A stretch of DNA of 64,000 bases from Candidatus Latescibacterota bacterium (GTDB taxonomy: Bacteria; Latescibacterota; UBA2968; GCA-2709665), in the NCBI GenBank assembly GCA_965248435.1, contig OZ252100.1, positions 1,568,001 to 1,632,000 on the forward strand, given 5' to 3'. Made by a program: the position numbers and the translations under genes. Below the pieces are notes generated by a model. That model searched no databases. It was not told the origin of the DNA and saw nothing but the letters and a program-made list of their open reading frames with translations. Positions 1-64,000 of the stretch are shown here, piece by piece (positions within the stretch are counted from its first letter, which is position 1; each line of letters opens with the position of its first letter).

Positions 1-1174
1 GTCCCTGCCACGTTTCGAGAAAGGCGCGATGCCTGGCCCCTCGATCCGGAGCCGGAACGGAGGACACGGCACCCTCTCTGTCCCCTTTTTGGAAGACCCT
101 GGGGCTGTAGGGCGAAAGCTCCGTCATCCCGAGGCCCTTTACAATATTATAGAACGACTCATTCGTGTATCGATCGCAGTTCAAGTGGAAAGGGCCCTCT
201 TCGTTCGTGTAGAACGTGACCGTCAGAACGAGCAGCCCCCCCGGCCTCAAGCGGTCGACCAACCTGCGCACCGCCCGAAGGTTGAGGAAGGCCGAGAACA
301 CGTTCTGGGCGCCCTCGAAGAGGTCCCGCCCTTCGACGTTGATCTGAATGCGGAAACCTTCGTCGACCTCGCGTAAAATGGCTCCCGTCGTATCTACGTT
401 GTCGATCTGAAGGGTGCTGAGCACGTTGTTGGCATCGACAGCGGTCGTCGTCCCGTCGATCCGCAGCCGGAAAATCGACTGCCCGTCAGAAACACTCTCC
501 TCGATATCGACACTCACACCGGTTGGCGCGGCCGCCTCGATCTTCGCCTTGATGTCATTTAGGGAATCGGTCCCCAGGTCGATATCCACGGTCTGGTCGC
601 CGATCGTAACTGTGCCGGACGGTGGCGTGGTCAGCGACAGGAGTGTGCCCACGGCCGTCGTGCTGCTCTCCAACCGCAGGCTTCGTCGTAGCGTGTTCCC
701 GACCGAGAGGACATTTCCGTCGGCGTCCCTGACTTCCGAATACGGCCTTTCCAGCGTTTCCGTCCCGGCGAAGACGAATCGCCCGCGGAACTTGGCCTGA
801 CCCACGCCGATCACGTGTTCGAGCAGTTCGTTCACTTCCCTCGCGATGATCTTCCGGTCAGACGGGTTCACGGTGTCGCTCGAGCCCTGGATTGCAAGGC
901 CGCGGACCCTTATAAGCGTGTTCACGAGGTCGTCCATCGTGGAATCCACGAAATTCATGAACCCGATGCCAGATTCGATATTGCGCTGGAACTGTTCGTT
1001 TTTTCGGATGTCCGAGCGCAGCTGCAGGGCCCGCGACGCGCTGCTGGGGTCGTCCGACGCGTCGTGGATCCGGGTCCCGGTGGACAGGTCCTTCTGAAAC
1101 CTCGTAATCCTCGAAAAAGAGCGTCTGAGGTTGTTTGAAATCGTGTTGGTTACAACTGCATCCGAAATGCGCAT
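1..1174 (-). CDS. flgL: Flagellar hook-associated protein 3 FlgL; open to the window edge, FlgL-like only down to ~275
   Basis: Manual translation MRISDAVVTNTISNNLRRSFSRITRFQKDLSTGTRIHDASDDPS (flagellin-N type), later GRFVFAG; SD AGAGGTGG; directly after flgK. Confidence 0.85.
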   Translation of the reverse strand, partial: MRISDAVVTNTISNNLRRSFSRITRFQKDLSTGTRIHDASDDPSSASRALQLRSDIRKNEQFQRNIESGIGFMNFVDSTMDDLVNTLIRVRGLAIQGSSDTVNPSDRKIIAREVNELLEHVIGVGQAKFRGRFVFAGTETLERPYSEVRDADGNVLSVGNTLRRSLRLESSTTAVGTLLSLTTPPSGTVTIGDQTVDIDLGTDSLNDIKAKIEAAAPTGVSVDIEESVSDGQSIFRLRIDGTTTAVDANNVLSTLQIDNVDTTGAILREVDEGFRIQINVEGRDLFEGAQNVFSAFLNLRAVRRLVDRLRPGGLLVLTVTFYTNEEGPFHLNCDRYTNESFYNIVKGLGMTELSPYSPRVFQKGDREGAVSSVPAPDRGARHRAFLETWQG

Positions 1175-1197
1175 CTCGTGCCACCTCTATTTTGCAA

Positions 1198-1226
1198 ACT
1201 ATAAGAACTATATGGAGTTATATCAA
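1198..1226 (-). promoter_or_regulatory. Putative sigma70-type promoter upstream of flgL
   Basis: TTGATA-N17-TATAGT on the minus strand in the AT-rich flgK-flgL gap. Confidence 0.55.
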
Positions 1227-1265
1227 GATCAAATTGGCAATCAGCCCTTTGTTCACACGGCTTTT

Positions 1266-2684
1266 TCAGATATTGAGAAGCGATTGCATCATCTCATCGA
1301 CGATGGTGACGATCCTGGCCGCGGCCTGGAACGCACGCTGAAAGAGGATCAGATTTGTCGCCTCTTCATTGAGAGAGACTCCCCTTACGTTTTCCCTCCG
1401 GATCTCCACCTGCTCCACGACGAGCCGCTGTGTCTCCGCGTTCGTAAACACCTCTTTCGCGTCGGCGCCTATCTGTCCGACCAGATCAGCGTAGAACTCC
1501 TCGATCGTCCGGGTCCCGCCGCCCAGCACCTTTTCCGAGGCCAGGCCCGAAAGGGTGAGCGCATTCGCGCCGTCTCCGTTTCCGACGGCCGTGGACGATG
1601 CCGCGATCTTGTTCAGGTCGCCGAGTACCTCTTGAGAGATGGCGATCTCACGGGCGGAGTCCTGTGTCGCGATGAAGAAGTTCGTACCGGACGAGCCGTC
1701 CAGCCCGAAACCTGCGGAGTGGATCAAATTCACCCTGCCAACCAGCGTCTCTGCGACAATGTCCAGGTTTTCCTGAGCGCTGATGATCTTTTCGTCTCGC
1801 GCCTGCAAGAGCCCCCCGAGCTTGCCCGAAACCGGGTCGACCGCCTTTCCGTCGATCGCGAGCGCCACATCCGAAACAATGGCATTGTTCCGGGACACCG
1901 GCCGCGTCGTCAGTTCGTTAAAGACCGCTGCGTCCACGAGCAGGATGCCGGGGGCCGCGGAAACCGCCACCGTGCCGTCCACCTGTTCACGGATGTTGAT
2001 CTTGAGCAGCTTGGAGAGGTCGTCCAGCAGCCGATCGCGCTCATCTTCCAGGCTGCCGGCCACGTCCGTCGGATCCTTCTTATTAGTAATAATCTTTGTA
2101 TTCAATGTGGCAAGCTGCCTGATAATCCGGTTGGTCTCCAGGAGGGTCTGTTTGACTTCGGCCTCCATGTCGAATCTCAGGACCGATAGCTGATCGTGCA
2201 TCCGTTGAAACTGGTCCACGAGAAAGCTGGCCTCCTCCCTGACCACCGCGCGCGCCGTCTGACTCTCCGGATTGTTGGCCAGGTCCTGGAACGAGTTGAA
2301 GAAGCGGCTGAAGGCCCCGCTGAGCGCCGCGCCTGATGCCTGGTTGAACACGGCACCCGGTTCGCTTGCCCCGCCTCCGGCCAACTCCGTAAAAATCGCC
2401 TCGATCGACCGCATCGCGCGCTCCAGGACCTCCAGGTTCCCGAGCGAATGGCCCTCGAACCGGAACTGCCCGTCCAGCAGGAGATCTCTTGCGCGGGTGA
2501 GTGACTCCACCTTCACGCCCGTGCCAAATCCGGCCACGGTGAGGCCGGTCTTCAAATTCGGCGTCTTACGCGAATACCCCGGTGTGTTGACGTTGGCGAT
2601 GTTATCGCCCGTAACGTTCAGCGCGATCTGCTGCGCCCGGAGTGCGGTCCTCGCGATTTCAAAGATGGAGCCGATGCTCGGCAC
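1266..2684 (-). CDS. flgK: Flagellar hook-associated protein 1 FlgK
   Basis: NIANVNTPGYSR N-terminus; GVSLNEEATNLILFQRAFQAAAR C-terminus. Confidence 0.95.
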   Translation of the reverse strand: MPSIGSIFEIARTALRAQQIALNVTGDNIANVNTPGYSRKTPNLKTGLTVAGFGTGVKVESLTRARDLLLDGQFRFEGHSLGNLEVLERAMRSIEAIFTELAGGGASEPGAVFNQASGAALSGAFSRFFNSFQDLANNPESQTARAVVREEASFLVDQFQRMHDQLSVLRFDMEAEVKQTLLETNRIIRQLATLNTKIITNKKDPTDVAGSLEDERDRLLDDLSKLLKINIREQVDGTVAVSAAPGILLVDAAVFNELTTRPVSRNNAIVSDVALAIDGKAVDPVSGKLGGLLQARDEKIISAQENLDIVAETLVGRVNLIHSAGFGLDGSSGTNFFIATQDSAREIAISQEVLGDLNKIAASSTAVGNGDGANALTLSGLASEKVLGGGTRTIEEFYADLVGQIGADAKEVFTNAETQRLVVEQVEIRRENVRGVSLNEEATNLILFQRAFQAAARIVTIVDEMMQSLLNI

Positions 2685-2790
2685 TGGCTACCTCTTTAAA
2701 CGGTTTCGAATGGTGGCGCTGAAAACCGGACCGAGGATGGAGTGGGCCTCCTCTACCCGGACCTTCCAGCGCCAAACTCCTGAATAGAAA

Positions 2791-3294
2791 CTAAATGACC
2801 TGATTCACCACACCCTGAACCGGCCGGGCGTGATTGTCGATCTTCCCGGACTGTTCGTAGACACGGTTGGAAGGATCACCGCCCGACAAAATCTGGATAC
2901 TCTTGTCGACATATTTCATAGACTGCTTGATCAAGAGCCCGTTTCGCCGGTTCGCATTTTGAATTTTGTCCTGAAGGTCGATCAGCGTCTCTCGCATCTC
3001 TCTCAGACACTCAGCTTGGGGTTCCTGAAGCCGATCGATCAGTCGTGCCATGGTCAGACTGCCTTCATCCTCTTTCAGCGAGGACGAGAGTTGCTGGGTG
3101 ATGCGAATGCGTTCCTGCTCGAGCGCCGCCGCTTCTTCGGCCAGCCCCTGCTGATCTCCTATCGCGGCCTCCAGTTCGCCGATCTCGTGGCGGACGAGCG
3201 CGCTCTGCTCTCGTCCCAAAGTCTCCAGAAGGCGCTGAAAATTTTCGACTTCCTTTTCGATAACCCCGACCAAACTGCTGATCAACTCGTCCAC
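2791..3294 (-). CDS. flgN: Flagellar export chaperone FlgN
   Basis: Helical 167 aa protein with NRRNGLLI and YxxSG motifs; position before flgK. Confidence 0.85.
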   Translation of the reverse strand: MDELISSLVGVIEKEVENFQRLLETLGREQSALVRHEIGELEAAIGDQQGLAEEAAALEQERIRITQQLSSSLKEDEGSLTMARLIDRLQEPQAECLREMRETLIDLQDKIQNANRRNGLLIKQSMKYVDKSIQILSGGDPSNRVYEQSGKIDNHARPVQGVVNQVI

Positions 3295-3310
3295 TTGCTA
3301 CTCCTCTCGC

Positions 3311-3802
3311 TTAAGGGCCCTTCATCGAGGCCGCAGCGTCTACGGCTTTCATTCCCATTTGTGCCTTGCGTAATTCTCTCCGCAACCTGCCTGCCGCCTC
3401 GGAGACGTCTGGAAGTGTCGACTCCCCTTCGCCCGCCTCCTTGATCCCGAACCGACGGCTCAGCTGGCTGAACATCATTTTCGCGATCCCTGCTCCACCA
3501 TGCCCCGCCATGTGCTTGGCAAGCTCCTCATCCAGCAATCCGGTAAAGATCTCCTCTCCAGCGCCGCCGTGCATCAATCCTTCGGTGTGAACCGTACTTC
3601 GCATCTGCTTCAGGACCTGAAACATGAACACCGATTCAAAATCCTGGGCGGCCTTCCAGAGCTTGTCCGCCTCATCAGACCGGTGTGCACCCTTCGTCAG
3701 CTGATTTCCCTGGCCGTGCTTCAACGCAATCGGCCCCCGGGCAGGGCGCTTCAAGGGCGTGAAATCTTTAGGGACAGAAGTGCTTGCACTCAAATCAGAC
3801 AT
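3311..3802 (-). CDS. flgJ: FlgJ rod-binding domain protein (no muramidase domain)
   Basis: LWKAAQDFESVF..LKQMR..EEIFTGLLDEELA..GIAKMMFSQL motif. Confidence 0.85.
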   Translation of the reverse strand: MSDLSASTSVPKDFTPLKRPARGPIALKHGQGNQLTKGAHRSDEADKLWKAAQDFESVFMFQVLKQMRSTVHTEGLMHGGAGEEIFTGLLDEELAKHMAGHGGAGIAKMMFSQLSRRFGIKEAGEGESTLPDVSEAAGRLRRELRKAQMGMKAVDAAASMKGP

Positions 3803-3815
3803 ACCGTGCTCCGGC

Positions 3816-5009
3816 TCAAAGGATGATCAATTCCGCTTTCAATGCCCCCGCCTGCTTCAAGGCCTGGAAGATGGCGATGATGTCCCTCGGCGTCACCTTC
3901 AACGCATTCAGTGCCTTCGCCACGTCGCTCACGCTGGACGCGGGCGGCAGAGCCAGCAGCCGCGGCTTCTCCTCCTCCACCTCCACCCCACCACCCAACT
4001 GAAGCTGGGCCTGCGGTCCCCCCGGCACACCGGCCTCCAGCGTTTCTTGAGGGCCGATCGATATGCTCAAACTGCCGTGGGAAATCGCAACTTCCGCGAT
4101 GGCGACGTGCTCGCCCGCCACGATCGTCCCCGTCCGTTCGTTGACGACGATCCTTGCATTGACGTCTGGGATGACCGTAACCCCTTCCAATTCGGCGATA
4201 AACTCGATAAATCCACCCGTCGTGCGCCTTGCCCTTGGAACAGACACGCGAATCGTTGCAGCATCCAGGGCCGCGGAAAGCCGGTCGCCGAACTTGATGT
4301 CTATCGCGCGAGCCAGTCTGGCCGATGTGGTGTAGTCTGGGTCATTCAGTATCACAGTCAATGCGCTGCTGACTTCTCCTGGCGCGACCATTTCCTGCTG
4401 CACGATGGCCCCGCCTGGAACCCGGCCGACGACCGGGTGATTCTTCCTGAACGCCCCTCCGCCTGCCGCTTCGATGTTGAATCCGCCGATCGAGACCGGA
4501 CCTTGCGCCACAGCCATCACAGGTCCGTTTGGCGGGTTTGCCTGGAGGGGGGTCATCAACAGAATTCCGCCTTCCAAACTTTTCGCATCACCAAGGGATG
4601 AGACCGTCACGTCAAGCGTCGTCCCCACACGCGTAAACGGGGACAACTGTCCCGTAACCATAACCGCCGCCGTATTCCTGGACCGAATCTGAGATGGATC
4701 CACTTCCACGCCCATCGTCCGCATCATGTTGGCGAGGGCCTGTGTCATGAACGGGGCGCCTCGAGGCTGATCCCCATTCCTTTCCAGGCCGACGACCAGC
4801 CCGTAGCCGATCAACTGGAGATCCCGAAGGGTCTGGATCTGGGCCACGTCTTTGAGCCGAGCCACCTGAGGCTCGAAGTCTGGGATAAACTGCCCCGGGG
4901 CTGCACCAGGTAAGAGCAGACCCACAGCCAGGATCAAAACGATGAGTGTTCGCTCGGCACTTTTGTTTGGGCGATCTGTCACGTTTACGATTGAGATTGC
5001 AGATTCCAT
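3816..5009 (-). CDS. flgI: Flagellar P-ring protein FlgI
   Basis: QLIGYGLVVGL, SLEGGILLMTPL, VVNERTGTIV, QALKQAGALKAEL. Confidence 0.96.
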   Translation of the reverse strand: MESAISIVNVTDRPNKSAERTLIVLILAVGLLLPGAAPGQFIPDFEPQVARLKDVAQIQTLRDLQLIGYGLVVGLERNGDQPRGAPFMTQALANMMRTMGVEVDPSQIRSRNTAAVMVTGQLSPFTRVGTTLDVTVSSLGDAKSLEGGILLMTPLQANPPNGPVMAVAQGPVSIGGFNIEAAGGGAFRKNHPVVGRVPGGAIVQQEMVAPGEVSSALTVILNDPDYTTSARLARAIDIKFGDRLSAALDAATIRVSVPRARRTTGGFIEFIAELEGVTVIPDVNARIVVNERTGTIVAGEHVAIAEVAISHGSLSISIGPQETLEAGVPGGPQAQLQLGGGVEVEEEKPRLLALPPASSVSDVAKALNALKVTPRDIIAIFQALKQAGALKAELIIL

Positions 5010-5013
5010 TCGA

Positions 5014-5616
5014 TTAGAAAACCCAGTTTAGCAGACGCACGAAGAACCCGGGACGAGAGCTTTGGGTGATAACGCCCTTACCCTTGTATGAAACCTGAAG
5101 ATCCGCAATCCTGAAGGATTCGATCGTGTTGTTCGCAGGAATGATCAGGGGGTTTACAGCCCCTGAGAGGTGGATCACTTCTCGCTCTCCGTTCACTTCG
5201 ATCGTGCGACTTCCCTCTACCAGGAGGTCGCCGTTGTGCTTGATCCCCACCACGGTCACCGAGACCCTGGCCTGGATCTGCTGCTGGCGTGTCGTTGAGC
5301 CCTCTCCAGTAAACTCCGATTGGGCATCGCTCACCAATCCGAGCCCGGGAATGAACTTGAGCACCCCGGAGCCCTTTGCGCTCGTGATGTCAACTGTATT
5401 TTCCTTGTTCGTCTCGAGGTTCGCGGTATTGGACGCCGTCGTGTTCTCCGTGACCAGAACGGTCAGGATATCGCCTACACGACTTGCCCGAAGCGGTCGA
5501 CGATCCTGGAAGAGCGTCGTCGGCCGTTCAGGGTCGCCGAACAGAAACTGGGCATACGACCTGGACGCCGTGCCCATCAATCCCAGCATCATCAGAACCA
5601 GACTCTTGAAGATCAT
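5014..5616 (-). CDS. flgH: Flagellar L-ring protein FlgH
   Basis: VGDILTVLV, NGDLLVEG, NTIESFRIAD; operon position. Confidence 0.93.
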   Translation of the reverse strand: MIFKSLVLMMLGLMGTASRSYAQFLFGDPERPTTLFQDRRPLRASRVGDILTVLVTENTTASNTANLETNKENTVDITSAKGSGVLKFIPGLGLVSDAQSEFTGEGSTTRQQQIQARVSVTVVGIKHNGDLLVEGSRTIEVNGEREVIHLSGAVNPLIIPANNTIESFRIADLQVSYKGKGVITQSSRPGFFVRLLNWVF

Positions 5617-5640
5617 CCTGTTCTCCTGTCGGCCGTCTCC

Positions 5641-6384
5641 CTAATACGCGACCCGCACCACACCCGGCGCGATGACTTCCGCGAGCAGCTTTTTCCTGGA
5701 GGCGAGATTCTGGACGACGATTCGATCACCCTCCGCACCCGACTCCGTCGCCACGCCCTCTGTGGAGGCCGTGATCGCCCCGATCCGGATCTCGATGCGC
5801 ACGAGATCCTTCCGTTCGACCAGAGGGATCGGTTCAAGAAAACGTCCATCGATCGGCCTGCCCGATCCTATGCGCGACTTGGCTTGCGACCCGATCACCC
5901 TGGACGGGTCCCTCGTGTACCTGCCCAAAACGGCCGTCACCTCCCGCTTTTCCAGGACGATTGTGTCAGACGTGATCGGCTCGCCCCTCTCGATCGGGCG
6001 CGCTGCCACAACCACTTCGTCGAAGTAGCGCACATTTGCTGTTACGAGATGTTCACCGACGATGACGGGGCCACGGAGGATCTCGAGGACCAACGGAAAC
6101 GACCTGTCCGAGCTTCGACCTTGAGAGGGCCGAACCTGGAGCGCTACAGAACCGCTTCCTTTGACACTCAGGTTGCCCCTCCTGCGAACCTTAATCTTGA
6201 GTTCGCCTTCGAAGTCATCGAGGAGACCCCTCACGTGTTCGGTAACCACCCCGTGGATCTCCGTTTCCGATACAACCACTTCGGCCGTTCCATCCGACAC
6301 CATCAAGCAGAGCATCCACAGGACGACCAGGCCGGCGTAGATCAGCTTGAGCATCAGTTGTCTTTTTTTTCTTGCGACCATCAT
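5641..6384 (-). CDS. flgA: P-ring formation chaperone FlgA
   Basis: SAF-like VVVAARPIERGE; C-terminal GAEGDRIVVQNLASRK. Confidence 0.9.
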   Translation of the reverse strand: MMVARKKRQLMLKLIYAGLVVLWMLCLMVSDGTAEVVVSETEIHGVVTEHVRGLLDDFEGELKIKVRRRGNLSVKGSGSVALQVRPSQGRSSDRSFPLVLEILRGPVIVGEHLVTANVRYFDEVVVAARPIERGEPITSDTIVLEKREVTAVLGRYTRDPSRVIGSQAKSRIGSGRPIDGRFLEPIPLVERKDLVRIEIRIGAITASTEGVATESGAEGDRIVVQNLASRKKLLAEVIAPGVVRVAY

Positions 6385-7187
6385 TAGCTCACGATGTTGT
6401 TCGTCTCTCTCATCATTTCATCCGATGTCCGAATCGCTCGGGCATTCACCTCATACGTCCGCTGCGCCATGATCATATTCACGAGTTCATCCACGACCTG
6501 GACGTTGGAGAGTTCCAGGAACCCCTGTGAGATCCTCCCGAAACCCTCTGTGTTCGGCTGTCCCGATATCGGAGGGCCCGAGGCCTCGGTCTCCAGGTAG
6601 AGATTGCGTCCGATGCTCCGAAGGCCCGCAGGGTTGATGAACTTGGCCAGCTCGATCTGGCCGACGTTGGCTGCGGCGGTTTCGCCGGACGACAGCGTCT
6701 CGACGTTTCCGTCCGACGCGATGTTTATGCTTACCGCGTCCTGACTGATCGTGATCGGCGGCTCCATAGTAAATCCATCGGAGGTGACCAGCTGGCCCTC
6801 GTTGGACCGCTTGAACGCCCCGTCGCGCGTGAAGGCGATCGACCCATCAGGCAGGGACACCTGGAAGAACCCGTCTCCGTTGATGCCTTCGTTCTCGATG
6901 GCGATGTCCAGAGGGTTATTCGTCGCGGTGACATCTCCCTGCGCGAAGATCCGCTGTGTGGCGACCACGCGGGTCCCGTAACCGATCTGAATCTCCACCG
7001 GCACGAGTGCGCCCTGCGCGGCCGAAGTCCCCGCAGTTCGAATCGTCTGATAGAGCAGATCCTGAAACTCCGCTTTGCTTCGCTTGAACCCCGTGGTATT
7101 CACGTTCGCAAGGTTGTTCGAGATGTTGTCGATGTTCAGTTGCTGGGCAATCATGCCTGTCGCAGAAGTCCTTAGCGCTCTCGACAC
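6384..7187 (-). CDS. flgG: Flagellar distal rod protein FlgG
   Basis: ISNNLANVNTTGFK, FQDLLYQ, LELSNVQVVDELV. Confidence 0.96.
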   Translation of the reverse strand: MSRALRTSATGMIAQQLNIDNISNNLANVNTTGFKRSKAEFQDLLYQTIRTAGTSAAQGALVPVEIQIGYGTRVVATQRIFAQGDVTATNNPLDIAIENEGINGDGFFQVSLPDGSIAFTRDGAFKRSNEGQLVTSDGFTMEPPITISQDAVSINIASDGNVETLSSGETAAANVGQIELAKFINPAGLRSIGRNLYLETEASGPPISGQPNTEGFGRISQGFLELSNVQVVDELVNMIMAQRTYEVNARAIRTSDEMMRETNNIVS

Positions 7188-7225
7188 TACACATTACCTC
7201 CGGTTGAGGTGGGGGATGGCACTAG

Positions 7226-7996
7226 CTAGGGTCTGGCTCGGCCGACCTCGTTTACAGCCCGTCTGAGCGTGTCATCTTGTGCCCGAAGGGCTCGTTGGTC
7301 GGACTCATAAGACCGGAAGAGACTGATCATGTCCACCATCTGGACAATCGGATTAGCATTAGACTGCTCTAAGAAGCCCTGCATGACTTTGGTATCTGAG
7401 GTGATCGCTGCTCTGCTCACGCCCGGCTTGGGAACAAAAAATCCGTTCTGCCTTCGCTCCAGCCGGGTGACCCCGTCCGGGTCCTGGTAGTATCCTTCCT
7501 CATCCTTCTGGAAGTCGTGTATCGCCAAGGTCGCGTTCAGCGTGCCGTTTTCAAAGATCTCGCCGTTCTCGTTCACCGTAAAATCGGATCCCTGCAGCTC
7601 AATCCGTCCACCCCTGTCGTCCAGGACCTCGTAACCGAGGTTGGTCACCAGGGTGCCATCCCGGTTGATCGAAAATTCTCCGTTCCGTGTGTAGAGATCG
7701 CCCTGGGGCGTCCTCACCTGGAAGAATCCAGGTCCGCTGATCGCAAATTGCTGCTTGCTGTCTGTCTGTCTCAAGGCGCCTTGATCGAAATCGATGTAGG
7801 CACCCGAAATCTGATTCTTGCGCCAGACCGGATAACCGCCCGAGCCTTTTCGCCGCGCCTCGCCCAGCTCCCTCAGGAAGATTCCGTCTCGCTTGAAGCC
7901 CGGAACATCACTGTTGGCCAGGTTGTTCGCGATGACTTCTTGTCGAGTGGAGCGATTCAGCAAGCTCGAGCCCGATGTGTAGATCCCTTCCGACAT
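7226..7996 (-). CDS. flgF: Flagellar proximal rod protein FlgF
   Basis: IANNLAN..PGFK, YTRNGEF, QGFLEQSN; precedes flgG. Confidence 0.88.
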   Translation of the reverse strand: MSEGIYTSGSSLLNRSTRQEVIANNLANSDVPGFKRDGIFLRELGEARRKGSGGYPVWRKNQISGAYIDFDQGALRQTDSKQQFAISGPGFFQVRTPQGDLYTRNGEFSINRDGTLVTNLGYEVLDDRGGRIELQGSDFTVNENGEIFENGTLNATLAIHDFQKDEEGYYQDPDGVTRLERRQNGFFVPKPGVSRAAITSDTKVMQGFLEQSNANPIVQMVDMISLFRSYESDQRALRAQDDTLRRAVNEVGRARP

Positions 7997-8090
7997 CCGT
8001 TACTCCATTTCTGTTTCGCTTGGGGTGGATACGCAATGCCAACCCCGAGCGGGTGAATTTCCCCCTACTCAAGGGAGTCATCCACGTTAT

Positions 8091-8107
8091 AGCAACCCCT
8101 ATGCCAG
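8091..8107 (-). promoter_or_regulatory. Sigma54 (-24/-12) promoter of the flg operon
   Basis: CTGGCAT-AGGGG-TTGCT matches TGGCAC-N5-TTGCW, about 95 bp upstream of flgF. Confidence 0.8.
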
Positions 8108-8409
8108 CCAAAGGCCCTGAGGGAAATCACTGCGCTATTTACTTGTAAAAAATATAGTTATCCTCCCTCCGCAGCCCTGAAAACGCGCCATGGCGCCCTT
8201 GCTTTTGCGTCCAGAAGGAACGAATTTCCCCACACGGTCACGCCTGCGGACGCCCCCGATTTTTTTCGAATCCTTTCATTCCCCGTTGGATTCCGCGCAT
8301 TCAGGTCCATTCTCCGACCGGATTGATCTCCCTTTATCAATGTATTACCTTGGGTCTGCCCCTCGAGATCCCGGTCGGGATTCGAGCGAAGGCAGGAGAT
8401 CTGTACGAG

Positions 8410-9597
8410 ATGAAGATCACGAACGTCGAAAGCTTCATCGTAGATGCCGGCTGGAGGCCCTGGACCTTCGTCAAAGTGGAGACGGATGAGGGCATCACCG
8501 GTTACGGGGAGTGCAGCGACGGCAGAAACCCGTATGGGGTTGCCGGCACGGTCCAGGACGTGAGGGCCCTGCTCATCGGCAAGGACCCCAGGCCCTACGA
8601 GATGAGATTCTGGGACCTCTACCGACGGCTCCGACAGAGCCCTGGCGGTACGGCTGCGAAGGCTATCGCTGGAATAGAATGCGCCCTTTTAGACATCAAA
8701 GCGAAAGCCCTGGGGATATCGGTGGTCGAGCTCTTTGGAGGTCCGACCCGGGACGACATCCGGCTCTACTGGTCTCACTGCGGGACGAGCCGCGCCCGAT
8801 ACCCGGACATCTTGAACACGCCCCCCCTGCGCACGATGGACGATATCGTCGAGCTGGGCAGAGAGGTCGCGGAAAAAGGGTTCACGGCCCTGAAGACCAA
8901 CATCGTCCTCCCCGGCGAACCCGCCTCCGTCCATTTCGGCGGATTCGGAGGCGGCCCGGGGACCACCGATCAAATCCTCACGAAGGACCTGCTAGACCCT
9001 ATTGTCGATCTGATCCGAAGCTTCCGGGAAGGCGCGGGTCCGGATGTCGACATCAACCTGGACCTCAACTTCAACTTCAAACCGGAAGCCTGCGTGCAGA
9101 TCGCGAGGGCACTCGAGCCGTATGACCTGCTCTGGCTGGAACTCGACATGTACGATCCAGAGGCGGTTCTTCAGATCAAGCAGTCCACATCCACGAGGAT
9201 CTGCACCGGTGAAAACCTCTTCTACATGGGCCAGTACCTCCCCTACTTCGAGCGGCACGCCGCGGATGTGTTCATGGTGGACGTGCCCTGGAACGGCTTT
9301 GCACAATCCAAAAAGATCGGGGACCTCGCCGAGGTCTATCAGCTCAACGTCGCCCCCCACAATTACTACAGCCACCTTGCGACCTTTATGAGCGCGAGCC
9401 TCAGCGCCGTTCTGCCCAATGTGCGCATCATGGAGATCGATATCGACGACGTGCCGTGGAAAGACGACCTGGTGACGCAGCCTCCAGATATCACAGATGG
9501 GCACATGAAGATCCCGACCGGCCCCGGATGGGGCACGGATCTGAACGAAGCGGAGCTGAAGAGACGACGCTGGCAGGACAAACAGGCACCCTGGTGA
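8410..9597 (+). CDS. Mandelate racemase/MLE (enolase superfamily) enzyme, sugar-acid dehydratase-like
   Basis: MKITNVE..VKVETDEGITGYGE, ALLDIKAKALG, ICTGE, APHN, PTGPGWG; SD GGAG before ATG 8410. Confidence 0.9.
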   Translation: MKITNVESFIVDAGWRPWTFVKVETDEGITGYGECSDGRNPYGVAGTVQDVRALLIGKDPRPYEMRFWDLYRRLRQSPGGTAAKAIAGIECALLDIKAKALGISVVELFGGPTRDDIRLYWSHCGTSRARYPDILNTPPLRTMDDIVELGREVAEKGFTALKTNIVLPGEPASVHFGGFGGGPGTTDQILTKDLLDPIVDLIRSFREGAGPDVDINLDLNFNFKPEACVQIARALEPYDLLWLELDMYDPEAVLQIKQSTSTRICTGENLFYMGQYLPYFERHAADVFMVDVPWNGFAQSKKIGDLAEVYQLNVAPHNYYSHLATFMSASLSAVLPNVRIMEIDIDDVPWKDDLVTQPPDITDGHMKIPTGPGWGTDLNEAELKRRRWQDKQAPW

Positions 9598-9614
9598 ACC
9601 GAGGAGGACCGACG

Positions 9615-10718
9615 ATGCTGATCTTCGACGGCGATTACCCGATGGCGCCCGTTGCCACCGAGGGAAACCTGGATTTGACCCGGCCCATCGATGAGGTGCG
9701 CGCCTCCGATCCCGGCAACGCGTTCAGGATGTTTTCCGATCGTGCAGAAGTCATGACCTCGCTGCCGGAGATGCGCCGCGGTAGGATCGCGGGCGCCCTC
9801 GTGAAGCTGAGCGGGCGGATCTGGAGGCCAGGGAGTACCCTCTGGGGTTACGCGAGCGGGCACCTGGCTTACGCTGCCGCCCACGGGCAGCTCGCCTACT
9901 ACCGCGTGCTTGAAGCGGAAGGTGAGGTAAGACTCCTCACGACGAAGCGAAGCGTAAGGGAGCACATGCAGACCTGGGCAGAAGCGGATCAACACGATGG
10001 CCTGCCGGTCGGATTCGTGATCGGAATGGAGGGGGCCGATCCAATCCTTTCGCCCGGACAGGTCGGCGAATGGGTTGAAGCCGGTTTGAGGGTCGTCAGC
10101 CTCACGCACTACGGTGTGAGCACCTATGCCCACGGAACGGCCACCGGCACATCCGGGGGGCTCTTTCCCCCGGCCAAAGACCTGCTTCGCGAGATGGACG
10201 CTGCCGGAGTGATCCTGGACCTGACCCACGCCTCGGACGAGTCGGTCCGGCAGGCCCTGGAGATCTTTACCGGCCCCATCCTGGCGAGCCATCAGAACTG
10301 CAGGGCACTGGTACCTGGGGAAAGACAGTTTCCGGACGAGCAGCTCAAATGGATCATCGAGCGCGGCGGCGTGATCGGGGCCTCCATGGATGCGTATATG
10401 CTCTACAAGCCGGGCATCGACTGGGCCAACATCCAGGACCGGCGATCCGTCTACGCCAGGGACACGATTACCCTTGGGGACCTCGTTGACCACATCGATC
10501 ACGTCTGCCAGTTGGCTGGCAACGCCCGCCACGCAGCGATCGGCGGCGATACGGACGGCCAGGGAGGGAAGAAGGGCGCCCCATACGAAATCGACACCGT
10601 AGCCGATTATCAGAAAGTGGGCGACATCCTCGAAGCGCGAGGCTACGCCCGAGAGGACATCAAAAATATCATGTACCGAAACTGGCAGCGATTCTTCGAA
10701 ACCTGGCTGCCCGCATAG
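9615..10718 (+). CDS. Membrane dipeptidase (M19, amidohydrolase superfamily)
   Basis: GMEGADPI, LDLTH, ASHQN, HIDHV, IGGDTDG; SD GAGGAGG. Confidence 0.88.
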   Translation: MLIFDGDYPMAPVATEGNLDLTRPIDEVRASDPGNAFRMFSDRAEVMTSLPEMRRGRIAGALVKLSGRIWRPGSTLWGYASGHLAYAAAHGQLAYYRVLEAEGEVRLLTTKRSVREHMQTWAEADQHDGLPVGFVIGMEGADPILSPGQVGEWVEAGLRVVSLTHYGVSTYAHGTATGTSGGLFPPAKDLLREMDAAGVILDLTHASDESVRQALEIFTGPILASHQNCRALVPGERQFPDEQLKWIIERGGVIGASMDAYMLYKPGIDWANIQDRRSVYARDTITLGDLVDHIDHVCQLAGNARHAAIGGDTDGQGGKKGAPYEIDTVADYQKVGDILEARGYAREDIKNIMYRNWQRFFETWLPA

Positions 10719-10729
10719 AAGATTGTAAT

Positions 10730-10845
10730 TCTGGAGTATTGCAGTACTGGAGTGTTAGAGTAATGGGAAAGCGAAGACAAACAGTATTCACGATGCCTTC
10801 CATTACTCCATTACTCCATTACTCCAGCACCCCATTTCCAGCACT
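10730..10845. repeat. Inverted array of octamer units (TGGAGTAN)n ... (TCCATTAC)n
   Basis: ctggagtatt/ctggagtgtt/gagtaatgg followed by ccattactccattactccattactccagc. Confidence 0.75.
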
Positions 10846-10884
10846 GGCAGCTTTCGCTCTTCGTGTCCTCATTACACTTGATCC

Positions 10885-12429
10885 ATGACTGATAGACCGA
10901 ATATCCTCCTGATCATGACGGACCAGCACGCGCCCAAAATCTCGGGCTTCGCGGGCGACTCCGTCGTGAACACTCCGCATCTCGACGAACTGGCCGCCCG
11001 ATCCATACAGTTCGACACCGCCGTATGTGCTTCCCCTGTCTGCACCCCTTCCCGAATGTGCACGCTCACCGCAAAAGAGGCCCATCGCTGCAGCGCCTGG
11101 AACAATCACTGGGCCATCTTTCCCGAACACCTCACCTGGCCCGCACATTTTGCGGCATACGGCTACCGTACCTGTCTCGTCGGGAAGATGCACTTCGGGG
11201 GACGCGACCAGATGCAGGGGTTCCAGTTCAGGCCCTACGGCGACCTTCGCCACGGATTAGGACATCAACCCGACCCGATCGATCTCTTCCCGGCATACGC
11301 GGGTGCATCCGGCGCAGGAGTCACCGAAATCCCTGAAAGCCTGCTCCAGGAGGTTATCGTCACGAGGGAATCCCTCGCCTTCCTCCTCGAACACCAGGAC
11401 CGCGAGCCGGACGTCCCCTGGTTTTTCTGTGCCTCATACTCCCGTCCTCATTCTCCGTTCACGGCGCCAGGACGCTACATCCGACGATACCGGGACAAGG
11501 TCCCACGCGTCGAACTCCCGGAGGACTTCAAGGAGCGTATGGATCCCTTCGCCCGGAAGATGTATGGCGGCGAAACCGGAGGAGATTTGTCTCTCGAACA
11601 AACCCAGCGCGCCCGCGAAGCCTACTATGCCTGCGTAGACTTCGTGGACGACTGCATCGGAGAGCTGATGGATGGGCTCGAGCAGGCCGGACTGCTCGAA
11701 AACACGATCGTCATCTACACGAGCGACCACGGGGAGATGGCCGGGTTGCACGGCCTCTGGGGCAAGGTGGTCCACTTCGAGCCCTCCGTCGGTGTCCCCC
11801 TCCTGATCTTTGGTCCGGGAATTCGCGAAGGGCATCACAGAGTGGGCCATCCCACGTCCTTGATGGATCTTTACCCCACGACCTGTTCGCTTGCGGGCAT
11901 CCCCGTCCCTGACCATCTGGACGGGGTGGATTTCGCCGGGGTCCTGGCCGATCCAGAGTCCGCGAAGTCGCCCCGAACCTATGCCCCCAGCGCCTACTAT
12001 GCCTACGGTGTGAAGACCAGAGGGGCCGTGGGGGCCGCCGAGTCCGAGCCTCACAACGCGATGCGGCTCGTGAGGGACCGGGATTGGAAGTATGTGGAGA
12101 TAGAGGGCGGGCCGCCCCTCCTGTTCGACACGCTCCACGACCCGGATGAGACGACCAACCTGGCCGAGCAACAGGATCAGGCGGAGCGGTGCCGAGCGAT
12201 GCGGGAGGCCCTTTTCGAGGGGTTCAGCTGGGAAGATGTGCACCGCCAACTCGCGGAGGACCGCGAGCGGATCAAAGCCTTCCTCTCCGGCCAGAAGCCA
12301 TCCACGCCAAACCAGTATATGCTTGCCGACGGGCGGGTCTTCGATGCAGAGGCCGACCTCTACGGGGCCCGCTGGCTCTACCGTCCTCCCTCCCAGGGAG
12401 GAGGCATCATCCCCCAGCAATTCGGTTGA
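10885..12429 (+). CDS. Formylglycine-dependent sulfatase (choline-sulfatase-like)
   Basis: RPNILLIMTDQH, CTPSR (CxPxR), GKMH, SDHG, DPDETTNLA. Confidence 0.93.
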   Translation: MTDRPNILLIMTDQHAPKISGFAGDSVVNTPHLDELAARSIQFDTAVCASPVCTPSRMCTLTAKEAHRCSAWNNHWAIFPEHLTWPAHFAAYGYRTCLVGKMHFGGRDQMQGFQFRPYGDLRHGLGHQPDPIDLFPAYAGASGAGVTEIPESLLQEVIVTRESLAFLLEHQDREPDVPWFFCASYSRPHSPFTAPGRYIRRYRDKVPRVELPEDFKERMDPFARKMYGGETGGDLSLEQTQRAREAYYACVDFVDDCIGELMDGLEQAGLLENTIVIYTSDHGEMAGLHGLWGKVVHFEPSVGVPLLIFGPGIREGHHRVGHPTSLMDLYPTTCSLAGIPVPDHLDGVDFAGVLADPESAKSPRTYAPSAYYAYGVKTRGAVGAAESEPHNAMRLVRDRDWKYVEIEGGPPLLFDTLHDPDETTNLAEQQDQAERCRAMREALFEGFSWEDVHRQLAEDRERIKAFLSGQKPSTPNQYMLADGRVFDAEADLYGARWLYRPPSQGGGIIPQQFG

Positions 12430-12457
12430 TCCAGCCGGCTTGAAAACCACTATTCTA

Positions 12458-12486
12458 TTGACTTATCTCCGCGTCAGGTCTAGATT
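12458..12486 (+). promoter_or_regulatory. Putative sigma70 promoter
   Basis: TTGACT-N17-TAGATT, 24 bp before ATG 12510. Confidence 0.55.
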
Positions 12487-12509
12487 TAGACTCTCTTCGA
12501 GGGTCATCG

Positions 12510-13154
12510 ATGCGATTGAACAAAGAATGGCGGATCTACCTCTCGAGCCTCGGCGCGCTCCTCCTGGCCGCAGGGGCAACAGCGTTTTTCCTTCCCGATT
12601 ACAGGAACCTGTTCTACCTCTTCCTGTATTCCGCACCCTCCAACTCCTTTATCCCCGTTCCGCACGAGCCTGCGATGATCTTCTTCGGGCGCCTCTACCT
12701 GCCTGAGCTTGTCGCGCTCGTTGCAGCTGTCGGGACGTTGATCCCCTGCTTCATCGACTACAAGGCCATCAGTTTCGCCTTTCAAGCGGAAAAACTCAGG
12801 AAAATACGGGACAGCAAGGTCTACGGCGGGGCCGTCTACTACTTCCTGAAGGCCCCGTTCGTCTGCGTCTTCCTTGCCGCTTTGCTGCCTTTCATCCCGT
12901 TCTACATCTTTAGAGTACTCAGCCCGACGAGTGGCTACGCACTCAGCCGCTATATGCTGGCCGTCTTCCTCGGCAGGATCCCCCGCTATTATCTGTTCGC
13001 CTTGCTGGGGACCCTTCCGATACTTCCCCTGCTGCTCGTCATCAGCATCGTGCTGATCGTCTGTGCCCTTTCCTACGCAGTCATCAAACGTCACCTGGTT
13101 TCACGCAGCGAAGGGTCTCCAGGTCCCGTCCAACCCACGCATTCCCGGGTTTAG
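12510..13154 (+). CDS. VTT/DedA (SNARE-associated)-like membrane protein
   Basis: Multiple TM segments; PFIPF...YMLAVFLGRIPRY motif. Confidence 0.7.
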   Translation: MRLNKEWRIYLSSLGALLLAAGATAFFLPDYRNLFYLFLYSAPSNSFIPVPHEPAMIFFGRLYLPELVALVAAVGTLIPCFIDYKAISFAFQAEKLRKIRDSKVYGGAVYYFLKAPFVCVFLAALLPFIPFYIFRVLSPTSGYALSRYMLAVFLGRIPRYYLFALLGTLPILPLLLVISIVLIVCALSYAVIKRHLVSRSEGSPGPVQPTHSRV

Positions 13155-13158
13155 CCGA

Positions 13159-14589
13159 ATGTCCAGCGCGCCTTTTCAGGCCTGCATTCTCTTTCTCGTG
13201 GATGGGGCACGGCCCGACGTCCTTGACGACCTGATGCAACGCGGCGAACTGCCGAACATCTCTCGTTACATCGTGGAGCCCGGTTCATTCTGTCGGGCGA
13301 CCACCGTCTTTCCCTCGACCACCGGTCCCGCATACCTTCCTTTCCTGACCGGTACCTACCCCGGTCCGAGCAACCTCCCTGGAATCCGTTGGTTCGACAG
13401 AAAGGCGTTTTCCCGATATGGCATCTGGGGCTGGAAGAGCTGCCGCTCCTATATCGGCCCGGGGAGCTACTGCATCAACAATGACCTGACACTCCCGTTC
13501 CCGACGATCTTCGAGCGTTTCGAACGGCCCGCGAACATTTTCAGCGCCATCAATCGAGGCGTCGGGTTCGTGGGCAACTCCACGAAGGCGATCCGCAGTG
13601 CCTACTGGCTCTACGCGCACTGGACAGACCGCTGGCAACCTGTAGACAGGGCCGCCGGGCGGCTCCTCATCAGTGCCATCCGTCGGAGGTCGGACTTCGT
13701 CTTTGTCGTCTTTCCCGGCGTCGACGAATTCTCTCACCTGAGACATCCTTTCGCGGACGAAGTCCTGGAATCTTATCGTGAGCTGGATCGCGCGGTCGGG
13801 AACGCAGCAGCAGAGCTCTCTGCCCAGGGTAGGGCTGAAGAGACGCTCCTGGTGCTCGTTAGCGACCACGGACTCACCGAAACCCGAAATCATTTCGACC
13901 CGGGCGACCTGCTCGATTCCCTCGGCCTGCGAACCCTCCACTTTCCAAAGGTCTTCCGCCCCGACGCGGACGCCGCGTTCATGGTCTCCGGGAACGGAAT
14001 GGGCCACGTCTATTTTCGTGCGAAGCGGGGCTGGGAAGAACGGATGTGTTTTGAAGACATCCGTGAGCTCAAACCCGATCCGGTGACCGAGTTTCTCTGC
14101 AGAAGTGAAATCGATCTGGTCGCGAGTCGGGCTCACGACGGCGGGGTCTGGGTGGTCGGACAGAATGGGGAGGCTCGGATATTCGAAAGAGGAGGGCGCT
14201 ACACCTATGAGATCCTTTCCGGGGACCCGCTGGGCTACGGTCCCCTCTCTCCCGAGCTGGATGCCGAACAGGCTCATGCCCTGACCTTTGAGACGGACTA
14301 CCCGGACGGTCTGGTCCAACTCGCACAGATCTTTGAGGCCCCGAGGGCGGGGGACCTGATCCTCAGTGCGAAGGTGGGCTGTGACCTCAGATCGTGTGAA
14401 TATGAAAACCCGGATCACCACGCTTCGCACGGCTCTTTATACCGCGAGCACATGCACGTTCCCCTGGCCATAAACACCCCCGTCCAGAACGATCGCCTGC
14501 GCACCGTCGACCTGTTCCCTTCAATCCTCCAGCTGACGGGACGGCCCTTCCCGGGAGACATCGAAGGAAGGACGGTTGGTGCTTCTTAG
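13159..14589 (+). CDS. Alkaline phosphatase superfamily / nucleotide pyrophosphatase-phosphodiesterase
   Basis: LVDGAR, TVFPSTT (Thr nucleophile), DEFSH, VSDHG, SHGS. Confidence 0.85.
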   Translation: MSSAPFQACILFLVDGARPDVLDDLMQRGELPNISRYIVEPGSFCRATTVFPSTTGPAYLPFLTGTYPGPSNLPGIRWFDRKAFSRYGIWGWKSCRSYIGPGSYCINNDLTLPFPTIFERFERPANIFSAINRGVGFVGNSTKAIRSAYWLYAHWTDRWQPVDRAAGRLLISAIRRRSDFVFVVFPGVDEFSHLRHPFADEVLESYRELDRAVGNAAAELSAQGRAEETLLVLVSDHGLTETRNHFDPGDLLDSLGLRTLHFPKVFRPDADAAFMVSGNGMGHVYFRAKRGWEERMCFEDIRELKPDPVTEFLCRSEIDLVASRAHDGGVWVVGQNGEARIFERGGRYTYEILSGDPLGYGPLSPELDAEQAHALTFETDYPDGLVQLAQIFEAPRAGDLILSAKVGCDLRSCEYENPDHHASHGSLYREHMHVPLAINTPVQNDRLRTVDLFPSILQLTGRPFPGDIEGRTVGAS

Positions 14590-14610
14590 GCAGGGCCCTG
14601 CACCGGCCAA

Positions 14611-15276
14611 ATGACCGTAATGAGCATCTTCTATATCGGGGTTTCCCTCGACCTCATCGGCGTCCTCCTCATCGGCCTGGACTTGATGGGGCGCAACCGG
14701 ATCGAACGGTTTGAAGCGCAGCTCCAACGCCTCCTCCGCGACACGGCTGTAGCCCTCTTCACTCCGGCCTACGTCTTCCAGACATTTCAGGACCTTTTTT
14801 ACAAACGCCGCGTATTCTTCTGGTTTCTTGCACTCACCCCGGTCCTGCTGCTGCCCCGGTATGTCGCGTGGTTGATCACGACGCCCGTCTGGTACTATGT
14901 CCGCGGGCTCGGCATCCTCTGGTCGATCATCGGCGCATTCTGTCTGCCACTCGTCCTCTTCAGTCTTCTCCTCTGGGTCTGTTTCCACAGACATGCCGGG
15001 TTTCCGGTCTGGGTCGACCATCTGCTTGCGGTCGCCGCCTTCCCCTTCCGTCCCGGGCTTGTCCTGACCCTGCCCGCGGCCTTCATCTTCCTCCTGCTGC
15101 CCGTCCTCCTGAACTTCATCTTCATCAAAGGACTGCTCTATGTCCTCTACGCAGTCACCGTCCTACTATGGCACTTCCCCTTCCTCCACCCCGCCAGGGG
15201 CTCCCTCGCGCTGCGTCTGATGGGCATCCTCTGCCTGGGCGCAGGGGTCACGGTCCAGCTGATCACGATGTTCTAG
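14611..15276 (+). CDS. Hypothetical integral membrane protein
   Basis: 221 aa, very hydrophobic, co-directional with upstream genes. Confidence 0.7.
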   Translation: MTVMSIFYIGVSLDLIGVLLIGLDLMGRNRIERFEAQLQRLLRDTAVALFTPAYVFQTFQDLFYKRRVFFWFLALTPVLLLPRYVAWLITTPVWYYVRGLGILWSIIGAFCLPLVLFSLLLWVCFHRHAGFPVWVDHLLAVAAFPFRPGLVLTLPAAFIFLLLPVLLNFIFIKGLLYVLYAVTVLLWHFPFLHPARGSLALRLMGILCLGAGVTVQLITMF

Positions 15277-15316
15277 ACATCCCGTTCCTCGGGGCGTCTC
15301 TAACCGACAGGGCACG

Positions 15317-15350
15317 AAAAAACGCCGCCAGAAATCAGATCTGACGGCGT
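15317..15350 (-). terminator. Probable intrinsic terminator
   Basis: ACGCCGTCAGA..TCTGGCGGCGT stem followed by a T run on the minus strand, between convergent genes. Confidence 0.55.
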
Positions 15351-15420
15351 GGTATTGGACACGGCGTACCGTGTCCCTTCTTCTCTGTCTCTTTCTTCTC
15401 GATCCACTTACGCGAAATTC

Positions 15421-15478
15421 AAATCCCCCTCAATCCCCCTCCCTCGACAAGCTCGGGACATGCTTTTCAAAGGGGGAA
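15421..15478. repeat. AATCCCCCT..CCCCCTTT..AAAGGGGG palindromic REP with a nested 23-bp micro-element (15440-15462)
   Basis: Uninterrupted relatives at ~28600-28635 and ~63775-63810. Confidence 0.7.
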
Positions 15479-15654
15479 GGTTGCTTCTCGTTTAACACAT
15501 TGTGGATCGTTTCCGTGGATCTCCGCGTGTTCTTCCGTGATCCAGGTTTTTCTGCGGTACCCGGTACCCGTATTTTGATTTCCCGGGGCGACGCAGGCGT
15601 CGCCCCAAACCGTAAGATCCCTGTAACCTATCTACCTATCCCGGTACCCGTTTT

Positions 15655-16980
15655 CTAAGTCAGTTTCTTCCCGAAATTTTGGGCAAACTCGATAAAATCG
15701 AACAGTCCCACCCGACCATCTCCGTCCAGGTCGAATTGGGGATCCGCATCGGGGCGTTCGAAATTCAGAACAAATTCGAGGAAGTCCTGAAAACCGACCT
15801 CTCCATCCCCGTCAAAGTCCCCCGCCAAAGCCTGGATGGGCACCTCCCGGATCACGCTTATGGAAACCTGGTCAAAAGCGCCTGAGGGATCCATCAGTTT
15901 GATCTGAATCGTCTCCGAACCCGCCCAGTCCAGATCGGCGAAAATCCTCGCCGTCGGACCCTCCAGAATCTCCACGTTCACGCTCCCGTCCGTTAGGCCC
16001 TGCCAGACCAGCGAGCCGAGGTCATCGTCCACATCCTCGCCCCCCGCGGCGAGGCTGATCGAAACAGACGGCCCCGAAAGCGAAATCGTATCCTGCAGCA
16101 CCCCGCCCACAATCTGCGGAGGGTCGTTCACCGGTTGCACCGCGAGAGGCACCTCTGCTGTCGCGCTGATGCCACTCGGGTCCGTCGCGCTGAAGGCAAT
16201 CTGAACATCCCCGTTGAAATCTGGAGACGGTGTGAACACGACCTGGGTCGAGTCCGCGCCCGGAAACGTGACATCCACGTTGGAACCCGACCCGGTCACA
16301 TCCCAGACGATGCCCGCGGGTCCCGACTCGGCGTCCGTGGCCAGATCGAGCAGGTTCAGGACAAGGACAGAATCCTCGTCCATCTGAAACGGATCAGGGA
16401 GTTGAAAAGAAGGGGGAAGATTCCTGAACTCGAGGGGAGGGACCCCCTCAAATTCGAAGGTCAACCCATCTACGTTCGGGACCGTGTAGACGCTGACCCG
16501 CGGGATTCCGGGGTCATTGTGGAGGGCGATCTGAGAGCTGCCCGATAGACCCGCGGTCACAACCAGCCGGAGCGTGAACAGGGGCCCGGACACGACGGCA
16601 CCCGATAGGTCTGCCTCTGCGTAGTGAACGATGACGAGGCTGTCGGAATGCGCCAGGAGCGTATCCACCAGGATCTCGGAAAGCAGGCCATCGGACTCAG
16701 CGGGCTGGATGCCCGGGTCCGGTGATATATCCAGGGGTTCGAACAGCCCAGGATCGAACGCGAGGAAAAGTTCCACACCGGTGAGGACCTCGCCCTCCGA
16801 ATCCACTTCAACAACCACGTCTACCGTGTCGCCCGGAGGGGCGTAAAACAGGCTGTCGCCATCGGAGGTCAGGATCTGGAGGATAAGCGAAAGGGCGGGT
16901 TGGGGCTGAAATACGAGTACAGTGAGGAAGAAGAATAGAAAAGGGATCTGTCGCATAGCGTGCGATAGGAGGTTGCGCAT
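15655..16980 (-). CDS. Secreted protein: cohesin-like + cadherin/Ig-like repeats + dockerin/EF-hand tail
   Basis: Signal peptide; GDTVDVVVEV..GVELFLAFDP; VQPVNDPP; GDFDGDGEVGFQDF..DLDGDGRVGLFDF. Confidence 0.8.
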   Translation of the reverse strand: MRNLLSHAMRQIPFLFFFLTVLVFQPQPALSLILQILTSDGDSLFYAPPGDTVDVVVEVDSEGEVLTGVELFLAFDPGLFEPLDISPDPGIQPAESDGLLSEILVDTLLAHSDSLVIVHYAEADLSGAVVSGPLFTLRLVVTAGLSGSSQIALHNDPGIPRVSVYTVPNVDGLTFEFEGVPPLEFRNLPPSFQLPDPFQMDEDSVLVLNLLDLATDAESGPAGIVWDVTGSGSNVDVTFPGADSTQVVFTPSPDFNGDVQIAFSATDPSGISATAEVPLAVQPVNDPPQIVGGVLQDTISLSGPSVSISLAAGGEDVDDDLGSLVWQGLTDGSVNVEILEGPTARIFADLDWAGSETIQIKLMDPSGAFDQVSISVIREVPIQALAGDFDGDGEVGFQDFLEFVLNFERPDADPQFDLDGDGRVGLFDFIEFAQNFGKKLT

Positions 16981-17091
16981 CGCGTCACCTGTGAGTCTGA
17001 GTGTTGGGCGAACAGGAGGACCGCACCCGGGTCAAGGGGAGCAGTCTTCTTCACATCTACAAACCGAAACCGGCGAAACTCAGCCTGGAGC

Positions 17092-20000
17092 CTATTTGAG
17101 CAGCACAGCCTTCTTCACGTCCACGAATCGACCGATGGCCACACGGTACAGGTAGACTCCGGATGCGACATAACGGCCCAGTTCATCGCGACCATCCCAC
17201 GTCGCTTGATGATACCCTGGTGGGAGCACCTCCCGCACGAGCCTGCGTACCTCCTGGCCCAGCGTATTGTAAACGATCAGCTCCACCCTGGCCACTTCGG
17301 ACACGTTAAACGGAATCGTGGTCGCCGGATTGAACGGGTTGGGCAGGTTTTGCATCAACGACGGCCGATCCGGGAGATCGGACGCGTTCCTGAACGGGAG
17401 TTCATAACCCGCGACGTAAGCGACATGTCCCGTCGCGTTCAAGACCTGTACGTTTTCGAGACGGATGCGATCCTTGAACGCTCGATCGGAGATCTTGAAG
17501 GAGAGCAGATGACCATTTCCGGACAGCCCCGCCTGCCTCCCGGACAGCACCGCTGCCACCCTGAACCTCACCTCTCCCTCACCGGCCATCTCTCTGACAA
17601 GAAATAGGGGTCGGCCATCGACCACAAGGAAATCACCAGACTGCATCCCGCTACGCGTCAGACCCGCACCAGAAGGTGCGACGAGGTCCGCAGAGAACCC
17701 CACCGTGGCCTGAGCGCCCTTAATCTTCAATTCGCCAACCAGAGGCTGCGCCCAGGAGATGGCGACCCGGGTCCCCGTGACCACAGGTTTGGCCGGAACA
17801 GCCGGACCCAATCCCTGCTCTCCGAAGTTGGACTGCAGCAGGGCGAAGTCCGCAAGCGTAACGACGCCGTCCCCGTTGAAGTCAGCACCCCAGGCCACGC
17901 TCCCGACGTCGAATCCAGAGGCACCGAAGTTGGCGGCAAGGATTCCGAAATCAGCCAGATCGGCACGGTTGTCATCGTTGGCATCCCCGGCCCGAAGCTC
18001 GGTGGACACAATTGAGCTATCCGCCGACACCCAGCGAAACGAAACCGGGCTCGAAACGCCAAGCGAATCGTTCACGACGACACTGTCCCCGGATACCCTT
18101 GCCCTCAGGTAATGAAAAGTCTTCGCGAACAACCCATACGATCCCGACGCAACCTGAAGCAGCGTAAAGCCGCCATCTGGAGCAAGGATAGTCTGAACCC
18201 CATTCTCGTTCAAGTCCAGATCGTTCGGAGGGGCGTAGGCCACGGAGTCCGGCAGGGGCGTCCCAAGAGAGTCGGTCAACGTGAGATCGAACCGGATGTC
18301 CAGATCGAGCCCGTCCGTGCGCCCCTGGAAGGAGACGCTGCCGGGCACCTTGTGATTCCTCAGAATAAGCGTACTCGGTGGAGGGATGTAGGGCAGGATC
18401 AGTGCACCGTCACTTCTCGCAGTGAGCACGGTCTGGCGGACCGAGGCGGTGTCGCTCACGACCTGGATCTGTGTCAGCGTGTCCTTGAGGGCGACGAACG
18501 TGAGATTACCGATCGGGACAGGTTCATCGGCCAGCACGGGGAGGAAGCCCAACCCGAAGTTGATCTGACCTGCTACCCCGTTGTCCAGGCCGTTCTGAAG
18601 GACCTTCGCACTCGAGGCCAGCGTGGAGTCCACGGCAAACGGTTGTAGCCCTGACGTGCCGGAATCCCCGTCAAGTAACGTAAACGCAAGGCTGTCGTAA
18701 TCCATGAAGATGGAAAGGCTCTGCACGTCGTGGCCCACAGGATTCAACCGGACGGTCGTGACGATCGTGTCCTGAATGTGGTATGGACTGTTTTCCGTGT
18801 AGACGAAATCGAAGAACGGCTGGGCCCCGGAAGAGGCGCTGGCCGTGTCGGAGGACGCGGATGCGACCTCTGCGACATTCTCTGAGACAGCGTAATAGTA
18901 GAACGCCTGATTCACTGTGGCGCTGCTGTCTATGAAACTCCGGAAGACGAACGTGCTGTCTTTCGTTTGCGCGGCACTCGTATCGAACCTTACGATCTCG
19001 GAGTAGGGTCCGGATTGTGCGGATGCCCTGAAGACCCGGTAGGAAACGATGCGGCCCGTTTCCTCATCCACCCTCGGCCGCCTCCAGGTCAGATTCACGT
19101 TCCCGCCCAGATCCCCCTGCAGGTCCTCGGCCTCCATCTTCAGCGGAGGCGCCGGCAGCTTGATCAGCGTGTCCACGTTGTTGGCGAATAGGGTCAGTCC
19201 GTTCCCGTCAGGGTCCAAAACTGCTACATCCGGTTTCCCGTCGGCGTTGACGTCGGCAGACACGGAAGCGCCTGCCCCCTGCACATCGCCAAGGGAGAAC
19301 GAGGTGGGGAAGGCCCCGTTTCCGTCGTTCACCAGAACCGTCACGTTGCCGTCGCCCCGGGGGACCAGAAGGTCCGCGTATCGATCGTGGTCGATGTCTG
19401 CCGCCTCCAACGCAGCAGCCGTATCGCCCACGGCATAGCTATTCGAAAGGCTGAACGCCCCGCTCCCGTCGTTCAAGTAGAGGGACACCTGCGAATTTTC
19501 CATCGCGACCGCAACGTCCCTGTCTCCGTCTCGATCGAAGTCTTCTGGCGCCAGGTGGACCGGGGTCGAGCCCGGAGTGACCGGGGTCTGTTGAGAGAAC
19601 GTCGCATTGCCCTGGTTGATGAGGAGCCTGAACGTCCCTTCCATACGGCTCAACACGAGCAGGTCGATCAGCCCGTTCCCGGTGAAATCTCCGGCCTCCA
19701 GCGCGTCGTGAGACGAACCGACCTGAAGCAGATCGGGGGCCTCGAAACTCCCCATGCCGTCGTTCAAGAAGATGTGCAGTCTACCCGCTGCTTCATCCGA
19801 CACGACGATATCCACATCCTGGTCGCTGTCGAAGTCGGCGAGCGCGAGGTGGGCCGCAGGCCCCCCCACGAAAAGGTCCACCGGAAGCGAGAATACCCCG
19901 GTACTGTCGTTGAATAGGATGGAGATCGTTTCTTTGATCCGATTCGCAGAGACGAGATCCAGGTCGCCGTCCAGATCCAGGTCCGTAACCGCTACGTCCA

Positions 20001-21195
20001 CAGGTCCGTCCCCGGCACGATAATCCACCCGGTCGAACAGTGCGCCCGAGGACCGCGTCAACAGGACCGAAAGCGTGTTGCTTGCGTGGTTTGCGGCGAT
20101 CAGGTCCGCCAGGCCGTCTCCATCCAGATCTGCTGAGGAAAGCCCGCGGGGGTCCGGCCCGGTGATGAGAAAGTTCACCGAATCCAGCCCGGTCTGTTTC
20201 AGGCGCTGCACGGCCGCGGTGGTCAGCCCCCGCATCCCCGCGTAGACGACATTCGGGCTGTCGGGATGGACGGCAACGGCATCGACTTCGACGGTGGGTA
20301 TATTCCTCGTCAGGTCAAACCACGTGATCCCGTTGTCGCTCGACTTGAAGACCTCACCCATGTCCGTGCCCGCATACAGGATCGAAGGGCTGCCCGGCGC
20401 GAGCCCCAGGCTGGTCATCCCGAGAGACGCCAGCCCGTTGTTGGCCGCAGACCAGGTGTTCCCACGATCTGTGCTCCGGAAGACACCGGCGTCGGTCGTC
20501 GCCGCATAGACCAGATCCGGGTTCAGCGGATTAACGACGACCTCTATGATCCGCAGACTGCCCAAACCGGTGTTGATCTGAAGCCAGGTTGTGCCCCCGT
20601 CATACGTCCTGAAGACGCCCACCGTGTCGGTCCCGACGTAAACGGTGTCGGGACCCAGGGGATTGATCGCCAGGGCCGACACGTTCACCGTATCCAGCCC
20701 CGCTTTCGCCCAGGTTGTCCCTCCGTCAAGGCTCACAACAACGCTGTCCAGAGAACCTGCGAAGACCCGGCTGGTGTCATCCGGATCGACCACGATGGCG
20801 TCCACGCGCACCCCACCCAACCCCGTCGCCACCCAGGTCGCGCCTCCATCCACACTCTTGAACACACCCCTGCTCAGCGTGCCCGCGTAGTTGACCTGTG
20901 CGCTCCTGGCGTTCACGGCGATGCTCAGTACCGTATCGACGAACGTCTGAGCCCAGGTGCTCCCCCGGTTCAGGCTGCGGAACACACCGGAATTCGTCCC
21001 GGCGAAATCGAACGCTCCGGCCAGCAGCGTATCGGGGGCCAGCGGGAGGACCTCGATGTCCAGTACACCCGTGAATCCCGTCGGGCCGTTGGAGAACCAG
21101 ACATTGGTGGTATCCGTCTGCGCCGCCCCTTTCCCGGGCCACAGCGCACCGACGAGCGCCAACGCGATCAGGAGCGACCTTGTCCGCTCAGTCAT
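17092..21195 (-). CDS. Large secreted multidomain protein: BNR/VPS10-like propeller, FG-GAP/VCBS repeats, Fn3, cohesin-like, dockerin-like, T9SS-type/FlgD-Ig CTD
   Basis: SxDGGxTW repeats; DLDGDGxxDL repeats; GDANDDNRADLADF..DFNGDGVVTLADF; QNLPNPFNPATTI..VASGVYLYR. Confidence 0.85.
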   Translation of the reverse strand: MTERTRSLLIALALVGALWPGKGAAQTDTTNVWFSNGPTGFTGVLDIEVLPLAPDTLLAGAFDFAGTNSGVFRSLNRGSTWAQTFVDTVLSIAVNARSAQVNYAGTLSRGVFKSVDGGATWVATGLGGVRVDAIVVDPDDTSRVFAGSLDSVVVSLDGGTTWAKAGLDTVNVSALAINPLGPDTVYVGTDTVGVFRTYDGGTTWLQINTGLGSLRIIEVVVNPLNPDLVYAATTDAGVFRSTDRGNTWSAANNGLASLGMTSLGLAPGSPSILYAGTDMGEVFKSSDNGITWFDLTRNIPTVEVDAVAVHPDSPNVVYAGMRGLTTAAVQRLKQTGLDSVNFLITGPDPRGLSSADLDGDGLADLIAANHASNTLSVLLTRSSGALFDRVDYRAGDGPVDVAVTDLDLDGDLDLVSANRIKETISILFNDSTGVFSLPVDLFVGGPAAHLALADFDSDQDVDIVVSDEAAGRLHIFLNDGMGSFEAPDLLQVGSSHDALEAGDFTGNGLIDLLVLSRMEGTFRLLINQGNATFSQQTPVTPGSTPVHLAPEDFDRDGDRDVAVAMENSQVSLYLNDGSGAFSLSNSYAVGDTAAALEAADIDHDRYADLLVPRGDGNVTVLVNDGNGAFPTSFSLGDVQGAGASVSADVNADGKPDVAVLDPDGNGLTLFANNVDTLIKLPAPPLKMEAEDLQGDLGGNVNLTWRRPRVDEETGRIVSYRVFRASAQSGPYSEIVRFDTSAAQTKDSTFVFRSFIDSSATVNQAFYYYAVSENVAEVASASSDTASASSGAQPFFDFVYTENSPYHIQDTIVTTVRLNPVGHDVQSLSIFMDYDSLAFTLLDGDSGTSGLQPFAVDSTLASSAKVLQNGLDNGVAGQINFGLGFLPVLADEPVPIGNLTFVALKDTLTQIQVVSDTASVRQTVLTARSDGALILPYIPPPSTLILRNHKVPGSVSFQGRTDGLDLDIRFDLTLTDSLGTPLPDSVAYAPPNDLDLNENGVQTILAPDGGFTLLQVASGSYGLFAKTFHYLRARVSGDSVVVNDSLGVSSPVSFRWVSADSSIVSTELRAGDANDDNRADLADFGILAANFGASGFDVGSVAWGADFNGDGVVTLADFALLQSNFGEQGLGPAVPAKPVVTGTRVAISWAQPLVGELKIKGAQATVGFSADLVAPSGAGLTRSGMQSGDFLVVDGRPLFLVREMAGEGEVRFRVAAVLSGRQAGLSGNGHLLSFKISDRAFKDRIRLENVQVLNATGHVAYVAGYELPFRNASDLPDRPSLMQNLPNPFNPATTIPFNVSEVARVELIVYNTLGQEVRRLVREVLPPGYHQATWDGRDELGRYVASGVYLYRVAIGRFVDVKKAVLLK

Positions 21196-23492
21196 CGGTC
21201 CCTCTGATCTGCCATCTTGGTGGCGGTGTAATCGGACCCGAACAGCTTCGCGAACGCGAGGAAATCAAGGAAGCCGATCTCCCCGTCTTTGTCCAGATCC
21301 GATTTCTCATCGTAGAGCGTTTCTCCCGCCCGGCTCTCGAATGCAGACGTGAATCCCACAAAGTCCAGAAAGTCCACTTTACGATCCCCGTTCAGATCCC
21401 CGGGATCATCGGCGAGTTCTGCCGTCATAAAACTTTGAATGTCGGAATTACCTAGATTGCCGGCAGCGTCTGCAAAGGCGACGCGGTAGAAATAGAGGGT
21501 CTCTGGCGCCAGACCAATCTGTGTGATCGAATGTATTTTCTTAGATCCGGAGAGCGTCGCCTCCCCGAACGCAGCGGAGTCGGATAGGTCAGCCAAAAGT
21601 CCAACTCGCACGCGGCTGTCCGTGTCTTCGCTCGTCGTTCAGCCGATGGAAGCCGACGTTGCGGTGATGGCCGAAACCGAGGGGTTGGTCACGATTTCAG
21701 GAGAGGTCACATCGGGCGTGGTCGTGAATCGACGGGTCGGGCCGCTTGTCCTCGCCCCGGCCAAATCCTGGGAGACGATCTGCCAGTAGAAGGTCTCATC
21801 GTGTGGAAGACCTGGCAGCGTATGCTGACCCACAGTGAGGCCCTGAGTGTTTACCTGAAGCGTGGTCGGGCTGGCTCCAAACCGGAACTCGAAGGTGAGC
21901 GTATCGTTCAGATCCGGATCGCTCCCGATCCACGTAAACGTCAAAGGTGTAGAGACCAGCACGCTGTCGGCAGGTCCCGTATAGACCGGTGCAGCGGGGG
22001 GGTCGTTTACCTGCCTCACCTCCAGAACCACGACGGCGGAGTCGGAGGCGCCGCCAGGATCGGTCACCGTCGCATCGATCCGATAGACGCCCGAACCGCC
22101 GGCTGGCGGTGTGAGGATCACCACTGCGCCCGCGTTCGAGATCGGCGGAGTCACTGTCACCTGGACGAGACTGTCCGGGTCCTGGAATGCCCAGATCAAT
22201 GCATCGACCGGTGACTCCAGGTCTGTGGCCTGCGGCCTCAACGCAACCGCCGCAGACAGGTCTTCGTCTGTCTTCAGAATCGGAAACGGTTTGATTTCGG
22301 GCGGCGTGTTTCCCAGACCAATGGCGTTCCCTCTGGCCAGGGTCAACGTGGCCGACGCGGAAGTGATGTATTGGCTGTTGTGCAGTGGAACCTCGTTTAG
22401 CGCGCGCAGCAGCGTGTTCGTGGACAAAGGCTGAAGAATTGCAAAATCGAGTTGTGCCAGGGGCCCTTCGGCGGTTACGGAACCCTGAAACAGGACCGAA
22501 AAGTGGACGATGCCGCTCCCCGGATTCGTCCCATCCAGGATCCGGTTGACCACGATGATCGCGTTATCGGTAAAGCCCGTGCGAACCATCGGGGAGTCCG
22601 GCACGCTGGGCGCGAACACAAGATCATCATACCCGAAATAGACCTCCACACCATCAATCGTATCTCCGTTCGGATTCAGGTCCAACCTCACTGAAACCGT
22701 GTCCCCGGCGTTGGGAAAGGCCAACGAATCCAGCAGAACCAGCGAAAGGCCTGCGGCCCCGATCTGGTTCGGCGTCTCCAGTGCCTCGAGCACGACGGAG
22801 ACGAGCCCGCTTTCGAAGTCGTTACTCTCCACTTTCAATGTATCGGTCCTGGCGTCTGTCCCTTCAGGGGTATAAATCAGATCCAATTCTAGGGTCTCGG
22901 ACGGGCCCAGGCTCAAGCTGTCGCTGCTGACTTGAAACCGTGTGTCGCTCAAGGTTAGACTCGAAACACGAAGCGTGTCGCTCCCCACGTTCGCAATCTC
23001 TACCTTCTGGGTATCCGCCGCCCCGACCTGAGAACTCACGAAGGTCAGCTTCAGAGGGATCACCTCGATGTCCGGTCCCAATCCGGTCCCCTGGATCGAA
23101 ACCAGAGGTCTGGGCAAGGATGGATCTTCAAGCTCCAGATTCGTTTCGAACAGCAGTGCGTCGGTCAAAATCCCGGTCGCGATCGGCGCGAACGAAACGA
23201 GTAGGTCAACGCTGTCTCCCGGGGCCAGAGTAAATGACGTGTCTGCTACGCTGAAAACTGATTCCGACCCCGCCGCCATTTCGACGGCCGAGATCACAAG
23301 GCTTTCTGTCCCGGGATTAGAGATGTTCAGTTCCGCCTCTGCGGAGTCCCCTTGAGCCACCCCCTGAAAGTCCAGGCGCTCCGGCTGAAAGAGAATGCCC
23401 GGATCGCCCTGGGCCTTCAGCGGCCCCAGGACCAGCAGGGGCAGCATCAACCAGATGGCAGTGCCGCTTCCATTCCTCGATCCTGTTCCCAT
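21192..23492 (-). pseudogene. Secreted Ig(ASH/choice-of-anchor)-cohesin-cadherin-Fn3-dockerin protein interrupted by an in-frame TGA at 21639-21641
   Basis: ORFs 21639.. and 21192..21611 share a frame: SASIG*TTSEDTDSRV (Fn3 Trp position); ATG 23492 with SD GGAG and signal peptide. Confidence 0.75.
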
Positions 23493-23506
23493 GTAGCTCC
23501 AACCAC

Positions 23507-25306
23507 CTACTCCCATTCGATAGTACCGGGTGGTTTGTGAGTGACATCGTAAAACACCGCATCGACGCCGCCCGTATTCACGATTTCTTCGGCGAGCCCG
23601 GCCAGCAGGTCCAACGGAAGCTCTGAAAAACGGGCCGTCATGAAATCCGGAGTCTGTACGGGCCTGAGCACGATCGTCTCGCGCGCTCCGCCAGATGTGA
23701 GGGGTATCAGCACCGTCGGCATCTGCGAGACCTCTCTCATCTGCCCCCACGCCACCAGCGCCTTCATGGAAATCGCATCCACCTCCCGCAGGAGGTCCAG
23801 CCTCGCACGTGTGAGAAAGGCGCGCTTCGGCCTCAGATTTGGAGGCCCTCCGGGCGAGAGCAGGTAGACGAGTCGGTTGATCGACCTGACTTGATTTGTG
23901 ATTCGCGTGGAAACCGCTTCGAGCGCCTTCCAGTCCGCTTCTCCCCAAACGGCAGCCGGGTAAGCGTAAGTCCGAAAGTCTCCCTGCACACCCACGCTCT
24001 GGATCGGCAGCATCTTCAGGTCCAACCCGGCCTCCGCCGCCATGCCCCTGGCGGTCTCTTCTGCTTCGGAGAGATCCTCCTGTGGAGGCTCGCCGGTAGA
24101 ACAGAGGCACCGCACCGCCAGTCCTGGACCGGGAAACGGGTGACGCCAGACGAGCGGCTCCGGGAGACCGAGCTGAAGGCCCAATTCTCTGACCTCATCT
24201 TTGTAGAGCTGGGCAAGGGGCTCGATCACCCGTCCCGTTGCGATCAGTTCATCAATCAAATCGATTCTGTTATGGTGCGTCTTGATCCGTGCTGCGTGGT
24301 CTGTCCCACCCGATTCGATCGTATCGGGGTAAAGTGTCCCCTGTCCGAGGATCCACTGTTCCGGGTCCAGATCCATTCGCGTGAGGACCCGATCTTTGAC
24401 TTCAAGAAACGTTCGACCGATGGCCAGTCGTTTTTCCTCGGGGTCCACAAGCCCTTCCACGCTCAACAGAAAGTCGTCGACGGCGTCCTCCACGACGAGA
24501 TTGTCGAACCCTTCCTCGGTCAGGAAGTCCTTAACGGCCGCCGTCTCTTCTTTTCGCATGAATCCATTGTCGATGTGCAACCCAAGAACGCGGTCTGCCC
24601 CTAGGGCCCGGTTGAAAAGAAGGAACGAGACCGTTGAATCCACGCCGCCCGAGACGAGCAGGAAGACGTTACGGTCGCCCACCTTTTCCCGAATTTCCCG
24701 AACCGCGGTCTCCGCGTAGCTGGCCATGGTCCAGGTGCGAGGGGCGTCGCAGATCTTCAGAAAATTGTTCAGGATCTCCATGCCCTGCGGCGTATGCGTC
24801 ACCTCTGGATGAAACTGCAGGCCATAGATGTGTCGATCCGGATCGCCGACAGCCGCAGTCGGACAAGCGCTGGTCTCGCCCAGCACCCGAAACCCTTCAG
24901 GGAGGCGATCCACCACGTCTCCGTGACTCATCCAGACCACTTGAGATTCACCCAGGCCTTCCAGCAGCCCGGTACCGGATCGAATCCGGAGTTCCGCGGA
25001 GCCGTATTCCCGAATCTCACCCGGAGAAACCTCGCCGCCCAGCGTCTGACAGATCAGCTGGTGGCCGTAGCACAACCCCAGGATGGGCAGTCCCGAAACC
25101 AGGTTATCCGGATTGTAGTCAGGCTGGTCTGAATCGTAGACGCTGGCGGGACCGCCTGAGAAGATGAGCCCACGGGCCCCCTGAAGCTCGGAAGGATCGA
25201 CGGTAGGATGAAAGATTTCGGCGTAGACCTGGAGCCTTCTAATCCGGTTTGCGATCAGGTGGGCGTACTGCCCCCCGAAATCGAGGACGGCTATGCCGCT
25301 TCGCAT
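23507..25306 (-). CDS. guaA: GMP synthase (glutamine-hydrolysing)
   Basis: LDFGGQY, GLCYG, QFHPEV, SGGVDS, IKTHHN, HPFPGPGL, KPPGTIEWE. Confidence 0.97.
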   Translation of the reverse strand: MRSGIAVLDFGGQYAHLIANRIRRLQVYAEIFHPTVDPSELQGARGLIFSGGPASVYDSDQPDYNPDNLVSGLPILGLCYGHQLICQTLGGEVSPGEIREYGSAELRIRSGTGLLEGLGESQVVWMSHGDVVDRLPEGFRVLGETSACPTAAVGDPDRHIYGLQFHPEVTHTPQGMEILNNFLKICDAPRTWTMASYAETAVREIREKVGDRNVFLLVSGGVDSTVSFLLFNRALGADRVLGLHIDNGFMRKEETAAVKDFLTEEGFDNLVVEDAVDDFLLSVEGLVDPEEKRLAIGRTFLEVKDRVLTRMDLDPEQWILGQGTLYPDTIESGGTDHAARIKTHHNRIDLIDELIATGRVIEPLAQLYKDEVRELGLQLGLPEPLVWRHPFPGPGLAVRCLCSTGEPPQEDLSEAEETARGMAAEAGLDLKMLPIQSVGVQGDFRTYAYPAAVWGEADWKALEAVSTRITNQVRSINRLVYLLSPGGPPNLRPKRAFLTRARLDLLREVDAISMKALVAWGQMREVSQMPTVLIPLTSGGARETIVLRPVQTPDFMTARFSELPLDLLAGLAEEIVNTGGVDAVFYDVTHKPPGTIEWE

Positions 25307-25410
25307 GCATGGACCTATAAAAAGAATCCAGGAGCCAGGATCCAGAACACAGCCAAACCTGTCTTCCGCGACCTGACCCCTGAATTACCACAGGCTAACC
25401 TGGTTTCCCC

Positions 25411-26757
25411 TTAGAATCCCTTGATATATCCCTTCAGAGACACGCCATACCGTGTAAAGCCGCCCATATCGGTAATCACATCGGCGCCGAATGTGTAGCG
25501 CGCATTAAACGGAAACCTCACGTTCAGATCCAGGTAGTTCTTCTCGACCTCCCGGTCCCACCTCCAGTCCAGACTTGCGATCACCGATCGCAGCGTCCCG
25601 TCCGGATTGGCGTTCATTCCGGCCGGGTTCAGCGTTTTCATAAAATAGGTCAATCCTGCGTTAATCTCGTCCAAATTCCCGAACCGCATCAACCCGGCCC
25701 GAATCGTAAACCGCTTGAACAGCGGAATCGATAACCCCACGCCAAACCCGAAGCCCCGCTTCGCGCTCTTTTCCAGCGACGACTCTGCGTCCATACGGAG
25801 GCTGTCCGTGATCGGAGCCCTGAACAACGAGTCAGCTTTGGTAACCTGCGTCGAATCGAGAGAACCGATGAACAGGCTGTCCGCGACCAGGTCGCCGCGG
25901 GCGCGAATCAACACCCTCGCCCCGGTGGTCAATGAACTGGAACCGCGGCCGCCTCGCCCGACAATCAGGGTGATCGCCGGCTCTCCAATCTCTCCATCGG
26001 GCGTCTTGCCATCTCCTAAGTAAGGCACCAGCGGACCGGGATAGTAGCGGGCACCGACGGCCAACAGCGAATTTCCACCCCGCCACACGTCAAGGAGCGC
26101 CGAAAGCCGGCGCGATCTGGGCATCACGAGTGAAAGCTGCATCTCCTGCTTGTCGTTAATGCCGGCCAGCTTCTGGTTGATGCCGGTCTGATCTGCCTGA
26201 CCCCTGAGCCCTGCGGAAATCAACTGATAGATCGAATCGGGCGTCGCAGTCCTTACACGGCTGCCGAGCCCGAATCGAAAGTCCGTGACCCACGACCCAA
26301 CGGCCCCGTCCGGGTTTTTCTCTGAGTGAACGGGCACCGTCATCATCGGCACACCCGCCACCGCATCCATCTGTCGCTCTACCCTCTCTTTGAGTTCCAT
26401 AGGCAGTGGACGGACGCGGATCAGACCCTCTCTCGCCTCGCTGTCCATCGCGCTAAGGTCTGTCTTTCGATCCAGGTCGACCACTTCGGCGGTCGAGAGC
26501 CTTGGAAACACCTGAACCACACGCACGGTGCCGAGTGGCACATCCCCACCAAGATCTTCACCGGTCACCGGGTGAATGATGGCCTCGTGGCGGAGGACCT
26601 GGAGGAAATCATCGGGATGCAGGTTGTCCTGCTCGCCCAGATCCACGAATACAAGCCGGCCCTGCACCTGAACCACATACCCCAGGTGTGTTTGAGAGGA
26701 AACCGCATCCGTGAACAAGAACGTGAGGAAGCAGGTCACCCCTAAAAAGCGCATCAT
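25411..26757 (-). CDS. Secreted protein with FlgT C-terminal-like domain and probable outer-membrane beta-barrel
   Basis: Signal peptide; VFVDLG..IIHPVTGEDLG; amphipathic strands; terminal Phe. Confidence 0.65.
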   Translation of the reverse strand: MMRFLGVTCFLTFLFTDAVSSQTHLGYVVQVQGRLVFVDLGEQDNLHPDDFLQVLRHEAIIHPVTGEDLGGDVPLGTVRVVQVFPRLSTAEVVDLDRKTDLSAMDSEAREGLIRVRPLPMELKERVERQMDAVAGVPMMTVPVHSEKNPDGAVGSWVTDFRFGLGSRVRTATPDSIYQLISAGLRGQADQTGINQKLAGINDKQEMQLSLVMPRSRRLSALLDVWRGGNSLLAVGARYYPGPLVPYLGDGKTPDGEIGEPAITLIVGRGGRGSSSLTTGARVLIRARGDLVADSLFIGSLDSTQVTKADSLFRAPITDSLRMDAESSLEKSAKRGFGFGVGLSIPLFKRFTIRAGLMRFGNLDEINAGLTYFMKTLNPAGMNANPDGTLRSVIASLDWRWDREVEKNYLDLNVRFPFNARYTFGADVITDMGGFTRYGVSLKGYIKGF

Positions 26758-26764
26758 CGATCGG

Positions 26765-27811
26765 TTACTTTTCTGCATCGGCTGCCTCGACCTCTTCGGG
26801 TTCAGGAATCTCTTCAGGCATCATCTCATCATCCACTTCGGCGAATTCTTCCTCCGCTTCATCTTCTTCGTCCGCCTCTGCAGGCGCTTTTCGTTTCATC
26901 ATCTTCAACACGAGGAGGACCGCAGCGCCGAGAGGACCCAGCAGCACGACCCACCAGTAAGCGATGTACCAGGGCGTCTCCTCCTCAGGAGGGGGCTCAT
27001 CTTCGAACAGACTCGGCACGGGATCCTCTCCAACCGAAGCTGTCCCGCCCTGGATACCAGATGCCAGCTGCTCTTCGATCAATCGATTCTCCTCGAAGGA
27101 GAGACGAAAACTCCGGTCTCCAACCATCAGGTAGATCTCTTCGTCCTCGGTCCGCCGAAGGACACCCAGTTCGTGCATGTCGGCCGGCATCATCGTCTCC
27201 ACCTCGGCCGTATCCCGTTCGATGAGCTCGGCCTGGTTGGTCTGGAACTCCTGCATACGGCCTTCCAGGCTCACCATCCGCTCTCGCATGTTGGTAACCG
27301 CGTTGATCACCGTCTTGAGTCGCCGTTCGGAACTCCCGATCCGCCTCAAGGTCCGCCGAAGGTCCGAAATCGCCTTCTGGTTCGACTTGATTTCGTCGGC
27401 CAGCCCGCGTGCCAGAACCTTGACCTCTGCACGGGCTTCCGCGATCTCATCCTTTATCTTCTCTTCAGGCGTCGGAATAAGCTCGAGCCCGACCACGACA
27501 TCGCCTACTTCCACTGGCGCATACCTGACGATGTAGCGCCCAGAGGCGAATGTCGGTCCCGTCTTCGTGATTTCGATCTCCGCGATCTTGACACTCGGCG
27601 CCCCCAGATTTTCTCCGGTGACGGGGTGGATGATCGGTTCGGCCTTCCGATAGACCTCTCCGACCATGCCCTCCTGGATCCCCCTGTCCGCACCCGCTCC
27701 GACGTAGACCGTCTTTCCTTCGACCTTGATCACGTTGAGCAGGTCGGCATTGACGATGCCGGGACTCAGCAGGATTCCCAGAGAGAGGGAGAGATAGAAG
27801 AAATGCTTCAT
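26765..27811 (-). CDS. FlgT C-terminal-like domain + coiled coil + TM + acidic tail protein
   Basis: Signal peptide; VYVGAG..IIHPVTGENLG; heptad region; WWVVLLGPLGAAVLLVL; E/D-rich C-terminus. Confidence 0.7.
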   Translation of the reverse strand: MKHFFYLSLSLGILLSPGIVNADLLNVIKVEGKTVYVGAGADRGIQEGMVGEVYRKAEPIIHPVTGENLGAPSVKIAEIEITKTGPTFASGRYIVRYAPVEVGDVVVGLELIPTPEEKIKDEIAEARAEVKVLARGLADEIKSNQKAISDLRRTLRRIGSSERRLKTVINAVTNMRERMVSLEGRMQEFQTNQAELIERDTAEVETMMPADMHELGVLRRTEDEEIYLMVGDRSFRLSFEENRLIEEQLASGIQGGTASVGEDPVPSLFEDEPPPEEETPWYIAYWWVVLLGPLGAAVLLVLKMMKRKAPAEADEEDEAEEEFAEVDDEMMPEEIPEPEEVEAADAEK

Positions 27812-28203
27812 CTTTTTCCTCGAATGACGGATTTCTCTAAAGATCTCAGGGTGGGGGAGATTGGTTCTACCTGCAAATGCCAGAGGGAGTGGGAATTTCC
27901 GTAGTGCCTGCCCTCAAGAAGCAAAAGAGAGGCCAGATCTACCCCGCCTCCCCAGCGCAACGGCTAAGCCGGTGTCAATACATAACGTAAGTCATTGTCT
28001 TCAAACAGAAATGAAGACCCAACTTATGGACGAGCGCGAACCTCTGATACAAAATGTAGTGGGGGCCCTCCAAAACGGCCGGCAGATTCAAACAACCCGG
28101 AATCGGACGCATCGCTGCCCCCTGGGGCCGCGCGAAGGACCGGATCGGGGGCCGGATCGGAATAATTTTCCCCTGATGAGCCCGACCTCCCCGATCGAGC
28201 AAC

Positions 28204-28410
28204 CTATCCGGGTGGCGTTTTTACGATCTCCCGAAGAAAATCCTCGGCCGAGAACTCGTTGCAACCCGTTGCCTCTATAAGAAGATCCAGGATCTCCCTC
28301 CGTTCCCGACGGTTGTAGATCAGGTCTTCGAAGACATCCTTGAATTTTCTGCGACCCAGAGTCGCTTCGATTTCCTTTGGCGTCATCCAGGGATTTGCTT
28401 CTTCAGACAT
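28204..28410 (-). CDS. Small hypothetical protein (68 aa)
   Basis: Strong SD GGAGG, protein-like composition, own promoter. Confidence 0.65.
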   Translation of the reverse strand: MSEEANPWMTPKEIEATLGRRKFKDVFEDLIYNRRERREILDLLIEATGCNEFSAEDFLREIVKTPPG

Positions 28411-28460
28411 CTCTCCCTCCTCCCAAAGAACTCGCTTAACCCGTTCAAAACCTTGAGTTA

Positions 28461-28489
28461 AAATTAACGGAATCCCAATTTGATGTCAA
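28461..28489 (-). promoter_or_regulatory. Putative sigma70 promoter
   Basis: TTGACA-N17-TAATTT upstream of the 68-aa ORF. Confidence 0.6.
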
Positions 28490-28772
28490 CGCGTCAGCTC
28501 ACGAACTCACGAATATAATCACACCCCGGGGCCCAAACAAGCCGGGCACCCCCGGATTCGAAGTATGCGTCGGTCATAATACGATCGTGATGAACTCTGA
28601 AATCCCCCTCAGTCCACCTTTTCCAAAGGGGGAAGAATGCGTCTCGTGATCGCCTCCCCCCTTTGTAAAGGTTCATCGTCAAATGTTGGGGGTTAAAGTA
28701 ATGTGCTCTAATTTTGAAACTCGCCGATTCGTGCACAGTCTTGGAACCCGCGAACTGTATCACTCAAGTCCG

Positions 28773-29012
28773 TCAGGGCCACGGTGTGCGACTCCCTTGC
28801 AACCAGGTCCTTTCACCTCCCACGCGGTTAGGCCCTCTGGGCCAGTCCCATAGTGGGCGTCAGGCGAGGCAGGAGTCCCGCCCTGATTGCCGACACCGTC
28901 TTTTCCACTGAGGGTGAGGTGCCGCGGCCGAAGCCTCCCCGGCGTTTGAGGGGCGCCTTTCTTTTGCCTACTTTTCTTGTGGCGAGACAAGAAAAGTAGG
29001 TCGCCGGAGGCA
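28773..29012 (-). mobile_element. Structured non-coding repeat element, copy 1 (240 bp)
   Basis: TCAGGGCC.CGGTGTGCGACTCC ... CCTACTTTTCTTGT-GGCGAG-ACAAGAAAAGTAGG.CGCCGGAGGCA; homologous to four other loci. Confidence 0.8.
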
Positions 29013-29100
29013 TGATGTTGTGAAGTTCGCGATATTACCCACCCCGACCCAGGAGGGGACTGGCGTCTCTCAAACTCGCAAAAGAGATCGTTCGAAGCCA

Positions 29101-29449
29101 TCAGGGCCGCGGTGTGCGACTCCCATGCAACCTCGTTCTTTCACCTCCCACGCGGTTAGGCCCTCTGGGCCGGTCCCACAGTGGACGTCAGGCGGTGCAG
29201 GAGTCCCGCCCTGATTGTCGCCATCGTCCTTTCCACTGAGGGTGAGGTGCCGCGGCCGAAGCCCCCGCGGCGTTTGAGCGGCGCCCTTCTTTTGTCCTCG
29301 GGCGCGGCACAACGCGCCCCTACAGCGAAATCTTGGAGTGTAGGGGCACAGCCGCGCTGTGCCCCAGGGTGGCGGTTGCGGTAGGCCTTTTCTTGGGCGA
29401 GCAAGAAAAGCATGCCCTGAGCCTGCCGAAGGGTAGGCTGCCGGAGGCA
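29101..29449 (-). mobile_element. Structured repeat element, copy 2 (349 bp), with nested GTAG-REP pair and 23-bp micro-element
   Basis: Tandem with copy 1; inserts at ~29300-29365 and 29411-29433. Confidence 0.8.
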
Positions 29450-29552
29450 TAGGTTGTAGGCGCAGAAAAACTGTATGCAATCACCGCGAATCATTTCGTC
29501 GCCAGGGGGAAGACAGGCTTCAGGCGGCGAATCGTCACCCTGATAATCGCCT

Positions 29553-29576
29553 TCGCCAGCAGGAGCTGGCTCCTAC
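29553..29576 (-). repeat. GTAG-type REP (GTAGGAGCCAGCTCCTGCTGGCGA)
   Basis: GTAG head plus imperfect palindrome. Confidence 0.65.
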
Positions 29577-29621
29577 CACATTTATTTTCTGATTCCGAAA
29601 ACACGCCCTTTTGCCTTTCAT

Positions 29622-29652
29622 TCCGCAATCCCAAATCCGCAATCCGCAATTG
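29622..29652 (+). repeat. Heptamer array TCCGCAATCCCAAATCCGCAATCCGCAATTG
   Basis: Identical 31-mers at 34892-34922 and 47821-47851. Confidence 0.85.
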
Positions 29653-29831
29653 TACGGCCGCAGGAGGCACGGGGTTGTTGGATGGGGTAAGTGCTTTAGG
29701 AATTCACCTCGCGGTCCAATGCATGGCATCATCCGAATTCGGAGAAGAGCCACGAAGGAGATGCATCTACCCATACTCCGGCGTCCGGAAGTGATTGAAA
29801 AACATCATAAAGATGTGTACACTGACCTCGG

Positions 29832-30278
29832 ATGAGCCCCACCACCCGCACCGATCGGACCGAAATGAACGCCCACGACCTTCCAACGATTAACGCGATC
29901 CTCAACAGCATAAGCGGCATCCTGCTCGCCCTGGGGTTCATCCAGATCAAGAGGCAAAGGATCCAGGCCCACAAACGGCTGATGTTCTCCGCGCTCACCG
30001 CGTCTGTCCTGTTTCTCACCAGCTATCTGATCTACCACGCCCGGGTCGGTTCCGTCCCCTACCCGCACTTTGACTGGACCCGTCCCCTCTACTTCGCCGT
30101 TCTGATCCCCCACGTGATCCTGGCAGCGGCGATGGTCCCGTTCATCCTTCTCATGGTCAGGCACGCATTACGTGAACGATTCGACGCCCATCGGAGGCTC
30201 GCACGCTGGGTCTGGCCGGTCTGGATGTTCGTTTCGGTCAGCGGCGTCGTGGTTTACACGATGCTCTACAGACTCTAA
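29832..30278 (+). CDS. DUF420 family membrane protein
   Basis: LPTINAILN, HKRLM, FLTSYLIYH, HRRLARW..WMFVSVSGVVVY. Confidence 0.9.
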   Translation: MSPTTRTDRTEMNAHDLPTINAILNSISGILLALGFIQIKRQRIQAHKRLMFSALTASVLFLTSYLIYHARVGSVPYPHFDWTRPLYFAVLIPHVILAAAMVPFILLMVRHALRERFDAHRRLARWVWPVWMFVSVSGVVVYTMLYRL

Positions 30279-30313
30279 ATGGCGTCGTGCAACCTATCGC
30301 AAGGAGATCCCTC

Positions 30314-31213
30314 ATGACCATTCTCGTTTCTGGGTCCACCGGCCTGGTCGGCTCCGCGATCGTCACCCGCCTGGAAGAGGAGGGCCACCGGGTCGTGCGG
30401 CTCGTTCGAAGGAAGCCCGAATCGGACCGCTCCGAGGTCGGCTGGAACCCGGAGTCGGGCGCGATCGATACCTCCGGTCTGGAGGGCACCGACGCCGTCA
30501 TCCACCTGGCCGGCGACAACATTGCCGAAGGCAGATGGAACGACGAAAAAAAGGCGAGGATACGGGACAGCCGCGTGAATGGCACCCGACTCCTCGCAGA
30601 ATCCCTGGCCGACCTGGACGCGCCACCGCGCACCCTGATTGCGGCCTCCGCGATCGGCTACTACGGCGACCGCGGAGATGAGGTTCTTACCGAAGAGAGC
30701 ACACCGGCGTCGGACTTCCTGAGTGAGACGTGTCAGGCCTGGGAAGCAGCCGTCCAGCCCGCCGTTCAAAAGGGCGTCCGGACGGTCAACCTGCGGATCG
30801 GGGTCGTCCTCAGCCTCGACGGCGGCGCCCTTGCCAAAATGCACTTTCCGTTCCGAATGGGCCTGGGCGGGGTGATGGGCAGCGGAGACCAGTACGTGAG
30901 CTGGGTCTCGATTCACGACCTGCCCGGAATCGTCCTGCACCTCCTCTCGAATGAGGATCTGAGCGGCCCTGTCAACGCCGTGGCGCCAAACCCGGTGACC
31001 AATCGCGAGTTTACGAAGACCCTGGGGCGGGTCCTGGTACGTCCGACCCTCTTCCCCATGCCGGCCTTCGCCGCGCGTCTCGCCTTCGGCGAAATGGCCG
31101 ACGCCCTTCTCCTTTCCAGCACACGGGTGCATCCCGAGCGTCTTGCGGCCTCAGGCTACGCGTTTCGGCACGCCGACATCGAGTCCGCCCTGAGGGAAAT
31201 CCTGAGTAAGTAG
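30314..31213 (+). CDS. TIGR01777 family (YfcH-like) NAD-dependent epimerase/oxidoreductase
   Basis: GSTGLVG, HLAG, SAIGYYG, GPVNAVAP; SD AAGGAG. Confidence 0.92.
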   Translation: MTILVSGSTGLVGSAIVTRLEEEGHRVVRLVRRKPESDRSEVGWNPESGAIDTSGLEGTDAVIHLAGDNIAEGRWNDEKKARIRDSRVNGTRLLAESLADLDAPPRTLIAASAIGYYGDRGDEVLTEESTPASDFLSETCQAWEAAVQPAVQKGVRTVNLRIGVVLSLDGGALAKMHFPFRMGLGGVMGSGDQYVSWVSIHDLPGIVLHLLSNEDLSGPVNAVAPNPVTNREFTKTLGRVLVRPTLFPMPAFAARLAFGEMADALLLSSTRVHPERLAASGYAFRHADIESALREILSK

Positions 31214-31346
31214 CGACCTTCTCCGCGTCACCGCTTATATTCGATTGACATAAGTGAACTCTTTTCAGATATATATGAGCATTGTCTCCGATCAAGGAGC
31301 AGATTCGCGGTAGCCAATATCATCTATTCTTTAAAGGGGAGGGAAA

Positions 31347-32780
31347 ATGGCGAAGCAGCGGCAGCGGCGTGGAAGTGATCGTAAAACCTTCAGGGAAAGT
31401 GTAGACCTGATGTTCGACCGGGCCGCGGCCACGCTCGACCTGCCTCCCGGTCTCCCTGCACAGATCAGGACCACAAACAACGTCTACCAGGTCCGTTTTT
31501 TCGTCAAGTTTCGGGATGGCTATCACGTCTTCTCGGGCTGGCGCGCCGTGCACAGCGAGCACCGCTTGCCCGTCAAGGGCGGGATCCGCTTCGCCCCAGA
31601 GGTCTCACAGGACGACGTCGAGGCCCTCGCCGCCCTGATGTCATACAAGTGTGCCATCGTGGATGTGCCCTTCGGCGGGTCGAAGGGGGGGCTCACGATC
31701 ACCCCGAGCAAGTTCGATGAATTCCAGATGGAACGCATCACGCGAAGGTTCGCCCAGGAACTGATCAAGAAGGCCTACATCAACCCCAGCCTCAACGTGC
31801 CCGCGCCAGACATGGGAACGGGACCGCGGGAGATGGCCTGGATCGCCGACACCTATCAAACGCTTCACCCTGATGACATCAATGCCATCGCCTGCGTGAC
31901 CGGCAAGCCGATCACTCAGGGAGGAATCGGGGGTCGAGTCGAGGCCACCGGAAGGGGCGTCCAGTACGCCCTGCAGGAATTCTTCCGACACCCCGAAGAT
32001 GTCGCTGAGACAGGGCTGAAAGGCGGTCTGGGCGGAAAACGCATCGTGGTACAAGGCCTCGGAAACGTCGGCTACCACGCGGCGAAATTCCTCTCAGAGG
32101 AAGATGAGGGCCTAATCACCGGCATCATCGAGCGAGACGGGGCCATCGTCTCTGAAAAGGGACTTTCTGTGGAGGAGGTCTCCAAGTACAAGCAAGAGAC
32201 CGGGGGCGTCAAAGGGTTCCCCGGTGCAGACTATGTCGAGAACGGAAACACCGTCCTCGAAGCCGACTGCGACCTCCTCATCCCGGCGGCCCTCGAAGGC
32301 CAGATCACGCTGGAAAACGCCCCGAGAATCAGGGCCCCACTCATCGCCGAAGCCGCGAACGGTCCGGTCACCTTCGAAGCGGATAACTATCTTCGCGAGC
32401 ACGGGAAGATCATCATCCCTGACGCCTACGTGAACGCAGGGGGTGTCACGGTCTCCTATTTCGAGTGGATCAAGAATCTCTCGCATATCAAGTTCGGGCG
32501 CCTGGACCGTCGGCACGAAGAGATGCGCGGGCAGAACGTGATGGACGCGATCGAAGATGCGACCGGCAAGAGGATTCCAGATGCCTTTCGGTCCAAGCTC
32601 AGCAAGGGGCCCGACGAAATCGATCTGGTCCGTTCCGGCCTGGACGACACGATGCGTGAGGCCTATCAGCATATCAGGGAAATCTATCGAACCAAGGACG
32701 ACGTCCCGGATCTCAGGACCGCCTCATTCGCGCTGGCCATCCGGAGGATTTCCCAGGCCTATCTCGAAATGGGGCTGTAG
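31347..32780 (+). CDS. gdhA: Glutamate dehydrogenase (Glu/Leu/Phe/Val DH)
   Basis: KGGIRF, PFGGSKGG, VPAPDMGT, ATGRGV, QGLGNVG, EAANGP, NAGGVTVSYFEW. Confidence 0.93.
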   Translation: MAKQRQRRGSDRKTFRESVDLMFDRAAATLDLPPGLPAQIRTTNNVYQVRFFVKFRDGYHVFSGWRAVHSEHRLPVKGGIRFAPEVSQDDVEALAALMSYKCAIVDVPFGGSKGGLTITPSKFDEFQMERITRRFAQELIKKAYINPSLNVPAPDMGTGPREMAWIADTYQTLHPDDINAIACVTGKPITQGGIGGRVEATGRGVQYALQEFFRHPEDVAETGLKGGLGGKRIVVQGLGNVGYHAAKFLSEEDEGLITGIIERDGAIVSEKGLSVEEVSKYKQETGGVKGFPGADYVENGNTVLEADCDLLIPAALEGQITLENAPRIRAPLIAEAANGPVTFEADNYLREHGKIIIPDAYVNAGGVTVSYFEWIKNLSHIKFGRLDRRHEEMRGQNVMDAIEDATGKRIPDAFRSKLSKGPDEIDLVRSGLDDTMREAYQHIREIYRTKDDVPDLRTASFALAIRRISQAYLEMGL

Positions 32781-32927
32781 CATGAGTCTAACGAAGCCTG
32801 GCACGACCGCAGACCACAGACGGCGCTGGTGAGGATGCACAGCTAGAGGAAGGATGATTTAAGAGGAAGGATTTGAGTTGGTGAACGGGGGGTGAGGCCC
32901 TTCGCGTTCAAGTTAGCGTCGTCTACA

Positions 32928-34232
32928 TCACAGCCGCGGTCCGTCGTCCGCGGTCCATTTCCTGATTTGTTCCCCCGCATACAACGCCTGATGCAGCACG
33001 GCCTCATAGAGCTGATCCCGCTCACTGTTTGGAATGCGCTCACCTTTCTCATCCCTGTAGTCAATCACGTGCGAATAGACCGGCGGCATCGGAAGACCTC
33101 GCGATCTGTAGAACGCACACAGTCCGCGGAAGTCGTCCATCGCCTCCGCTTGAAGATGCGGAAACCCGAATTTTGCATCCTGTTCCTGGTCCAGCCGCAG
33201 GTGCGCGTGGATCCGCATCTCGTCCAGCCCGTCGATCAGCTCGGGCCGATCGCGAAGGTCGGTCAGGTGCTCCGTGATGAAACCGCGCCAGTCCCCCTTC
33301 CTGCCCTGCACCTGTACCAGAATCGGCGACCCATCCGCGTAGTGTGAGATGAAGTCAGCCAGCTTCGGGTGCTCGGACGGCTGCTCCAGGCGGGTCGAGT
33401 TTCCAAGGTTGATCCCGCAGACCCCGATGCCGTGGTCCGCGTAGATTCTCGCATGTTCAGTCGGATCCGCGAAGTTCATCCGGCTGTGCCCCGCGTCAAG
33501 CCGGATCTGCACGACCTCCTTCAGGATCTTTTTCGCCTCCGCTTCACTCACGCCGAGTTCCTCGACGATCAGATCCCTGCCCTCTACCGACAGGTACTCA
33601 TCCCAAAATGCGACGACTTCCTCGGCGTACATCAGGCTCTGACCGCGAGTCGGGTCCAGCCCGACCATCAGCCGCTTTCCTGAGGCCTCGGACAGCCGGA
33701 AGAGTTCGGCCGCGACGCGCGCCACGTTCCGCGCGATCAGTGGATTCAGCTCCGCTTCGCGCCCTTCTATATCGCTTCGCATGATCCCCGCCAGAGACTG
33801 AACGAAGATGTGTGGGACGGTTCCGTTGTGCAGGTGCGGCAGCAGATGCAGCCCCTTGCGCATCGTCTCGAGCTTCTGGTCTTCCGCCCAGGACACGCCG
33901 TTCCTCGCGATCAGGTCCTCCCGGGAGGTCCCCCACTTCATCGACCCTCCTGCAATCCCCGTCGCGATCAATCGGCGATCCGCCAGGTGTTCCTTCAGCC
34001 GCCCGAGCTCGCGGGTTTCCCTGTAGCCCTCCCCTTCCTCGATCAGAAGGCCGTCTACGACAGGGCCCGCGAGGCGCACTTCACAGACCGGGTCCAGCCC
34101 GACCCGCGCGAGTTCCGCTTCCATCCCGGGGTAAATGTTCTCCACGATATCGACCAGGTCCTCCGCCGTCTCCCGCCCGGAAAAGACCCTTACCCCGCCT
34201 ACTCCGAAGGGAATCCCGTTACTATTCTTCAT
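32928..34232 (-). CDS. Divergent EboE-like (xylose-isomerase/TIM-barrel) protein
   Basis: ARVAAELFRLSEASGKRLMVGLDP, EEVVAFW, LGVSEAEAKKIL, LDAGH...FADP, EMRIHAH recall EboE blocks (from memory, not searched). Confidence 0.6.
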   Translation of the reverse strand: MKNSNGIPFGVGGVRVFSGRETAEDLVDIVENIYPGMEAELARVGLDPVCEVRLAGPVVDGLLIEEGEGYRETRELGRLKEHLADRRLIATGIAGGSMKWGTSREDLIARNGVSWAEDQKLETMRKGLHLLPHLHNGTVPHIFVQSLAGIMRSDIEGREAELNPLIARNVARVAAELFRLSEASGKRLMVGLDPTRGQSLMYAEEVVAFWDEYLSVEGRDLIVEELGVSEAEAKKILKEVVQIRLDAGHSRMNFADPTEHARIYADHGIGVCGINLGNSTRLEQPSEHPKLADFISHYADGSPILVQVQGRKGDWRGFITEHLTDLRDRPELIDGLDEMRIHAHLRLDQEQDAKFGFPHLQAEAMDDFRGLCAFYRSRGLPMPPVYSHVIDYRDEKGERIPNSERDQLYEAVLHQALYAGEQIRKWTADDGPRL

Positions 34233-34461
34233 TTCAAGCCCTCCAGGAAGGTTTTCTTAATGCCAGGCTGAAAAATTGTATAATTAACCTATTAATAATA
34301 AATGCTTTATGATCTAATTCTCAATCCCGGGCAGTCGTGTGATCTGGAATACATCGCCTCAGACGTTTCATACCGATTCATGAGAATAGGGACGGAGGCA
34401 CGCCTCGCAGTTCCGATATCGGCAGATGAGTATGAAGCCCGTTTCAACATCAGTGGAAACC

Positions 34462-34815
34462 ATGGCCAACATCATTGTCATCGATGACGATCTGTTCGTG
34501 CGGGACGTCATAGCCAAGGCACTTCAGATGCACGGCCACGACGTCCAGGCCTTCGAGGACGGAGGACCGGCGCTCGAGCTTGGCGATTTCGAGAAGGCCG
34601 ACCTGCTGATCACCGACCTGCGGATGCCGACGCCCGGGGACGAGGTCGTTTCCACACTCAAAGAACGAGGCGTAAAGATTCCCATGATCGTCCTCAGCGG
34701 TTACCTGGACAAAGATCAAACGGAGCGCCTCGACAAACTTGGCGTGGTACAGATGCTGGAGAAACCGTTCAAGGTCCTTGAGATGGTTCAAATCGTCAAC
34801 ATATGGCTCGCTTAA
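34462..34815 (+). CDS. Single-domain response regulator (receiver)
   Basis: IIVIDDD, LITDLRMP, LSG, LEKPF. Confidence 0.92.
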   Translation: MANIIVIDDDLFVRDVIAKALQMHGHDVQAFEDGGPALELGDFEKADLLITDLRMPTPGDEVVSTLKERGVKIPMIVLSGYLDKDQTERLDKLGVVQMLEKPFKVLEMVQIVNIWLA

Positions 34816-34819
34816 AGGT

Positions 34820-34922
34820 GGACGGCAGACCACAGACCGCGGACCGCGGCTTTGCCGTCCACGATTCACGATTCACGATTCCCGGTTTTATTCCGCAATC
34901 CCAAATCCGCAATCCGCAATTG
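34820..34922 (+). repeat. Three abutting heptamer arrays (GACCGCG, ACGATTC, TCCGCAA)
   Basis: cagaccacagaccgcggaccgcgg; acgattcacgattcacgattc; tccgcaatcccaaatccgcaatccgcaat. Confidence 0.8.
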
Positions 34923-34941
34923 AATCCCGATCCACGCTCTT

Positions 34942-36300
34942 CTAACTTACCTCACATCCACTAAGCCTGCACACCACATCGAACACCACCTGCGTCGCGA
35001 ACTGGACGTTATAGGTCGAGACCCGCTCATCGTGACCGTGCGCGAGCTCATAGAAGTTGAAATTCGGCTCCCATCGCATCGGTATGAACCCGTAGATCTG
35101 GATGTCCAGATGGGCGAGCCACCTCGCGTCGGTACCGCCCGTCGATAGATGCGGCGCGACCGCCGCCTCAGGATCGAATCGCGCGACCGAGGACCGGATC
35201 GCGTCGAACAGTTCTGTTTCGTGATCGAACTCGTTCGCCGGATTGAACGGGCGCGCCTCCTCGGTCTCGATCTCGACGTCCTCCCCGACGATCTCCCTCA
35301 ACTCTTTCGTGAACGTCGCCTCGTCCACGCCCGGAAGCGGCCGCCCGCTCAGCGACACCCGGGCCTCGGACGGGATCACGTTCCGCTTCAGCCCCGCGTT
35401 CATCATCGTCGGGGCGCAGGTGTTCCGGAGCGTCGCATCCAGCATCAGCCGGGTCGGCTCGTCCACGGGCAGTTCCTTCAGTGCGGCATCTGCCTCAGCT
35501 GGGTCCAGAAGCTTCAGCGCCAGGTCACGCACCTCCGGCCGCCTCTGTGCCTCCGCGATCCCTTCGATGAAGGCGCCGCCGCTCCTCGTCACACGGTGGG
35601 GCATCTTTTGCTCCCCAAGGGCCTGGAGGACCCTGCCCAGGTGCGCGATCGCGTTGTCGCCGTGCGGAACGGAGCTGTGTCCGGGCCTCCCCCTCGAGAT
35701 CAGATCGACCGCCGCACCTCCCTTTTCACCCACCTGGCAGGTATAGATCGGCATTCCGTCCACCTTGACCGCATACCCGCCCCCTTCGTTGATTCCGAAC
35801 TCCGCGTCGAAGACCTCGGGGTGGTGTTCGGCCAGCCATCGGATGCCGTAGGACGCCCCCATCTCCTCGTCGCCGGCCGCGACGACCACGAGGTCCCGTT
35901 CCAGGGGAAGTCCAAGACGTTTGCAGAGCCGGATCACCTGGACCCCCACCACCGCCGTCAGCTTGGAATCGAACGCGCCGCGTCCCCAGACGTAGCCGTC
36001 GGCCACCTCTCCCGCGAACGGGGGATGCGTCCACTTGTCCGGCTCGGCCGGCACGACATCGGTGTGAGACATCAGCAGCAGCGGTCGCTTCTTTCCCGTC
36101 CCCTTCAGACGAACCACAACGTTTCCCCGCTCTGGCGTCGACTTCAGGACCTGCGGGTCGAGCCCCTCCCCTTTCAGCAGGCCCTCGAGGTAGAGGGCCA
36201 GCGGCAGTTCGTTTCCGGGAGGATTCGTCGTGTCGAACCGAAGCAGCTCTTGAAGGAGGGCCACGCCCTCATTACCCACGTCGTCCCAGTCTACTCGCAT
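34942..36300 (-). CDS. M20/M25/M40 metallopeptidase (ArgE/DapE/ACY1-like)
   Basis: SHTDVVP, WGRGAFD, GDEE, NEGG, GGTDA, HGHDER; SD AAGGAG. Confidence 0.92.
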   Translation of the reverse strand: MRVDWDDVGNEGVALLQELLRFDTTNPPGNELPLALYLEGLLKGEGLDPQVLKSTPERGNVVVRLKGTGKKRPLLLMSHTDVVPAEPDKWTHPPFAGEVADGYVWGRGAFDSKLTAVVGVQVIRLCKRLGLPLERDLVVVAAGDEEMGASYGIRWLAEHHPEVFDAEFGINEGGGYAVKVDGMPIYTCQVGEKGGAAVDLISRGRPGHSSVPHGDNAIAHLGRVLQALGEQKMPHRVTRSGGAFIEGIAEAQRRPEVRDLALKLLDPAEADAALKELPVDEPTRLMLDATLRNTCAPTMMNAGLKRNVIPSEARVSLSGRPLPGVDEATFTKELREIVGEDVEIETEEARPFNPANEFDHETELFDAIRSSVARFDPEAAVAPHLSTGGTDARWLAHLDIQIYGFIPMRWEPNFNFYELAHGHDERVSTYNVQFATQVVFDVVCRLSGCEVS

Positions 36301-36452
36301 TGCTTCTCCTTTGAGTATCCCGGCCAATATCAAACGACTAACCGCTTGTGTCAAGCGGTTCCCTGAATCACAATCGACTTGCGCAGGTTTGCTCAATTGC
36401 GTAGAATCTTGTGTTTAACCGATTAGGATACCGCATTGTGAGGTATATTTCC

Positions 36453-36478
36453 GTAGGGGCAGGCCCCCGCGCCTGCCC
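36453..36478 (+). repeat. GTAG-type REP (GTAGGGGCAGGCCCCCGCGCCTGCCC)
   Basis: Near-identical copy at 39764-39789. Confidence 0.75.
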
Positions 36479-36531
36479 GTGCTCTTCGCTCAAAGATTCG
36501 GGTCTTTTGTATCCAGGTAATTCAGAATGCC

Positions 36532-36656
36532 GTAGTCGCACCCTTCAGGGTGCGGCAGGCTGACACCAGATTCGTGAGGCCTGCGCTGTCTTCGACTGAA
36601 TCAGCACCCTTTACTCGGATTTCACGGGGGTGCCGCAGGCTAAAGCCTGCGACTAC
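36532..36656. repeat. REPIN-like inverted GTAG-REP doublet
   Basis: GTAGTCGCACCCTTCAGGGTGCG ... CGCAGGCTAAAGCCTGCGACTAC. Confidence 0.75.
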
Positions 36657-36699
36657 ATTAGAATCGGCCCCGAAACTCGGGCAACGGAAATCCCGAAGA

Positions 36700-37368
36700 A
36701 TGGACGACTCGAAACCTCCTAGGCTTCTCGGACGACACCTCGCACCCCCGGCGCTCTGCCTCTTTCTGATTCTCATCGCCTTCCAACCCCTCTCCGCCGA
36801 TTCCATAGAAAACTACAAGCAGGTCCCGATCAAAGAGGGCGACCGCTGCTTCATCTGCAATATCGAACTGGTGGACGGCGGGGTCGCATTCATCTACCGC
36901 GGCAGGCGCGTCACGGTCGCCTCTTTTCACGTCCAACAATTCCTCGATGCTCCCCTGAAGTACTTTTCCAGGCTGCAGCCCAGGGGTGCCCTGTTTCAAG
37001 AGGACGCGATCCTCGAAAGACCGATGTGGTCGGGCTGGCTCCTGCTCGGCATCTGGTTGGCGGTGGGTCTGGTCTCTGCCGCGATCTCTACCCACCTCGC
37101 CCTCAGAAAGGGTCTGCCGCCCGTCACCTGGTTTGCGATCGGGCTGGCCACCAACCTCTTCGGCCTGCTGCTCCTGCTCAGACACCGCGCGGAGGCAGAC
37201 GTCTCTCTACCACCGCACCTGGCCAAGATCCCCACCACTCTCAACCCGGTTGAATGTCCCGCCTGCCGTGCTGAGAACCACCCGTCCGCAAAGCAGTGCT
37301 CCGCGTGCGGGGCTCAGTTGAACCCCACAGCCGTGTCCGAAGTGGAGCGGAGCGGGATGGCCCCGTAA
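36700..37368 (+). CDS. Membrane protein with N-terminal CxxC and C-terminal zinc ribbon
   Basis: Signal-like N-terminus, CFIC, 2 TM segments, CPAC..CSAC. Confidence 0.7.
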   Translation: MDDSKPPRLLGRHLAPPALCLFLILIAFQPLSADSIENYKQVPIKEGDRCFICNIELVDGGVAFIYRGRRVTVASFHVQQFLDAPLKYFSRLQPRGALFQEDAILERPMWSGWLLLGIWLAVGLVSAAISTHLALRKGLPPVTWFAIGLATNLFGLLLLLRHRAEADVSLPPHLAKIPTTLNPVECPACRAENHPSAKQCSACGAQLNPTAVSEVERSGMAP

Positions 37369-37389
37369 CCCTCTCCATCAAAATCATCC

Positions 37390-39681
37390 TTGGAAGGATC
37401 GTCTGATTTGTTTCGACGCATTCAGACCTGGTTAGAAGGCAACTTCTTTGCGACAGCGGACGGCCCGTCCAGACGTCCGCAGCTCTCGAAAGACCGTGAA
37501 AGCAACATCCGCGGTCTTTTCATCGTCGGAGACCTGGCCGGGGCGCCCGTAATCAAACTGGCCATGGAGCAGGGCTACGACACGATCGAGCACATCGCTG
37601 CACTGCCTCGCCCAGACAAAGACAGTGAAGACATCCTCGACGTCATCATCGTCGGCGCGGGCGCGGCCGGCCTCAACGCTGCCCTCGCAGCCAAGGACAA
37701 GGGCCTCTCATGCCTGCTGCTCGAAAAAGAGAAGATCGCAAACACGATCGAAAATTTCCCGGAAGGAAAATGGGTCTACGCGGAGCCTGACACCGTGCCT
37801 CCGAAGGGCAAGCTCTGGCTGGATGGGGCACGAAAAGAAGACCTGATCAAGCGATGGCACCAGATAGTGGATGAACACGGGCTGGATGTCCGCACCGAAG
37901 AGCCTCTGACCGGACTGTCGAAAGAATTCGGTCTGTTCACGATCACGACGCCGAAGGCCACATACCGCGCCTGCTTTATCGTCCTTGCCACCGGACAGCG
38001 CGGAAATCCCCGGAAGCTCGGGGTCTCGGGCGAAGAACAGGAGCACGTCTACCACCGGCTCTACAGCCCGCGCAAGTATCACGATGAGGACATCCTGGTC
38101 GTGGGCGGCGGCAACAGCGCGATCGAAGCCGCGCTCACATTGAGCGACCAGAACCACGTCACCCTGTCGTATCGTGGAGCCGAGTTCGCGCGCCTCTTCA
38201 AGGACAACCGGCAGGCGCTCGATCAAGCCGTTGAAGCCGGAAAGGTCCGTCTGGTTCTCAGCTCCAACGTGACCCGCTTCGAGAACGGGTCGGCGGTCCT
38301 GTCTCTGGACGGCGAACCCGAGACCCCCATCGCTGCGGATCACGCCTTCATCCTCATCGGTTCCGAAGTCCCTGTCACCTTCCTCAAATCGCTCGGCATC
38401 AAGCTGGAGAACGAATGGAGCGGCTCGCTCCTCCGCAGCGTCGCCGTCGGGCTCGCCGCCCTCGTCGGCCTCTGGTTCACCGGCGGACAGACCGACCTCG
38501 TCCCCGAAACCAGCGCATCCCTGTCCGAAGTCGCAGGCATCGTCCTGGCTGCAGTCTCCGTCCTCGCCCTCATCCTCCTCGGCCGTGCCGGTGACCGGTG
38601 GGCCTGGCTCTGCCTCTCCTTCATTGTTTGGTACACCATCTACGGCGTTAAAGTCGGGAGCGGCGAGGAATTCTGGCCCTTCAAGAACTGGGGTTATTCC
38701 GCGTTCTCCTTTTTCGACCGCCCCTGGAGCTTCTGGTATACGGTGATGTACACCGGACTGATGACCGTCTTCGGCATCCAGGCCCTGAAGCGCTGGGGCC
38801 TGGACCGTAAAGATCGCTTTCAGGTCTGGCGCTTCGTCTGCCTGATCGGGTTCCAGGTCCTCTTCTTCTTCATCATCCCGGAATTCCTCTTTCAGTGGGC
38901 CGTCAAGTTCCGCTGGGTCGGCGACCTTGCGGACGACCCAGTGTTCGCGGAGCAGGGCTGGCGCAGCTACGGCATCATCTACGCCTGGCCGCTCTTCTTC
39001 TACACCTTCTTCTACAACCCGCATCATATCTGGGTCATCTGGGGCGTGCTTCTCACTTTCGTGATCATCCCCATCTTCGTCCTGTTCAACGGTAAGCGCT
39101 ACTGCTCCTGGATCTGCGGCTGTGGCGGCCTGGCCGAGACCTTCGGAGACCGATGGAGGCATCTCGCGCCCAAAGGCAAGTCCGCCCTTAAATGGGAAGG
39201 CATGAACTTCGTGGTACTCTTCCTGGCCACAGCGGTCACGGTCATCATGCTCGTCAAGGATACCTGGGGCCTGTTCTACGAGCAGGCCGATCTCTCCATG
39301 GCGATCTATCGCATCTCCGTCGACGTCTGGCTCATCGGTATCCTCCCCGTCACCCTCTATCCCTTCCTCGGCGGCAAGATCTGGTGCCGCTACTGGTGTC
39401 CCCTCGCCAAGATGATGGACCTCATGTCCAAGCTTTACCTCAAGCTGGGCATCAGCAGGTATCACATCACCTCCAACGACAAGTGCATCGCCTGCAACGA
39501 GTGTTCTCGGAACTGCCTCGTCGGCATCGACGTCATGTCCTTCGCCATGAAGCAGGAAGTCCTCGACAACTCGAACAGCTCATGCATCGGTTGCGGCATC
39601 TGCGTCACCGTCTGCCCGATGGACGTCCTCTCGTTTACCCCTCGCCCTCAGCAACCGCTGGTGCAGGTCGAATCGGCCTGA
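37390..39681 (+). CDS. FAD/NAD(P)H oxidoreductase (TrxB/YpdA-like) fused to a NapH/MauN-like membrane polyferredoxin
   Basis: GAGAAG, ATG, GGGNSA; many TM segments; CSWICGC, CRYWCP, CIACNECSRNC, CIGCGICVTVCP. Confidence 0.85.
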   Translation: MEGSSDLFRRIQTWLEGNFFATADGPSRRPQLSKDRESNIRGLFIVGDLAGAPVIKLAMEQGYDTIEHIAALPRPDKDSEDILDVIIVGAGAAGLNAALAAKDKGLSCLLLEKEKIANTIENFPEGKWVYAEPDTVPPKGKLWLDGARKEDLIKRWHQIVDEHGLDVRTEEPLTGLSKEFGLFTITTPKATYRACFIVLATGQRGNPRKLGVSGEEQEHVYHRLYSPRKYHDEDILVVGGGNSAIEAALTLSDQNHVTLSYRGAEFARLFKDNRQALDQAVEAGKVRLVLSSNVTRFENGSAVLSLDGEPETPIAADHAFILIGSEVPVTFLKSLGIKLENEWSGSLLRSVAVGLAALVGLWFTGGQTDLVPETSASLSEVAGIVLAAVSVLALILLGRAGDRWAWLCLSFIVWYTIYGVKVGSGEEFWPFKNWGYSAFSFFDRPWSFWYTVMYTGLMTVFGIQALKRWGLDRKDRFQVWRFVCLIGFQVLFFFIIPEFLFQWAVKFRWVGDLADDPVFAEQGWRSYGIIYAWPLFFYTFFYNPHHIWVIWGVLLTFVIIPIFVLFNGKRYCSWICGCGGLAETFGDRWRHLAPKGKSALKWEGMNFVVLFLATAVTVIMLVKDTWGLFYEQADLSMAIYRISVDVWLIGILPVTLYPFLGGKIWCRYWCPLAKMMDLMSKLYLKLGISRYHITSNDKCIACNECSRNCLVGIDVMSFAMKQEVLDNSNSSCIGCGICVTVCPMDVLSFTPRPQQPLVQVESA

Positions 39682-39855
39682 TCCCGCGGTTTCGATTGCC
39701 TGTTACGTCCCCCGTGAAAATTCATTATCTTGTTTACCATAGCGTCTTCACCGGATGTATCGTGTAGGGGCAGGCCTCCGTGCCTGCCCGACTTTTGGCC
39801 ACCGGTGGCCTGATTTCATCACCACGATCCACGACTCACGAATACCGGAGGCATC

Positions 39856-40695
39856 ATGCCATCGCCTGTAATCGATAACCGAGATTGGTCAAAGCTGACC
39901 CTCGGCCAGCGCATCCAGCAGCTCGAGGTCGAAGGCTACTTCGTCCTGCCCAACCTGCTCACGCCGGACCAGATCGCACGCATCAAGGCCCAAACGGCCC
40001 AGCTCCCCACCACCGGCGCCGATTACAGTGTCCACAAACAGGTCTGTTCACACGTCGAATTCACCGGCGGGGCGATCACCGAGCTCGCGGCCCATCCCCC
40101 GACCCTCGCATTCCTGAAGGAGCTCTTCGGAGACGAGATCCTCATCATCTCTTACGACTACCAGCGCTCCGAACCGGGCCACCCCGGTATCAGCCTGCAC
40201 ACCGACGGCCAGCCCTGGGGCTCCAATATTTTCGGCTATGAGGGGACCTGTCCCAAGATCGTCCGCGTGCTCTACTACCTGGACGACCTCACGCAGGACG
40301 TCTCCCCCTTCCGTGTTGTCCCCCGGTCTCACCTCTCGTTCCACGTCGACCGGAATCCCTACACGCGGTATGAATCCCATCCCGAAGAGGTCATGGTCCC
40401 GGCGAAGGCCGGTTCGGCCGTCTTCCTGAACCACTTCACGTTTCACGGCAACTTTCCCAACACCGGCGATCGGTCTCGCGAGCTGCTGGCCATCGCCTAT
40501 CGCCCGGGCTGGGCAGGACCGGTGCAGGAGGTGCCGCGCTGGGACGAATCTGAAGTCGCGAAGCTCCCGGATCACATCCGCCCGCTCTATGGAGACACAA
40601 ACACCCGTCACTGGGACCACGAAGGTGGCAACAAACCGGCCGACATGAAAAACGAAGCACCGGGCATGAATCCGAGCCGTTGGGAGAGAGTCTGA
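39856..40695 (+). CDS. Phytanoyl-CoA dioxygenase (PhyH) family Fe(II)/2OG enzyme, paralog 1
   Basis: EGYFVLPNLL, LHTD, VVPRSH, FHG, SD GGAGG. Confidence 0.88.
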   Translation: MPSPVIDNRDWSKLTLGQRIQQLEVEGYFVLPNLLTPDQIARIKAQTAQLPTTGADYSVHKQVCSHVEFTGGAITELAAHPPTLAFLKELFGDEILIISYDYQRSEPGHPGISLHTDGQPWGSNIFGYEGTCPKIVRVLYYLDDLTQDVSPFRVVPRSHLSFHVDRNPYTRYESHPEEVMVPAKAGSAVFLNHFTFHGNFPNTGDRSRELLAIAYRPGWAGPVQEVPRWDESEVAKLPDHIRPLYGDTNTRHWDHEGGNKPADMKNEAPGMNPSRWERV

Positions 40696-40924
40696 CGGCG
40701 GACTGCAGACCGCAGACCGCGGACGGCAGTGGTAATACAAGGAGCATCGCCCCCGTGTCCCCGAGTGCCCTCTGGCTTACGTATCAACTCTACTCTCACA
40801 AGGGATCTCGCGGGAGTATCGAGGGGCGTGGGATCAGGAAATCGTTACCATTCGACTGCTTTGATGTTTCCGTGCCCTTCCGTGCTTCTTCGTTTCTTTC
40901 CTTATCCAACTTTCTGGAGTCGTT

Positions 40925-41764
40925 ATGTCCAACCCACGCATCGACGACCGCGATTGGTCGAAACTCATGCTGGGTGAGCGCATCCGCCAGATCGAAGTCG
41001 AGGGCTACGTCGTCATCCCCGACCTGCTCTCACCCGATCACCTCGCCCGCCTGAAGTCCATTACGGACAACCTGGAGACTCACCACGTGGACTACAGCGT
41101 TCATCAGCGGGGCGCGCGCGACGTCCAGTGGATCGGCGGGGAACTCACCGAGCTGATCGCCCACCCGCCCACCATCGCCTTCCTCCGCGAGCTGTTCGGC
41201 GACGAGATCATCTTCTCGCACTACAACTACGCCCGTTCCGAGCCCGGTCACCCCGGCATCAGCCTCCACACTGACGGACAGCCGTTCGGCTCCACGATCT
41301 TCGGCTATCTCGGAAGCGTGCCCGCCATGGTCCGCGTCCTCTACTACCTGGACGACCTCACGCCCGAGATCTCCCCGTTCCGCGTCATCCCCCGTTCTCA
41401 CCTCTCCTTCCACGCCGACGGCAATCCCTACCAGCGGTTCGAGGGCCATCCCGAGGAGCTGATGGTCCCTGCAAAGGCCGGCTCCGCCTGCCTGATCAAT
41501 CACCGTGTCTTCCACGGCAACTTCCCGAACGTCGGCGACCAGCCCCGTTCCATGCTCGCCATCGCCTACCGCCCGGGCTGGGCCGGACCACTCGAAGAGG
41601 TCGATTCGTGGGATCCTGAAAAGGTGGCGTCGCTTCCGAACGCCGTGAAACCCTTCTTCAAGGACCGCAACTCCCGCGAGTGGGTCTTCGACGGCGCCAA
41701 CAAACCGGCCGGAATGAAGCGCGAAGCGCCGGGCATGAATCCCAGCCGATGGGAGCGGAAATAA
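40925..41764 (+). CDS. PhyH family Fe(II)/2OG enzyme, paralog 2
   Basis: Same length (279 aa) and motifs as paralog 1; shared tail APGMNPSRWER. Confidence 0.88.
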   Translation: MSNPRIDDRDWSKLMLGERIRQIEVEGYVVIPDLLSPDHLARLKSITDNLETHHVDYSVHQRGARDVQWIGGELTELIAHPPTIAFLRELFGDEIIFSHYNYARSEPGHPGISLHTDGQPFGSTIFGYLGSVPAMVRVLYYLDDLTPEISPFRVIPRSHLSFHADGNPYQRFEGHPEELMVPAKAGSACLINHRVFHGNFPNVGDQPRSMLAIAYRPGWAGPLEEVDSWDPEKVASLPNAVKPFFKDRNSREWVFDGANKPAGMKREAPGMNPSRWERK

Positions 41765-41900
41765 GAACCGACCGCGGACCACAGACCGCGGACCGCAGCA
41801 GCATACAGAATCATAGTCAATCACCGCTTGCCGCAGTCTGTCGACTGCAGACTGAAACCGCCTGGGTTTCCCGCCGTCTGCGGTCTGCCGTCTGCGGTCC
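41765..41900. repeat. Inverted GACCGCG/GACCACA heptamer arrays
   Basis: gaccgcggaccacagaccgcggaccgc ... gccgtctgcggtctgccgtctgcggtcc; relatives at ~32805, ~32930, ~40695. Confidence 0.75.
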
Positions 41901-41918
41901 ACATCAAAGGAGCAACAC

Positions 41919-42647
41919 ATGTCCGCAGGACTCTCCAAAGAAGATCTCGAGCTTCTTCGTAAATACGATACGCCTACAGTCTGTAACGCGATCGAGTGTT
42001 TCAAGGTCCGCCCGCAGAACACCGGTTACATGGGCAGCCGCATCAAGTGCAACTTCCCCGAGATGCCGCCCATGGTCGGCTACGCAAGCACGGCCACCTA
42101 CCGGTCCGACCTGCCGTCCCGGGAAGGCGACGTATACGAGACCATAGACAATCAGGTCGACACCTTCAAGGACCTGCCCGGTCCGACCGTGGTCGTCTAT
42201 CAGGACCTGGACGATCCGCCCGTGGCGGCCACCTTCGGTGACGTGATGTGCAGCTGCTTCCAGGCCTTCGGGGCCGTCGGCCTCGTCACGAGCGGCGGTG
42301 CCCGTGACCTGGAGCAGGTCCGGGAGCTCGGGTTCCAGACCTTCAGCAGCGGCGCGATCTGCGCCCACGCCTATTCCCACACCCTGGAGATCAACGGCCC
42401 CGTTCGCGTCGGCGGGATCACCGTCTTCGCGGGCGACCTGATCCACGGCGATGCCAACGGCGTCACCACTATCCCAAACGACATAGCTTCAGAGATGGCG
42501 CACGTCCTGGAGGACTACGCCGCTGCCGAAGCGGTCGTGCTCAACTACGCGAAGAGCGGCTCCGTGACCCCCAAAGGCCTCGGCGAAGCCCGCGCGGAAT
42601 GCAAACGAATGATCGACGCGATCGCAGAGCGGGTCGCGAAGAAGTAG
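41919..42647 (+). CDS. RraA/HMG-CHA aldolase family protein
   Basis: DTPTVCNA, FGDVM, TSGGARD, GDLIHGDANGV. Confidence 0.88.
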   Translation: MSAGLSKEDLELLRKYDTPTVCNAIECFKVRPQNTGYMGSRIKCNFPEMPPMVGYASTATYRSDLPSREGDVYETIDNQVDTFKDLPGPTVVVYQDLDDPPVAATFGDVMCSCFQAFGAVGLVTSGGARDLEQVRELGFQTFSSGAICAHAYSHTLEINGPVRVGGITVFAGDLIHGDANGVTTIPNDIASEMAHVLEDYAAAEAVVLNYAKSGSVTPKGLGEARAECKRMIDAIAERVAKK

Positions 42648-43895
42648 ATGCTTTTCAACAAGCCACGAGCCCTTGACTACATGGACCGCTACGGTCTCGA
42701 CGCGCTCGTCGCCACCTCGCCGGTCAACATCACCTACTTCACGGGCTACTACCTCTGGCTCGATCCTGTATTCAAGGAGTTCATGGTCTCCCCCGGAGCA
42801 TCCAGCAACCTGTTCCAGGCCTACGCGGTATTCACGGCCCGGGGCGAAACGGGACTGGTCGTCAACCCGGTCACCGCCGTGAACGCCGCCGACCTCGGGG
42901 TGAGGGACCTCTACACCTACGGGGACGCCGGCCTCGATCAGTCCCTGCCGCGCGGGACGATACCCGGCGCCTATCGGCGATTCGAGGAGCTGCTTCAAAC
43001 CTCTGGAAAGCACGAGACCCCGACAGACGCCCTTCTCGCCCTGCTGGAGGATTACGGCCTCTCGAACGCCCGGATCAGCCTGGAGACCGAGGGGCTTCCG
43101 TTCGACATGAAAGAAACCCTGCATCAGGGTTTGCGGCGCGCTTGCATCAAGGACTGCACGAACCTCATTCGCCTGATCCGCGCGGTCAAGACCCCGGAAG
43201 AGATCGTCCGTCTCACCGGCGCTGCGGAAATCAACGAAACAGCTGGAATCGAAGCGCTCCATCTCGCGCGTCCCGGGCGCTCCATCCAGGAGGTCGTCGC
43301 CCACTTCCGAGCGAAGGTCGCCGAACTCGGCGCAGATTTCGACCACTTCCTCTTCTGCCCGGAAGGTCTCGGCCTCGCCAGTGAAATCGATTACATATTG
43401 AGAGAGAACGATCTGCTCTACGTCGACTTCGGCTGTTTCTACAACTATTACGGATCGGACACCGGTACAACGCTATCGTTGGGAGAACCATCCGGCCCCT
43501 TACTCGAAAGACATAAAGGGGTGCGTGCCTCCCTCGAGGCCGGCGTCCAGCAGCTGCGGCCAGGGACGAAATCTTCGGAGGTAAGGGCCGCGATGTGGGA
43601 TACCCTCACGCGATCGGGTGTCCAGACAGCTCATCCTCACGGCCACGGCATCGGCCTCGAAGTCAGAGATTACCCCATCATCGTGCCGGATAACGGCCTT
43701 CACATCCGGGACGACTGCATCGACGTCCCTTCAGACCTCCCGTTCGAGGTCGACATGGTCGTGAACCTGGAGGTACCCGTCTACATGCCCGGCGTCGGCA
43801 GCGTGCACACCGAGCAGTCGTTCGTAATCACCGCGGACGGCTGTCGACCTTTGACGCCGCAGGACCGGGCGCATCCCGTCCAATCGGAGCCTTAG
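42648..43895 (+). CDS. M24 Xaa-Pro peptidase/creatinase-like hydrolase
   Basis: NITYFTG, VKTPEEI, VDFG..SD, HGHGIG, NLE, TEQ (metal ligands present). Confidence 0.88.
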   Translation: MLFNKPRALDYMDRYGLDALVATSPVNITYFTGYYLWLDPVFKEFMVSPGASSNLFQAYAVFTARGETGLVVNPVTAVNAADLGVRDLYTYGDAGLDQSLPRGTIPGAYRRFEELLQTSGKHETPTDALLALLEDYGLSNARISLETEGLPFDMKETLHQGLRRACIKDCTNLIRLIRAVKTPEEIVRLTGAAEINETAGIEALHLARPGRSIQEVVAHFRAKVAELGADFDHFLFCPEGLGLASEIDYILRENDLLYVDFGCFYNYYGSDTGTTLSLGEPSGPLLERHKGVRASLEAGVQQLRPGTKSSEVRAAMWDTLTRSGVQTAHPHGHGIGLEVRDYPIIVPDNGLHIRDDCIDVPSDLPFEVDMVVNLEVPVYMPGVGSVHTEQSFVITADGCRPLTPQDRAHPVQSEP

Positions 43896-43906
43896 CAATA
43901 ATCCCA

Positions 43907-43968
43907 CCCCTCTCCTGCCTGCGGGAGAGGCATGTCCCGAGCCTGCCGAGGGAGGCCGGGGGTGAGGG
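43907..43968. repeat. CCCCTCTCC..GGGAGAGG..GGGGGTGAGGG REP with nested 23-bp micro-element (43931-43953)
   Basis: Family copies at 44782-44823 and 45646-45749. Confidence 0.8.
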
Positions 43969-43974
43969 CCACCA

Positions 43975-44757
43975 ATGGAAAACGCAAACCCATTCAGAGA
44001 GAAGATCGCAAACGGCGATATCCTGATCGGTCCAGGCATTACCTTCTCCGATCCGACGGTCACCGAGGCCCTCTGCAACACCTTCGACTTCGTCTGGATC
44101 GACATGGAACACAACCCCCTTTCGCTCGAAGCGGTCCAGGGACATATCATTGCGACCCGGAGCAGCGATACGACCGCCCTAGTTCGCGTGACCTGGAACG
44201 ACCCCGCCATCATCAAGCCGGTCCTGGACATCGGCGCGGACGGCGTCATCGTCCCCTGGATTTGCAGCGTCCAGGAGGCCGAACGCGCCGTGAAGGCCTG
44301 TCTCTACCCACCCGAGGGCATCCGCGGCTACGGCCCCCGCCGTCCCTCCCGATACGGCCGTGAAGGGGGCGCGGAATTCTGCAGAAAGGCGAACGAAACC
44401 GTCATCGTCCTGCTTCAGCTCGAACACATCGACGCGATCAACAGCCTGGACGAGATCCTGGACATTCCAGGACTGACCGGGATCACCGTCGGCCCGAACG
44501 ACCTCTCCGGTTCCATGGGTTTAATGGGTCAACCCCAGCACCCCGACGTCGTGAGCGCAATCGAGACCGCCGTCTCAAAGGCACGTCAGAAAGACGTTCT
44601 GATCGGCATGCCGACGTTTGACGCGAACGATGCGATCCGGTGGATCGAAAAGGGCGTGCAGTGGGTCCTCGTCGACGACGACTACGGCCTCCTCACCGCC
44701 TCGGCCGATCAGATCGCAAAGGAAATATCCGACTACACGCGAAACAAAAAACTTTAG
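43975..44757 (+). CDS. HpcH/HpaI class II aldolase, paralog 1
   Basis: WIDMEH, LDIGADG, YPPEGIRG, QLE, GPNDLS. Confidence 0.92.
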   Translation: MENANPFREKIANGDILIGPGITFSDPTVTEALCNTFDFVWIDMEHNPLSLEAVQGHIIATRSSDTTALVRVTWNDPAIIKPVLDIGADGVIVPWICSVQEAERAVKACLYPPEGIRGYGPRRPSRYGREGGAEFCRKANETVIVLLQLEHIDAINSLDEILDIPGLTGITVGPNDLSGSMGLMGQPQHPDVVSAIETAVSKARQKDVLIGMPTFDANDAIRWIEKGVQWVLVDDDYGLLTASADQIAKEISDYTRNKKL

Positions 44758-44838
44758 GCGGCCACACGAAGCTCTTTGCCTTCTCCCCTCTCCCACGTGT
44801 GGGAGAGGGGCCGGGGGTGAGGGCCAACAGGAGAATCC

Positions 44839-45621
44839 ATGAAAAACGCGAACGCATTCAGAGAGAAAATCAAGAACGGAATAATCTGCATAGGCTCGCG
44901 CATCACCTTCACGGATCCGACCGTGACCGAGGCGCTCTGCACTACTCTGGACTATGTCTGGATCGACATGGAGCACACCGCCTTGACCGTCGAATCCGTA
45001 CAGAGCCACATCCTAGCCACGAGAGGCAGCGACACCGCCGCCTTCGTCCGGGTCACCACGAACGATCCCAACCTCATCAAGCCGGTCCTGGACATCGGTG
45101 CCGACAGCGCCATCGTCCCCATGATCCGCAGCGCAGAGGAGGCCGAACGCGCCGTGAAGGCCTGTCTGTATCCTCCGGACGGCATCCGCGGCTTCGGCCC
45201 CCGAAGCCCTTCGGGATACGGCCAGGAAATGGGTGCGGACTTCTGCAAGAGAGCGAACGAAACCGTCATCCCCATGGTCCAGATCGAACACATCGACGCC
45301 ATCAACTGCCTGGACGAAATCCTGGACGTCCCCGGGCTCGCCGCGGTCGAGGTCGCCCCCTACGACCTCTCCGGAACCATGGGACTGATGGCACAGCCGG
45401 ACCATCCCGAGGTCGTCAGCGTCATGGAGTCCGCCATTCAGAAGTCGCGGGAAAAGGGCATCCTCGTCGGCACGACCGCATGGGACGCAGCCGGCGCGAT
45501 CAACTGGATCGAAAAGGGCGCGCAGTGGTTGATGGTGAATGACGACTTCGGCCTGATGCTCATGTCCGCGAACCGGATCGCAAAGGAAATCAGGGACTAC
45601 ACGCAGAAGAAAAACGGTTAG
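44839..45621 (+). CDS. HpcH/HpaI class II aldolase, paralog 2
   Basis: WIDMEH, YPPDGIRG, QIE, APYDLS; same length as paralog 1. Confidence 0.92.
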   Translation: MKNANAFREKIKNGIICIGSRITFTDPTVTEALCTTLDYVWIDMEHTALTVESVQSHILATRGSDTAAFVRVTTNDPNLIKPVLDIGADSAIVPMIRSAEEAERAVKACLYPPDGIRGFGPRSPSGYGQEMGADFCKRANETVIPMVQIEHIDAINCLDEILDVPGLAAVEVAPYDLSGTMGLMAQPDHPEVVSVMESAIQKSREKGILVGTTAWDAAGAINWIEKGAQWLMVNDDFGLMLMSANRIAKEIRDYTQKKNG

Positions 45622-45645
45622 GCAACGAGCAAGTCAAATGCCTTT

Positions 45646-45749
45646 CCCCTCTCCTGCGTGCGGGAGAGAGCTTGCCCCGGACTTGCCTGCCCCGGACCTT
45701 GATCCGGGGATCCGGGGGGTGCCTGAGCGAAGCGAGGGCGGGGTGAGGG
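45646..45749. repeat. REP containing a self-nested CTTGCCCCGGACTTGATCCGGGG micro-element
   Basis: cttgccccggacttg[cctgccccggaccttgatccgggg]atccgggg. Confidence 0.8.
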
Positions 45750-45808
45750 CCGCATTTCGAGATACGCCGATACGAGATACGATTTCTCGCAAAGAGGAGG
45801 GCGCTCAG

Positions 45809-47704
45809 ATGCCCGCTAAGAATCCCCACGAAACAATTCGCCTAACAATGGCCCAGGCCCTCGTGAAGTACCTGAAGGCCCAGTACAGTGAGCGCGACGG
45901 GACAAGCAGACGCCTGATCCCTGCCATCTTCGGCATCTTCGGGCACGGCAACGTCGCCGGTCTGGGCCAGGCCCTCGTCGAGTACGCGAGGGACCTACCC
46001 TATTACCAACCCTTCAACGAACAATCGATGGTCCACACCGCATCCGGATTCGCGAAGGCCAGCCTCCGGCTCGCCACGCTGGCCTGTAGCTCCTCCATCG
46101 GTCCGGGCGCCACGAACATGGTCACCGGCGCGGCCACGGCGACCGTCAACCGCCTGCCGGTCCTGCTTCTCCCCTCGGACCATTACGCCACTCGGCATCA
46201 GGAACCCGTGCTTCAGCAATTGGAGAATCCTGTGTCCGGCGACGTGAGCGTCACAGACTGCTTCCGTCCCGTCAGCCGCTTCTTCGATCGCATCTCCCGA
46301 CCCGAGCAGCTGCTCACCGCGCTGCCTGAAGCGATGCGGGTCCTCACCGATCCCGCCGATACGGGTACTGTGACCCTCGCGCTTCCGCAGGATGTGCAGG
46401 CCCACGCCTACGACTACCCCCTCCACTTCTTCGCGGACAGGATCTGGTCGATCGAGCGGCGAGTACCCGATCCCGGGCGCATCGAAGAAGCCATCCGCCT
46501 CCTCGAGGATTGCGATCGGCCGTTGATCATCGCGGGCGGCGGCGTGCTTTACTCTGAGGCCGGGAAAGAGCTCGAGACGCTGTCTGACCGATTAGGCATC
46601 CCTGTGGGTGAGACCTTCGCCGGCAAGGGCGCGATCCAAAACGGATCTCCCCTCCTGCTCGGCGGCATGGGCGTTGCGGGGACCGCCTCCGCGACCCGGG
46701 TCGCCAACAGCGCGGACCTGGTCATCTGCGTCGGAACCCGACTTTCCGACTTCATCACCGGTTCACATTCGCTCTTTCAAAACCCGCAGGTAAAATTCAT
46801 CAGCGTCAATGTCTCCGGGAATGATGCCCATAAGCAGGGCGCGCTGCCGATCGTTGCAGACGCGCGTGAGGCGCTGCGTTCACTCGTCGAGGCCAGCGCC
46901 GAAGCAGGGATCAAACCGAGCGAGAAATATGTCCACGAGATCGGAATCGTGAAGCAGGAATGGGAGGGAATTCTGAAGGAAGAGGTCTACAGACAGTTTC
47001 CAGGAGAGGCCATGGGTCAAGGCCAGGTCGTCGGGACCTTGAACGAAGCGGCCCACGCCGGGGATACGATCATCTCAGCGGCCGGAACAGCGATCGCAGA
47101 TCTGTTTAAATTGTGGGACGCGAGCAACAGTCGAGCCTGCCGGCTGGAGTTTGGAAACTCCTGTATGAGCTGGGAGCTGCCAGCCGGCCTCGGCACCCGG
47201 ATGGCCCAGCCGGAAGGTGAGGTTTTCGTCTTCATCGGCGACGGCGCCTATCTGATGAACCCGATGGAGATTCTCACATCGATCCAGGAAAGTTTGAAAC
47301 TCACTGTAGTCGTCTCCAACAACCACGGATACCAGTCTATTCGACTGCTCCAGATGAACCGGGTCGGTCACAGCTTTGGAAACGAATTCCGTGCCCGCGA
47401 CGAGGAAACGGGTCTGTTGGAGGGAGACTATCTGGAAATCGACTACGCCAAAAACGCGGAGAGCATGGGCGCCAGGGTGTGGAACGTCGCCACGCCCGAC
47501 GAGTTGGGAAGCGCACTGGAGGAAGCTCGCGAAGAGGCCCGGACCTGCGTCATCGTCGCCGAGGTGGAGAAACACCGCTACACGCCCGACTCCGGGGTCT
47601 GGTGGGATGTCGAAGCAGCGGAAGTGACGGAGGACGCCACGACCCGGAAGCTAAGGGTAGACTATGAAGAAAATCGCGCGAGGCTGCAGCGGTTCTATTA
47701 CTAG
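45809..47704 (+). CDS. iolD: ThDP-dependent 3D-(3,5/4)-trihydroxycyclohexane-1,2-dione acylhydrolase IolD
   Basis: IRLTMAQAL, GIFGHGNV, NEQSM, SIGPGATN, PVLQQLE, GDG..N, WWDV; SD GAGGAGG. Confidence 0.9.
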   Translation: MPAKNPHETIRLTMAQALVKYLKAQYSERDGTSRRLIPAIFGIFGHGNVAGLGQALVEYARDLPYYQPFNEQSMVHTASGFAKASLRLATLACSSSIGPGATNMVTGAATATVNRLPVLLLPSDHYATRHQEPVLQQLENPVSGDVSVTDCFRPVSRFFDRISRPEQLLTALPEAMRVLTDPADTGTVTLALPQDVQAHAYDYPLHFFADRIWSIERRVPDPGRIEEAIRLLEDCDRPLIIAGGGVLYSEAGKELETLSDRLGIPVGETFAGKGAIQNGSPLLLGGMGVAGTASATRVANSADLVICVGTRLSDFITGSHSLFQNPQVKFISVNVSGNDAHKQGALPIVADAREALRSLVEASAEAGIKPSEKYVHEIGIVKQEWEGILKEEVYRQFPGEAMGQGQVVGTLNEAAHAGDTIISAAGTAIADLFKLWDASNSRACRLEFGNSCMSWELPAGLGTRMAQPEGEVFVFIGDGAYLMNPMEILTSIQESLKLTVVVSNNHGYQSIRLLQMNRVGHSFGNEFRARDEETGLLEGDYLEIDYAKNAESMGARVWNVATPDELGSALEEAREEARTCVIVAEVEKHRYTPDSGVWWDVEAAEVTEDATTRKLRVDYEENRARLQRFYY

Positions 47705-47884
47705 ACCCCAATTAGGATTCACAATCAACGATCACTGACCTTAGCCCTTGCCTTGCCATCGCCGCTACCCGATTTTCTCAGCGTATTCTGGGTCTCTGCG
47801 GTCTGATTTTGCGTTTTCTATCCGCAATCCCAAATCCGCAATCCGCAATTGGATGACGATCAACGAGAATCGCGGTTCTGCTCC

Positions 47885-48208
47885 TCACCCAGGCGCCGGC
47901 GCGATCCCGACCAACAAGACGACGCGTTCTGTCCCTCTATTCGTGACCCCGTGATCCACACCTGAAGGCGCCCACACCGTCTCTCCAACCCCCGCGGTCC
48001 TGGACTCCTCTCCAACGCGAAACTCCCCTTCCCCTTCCACGACGAAGTAGAACTTATCCTGTCCTTCGTGAGTATGAACGGCCTGTTCCTGACCCGGTTC
48101 GAGGCAGTTCAGGCCGAGCAGGAGTCTCTCGCTCTTGAACAGCGTAGACTTGAAGAACTTTTCTGGATTTGAACCCGTGTGATCGCGGTAGTTTACAAAG
48201 TTCGACAT
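47885..48208 (-). CDS. Cupin domain protein
   Basis: HTHEGQDK..VVEGEG..PSGVDHGV. Confidence 0.88.
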   Translation of the reverse strand: MSNFVNYRDHTGSNPEKFFKSTLFKSERLLLGLNCLEPGQEQAVHTHEGQDKFYFVVEGEGEFRVGEESRTAGVGETVWAPSGVDHGVTNRGTERVVLLVGIAPAPG

Positions 48209-48286
48209 GGATAACCCCTTGAGTAGTGTACTTCCGGTACCCGGTACCCGTGTTTTGTATTCCCGGTACCCGCTCTAAACGCTTCT

Positions 48287-50386
48287 TCAGAATTCATTTG
48301 CGACGCGAAGATGCACCTTCCCCTGTCCGGGACTCTCTCCCTTTGCCAGGCCGTAGTCGAGCCCGATCTGACCCATCCGGCTCTCCAGCCGAAGTCCTGC
48401 CCCATAGCCAACCGGCAGCAGCCAGGCGCCTCCCCTGTCGGTACCCGATTCCTTCAAGGCACCCAGATCCGCGAAGAGGAACGCGCGGGATCTCCGCCCC
48501 AGCAGCAGGCGCCACTCCAGATTCATCCACGAAGCCTGTGTCGCCAGGAAGGCCTCCTCTCGGTGCCCGCGAATCGTCGCGCTACCGCCCAGTCGCAGTC
48601 GCGCTTCCGGAGGCACCCGGCCTGACTGCATCACACCCTCCGCGCGAAGCGAGACCGCCGCAACAGATCGCCCGCCTGTCGGAACAAAATGTGCAAGCAG
48701 TACCGCGAACTGCCTCCGCGATCTCCGCACCTCGCCGGTCTCTACTCGGCCCCAGTTGAGCGTCCCTTCGTATCGGGACCCGCCCTTCGGATTCCAGAGG
48801 TCATCGCGTGTATCGTATCTCACCCCGGCCTCCACTCCCCAGAACTGGCTCCCGATAACCCCTTCGAGGTCCCCCTGACCGGGTCTTACACCCTCTCGGC
48901 GCAGCCCTATTCGAAGGTTCAGATCCGGTGTCACCGCAAACGCGGCCGCACCGCCGAGTTCGTTCTCCACAAAACCGACACGCTCACGGACCGACACGTG
49001 AAACTCGCCCGACAGGGGAGTTCCGAAGGCCCAGGGCTCTCGATATCGCAGCTCGAGGTCCGAGGACTCAGGACCCCGACGCCCCCACGAGGCGTGGACC
49101 CCCCGGCCCGTCCCAAGGAAACTCTCGAAATCGAGTGAGAATTGACCCGTCAGGCCGCGGCTTGCGCCAGGGGGACCTGGCGCATACCCCAGACCCCCCT
49201 CTACTCTTCCCGCGCTGCGCTCTCGGACATCGACCACCAGTGCGGTCCGTCCCGGGAGGGAAACGCGATCCAGTCGCGGCGGCTTCACTTCCAGCAGGTA
49301 GGGCAGCCTTCGCAGAGTCTGCACGGCCCGATCCACGCGCCGCTGGTCATAGATCTCGCCCGTCTGGAGCCGCGTCTCGCGCGCGAGCACATCTGCCTTC
49401 GTCGCGCGATTCCCCGCAAAGAGGACCGTGTCGATTCGCACGAGCGGCCCCTCATCGATCTCAACACGCACCTGACTCACGTCGCTCCCAGGTCGGATCA
49501 CAACTTCCGGCCGCAGAGCGCAGTAGGGATATCCCTGATTCTCGTACAGATCGAGAACGGCCTCCAGGTCTGCCTCGAGCCGGTCCGGCAACAGCCGCAC
49601 GCCTGGACGGCTGTGCATCACCTCCATCAACGCGTCACGCGTCAATTGATGATTCCCGGTCAGCTCCACAGATTCGATCCGCGTTGGTTGCCCCTCACGG
49701 ATCGCGAACACGACCGAGGCCCGCCCGCCCGACAGCTTGACCTCCGGCCGGTGAAGCGATACCTGCCAGTAACCCGCCTCCCGGTATCCATCCAGGATCC
49801 GTTCCAAGTCTCGTTCCAGGACGCGCGTATTCAGAGCAGATCCCTGCCGGGTCAGAAGCCACTCCAGCACGCGGCCCTCAGACATCCTGTGCGCCCCCTC
49901 GATCCGCACCCGACGCACGATTTGCCCCTGGGTGGGAGTTTCGCCCCAGCTAGGTGTCTGGCCCAGGATGAGCCCGAGCGCGAGAAAACAGAGGATCATA
50001 ACGGCCCTTCTGATCAGGGCCGCGGTGTGCGACACCCTTGCGCCCAGACCCGTTCCTCCTCCCAAGGGGTTGGGGCCCTCTGTGGGACAGGGTGAGGAGC
50101 GGGGGTGGAGATGTGGGCGAATGGAAATTCGCGGGGCGGGGGCGGGTCCCACGGCGGGCATCAGGCGGGGGGAGGAGACCAAAGCTGGTGCCGAGTCCGC
50201 CCTTGCCACTGAGGGTAAGATGCCGCGGCCCGAGCCCACGCGGCGATTGAGCGGCGCCCTTCTTTTGCCTACTTTTCTTGTGGCGAGACAAGAAAAGTAG
50301 GCCGCCGGAGGCAAGAGGTTCTGGGGTGTGGCGAACAGCTTAGGGATCCAAGAGAGATAGCCACTTTTTTCTCCCAATCTGCTCAT
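48287..50386 (-). CDS. Omp85 (BamA/TamA-like) protein with POTRA domains; repeat copy 3 inside the 5' end; start uncertain (50386 or 49999)
   Basis: POTRA GY motifs, YDTRD, IRG, GYGAGLR, terminal F. Confidence 0.85.
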   Translation of the reverse strand: MSRLGEKSGYLSWIPKLFATPQNLLPPAAYFSCLATRKVGKRRAPLNRRVGSGRGILPSVARADSAPALVSSPRLMPAVGPAPAPRISIRPHLHPRSSPCPTEGPNPLGGGTGLGARVSHTAALIRRAVMILCFLALGLILGQTPSWGETPTQGQIVRRVRIEGAHRMSEGRVLEWLLTRQGSALNTRVLERDLERILDGYREAGYWQVSLHRPEVKLSGGRASVVFAIREGQPTRIESVELTGNHQLTRDALMEVMHSRPGVRLLPDRLEADLEAVLDLYENQGYPYCALRPEVVIRPGSDVSQVRVEIDEGPLVRIDTVLFAGNRATKADVLARETRLQTGEIYDQRRVDRAVQTLRRLPYLLEVKPPRLDRVSLPGRTALVVDVRERSAGRVEGGLGYAPGPPGASRGLTGQFSLDFESFLGTGRGVHASWGRRGPESSDLELRYREPWAFGTPLSGEFHVSVRERVGFVENELGGAAAFAVTPDLNLRIGLRREGVRPGQGDLEGVIGSQFWGVEAGVRYDTRDDLWNPKGGSRYEGTLNWGRVETGEVRRSRRQFAVLLAHFVPTGGRSVAAVSLRAEGVMQSGRVPPEARLRLGGSATIRGHREEAFLATQASWMNLEWRLLLGRRSRAFLFADLGALKESGTDRGGAWLLPVGYGAGLRLESRMGQIGLDYGLAKGESPGQGKVHLRVANEF
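50014..50313 (-). mobile_element. Structured repeat element, copy 3 (300 bp)
   Basis: Same ends and 14-bp hairpin as copies 1/2, plus ~60 bp shared with copy 4. Confidence 0.85.
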
Positions 50387-50415
50387 GCCCTCCCCGAGAT
50401 TCCGTGAATAGCCTT

Positions 50416-53400
50416 TCAAAACGTCGCCCTCATCTCCATCCGTCCCGCGTGAATCACCGGCCGTTCCGGCCGCACCCGCCCATCGTAGGTCGCAAACGCC
50501 GTCAGATATCGCGCCAATCGGTAATCCAGGCCGAGGCGCCAGACAACGTTCTGTCCCTCCCGATTTCCTTCCGCCAACCTGAGGAAGAGGGGCATCTGCC
50601 CCGTACTCGTAACCCTCACCCAGTCCATGCTTCCCCTGATCCGGCCCCGCCCCAGAAGCGCGCGCTGGAGCTCCGGACCTACAGAGAGCCGCCGCGCCTT
50701 GAGGGCACGGAGTTCTTCCTGGTCCCACCCCATCCCCAGACGCAACCCTGTACGCCACCCGCGGTCGATCCGCCAGCGCCCAAGCAAGGAAAAAGCGCTC
50801 GACTCGATCCCGTATGCAAACGGTCCTTCCCCTTCACGACCACGGCGACCACTCGACAGATCGGACTCCAGATCGAATCCCGCTCCGAATCGGAACCGAC
50901 CCCGCGCAGCCAGTTCCGAAAGGTGCGTTTGCCCGTCCTCTGAGAGGTTGCGGTCGAGTCCACTGCGCCGCCTGGAAGTGATCCGGAAGGAAGCCCGGCG
51001 GTTGTATCGGAACAGATGGAGCCTCGCGCGCCGTTCCCTCCCTGCGCTGAAGATCTCAGGGCCGGTCCTGAATCCCGAGAGGTCCCACGGGGCCACCCCG
51101 CTTTCTCCCGGGAAGACCTTCCGCGCCGCCTCCATCGAGAGGTCTACCGAAATCTCAGAAAGGAGACGCTGCCACTGCGCTTCAGGCGATCTCAGGAGAC
51201 GGTGACCGGCAACCTCGAAGCGCAGCCCGAGTGCCGCCTCCCGGACGGGCTGAAACCCGCCCTCGAATCCGTAATAGGGATCGAAGTCGCCGTGTGTGTC
51301 CGGCACGAACTCCTCCCGGTCCTCTTCCCCGTCGCCATCCACGTCTTCCCAGACAAAAGTGCCCTTTCCCTCCCCCACGAAGACAAAAACCGATTCTCGC
51401 CTGGGCGCACCTGTGCTCGAAATCCTGTAGGTGAACTGCTGCGAAAGTGCGCCGCCAAGGGGAGCGTAGGACAGGCGGACGCTCGCCAGATCCGCGTCTC
51501 GTCCTGAGCTGCTCGATGCGAGAAAGCGTGTCCGGCTGTACGCACCCGAGAGTGAAAGCCCCTTCCAGCCTTTCAGGTCTCCACGATTGACGAGCGACCA
51601 GCTCTTCAGGCTGTCCTGCCACGCGCCCTGCAGTCGTCGCGTCTCTTTGATCCCGAGATCGGTCGTCCACGACCACCTCCTGGCGTCGCTCTTGCTCAAC
51701 GTCCAACCCAGCTCCCGGGTCTTCACGCCTTCGGGGGTGTGAGTGCTCCCGATCGGGGAGGCGTAGAAAACGGACGCGTAGGCCGCCGCGTCGCCCAGCG
51801 CCGTCTCGGATTGGAATCGAAAGCCAGGTCGGACGCCCCAGATCTCCCCGGAAACATCGCCGTACTGACGAACCTGCTTACCGCCCCCCCTCGAAATTTC
51901 TTCAAAGCGATAGCCGACCTTCGTGGCGTCTGGACGGGAGAGGTTGAACCCCAACTCTCTTCTCGAGGCCGGATGGATCCCATCCTTGCGTCCATAACCC
52001 ACGTTCATCCTCATCCCCGTGCGCGGCAAGTACTCAAGTGCCATCTCCCCGGACCGTTCGCCCTGCCGTTCCTGTTCCGGGACCCATCCCCACTTCCCCT
52101 CGATATCCACCGGGTCAATTCGATCGAATGTTGAAAACTCCGAACCGATCTGTCGGTAATGCGTGCGCAGACGAACGCGCCCGACCTCGAGTCCTGACAA
52201 CCTCAAAGGGCCTGGTGCGAGATCGGCTCCGAACCGGAAGGCACGCCCGCGTTGATCTTGAGCTCCCGGTTGAAACGCGTCAGCGCTCCCTGAGCTCAGA
52301 CCCACCTCTCCGTTCAGCGTCAGACCCTGGAACGGGGCGTAAGAGGCATCCAGCACCGTCACCTGATGACGGGACACCGTGCCCGGATCACCCCCCGACG
52401 CGGGAATCGGTATCCCTGGCTGATCCGACTCCCTGATGAAGGTCGTCCCGATCTGAACGCGCCCCTCTGAAAGATCAGCTTCGCCCCGCAGCCCCATCAG
52501 CCGGCGCCTATGACCGCCGTGCAGGTACTGATATTCCACTGTAATCCGGGACTCTGCGGAAATCGGCCGAAAGGGCGTGAACGTCAGGAGCCCCCGCTCG
52601 TAGTCCACGACATAGTCCTGCCCTTCACCGCGTTTCAGCTTGCGGCCGTTCAGATAGACGCGCTCCGATCCCGGAACAATCTCCGTGGTGCCGCCCCCTT
52701 CATCACCTCCCGAAAGCCGGTAAGGTCCCTGGTAGCCTTCAACCGGAGCAACGCGGCGGGAAACCCATCGCCCCCTCGATACGGCGCCGAACGCCTTGAC
52801 GGTTCCGTAAGGAAGCGAGAACCCGAGGCTCGCGCCCTGCAGCTGTCTTCGATATCGCCCGAATGTCGTCTCGTTGAACACGACATCCTGATCGCCGAGA
52901 CCCGCATTGATCGATCTGGACCTGACTTGAAAATGGATCCTGTCGATCTCCTGAAGGCTTCGTGTACGGCCGCCGGACTGCAAAGGAAGGTCCTGGTCGG
53001 AAAGCATCGCCAGCAGCTCCACGCCTTCCGCAACCTCTCCCGATACCTGAACGCGGAGCGACTGGCGCAGCTCCGGACCACGGTTTGAGCCCATCGCAAC
53101 CTGAATCCGTTTGCTCCCACCGATCTCCAACCTCGGTTCCCCGACAGACGCCTGAGACCTTACCGTCCGACCGAGGTTGTGTTTGATGCGTTGAGTGCGT
53201 CTGACCGATCGCTGCGTTTCGATCGCCCGCTCGGTGCCCTGACGCCGCCTGTAGACTTGCCGAAGGACTTGAGGCAGCTGCCGGAACTTGACGGTCACTG
53301 GCGTACCCCTCGCAAGGTCCTCGAAAAAGCTCAGCAGGGCCTCGTCTTCCTCTATCAGGTAATCCTTGCCGCGCCGCTGCAGACGTCCCGCCACCCGGAC

Positions 53401-53919
53401 CGACTCGGAGGCATTCAGAATCGGGCGTTCGGAGATGCGGTAGGGACCCCGGCTTCCGTCTGCCTTGAACGTGCGCTCCACATCGAACAGCGTCACCGGC
53501 TTCTGATTTGGCACGTCACATAAACCTGGGTCGGGCATGTAGAGGAGAACGAAGAGAGCAAGGAATCCAGCGATCAGGGCCGCGGTGTGCGACTCCCTTG
53601 CACCTTCATTCCTTCTTCTCCCAAGGGGTTGGGGCCCTCTGTGGGACCGGGTGAGGAGCGGGGGTGGAGGTGCGGGCGAATGGACATTCGCGGGGCGGGT
53701 GCGGGTCCCACAGCGGGCATAAGGTGTTGGGAGGAGTTCAGCCCTTTTGCCGAGCCCGCCTATTCCACTGAGGGTGAGGTGCCGCGGACCGAGCCCCCGC
53801 GGCGCCTGAGCGGCGCCCTTCTTTTGCCTACTTTTCTTGTGGCGAGACAAGAAAAATAGGCCGCCGGGGGTTCGGGGTTCGGTGGAGTAGGGCGAATGCC
53901 TCAAGGATTCAAGAAACAC
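50416..53919 (-). CDS. Large (~1050 aa mature) probable outer-membrane beta-barrel protein; repeat copy 4 inside the 5' end; start uncertain
   Basis: IVPGSERVYLNG..DYVVDYERGLLTF motif, amphipathic strands, C-terminal MEMRATF. Confidence 0.75.
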   Translation of the reverse strand: MFLESLRHSPYSTEPRTPGGLFFLSRHKKSRQKKGAAQAPRGLGPRHLTLSGIGGLGKRAELLPTPYARCGTRTRPANVHSPAPPPPLLTRSHRGPQPLGRRRNEGARESHTAALIAGFLALFVLLYMPDPGLCDVPNQKPVTLFDVERTFKADGSRGPYRISERPILNASESVRVAGRLQRRGKDYLIEEDEALLSFFEDLARGTPVTVKFRQLPQVLRQVYRRRQGTERAIETQRSVRRTQRIKHNLGRTVRSQASVGEPRLEIGGSKRIQVAMGSNRGPELRQSLRVQVSGEVAEGVELLAMLSDQDLPLQSGGRTRSLQEIDRIHFQVRSRSINAGLGDQDVVFNETTFGRYRRQLQGASLGFSLPYGTVKAFGAVSRGRWVSRRVAPVEGYQGPYRLSGGDEGGGTTEIVPGSERVYLNGRKLKRGEGQDYVVDYERGLLTFTPFRPISAESRITVEYQYLHGGHRRRLMGLRGEADLSEGRVQIGTTFIRESDQPGIPIPASGGDPGTVSRHQVTVLDASYAPFQGLTLNGEVGLSSGSADAFQPGAQDQRGRAFRFGADLAPGPLRLSGLEVGRVRLRTHYRQIGSEFSTFDRIDPVDIEGKWGWVPEQERQGERSGEMALEYLPRTGMRMNVGYGRKDGIHPASRRELGFNLSRPDATKVGYRFEEISRGGGKQVRQYGDVSGEIWGVRPGFRFQSETALGDAAAYASVFYASPIGSTHTPEGVKTRELGWTLSKSDARRWSWTTDLGIKETRRLQGAWQDSLKSWSLVNRGDLKGWKGLSLSGAYSRTRFLASSSSGRDADLASVRLSYAPLGGALSQQFTYRISSTGAPRRESVFVFVGEGKGTFVWEDVDGDGEEDREEFVPDTHGDFDPYYGFEGGFQPVREAALGLRFEVAGHRLLRSPEAQWQRLLSEISVDLSMEAARKVFPGESGVAPWDLSGFRTGPEIFSAGRERRARLHLFRYNRRASFRITSRRRSGLDRNLSEDGQTHLSELAARGRFRFGAGFDLESDLSSGRRGREGEGPFAYGIESSAFSLLGRWRIDRGWRTGLRLGMGWDQEELRALKARRLSVGPELQRALLGRGRIRGSMDWVRVTSTGQMPLFLRLAEGNREGQNVVWRLGLDYRLARYLTAFATYDGRVRPERPVIHAGRMEMRATF
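53574..53872 (-). mobile_element. Structured repeat element, copy 4 (~299 bp)
   Basis: Colinear with copy 3 over its whole length. Confidence 0.85.
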
Positions 53920-54054
53920 GACTGTTTTTTCTCCGAAAACGAAGGACTGCTTGTCGTCAATCACGTGGCAATAGGACTCCGTGGCCTTTTCGAACGACGA
54001 ATCGGTCGTGTCCCACAGGACACGACCTGAGACGAACGACGGTTGCCGTCACCA

Positions 54055-54097
54055 ACAAAAAAGGGACATCCCTACCCGCAGGCAGAATATCCCGGCG
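54055..54097 (-). terminator. Probable intrinsic terminator after the NHL gene
   Basis: GGGATATTCTGCC-TGCG-GGTAGGGATGTCCC followed by TTTTTT. Confidence 0.5.
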
Positions 54098-54121
54098 ACT
54101 GGATCTATCCCCCTGATTCGC

Positions 54122-55078
54122 TCATTTTCTCAGGACGAGAACTCGAAACATTTGGACGCGGCTGTTTCCCGAGTCCAACACGTAAAGCACGTCGTTGGGC
54201 CCCATCGCCACCCCCCTGGGCTGATTAAAGGCGTCGGGGTCCGCCCCCGCCCGGGGACCGCCGAACCGATCCACGAACGTTTTGTTCTTCAGATCATACA
54301 CAATGATTCGGTGATGTCCGGTATCTGCGACGAAGAGCGTCTGCTTGGGGCCGAGGCAGAGTCCGCTCGGCTCCGAGAGCGAACCGTCACCCAAACTCCA
54401 CTTGAAGCTGCCGAATGCGTCGAATATCGCCACACGGCCGTTCTCGCCGTCGCTCACGTAGACATCCCCTTTTTCGCCTACCGTGATCCCGAGGGGCCGA
54501 CGCAATTTTCCCGAGCCGTATCCGTATCCGCCAAAGGTCCGATCCGTTGTACTGTAGCTACTGATCTGAATAATCTGGTCCGCGTCCGTGTCGCTCACAA
54601 AAATCTCACCGTCCAGCGAAACGGCGATGCCGCCGAGGGACGCCAGGGGGTGCGGACCTTCCACGTCACGTCCACCGACGACTGCCAGAAGCTGAAGGTG
54701 GGGACCAAAGATCTGGATCCTGTCGTTCCGGCTGTCGGCGACGTAGATTTTTAGACCCCTGGGCGTAGCCAGGCCGACCGGCTCGTTGAACCGAGCGTCC
54801 TCCCACCCGAAACCACCGACTTCGGAGTGGTAATTTCCTTTCAAATCGAACTTCTGGACCCTGTCGTTCCCTGTATCGGCTACATAGACCATGCCCAGCG
54901 GCCCGACTGCGATTCCCCCGGGCTGATGAAACTGCCCTTCTCCGCTCCCTTTTTGACCAAAGGAAGAGACGAACCGAAGGGCTACCTGCGGCGGCGCAAC
55001 CTCCCCAGCGAAAACGACGGCGGGAATCAGGACTCCCGCGACCGCGTGTCGAAAACCTATACCCCCCATCCTGGACAT
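54122..55078 (-). CDS. NHL-repeat beta-propeller protein
   Basis: Repeated P.GIAV...YVADTGNDRVQKF units. Confidence 0.92.
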   Translation of the reverse strand: MSRMGGIGFRHAVAGVLIPAVVFAGEVAPPQVALRFVSSFGQKGSGEGQFHQPGGIAVGPLGMVYVADTGNDRVQKFDLKGNYHSEVGGFGWEDARFNEPVGLATPRGLKIYVADSRNDRIQIFGPHLQLLAVVGGRDVEGPHPLASLGGIAVSLDGEIFVSDTDADQIIQISSYSTTDRTFGGYGYGSGKLRRPLGITVGEKGDVYVSDGENGRVAIFDAFGSFKWSLGDGSLSEPSGLCLGPKQTLFVADTGHHRIIVYDLKNKTFVDRFGGPRAGADPDAFNQPRGVAMGPNDVLYVLDSGNSRVQMFRVLVLRK

Positions 55079-55115
55079 CCCTCCTGTCCGCTGCGGCCGC
55101 CGGTGACGGTTGCGG

Positions 55116-56342
55116 CTACAGTTTGAGATTTTCCTCCAGACTCTTCACGGCCCTCGCCACATCCTCCCGGTGTCCGAAAGCACTGAGCCTGAAGTAGCCC
55201 TCACCGCTCGGCCCGAAGCCCGTGCCGGGCGTACCCACGACGTGCGCCTCGCTCAGGAGCTTATCGAAGAATGCCCACGAACTCATCCCACCAGGCGTCC
55301 GAATCCAAACGTAAGGGGCGTGCCTCCCCCCGAACACTTTCAACCCCAGTGCTTCAACGGCTTGCCGGATCAGGGCGGCATTCTCCATGTAGTAGCTCGC
55401 CAGAACACCGCACTCGCGCTGGCCCGCTTCCGAGAGGACGCCGAGCCCGCCTTCCTGAACGATGTTCGAGGCCCCGTTGAACATCGTATTCTGTCGTCTG
55501 GTCCACATCGACCTCAGCGTTCCGGGTTCCGCATCTTCGGCCACGAGGTCGGCCGGAACGACGCTCCATCCCAATCTGACCCCCGTAAACCCGGCGATCT
55601 TGGAAAAACTGCTTATCTCGATCGCACACCGCTTGGCGCCCGGGATCTCATAGATGCTCCTCGGCAGGTCCGGGTCCGAGATGAAGGGTGCGTATGCCGC
55701 ATCGAAAAGGATAACGGCGAGATTCCGGGTCGCAAAATCAACGAGACCTTCCAGGTTTTCTCGGGTTGCGACCGCGCCCGTCGGATTGTTCGGACTGCAG
55801 ACGTAGATCAGGTCGACCTTCTGTTCCGGAAGGTCTGGGAAGAACCCGTTCTCTTCGGTGCACGGCATGTAAACCAGGCCTTCATACTGATCCTTTTCGC
55901 AGTTCCCGGTCCGGCCGGCCATCACATTGCTCTCTACATAGACCGGATAGGCCGGGTCCTGCACGGCCACGACATTATCCAGGCCGAATATCGATTGGAT
56001 GTTGGCAGAATCCGACTTTGCACCGTCGCTCACGAATATCTCGTCGGCATCGACCGTCGCACCCATCTTACCATAGTGTGCGGCAAGCGCCTCTCGCAGC
56101 TCAACATTGCCCTCCGAGCCATCCGCGTAGCCCGTGTAGGTCTCGACGTCTCCGAGCTTGTCGACCCCGCTGCGGAGCGCCGAGATCACCGCCGGCGTCA
56201 ACGGCTCGGTCGTATTTCCGATACCCAGTCGCATCACCTCCACACCCGGGTTCGAATCCAGGAAGGCCCGAGTCCGTTTCGCGATCTCCGGAAACAGGTA
56301 TCCTGAAGCCAGCTTGCCAAAGTTCTTATTGATTCGCGCCAT
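55116..56342 (-). CDS. dapL: LL-diaminopimelate aminotransferase
   Basis: YLFPEI, LGIG, SDGAK, CSPNNPTG, SFSKIAGFTGVRLG, GEGYFRLSAF. Confidence 0.95.
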   Translation of the reverse strand: MARINKNFGKLASGYLFPEIAKRTRAFLDSNPGVEVMRLGIGNTTEPLTPAVISALRSGVDKLGDVETYTGYADGSEGNVELREALAAHYGKMGATVDADEIFVSDGAKSDSANIQSIFGLDNVVAVQDPAYPVYVESNVMAGRTGNCEKDQYEGLVYMPCTEENGFFPDLPEQKVDLIYVCSPNNPTGAVATRENLEGLVDFATRNLAVILFDAAYAPFISDPDLPRSIYEIPGAKRCAIEISSFSKIAGFTGVRLGWSVVPADLVAEDAEPGTLRSMWTRRQNTMFNGASNIVQEGGLGVLSEAGQRECGVLASYYMENAALIRQAVEALGLKVFGGRHAPYVWIRTPGGMSSWAFFDKLLSEAHVVGTPGTGFGPSGEGYFRLSAFGHREDVARAVKSLEENLKL

Positions 56343-56456
56343 GCTTAGAGAATCTTCCTCATTCATTAAGTCATTAGCCGACTCGTCTTCTACTTCAATG
56401 TTTCAGCTCCACCGACTCCATTCTCCTGGCACTTCTGCTCTTCTTTCTCGCCAGAA

Positions 56457-56485
56457 AATATACGTTCCCGCCCCGGCAATGTCAA
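56457..56485 (-). promoter_or_regulatory. Sigma70 promoter of dapL
   Basis: TTGACA-N17-TATATT. Confidence 0.7.
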
Positions 56486-56520
56486 AAACCCTCCCCGCGA
56501 GCAGCATCCCGCTTAAAACG

Positions 56521-56556
56521 AAAAACGCCGCCTCCAGTCTTCCAGAAGCGGCGATG
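56521..56556 (-). terminator. Intrinsic terminator after frr
   Basis: CGCCGCTTCTGG..CTGGAGGCGGCG followed by TTTTT. Confidence 0.7.
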
Positions 56557-56579
56557 CACGAGAGTCGAAACACTCAGGT

Positions 56580-57137
56580 TCAAACTTCCATAATCTCTTC
56601 TTCCTTTTCAGCAAGAATCCCGTCGATCTCTTTGATAAACTCGTCGGTCAATTTTTGCACCTCTTCCTGTCCTTTCTTGGATTCGTCTTCCGGTACATCC
56701 CCCTCTTTCTGAGCCTCTTTGAGTAGATCGTTAGCATCGCGGCGGGCATTCCGCACCGAGATCCGTCCCTCTTCCGCCATATGTCTGACGATCTTCACGA
56801 TCTCTTTTCGGCGTTCCTCTGTCAGCTGCGGTATCGGAAGACGAATGTTGGTCCCGTCGTTCGCTGGAACCAGTCCGAGGTTTGAGTTCATGATCCCCTT
56901 TTCGATCTGGGGGATAACCGTTTTGTCCCACGGCTGAATAACGATCAAACGCGGTTCCGGGGACCCCACGTTGGCCACCTGATTGATCGGTACCTGGGAT
57001 CCGTAATACTCAACCCGAATGCTGTCAAGTAAACCGACGTTGGCCCGCCCGGTTCTAACGGTGAGCGTCTCGTCTCGAAATGCCCCTACAGACTTTCGCA
57101 TCTCGGTTCTGGTCTCCGAGAGAATCTCTTTGACCAT
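56580..57137 (-). CDS. frr: Ribosome recycling factor
   Basis: RTGRAN, VEYYG, QPWD, LTEERRKE, RNARRDAN. Confidence 0.97.
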   Translation of the reverse strand: MVKEILSETRTEMRKSVGAFRDETLTVRTGRANVGLLDSIRVEYYGSQVPINQVANVGSPEPRLIVIQPWDKTVIPQIEKGIMNSNLGLVPANDGTNIRLPIPQLTEERRKEIVKIVRHMAEEGRISVRNARRDANDLLKEAQKEGDVPEDESKKGQEEVQKLTDEFIKEIDGILAEKEEEIMEV

Positions 57138-57147
57138 GCCGCTCCCC

Positions 57148-57747
57148 TCAACTTTCTTCTCCAAGTACGAACCGCGCGAAGCGCCTGACCGTGACGTTTT
57201 CTCCGCACTTAGCCTTCAGCTCCGTCACCAGATCATTTATGGTCTTCTCTGGGTCCTTTACAAAGGGCTGTTCCAGCAGGCAGGCATCTTCAAAGTACTT
57301 CTCCAGGCGCCCTTCCACAATGCGCTCGATCACCTTTTCAGGCTTTCCTTCCCCGAGGGCCTGTTCCTTGAAAATGGATCGTTCCCTCTCCACGAGGTCG
57401 GGATTCAAGTCCTCTCTGCTTACAGCCAGCGGCGCGGTCGCAGCGATGTGCATGGCCAGATCTCGGGAAAAATCCTGAAATTCATCTGTCCGTGCCACAA
57501 AGTCCGTCTCACTGTTTACCTCGACCATAACGCCCAGCTTGTTTCCAGTATGAATGTAGGAAGTGATCACCCCTTCCTTCGCAACCCGGCCCATCCGATC
57601 CTCGGACTTGGCGATACCCCGGGAGCGCAGGATCTCGATCGCCTTCTCCGTGTCCCCATCGGCCTCCTCCAGCGCCCTTTTGCAATCCATCATTCCTACG
57701 TTGGTCTTCTGGCGCAGTTCCTGAACTTCCTTTGCAGAAATCCCCAT
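57148..57747 (-). CDS. tsf: Elongation factor Ts (short form, ~199 aa)
   Basis: ELRQKTNVGMMDCKRAL, EVNSETDFVA, LLEQPFVKD. Confidence 0.97.
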   Translation of the reverse strand: MGISAKEVQELRQKTNVGMMDCKRALEEADGDTEKAIEILRSRGIAKSEDRMGRVAKEGVITSYIHTGNKLGVMVEVNSETDFVARTDEFQDFSRDLAMHIAATAPLAVSREDLNPDLVERERSIFKEQALGEGKPEKVIERIVEGRLEKYFEDACLLEQPFVKDPEKTINDLVTELKAKCGENVTVRRFARFVLGEES

Positions 57748-57763
57748 CAGCCACCCTTGAATC

Positions 57764-58546
57764 TTAGCGTTTGCCCGTATCCACGATTTCGGTAATCTCG
57801 GTACTCGCGACCGCAATTTCCGGCTTGCCGACTTCTTCAGACGCCTGCCCGATATGCTCCTCGCGCACCTTCTGGCCCTCGAGGATGGCGTCCGCCATAA
57901 TACGGGTGATGAGCATGATCGACCTGATCGCATCATCGTTGCCCGGTATGGGATGCTCAATCTCGTCTGGATCGCAGTTCGTGTCCACGAGGGCGACAAT
58001 CGGAATTTCCAGCCGATTGGCCTCACCCACCGCGATCTTCTCCTTTCGAGTGTCCACAACAACGGCGAGCCCCGGGAGACGACCCATATCCCGGATGCCG
58101 CCCATGGACCTTTGGAGCTTTTCTCGCTCCCTCTCGAGCTGGAGTACTTCCTTCTTCTTCAAGTGCTCATACGAACCATCCCCGCTCATCTTGTCGAGAC
58201 CCTCTAGACGTCGGATGGACTGACGAATCGTCTGGTAGTTTGTGAGCATGCCGCCCAACCAGCGTTCGGTCACGTGAAACATCCCGCATCTCTCGGCCTC
58301 CCGACGCACAACCTCTTTAGACTGCTTCTTCGTGCCCACGAACAGGATGGCTTCACCGTTCTCCGCGGCTTCGCGAACCGCCTCGTAAGCAGTTTCGATC
58401 AGCTTGAGCGTCTTTTGGAGATCGACGATATATATGCCGTTGCGCTCCGTGAAGATGTACTTCCTCATCTTCGGATTCCACCTTCGGGTCTGGTGTCCGA
58501 AGTGTACTCCGGCTTCAAGAAGCTCTTTCATGGTTACAACAGCCAT
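57764..58546 (-). CDS. rpsB: 30S ribosomal protein S2
   Basis: [35 protein letters not shown]. Confidence 0.98.
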
Positions 58547-58604
58547 TCAACCTCCAAGACGTGACAGTCAGTTGCCGCTTCGCATGCGTCCCAGTAAATT
58601 CACA

Positions 58605-59003
58605 CTACCGCTTGGAAAACTGGAAGCGACGCCGAGCGCCGGGCTGTCCCGGCTTCTTTCGCTCCACGACCCGCGGATCACGCGTCAGCAGGCCTGCCGA
58701 GCGCAGGGGTTTTCTCAACTCCTCATCGATGGCCACTAACCCCCTCGCGATCCCGAGACGAATCGCACCCGCCTGGCCGCTCAAGCCGCCACCTTTTGCA
58801 CGGGCGACAATGTCGTAGGTCCCCGTTGCTTCGGTAACGCCAAGCGGCTGTTCAATGATCATGACGAGGGTTTCCCGCCTCAGATAATCCAGGGCCTCTT
58901 TACCGTTGATGGTGATCTTTCCAGACCCCTCGAATAGCTCAACGTTCGCTGTGGCACTCTTTCGGCGGCCTGTCGCCGAAACAATCGCTTTGCTCAAACT
59001 CAC
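58605..59003 (-). CDS. rpsI: 30S ribosomal protein S9
   Basis: [31 protein letters not shown]. Confidence 0.98.
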
Positions 59004-59455
59004 CTCCGCTCAAAAGCATTCGAACCCACATCGATCGTCTCTGGGTTCTGAGCCTGATGTGGATGGTCGGGCCCGGCATAGATCCTTATCTTTTTCATCA
59101 TCTTTCGACCTAGCCGGTTCTTCGGAAGCATCCCTTTTACAGCGTGCTGGATCACGAGCTCCGGACGCTTCTCGAGCAGTTCACTCAAGCTTCGAGTCTT
59201 GAGACCGCTCGGGTAGCCACTATAGCTGGTATAAACCTTCTGGTCCGGTTTGTTGTTGCCTGTCACCTTTATGCTGGATGCGTTGATCACGACAACGTGG
59301 TCGCCTGTATCAACGTGAGGCGTGTAGATCGGTTTGTGTTTCCCTCTCAGAATCTTGGCCACCTCACTCGCAAACCGCCCGAGGACCTTTCCGTTCGCGT
59401 CGGCGATGTACCATTTTCGTTCCACTTCCTCTTTCTTGGCGCTTAGTGTCTTCAT
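59000..59455 (-). CDS. rplM: 50S ribosomal protein L13
   Basis: [31 protein letters not shown]. Confidence 0.98.
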
Positions 59456-59504
59456 CTGACCAGATCTTCTCCTCGAATGCAGGTTAGGGCAAGTTGAGCC
59501 TTTA

Positions 59505-59532
59505 AAAATACGATTCCGGCCCTGTTTGTCAA
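59505..59532 (-). promoter_or_regulatory. Sigma70 promoter of the rplM operon
   Basis: TTGACA-N16-TATTTT. Confidence 0.6.
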
Positions 59533-59556
59533 GCAGTAAGAGACCCGAACCTGTTG

Positions 59557-59614
59557 AAAATAAAAGGCGTCGCACGGCGGGAATCCGGGTGTCCGGTCCA
59601 TCTCCGTGCGACGC
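59557..59614 (-). terminator. Probable terminator downstream of dppC
   Basis: GCGTCGCACGG..CCGTGCGACGC stem followed by CTTTTATTTT. Confidence 0.55.
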
Positions 59615-59844
59615 ATAACGTTCGACAGCATCCATCTCGCGGTCTGTGAAACTTAAAGACCGCCCAAAAGGACGGATTGCGTGCCGTTCGGTGACTGTTT
59701 AGATTCGCCAGGTGCGCTGCCAAACGAGATGGAATCCCGCTCCTGGCGAGCGCATCTAACTACAGCCACCTCCACTGGTCTCATCGCTCATTCGACCACC
59801 TCCTTTCCGTGTAACCGCAAATATAGGTGATCGTTTAGGGCAAG

Positions 59845-60768
59845 TCAACGCCATTTGCCCACACTTACGTAGGCCTGCATTCTGGGGTCGAAGGCATCCC
59901 GTAGTCCATCCCCGAGAAGGTTAAAGGCCAGCACCGTCAGGAAGATAGCGAGGCCGGGGAAGGTCAGGACCCAGGGCGCGCTCAGGATCAATTCCCGGCC
60001 ACCGCTCAACATGGCCCCCCACTCCGGTACGGGGGGCTGCGCTCCCAGCCCGAGGAAACTTAGCCCTGCGGCGTCCAGGATCGCGGTTGCCAGCCCGAGC
60101 GTGGACTGAACGATCAGAGGCGTCAGACAGTTCGGGAGGAGGGCAACCCGCAGGATCCGGAAGTCACCCGCGCCCAGCGCTCTGGCCGCCTGGACATAGT
60201 CCGTTTCTCTCACCGAAAGCGCCGATGCGCGGGCCAGCCGGGCATACTGCGGGATAGCGACGATGCCCACGGCCAGCATGGCGTTCTCCAGGCCGGGGCC
60301 GAGGACGGAGACGATCCCGATGGCCAGCAGAATGCTCGGAAAGGCGAGCATCAGATCCATGGCCCGCATCAATACCTGATCCAGCGGGCCGCCCCAATAG
60401 CCTGCGGAAAGTCCGATGGCCGTCCCGAACACCAGGGAAATCATCACAGCCACCACGCCCACCCGGAGTGAGATCCTGGCTCCGTGGAGGACCCGGCTGA
60501 GGATGTCCCTTCCGAAGTCGTCGGTGCCGAACGGGTGCGTCAACGAGGGGGCCGAAAGGCGATTGTAAAGATCCTGGGCGAGGGGGTCGCCAGGGGAAAT
60601 GATCGGGGCCGCCGCAGCCAGCAGCAGGAAGGTGATCAACAGCAGACCCCCAAGCACTGCGAGCCGGTTACCTTTCAGTCTAAGCCAGATCTTCTTCGAC
60701 TGGCCGACGGAAAGGCGCGCGTTAGGCAGGCGATTCGTGCTGCCGGCGACAGATTCATCTGGCGCCAT
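59845..60768 (-). CDS. dppC: Peptide/nickel ABC transporter permease (DppC/OppC)
   Basis: HPFGTDDFGRD, YVQAARALGA, LSFLGLG..PEWG, FNLLGDGLRD. Confidence 0.9.
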   Translation of the reverse strand: MAPDESVAGSTNRLPNARLSVGQSKKIWLRLKGNRLAVLGGLLLITFLLLAAAAPIISPGDPLAQDLYNRLSAPSLTHPFGTDDFGRDILSRVLHGARISLRVGVVAVMISLVFGTAIGLSAGYWGGPLDQVLMRAMDLMLAFPSILLAIGIVSVLGPGLENAMLAVGIVAIPQYARLARASALSVRETDYVQAARALGAGDFRILRVALLPNCLTPLIVQSTLGLATAILDAAGLSFLGLGAQPPVPEWGAMLSGGRELILSAPWVLTFPGLAIFLTVLAFNLLGDGLRDAFDPRMQAYVSVGKWR

Positions 60769-61765
60769 ACTTGATCCTCGGATCCAGCCAGGCGTAGAAG
60801 AGGTCCGTCAGCAGGTTGATGATCACGAACGTCGTAGCGATAAGCAGCACGCCTCCTTGGATGGCTCGAAAATCGCGCGCGTAGACCGCCAGGAGCAGCC
60901 AGCGACCCACGCCGGGCCAGGCGAAAATGGTCTCGGTAATCACCGCACCCCCAAGCAAGTAGCCGAACTGCAAACTGATCACGGTAAGGATCGGAATGAA
61001 CGCATTCTTCATGCCGTGACGCAGGACCACGGCACGCTCCGAGAGCCCCTTCGCCCACGCCGTACGCACATAGTCCTCCCGCAACACCTCGAGCATGCTG
61101 GAACGGGTCATCCTCGCGATCACGGCGGCGGGAACCGTCCCCAGCGTCACTGCGGGCAGGACCAGGTGCCACAGGGCATCGCCGAATGCTCGAACGTCAC
61201 CGACGAGCAAGCTGTCCACCAGGTAGAGCCCGGTTGCGGAGGGGATAAACAGGGTGCTGCTGATCCGCCCGGAGACCGGAAAGAGCCCCGCGGCAAGCGC
61301 CAGTGTCATGATAAGAATCAGCCCCAACCAGAAGATGGGCATCGAAACGCCCATGAGTGAAGCGGTCATCCCAAGATAGTCGAGCAGAGACCCACGTCGA
61401 ACGGCGGACAGCAGACCCGCCGAGATCCCCAGAATCATCGCCAGTGCCATGCTCGCCAGGGTGAGTTCAATCGTAGCAGGGAATCGGCTCAGAAGCTCAA
61501 CGGAAACCCTCTCGTGAGTCTTGATCGACCGGCCCAAATCCCCCTCGAGCAGGCCCGCGAGGTAGCGCCCGAACTGGATGTGGAGGGGGCGGTCCAGCCC
61601 CAGTTGGTGTCGCAGGGCCTCGACGCTGCTCGCGCTTGCGCGCTCACCCAGCATCACCTGTGCCGGGTCCCCGGGTACCAGATGGACCATCAGGAACACC
61701 AGCACGCTGATTCCCAGGAGGGTGGGAATCAAGAGCAGCAGACGTTTGAGCAGGAAGGCGCGCAC
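60755..61765 (-). CDS. dppB: Peptide/nickel ABC transporter permease (DppB/OppB)
   Basis: PGDPA, GDLGRS, DYVRTAWAKGL, ETIFAWPG, LDPRI. Confidence 0.92.
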   Translation of the reverse strand: MRAFLLKRLLLLIPTLLGISVLVFLMVHLVPGDPAQVMLGERASASSVEALRHQLGLDRPLHIQFGRYLAGLLEGDLGRSIKTHERVSVELLSRFPATIELTLASMALAMILGISAGLLSAVRRGSLLDYLGMTASLMGVSMPIFWLGLILIMTLALAAGLFPVSGRISSTLFIPSATGLYLVDSLLVGDVRAFGDALWHLVLPAVTLGTVPAAVIARMTRSSMLEVLREDYVRTAWAKGLSERAVVLRHGMKNAFIPILTVISLQFGYLLGGAVITETIFAWPGVGRWLLLAVYARDFRAIQGGVLLIATTFVIINLLTDLFYAWLDPRIKYGAR

Positions 61766-61915
61766 GGATGAAATCGGCTGGTAGGGAGGTTATTGGAAGG
61801 TTTTAGCCAGATGTTAGGGCCAAGGCTATAAGCGTTGTTGTAGAACACACCGACTTAACGATTATACGCATACTGGGGCCGATCCTGGGATTTTTCCCGA
61901 AATCGCGCAAAACGA

Positions 61916-62102
61916 TCAGGGCCGCGGTGTGCGACTCCTATGCAACCACCTGATGAACGTATCTCGTATCTCGTGAAGCGTATCTCGTCCGAGGTATCTT
62001 GCAAGTTCACTACTCGAGGTGTCGACGAGTTCTGGTGAGCTCCGGTGTTGGCCAGATACGAGATGCGAAATACGAGATACGGGTTTCCGGCCGCCGGAGG
62101 CA
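61916..62102 (-). mobile_element. Structured repeat element, copy 5 (187 bp): conserved ends, interior replaced by TATCTCG/CGAGATA inverted heptamers
   Basis: TCAGGGCCGCGGTGTGCGACTCC ... GGCCGCCGGAGGCA. Confidence 0.75.
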
Positions 62103-62139
62103 AGAGGCTGTGGGGTTCCTTGTGAAGAGCTTGTGCAAG

Positions 62140-63693
62140 CTACTCCTCGGCAAGCTCCACGTTGTGGAACCACTTGCTGCCGGTCGGATGGAGGAGGAAT
62201 CCGCTTACCGACGTCCTGAAGGCGGCCGTCTGTGCGGCGTGAACCAGCGGAACCCACGGTGCGTCTCGGTTCACGATCTCCTGGGCCTGTCGATAAAGTG
62301 CCGTGCGGGAATCGATATCGACTTTACGCTGGGCGTCAACGAGCAGCTCGTGAAGCGCGTCGCTCCGGTAGAACGCGATGTTGTTCGCAGGGTATTCCGT
62401 CGCGTTCTTGTCCAGAAGCACGTACAGGAAATTGTCCGGGTCCCCGTTGTCTCCGGTCCAGCCCAGAAGGGCCATGTCGTGCTGGCCGCGCTGCACCTTG
62501 TCCAGATAGGTCCCCCACTCGAAGGTGACGATCTCCGCCTCGATCCCGACTGCCGTCAGGTCGGCCTGAATCGCCTGCGCGATCTTCAGCGGCTGCGGCA
62601 TGTAGGGTCTTGGCACCGGCATCGCCCAGAGCGTTGTTCGAAACCCGTCGGGAAAACCGGCTTCCGCCAGGAGCGCTCGAGCGCGTTCCGGATCGTATGC
62701 GTAGCCCTTTACCTCCTCGTTGTAGCTCCAGAGCGTGGGCGGGATCGGATTGACGGCCGGAATCGCCATGCCTTGATACAGGTTGTCCACGAGGGCCTGC
62801 TTGTTGACCGCGTGGTTGATCGCCCGCCGCACGTCAAGCAGGTGGAAAGGCGGGCGGTCCATGTTCATCGCGAGGTAGCCCACGTTCATTCCGGCCTGAG
62901 TCAACAGCTGCAGGTTCGGATCCGCCTCGATGTTAGGGATGAAATCGGGCACCAGGTTGTCCATCCCGTGAATCGACCCCTTGGTGAGCGCGATCAACCT
63001 GACGGAATTCTCCGGAATACTCTTGAAGATCAGACGATTGACGCTCGGAGGCTTTCCCCAGTAGTCCGGATTCTTCTCGAGTACGACCCGGTCGTCCTTG
63101 ATCCACTCCACAAAACGGAAGGGCCCGGTCCCCACAGGGTGCCGGGGATAGTCATCCCCCCATCGCCTGACCGCGGTCGGGCTCACGATGGCGCAGAAGT
63201 TCATGGCCAGGTTCGATAGAAACGGTGCGTTGGGCCTGGACAACTCGATCTCCAACGTATATTCATCCACCGCGCGCACATCCCGCACGATCTCACTCAT
63301 CGACATGCTGTTCCAGTACTGATAGGCCCCCTCTACACGATGCGACGGGTGGTCCTCCTTGAACTGTCTGCCGAGTGAAAAAACCGCAGCCTCTGCGCTG
63401 AACTGGGTGCCGTCGTGAAAGCGGACATCCCTTCTCAAATGAAACGTCCAGGTCAGCCCGTCATCCGAAATCTCCCAGGATTCTGCGAGTTCGGGGATCA
63501 CCTCCGTCTTCTCGGGCCTGAAGGTCACGAGCGTCTGATAGATGTTGTCGCAGACCTTGAACGACTCGCCGTCTGTCTCCAGGGCGGGGTCGAGCCCTAC
63601 GGAATCGCCGCCGCGACCGTAAACCAGGGTGTTCGACTCCTGTGGCGCGCACGACATCAACGCCATCAACGCCGCAAAAGCGATCAATCGCAT
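62140..63693 (-). CDS. dppA: Dipeptide ABC transporter substrate-binding lipoprotein (family 5)
   Basis: Lipobox LMSC, LAESWE, FHDG, GTGPF, MPVPRPY, GWTGDNGDPDNF. Confidence 0.93.
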   Translation of the reverse strand: MRLIAFAALMALMSCAPQESNTLVYGRGGDSVGLDPALETDGESFKVCDNIYQTLVTFRPEKTEVIPELAESWEISDDGLTWTFHLRRDVRFHDGTQFSAEAAVFSLGRQFKEDHPSHRVEGAYQYWNSMSMSEIVRDVRAVDEYTLEIELSRPNAPFLSNLAMNFCAIVSPTAVRRWGDDYPRHPVGTGPFRFVEWIKDDRVVLEKNPDYWGKPPSVNRLIFKSIPENSVRLIALTKGSIHGMDNLVPDFIPNIEADPNLQLLTQAGMNVGYLAMNMDRPPFHLLDVRRAINHAVNKQALVDNLYQGMAIPAVNPIPPTLWSYNEEVKGYAYDPERARALLAEAGFPDGFRTTLWAMPVPRPYMPQPLKIAQAIQADLTAVGIEAEIVTFEWGTYLDKVQRGQHDMALLGWTGDNGDPDNFLYVLLDKNATEYPANNIAFYRSDALHELLVDAQRKVDIDSRTALYRQAQEIVNRDAPWVPLVHAAQTAAFRTSVSGFLLHPTGSKWFHNVELAEE

Positions 63694-63922
63694 CGTCTAC
63701 CCTCTCTAAAAATCAACCTCGATCCCTCTTTAGGCGAATCTACTTCTGAATGAATATTTTTTCGCCAAAAGAATCCTCCCCCTTTGGAAAAGGGGGGCAG
63801 GGGGGATTTGTTTCCATGTCGGACATCGATCTGCCCTCAACCGTGTCCAGGGACTGGACAAAAATTCGGCCAGCAGTCCGCTCGCTTGTCTGCTGGCCGT
63901 GTGCTACTCCATTGTAGATATC

Positions 63923-64000
63923 CTATTCGGAAAACGCGTCGTCGAACGCACGGCCTGGGAGGTCGAAATCCATGCTGTTCACGAACGCGCAGGCCTCCGC
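63923..64000 (-). CDS. 3' end of an unidentified CDS entering from the window edge
   Basis: AEACAFVNSMDFDLPGRAFDDAFSE* in one open frame. Confidence 0.35.
   Translation of the reverse strand, partial: AEACAFVNSMDFDLPGRAFDDAFSE

Follow-up and report, generated by a model that had tools for sequence, protein, structure and literature searches.

Two adjacent, conserved outer-membrane genes in this Candidatus Latescibacterota genome appear to begin in repeat DNA. Within the window (the whole 64,000-nt stretch analysed), two broken copies of a common repeat appear to have overwritten the original starts of both genes, whose first codons would now be borrowed from the repeat. Repeats that land at gene starts usually donate a promoter or kill the gene, and the present situation, although unusual, can in our view be explained as an event of a known kind. 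We see about an even chance, judging from sequence comparison, that a non-coding unit borne by MITEs landed in the leaders of both genes and lost its 3' part together with the native starts, and that the genes survive through codons of the element.

Two repeat copies at the starts of adjacent genes

The two copies lie on the minus strand and are 84.3% identical over 344 nt (BLAST), or 86% over 274 ungapped nt. Both end with ...GGCCCTGAT, at the same nucleotide of the element, at window positions 50013 and 53573. Directly 3' of these ends are the signal-peptide hydrophobic cores of an Omp85/POTRA gene (48287..50035, minus strand; Pfam POTRA 1.4e-29, Omp85 8.5e-13) and of its conserved 1039-aa partner (50416..53572, minus strand), respectively. 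The partner, earlier termed a giant barrel and here the barrel gene, contains the hydrophobic core IAGFLALFVLLY, and its protein, which ends in ...RATF, matches no Pfam family.

Copy 1 (50013..50415) starts at the base right after the barrel stop codon with a 5' carrier end (AAGGCTATTCACGG...), followed by a 5' module and a type I structured unit with a terminal core hairpin. It is cut directly after ...GGCCCTGAT and has neither a 3' module nor a 3' inverted repeat. Its core motif GTCGCACACCGCGGCCCTGAT (50013..50033, minus strand), one of 71 copies found in the genome at ≤3 mismatches, is a short hairpin (GTCGC-ACACC-GCGGC) that recurs in single-sequence folds, and the 15-nt arms of its hairpin 1 (50267..50302, minus strand) are 100% complementary. 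Copy 2 (53573..53988, 5' end approximate) has a degenerate 5' carrier end, the 5' module and the type I unit, with hairpin 1 at 53826..53861 and a core motif, recovered by the same ≤3-mismatch search, at 53573..53593 (all minus strand). The original prediction placed an element of ~300 bp before both genes; two copies are indeed present, but the repeated DNA is longer (50415 to 50013 and ~53988 to 53573). Comparison of the two copies reveals no common terminal inverted repeat and no 3' module, and because both are truncated a target-site duplication is impossible at either.

Other members of the family occur in the window: a unit with a type II centre (28772..29030, minus strand), with a partial tandem neighbour whose core lies at 29100-29120, and a core-only copy (61915..61935, minus strand) preceded by GAGATAC repeats. 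A separate hairpin repeat, GGTCGTGTCC..GGACACGACC (54004..54027, no strand assigned), is located between the upstream NHL-repeat gene and copy 2 and has 11 further matches of 29-52 nt in the genome.

Orthologues lacking the element were compared, as suggested with the original prediction. In a genome of the same genus neither site contains the element, and each gene begins with an ordinary ATG, after a 50-nt spacer in the Omp85 gene (MKRIARYTMQRK...) and as MARRSPDRR... in the barrel gene. An ordinary start codon and a hydrophobic core were found in all 20 barrel orthologues examined. The hydrophobic cores of both genes align with those of their orthologues; the start and the n-region appear to be replaced by element sequence. 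The junction between barrel gene and element is bridged by contigs from other studies; among RNA runs, none covers this region. The lack of a canonical start near its hydrophobic core could mean that the barrel gene is decaying, inactivated through loss of its start. We find this very unlikely, as no break interrupts its 1039-codon frame either here or in a 96%-identical strain, 23 of the 37 listed differences between natural variants fall at third codon positions (hand count), and the gene is present in 31/31 related genomes and also adjoins the Omp85 gene in the same-genus genome.

A structured unit carried by MITEs

The hairpin-rich unit of ~250-320 nt is the cargo of two transposon-like carriers (MITEs) that are unrelated to each other. 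The carrier of this genome has AAGGYTCTTC... inverted ends and 4-bp target duplications, and prefers a CCCCCTTT-NNNN-AAAGGGGG hairpin; seven paired ends, 390-631 nt in length, were identified, three of them with exact 4-bp duplications (TCCA, TGGA, TACA). The carrier found in a sister genome is a MITE of ~590 nt with inverted ends CCTGAATAATTCAT.../...ATGAATTATTCAGG, flanked in most copies by duplicated 4-mers (read by eye). These ends match those of a 1.7-kb insertion sequence present in three copies, whose transposase is a DDE_Tnp_1_4 protein (1e-157). Small size (390-631 nt), no transposase of their own and high copy number (71 cores) are MITE traits. We picture the element as a non-coding repeat unit made of conserved 5' hairpins 1 and 2, one of several centres and a conserved 3' core hairpin, which would spread as MITE cargo. 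Left anchors and cores form 26 pairs, which group into three length classes with both ends in common. Variants in the arms of hairpin 1 preserve pairing (read by eye), and hairpin 2 shows a GC/CG swap, a single compensatory pair, in all three length classes. Six related genera were sampled, and four of them have the family.

On a crude gene map, nearly all core copies (70/71) fall between genes. They point the same way as the next gene in 32 cases and the opposite way in 38, which is about random. Only two abut a hydrophobic core; the other 69 run into further repeat modules or non-coding DNA. The idea that the element uses signal peptides as a safe haven gains no support from this genome-wide check. 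At 4.957-5.038 Mb, 23 co-oriented cores lie among gene blocks of 1-3 kb; the array is bordered, on the opposite strand, by a 92-aa C-terminal remnant of a tyrosine recombinase.

The element might instead act at the RNA level: it could be intron-like and excise itself, or serve envelope genes as a regulatory leader. The unit is rich in hairpins with some compensatory changes, its sense strand folds with a z-score of -2.15, and the Shine-Dalgarno (SD)-like GGGAGRAG pairs with CUCCUCCC within the unit. Against this, the antisense strand folds about equally (z = -1.77) and has the lower energy in 22 of 26 units, no Rfam family matches the element, even at E<=10 or E<=1, and 69 of the 71 copies are away from gene starts. 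The sequences that would serve as 5' "exons" are themselves repeat DNA, and the gene is kept in a variant that has lost 216 nt of the element. Together with the orientation counts, these observations make an RNA switch or intron, as first proposed, extremely unlikely. A cis-regulatory leader or riboswitch was rejected for want of a constant orientation upstream of genes (32 co-directional vs 38 opposite), and a self-splicing intron because Rfam gave no group I or II match and the 5' flanks are not unique exon junctions.

Reading frames and candidate start codons

The Omp85 frame translates as ...MSRLGEKSGYLSWIPKLFATPQNL...ARVSHTAALIRRAVMILCFLALGLILG and the barrel frame as ...VFLESLRHSPYSTEPRT...ARESHTAALIAGFLALFVLLYMPDPG, exactly as first quoted; neither contains a stop across the whole element. 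The junction peptide SHTAALI is common to both, and it is all that they share: the gene frames run through the two copies in different registers for most of the way and coincide in the last seven codons only, because of a 1-nt length difference between GGGAG and the core (25 vs 24 nt). Open frames alone had been flagged as weak evidence, rightly so. In seven type I copies of this genome, 11 of the 21 frame-by-copy combinations lack a stop, so that openness is near chance and both gene frames would be open about one time in four. In composition shuffles the value is ~10% per frame, and sister-genome copies (n=20, close kin of each other) are mostly closed.

We propose that two copies landed in the leaders of the two genes and that whatever lay 3' of the core hairpin was subsequently lost from each, and with it the native ribosome site, the start codon and the n-region, in part or completely. 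The genes would have survived because, in the gene frame, the element ends in codons for ...S-H-T-A-A-L-I that lead directly into the hydrophobic core. What counts against this account is that both copies would have been truncated independently at one and the same nucleotide, which random deletion does not explain. In another reading, the unit would be no passive cargo but a structured cassette, invading unrelated carriers or recruited by them, with the core hairpin as a defined breakpoint; once joined to a gene by that end, it would donate a ribosome site, a start codon and a basic n-region, the barrel carrying a cleaved pre-sequence of ~115 residues. We consider this decidedly unlikely; if true, the cassette would be a portable "front end" for secreted proteins.

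For the Omp85 gene, the in-frame starts inside the copy are GTG 50035 and TTG 50065. The GTG (50035..50033, minus strand; product MSHTAALIRRAVMILCF...) lies within the core and owes its existence to a substitution at core position -1, which is A in 70 copies and T in the Omp85 copy only. Since this unique change creates an in-frame GTG in the last 21 nt of the element, its last seven codons are plausibly translated as the n-region of the Omp85 signal peptide. GTG 50035 has no well-placed SD, unlike the ATG 12 codons downstream, just after the element (49999..49997, minus strand; product MILCF...), where AAGG starts at -10, the genome-wide SD 4-mer peak being at -11. The source annotation calls a 710-aa protein from ATG 50386. 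That codon is itself repeat DNA, present in four copies, and belongs to 78 nt that are skipped in contigs of three other studies (joint 50312->50391).

The AAGG at -10, the skipped ATG 50386 and the frequency of open frames in the element would all agree with both insertions being purely intergenic and the in-frame reading a coincidence, with Omp85 starting at ATG 49999 and the barrel at some post-element codon. We nevertheless judge this unlikely. The only canonical codon of the barrel beyond the element, ATG 53538, lies behind the hydrophobic core and is replaced by a leucine codon in the 96%-identical strain; MILCF... would be a signal peptide without a charged n-region; and there would be no explanation for the A-to-T change, unique to this copy, behind GTG 50035. 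Under our preferred reading of truncated copies supplying the first codons, Omp85 most likely starts at the new GTG in the core (MSHTAALIRR...) or, failing that, at ATG 49999.

The barrel gene poses a harder problem. Upstream of its hydrophobic core, the in-frame ATG, GTG or TTG codons are GTG 53964, GTG 53919 and two TTGs, one lying five codons after GTG 53919 and the other in hairpin 1, 104 codons before ATG 53538, the next canonical codon. The claim that no ATG or GTG lies in frame between element and hydrophobic core is borne out and extends to TTG, none of the three occurring in the 104 codons before ATG 53538. The best canonical candidate is GTG 53919 (53917..53919, minus strand), in frame and 127 codons before ATG 53538. 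Our best guess from the sequence is that the barrel is translated from this element-borne codon through the whole element, which would yield a basic pre-sequence of 115 residues up to the hydrophobic core, cytoplasmic and removed with the signal peptide. Two points argue against read-through: a GGAG at -15 is in the tail of the genomic SD distribution, and a cleavable hydrophobic core is not usually preceded by as many as ~115 residues. The 96%-identical strain also has no canonical start near the core, and there 216 nt of the element are deleted with the barrel frame kept; as evidence this is weakened by the one-in-three chance of an in-frame deletion of this kind and by the two CATTCGCCC repeats that flank it.

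Alternatively, the barrel may start non-canonically at the junction, at CTG 53577..53575 or ATC 53574..53572, by restart after an out-of-frame mini-ORF of 11 codons (ATG AAG GTG ... CCC TGA; 53574..53609, minus strand) of putative function. The element would then supply only a site for ribosome loading, and the precursor would be (M)IAGFLALFVLLY... The ATG of the mini-ORF has GGAG at -12, near the genomic optimum of -11, and its TGA overlaps the junction ATC (cTGATC), hence the proposed restart. Both CTG and ATC are listed as starts in NCBI table 11, and the ...NEGARESH... protein of the 96%-identical strain is compatible with the same AATGAAGG stretch. However, the junction codons have no SD at a working distance (GGAG at -19 for CTG and -22 for ATC), and the bacteria studied initiate only very weakly at AUC or CUG. 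The resulting signal peptide would lack a charged n-region, unlike most of the 20 orthologues, and the Omp85 copy has no equivalent mini-ORF. On balance a junction start seems improbable. Of the three routes originally envisaged for the barrel, translation across the element and a non-canonical start thus stay in play, whereas RNA processing is without support.

Relation to known repeats and significance

Like the bacterial MITEs found at gene 5' ends (Correia, ERIC, BOX), the element is small, non-coding, multi-copy, intergenic and hairpin-rich, and its carriers have inverted ends and target duplications. It differs in that the window copies are 3'-truncated without inverted ends of their own, that one structured unit is found in two unrelated carriers, and that the native start codon itself is replaced. 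Promoter donation and in-frame fusions by bacterial MITEs are described in a review (PMC10969869). No paper in the literature searched contains "Latescibacterota" and "MITE" together.

Rickettsia palindromic elements (RPEs), the analogy drawn at the outset, are likewise repeats read in frame with the host gene. They encode a conserved peptide and are frequently intragenic. The copies described here use different frames, share seven residues and no conserved encoded peptide, and touch a gene in 2/71 cases, which argues against the comparison and against an RPE-like coding repeat: the peptide is not the same at each insertion and insertion into ORFs is not frequent. For R. conorii, 44 in-frame RPE integrations are given (PMC10969869).

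The core, a ~30-nt imperfect palindrome reused in mosaic contexts, resembles REP/BIME and IS200/IS605-derived elements; in Borrelia, free-standing IS605 stem-loops are reported to be linked to lipoprotein genes (PMC2775950). Y1 transposase genes are present in this genome, but they are flanked by other repeats, TnpB is lacking, and the left and right hairpins of the element are unrelated in sequence. REPs with a RAYT were rejected, as no core-like motif (≤5 mismatches) occurs at four Y1-transposase loci, three here and one in the sister genome. A TnpB guide-RNA scaffold was rejected with no PF07282 match in either genome and no Rfam match.

The co-oriented cores among gene blocks, with a recombinase remnant at the edge, recall CALIN (cassette arrays without integrase). 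The repeats are nevertheless mosaics of 250-500 nt, as against attC sites of 60-140 nt, and genes between cores point both ways. The type II centre has GCCTAAC, and its partner GTTAGGC was not seen by eye (attC R''/R', RYYYAAC...GTTRRRY). An integron integrase was rejected, the best TIGR02249 match scoring 104 bits vs a cut-off of 265 and the 92-aa remnant being the only recombinase trace beside the array.

These results carry a warning for annotation, since both the 710-aa Omp85 call and a 1110-aa call in the related strain read through repeat DNA. More broadly, a repeat appears to have taken the place of the native start regions in two conserved genes of envelope biogenesis, which nonetheless evolve under constraint. 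These genes offer a natural experiment on how far the front end of a signal peptide is replaceable and on how a start codon may be re-created, here by an A-to-T change giving GTG.

Two copies of one repeat ahead of adjacent outer-membrane genes

Each of two adjacent minus-strand genes, Omp85 and the gene upstream of it, is preceded by a copy of one repeat. The Omp85/POTRA gene (Pfam POTRA, 1.4e-29; Omp85, 8.5e-13) follows copy 1 (50013..50415), and the 1039-aa "barrel" gene (50416..53572) follows copy 2 (53573..53988). The Pfam search returned no family for the barrel; an orthologue is present in 31/31 related genomes searched, and homologues at 40–51% identity occur in three records labelled Latescibacteria and one labelled Gemmatimonadota. 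The two copies share 84.3% identity over 344 nt (86% over 274 ungapped nt) and both terminate at ...GTCGCACACCGCGGCCCTGAT, with final bases at 50013 and 53573, respectively. The codons right after both encode a signal-peptide hydrophobic core. The original prediction had described a shared element before two adjacent signal-peptide cores; this observation is real and precise, and its quoted translations across both elements were exact on re-translation.

The prediction had also proposed alignment to element-free relatives, and a same-genus (sister) genome proved to carry neither insertion. There, the barrel starts with ATG-MARRSPDRRLAFLLLL... and a 50-nt spacer leads from its stop codon to the Omp85 start, ATG-MKRIARYTMQRKMVLTLCG.... 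A start codon, short n-region and hydrophobic core were found in 19 of the 20 barrel orthologues examined, the 20th being matched only from residue 38. The barrel of the window's genome has no counterpart of the native start or of the n-region RRSPDRR, while in Omp85 the n-region RR survives directly after the junction. Between the terminator of the upstream gene and the barrel hydrophobic core, the DNA of the window's genome is mostly repeat. In this stretch a perfect 10-bp hairpin, GGTCGTGTCC-TGTG-GGACACGACC, lies at 54004–54027, within a ~50-nt repeat matched at 11 other places in the genome.

Copy 1 opens with the 5′ end of an AAGG-ended carrier, on the base following the barrel stop codon, and its 5′ part (116 nt) matches three other loci at 87%. 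Neither window copy has its own terminal inverted repeat, the ~105-nt 3′ module or the 3′ inverted end; lacking these last two, they are therefore 3′-truncated copies. Metagenome contigs break at the repeats, and contig joints within the elements (53596->53795, 53622->53769 and 50064->50197) are not assignable to the Omp85/barrel locus. A metagenome scan for closer strains yielded two relatives only, at 27–29% identity, and a look for RNA runs containing the locus listed none.

A dispersed intergenic repeat and its carriers

We conclude that the element is of an ordinary kind, an intergenic repeat carried by MITEs and here truncated, in an uncommon position. The 5.67-Mb genome has 71 copies of its 21-nt 3′ hairpin motif (the core) at ≤3 mismatches. 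On a crude gene map based on codon usage (4187 genes, 82% coverage), 70/71 cores are intergenic, and the sole exception is the Omp85 copy, where the map placed a start within the repeat. Cores and the genes that follow them point the same way in 32 cases, or 33 if the Omp85 copy is counted, and opposite ways in 38. Downstream of 69 of the 71 cores lies another repeat module (consensus GG.TTtgAGCGAT...) or non-coding DNA, with no hydrophobic stretch. The proposal that such elements find a safe haven in signal peptides is unsupported, and the RNA-switch and intron readings fared no better.

Full units were delimited by 26 left-anchor/core pairings (25 distinct left anchors), in length classes of ~316, 257 and 244 nt. 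All three classes have a common 5′ part (hairpin 1, GGCAAAAGAAGGGCGCC..., hairpin 2) and the 3′ core hairpin, and differ in their centres; copies 1 and 2 both belong to the 316-nt class. Arm variants of hairpin 1 retain pairing (CCTAC/GTAGG, TCTAC/GTAGA, TCACC/GGTGA, CCAAC/GTTGG and CCCAC/GTGGG, by eye), and one pair of hairpin 2 is swapped from GC to CG in all three classes. Neither alignment folds nor single-sequence folds of the unit favoured the sense strand. Rfam gave no match for the window at gathering thresholds, for the Omp85 copy at E≤10 or for five loci at E≤1, and a sigma-70-like promoter scan found 0 sites, a pattern that is uninformative for this lineage. Portions of the unit occur in 19/31 genomes (the window's genome included) and 4/6 genera; the variant in other genera is closed by a GGGGCTGCTTTTCCGCG...CGCGGAAAAGCCCC helix. 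In some units, ~110 nt of extra sequence separate the left end from hairpin 1 (for example, at 4956200–4956330 and 4983480–4983600 on G000:C1 of the window's genome); on the opposite strand this insert resembles a protein fragment (...VQKPVGIDFVIIHGEFVIEDSEPTGG...), which suggests that the unit is copied together with pieces of flanking genes.

In the sister genome, the 316-nt class is nested in a ~590-nt element with inverted ends CCTGAATAATTCAT.../...ATGAATTATTCAGG, whose flanking 4-mers (such as CTAG, TTAG, CTAC, ATAA, CTAA, TTAA and TATA) are duplicated in most copies, as judged by eye. Three copies of a 1.7-kb insertion sequence in the window's genome (G000:C1 3033646–3035343, locus L066; 4240218–4241914; 5353677–5355373) have the same inverted ends. 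Its transposase matches DDE_Tnp_1_4 at 1e-157, and this size, these ends and the duplication would fit the IS1380 family. The window's genome transports the unit on a different carrier, a second MITE family with AAGGYTCTTC... ends and 4-bp duplications (for example, G000:C1 3944946–3945378, 3999160–3999604 and 4703473–4703898). Seven paired ends, starting AAGGYTCTTCRCC.AAT, lie 390–631 nt apart; three of the seven have exact 4-bp duplications (TCCA, TGGA, TACA), and in five CCCCCTTT precedes the element and AAAGGGGG trails it. These flanks look as if the element had inserted in the loop of a CCCCCTTT-NNNN-AAAGGGGG hairpin, itself a dispersed repeat.

Outside the window, 23 cores, all on the plus strand, stand among 1–3-kb gene blocks pointing both ways (G000:C1:4956700–5037560, with locus L036 at the left edge), an arrangement resembling a degenerate cassette array. 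Immediately before the first core, the minus strand (4954353–4954631) encodes a 92-aa C-terminal remnant of a tyrosine recombinase. Co-orientation of the repeats, this remnant and the presence of a GCCTAAC box make an integron reading of the 4.957–5.038 Mb array attractive; with no integrase above the cut-off and no attC-like architecture, that reading was rejected as an explanation of the window copies. A TnpB/omega-RNA system was also rejected, TnpB not being found, as was a RAYT/REP origin, the Y1 genes being flanked by other repeats. Raw counts put 58/71 cores on the leading strand; after merging of neighbours, these shrink to 33/46 loci (p=0.28 vs a gene bias of 63%) and, at 20-kb merging, to 21/31. 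The 33/46 count does not differ from the gene bias, and a hand count in the sister genome gave 13/23 (dnaA as origin, the opposite point as terminus); we therefore make no claim of single-strand transposition.

Other repeats were seen alongside. A short repeat with CCGCAATCCCAAATCCGCAATCCGCAATTG has three window copies (29613–29666, 34883–34936 and 47812–47865) and also adjoins units in the 4.96–5.03 Mb array. Two pairs of 300-nt direct repeats at 40052–41798 and 43975–45138 (74–75% identity, spacing 1069 and 864 nt) probably represent paralogous genes in tandem. A gene for a 314-aa tyrosine recombinase, present in six near-identical copies (G000:C1:1448658–1449452 and five other loci), probably belongs to another mobile element.

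Reading frames and the shared 3′ end

The two copies are translated in different frames over most of their length (...GGLFFLSRHKKSRQKKGAAQ... in the barrel frame, ...PPAAYFSCLATRKVGKRRAPL... in that of Omp85), and come into common register for SHTAALI only, owing to a 1-nt difference in length close to the 3′ end; no conserved peptide is therefore encoded by the element. Of the three element frames, two are almost always open. Among the seven copies of the 316-nt class, 11/21 frame-by-copy combinations are stop-free, and both gene frames are expected to be open by chance in about a quarter of cases. Sequence shuffles leave ~10% open per frame, and frames are mostly closed in 20 sister-genome copies, which, being closely related among themselves, we weighed less.

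Copies 1 and 2 are both cut at the identical nucleotide, after the core hairpin, which random deletion does not predict. There are two possible readings: the core end may be the true recombination or cleavage point of the unit, or only fusions at that nucleotide may survive, because ...GCG GCC CTG ATC encodes A-A-L-I and extends the hydrophobic core.

Candidate translation starts of Omp85 and the barrel

The genome uses Shine-Dalgarno (SD) sites, with SD-like 4-mers peaking at -11 before called starts. The Omp85 start named in the original prediction, ATG 50386, is repeat DNA occurring in four copies; the gene call on record for window stretch 48287–50416 (P0122, 710 aa) begins there and therefore includes ~150 residues of translated repeat. 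In contigs of three other studies, a joint skips 50313–50390 with this ATG, which argues against its use. ATG 49999 has AAGG at -10, and its product (MILCF...) lacks a charged n-region. GTG 50035 gives MSHTAALIRRAVMILCF..., with a textbook n-region; its weakness is the lack of an SD at the usual spacing. This codon exists because core position -1, outside the search pattern, is T in the Omp85 copy only and A in the other 70. We read GTG 50035 as a putative start codon re-created after loss of the native one.

The barrel has no in-frame ATG, GTG or TTG in the 104 codons before ATG 53538, which lies downstream of its hydrophobic core. In P0002, a protein of a 96%-identical strain, the junction is the same (...ARESHIAALIAG...), L replaces the M of ATG 53538, and 72 residues (216 nt) of the element are deleted in frame between two CATTCGCCC repeats, as read from the sequence. 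Sequencing error in the leader is unlikely, since this independent strain keeps the same frame. Two other-study contigs bridge the gene/element junction gaplessly (X12 record 13, 53283–53740; X7 record 29, 52973–53626). The gene is under constraint: 37 of the 40 best-supported differences listed fall in the barrel, 23 of them on third codon positions by hand count, where one third is expected.

The best canonical candidate for the barrel start is GTG 53919 (GGAG at -15), from which translation would cross copy 2 and place a strongly basic 115-residue pre-sequence ahead of the hydrophobic core. Alternatively, ribosomes could restart at the junction ATC or CTG after an 11-codon out-of-frame mini-ORF (53609–53574), which has GGAG at -12 and a TGA overlapping the ATC; however, such a restart would need a non-canonical codon and leave the n-region without charge, and for these reasons read-through from GTG 53919 appears to have the edge. 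No slippery site was seen that could shift ribosomes by -1 or +1 out of the mini-ORF and into the barrel frame, and frameshifting was rejected. The claim that translation uses element sequence is likely for Omp85 and, in some form, necessary for the barrel. If the barrel is read through, peptides such as ...FLESLRHSP... and ...GRRRNEGARESH... would be made.
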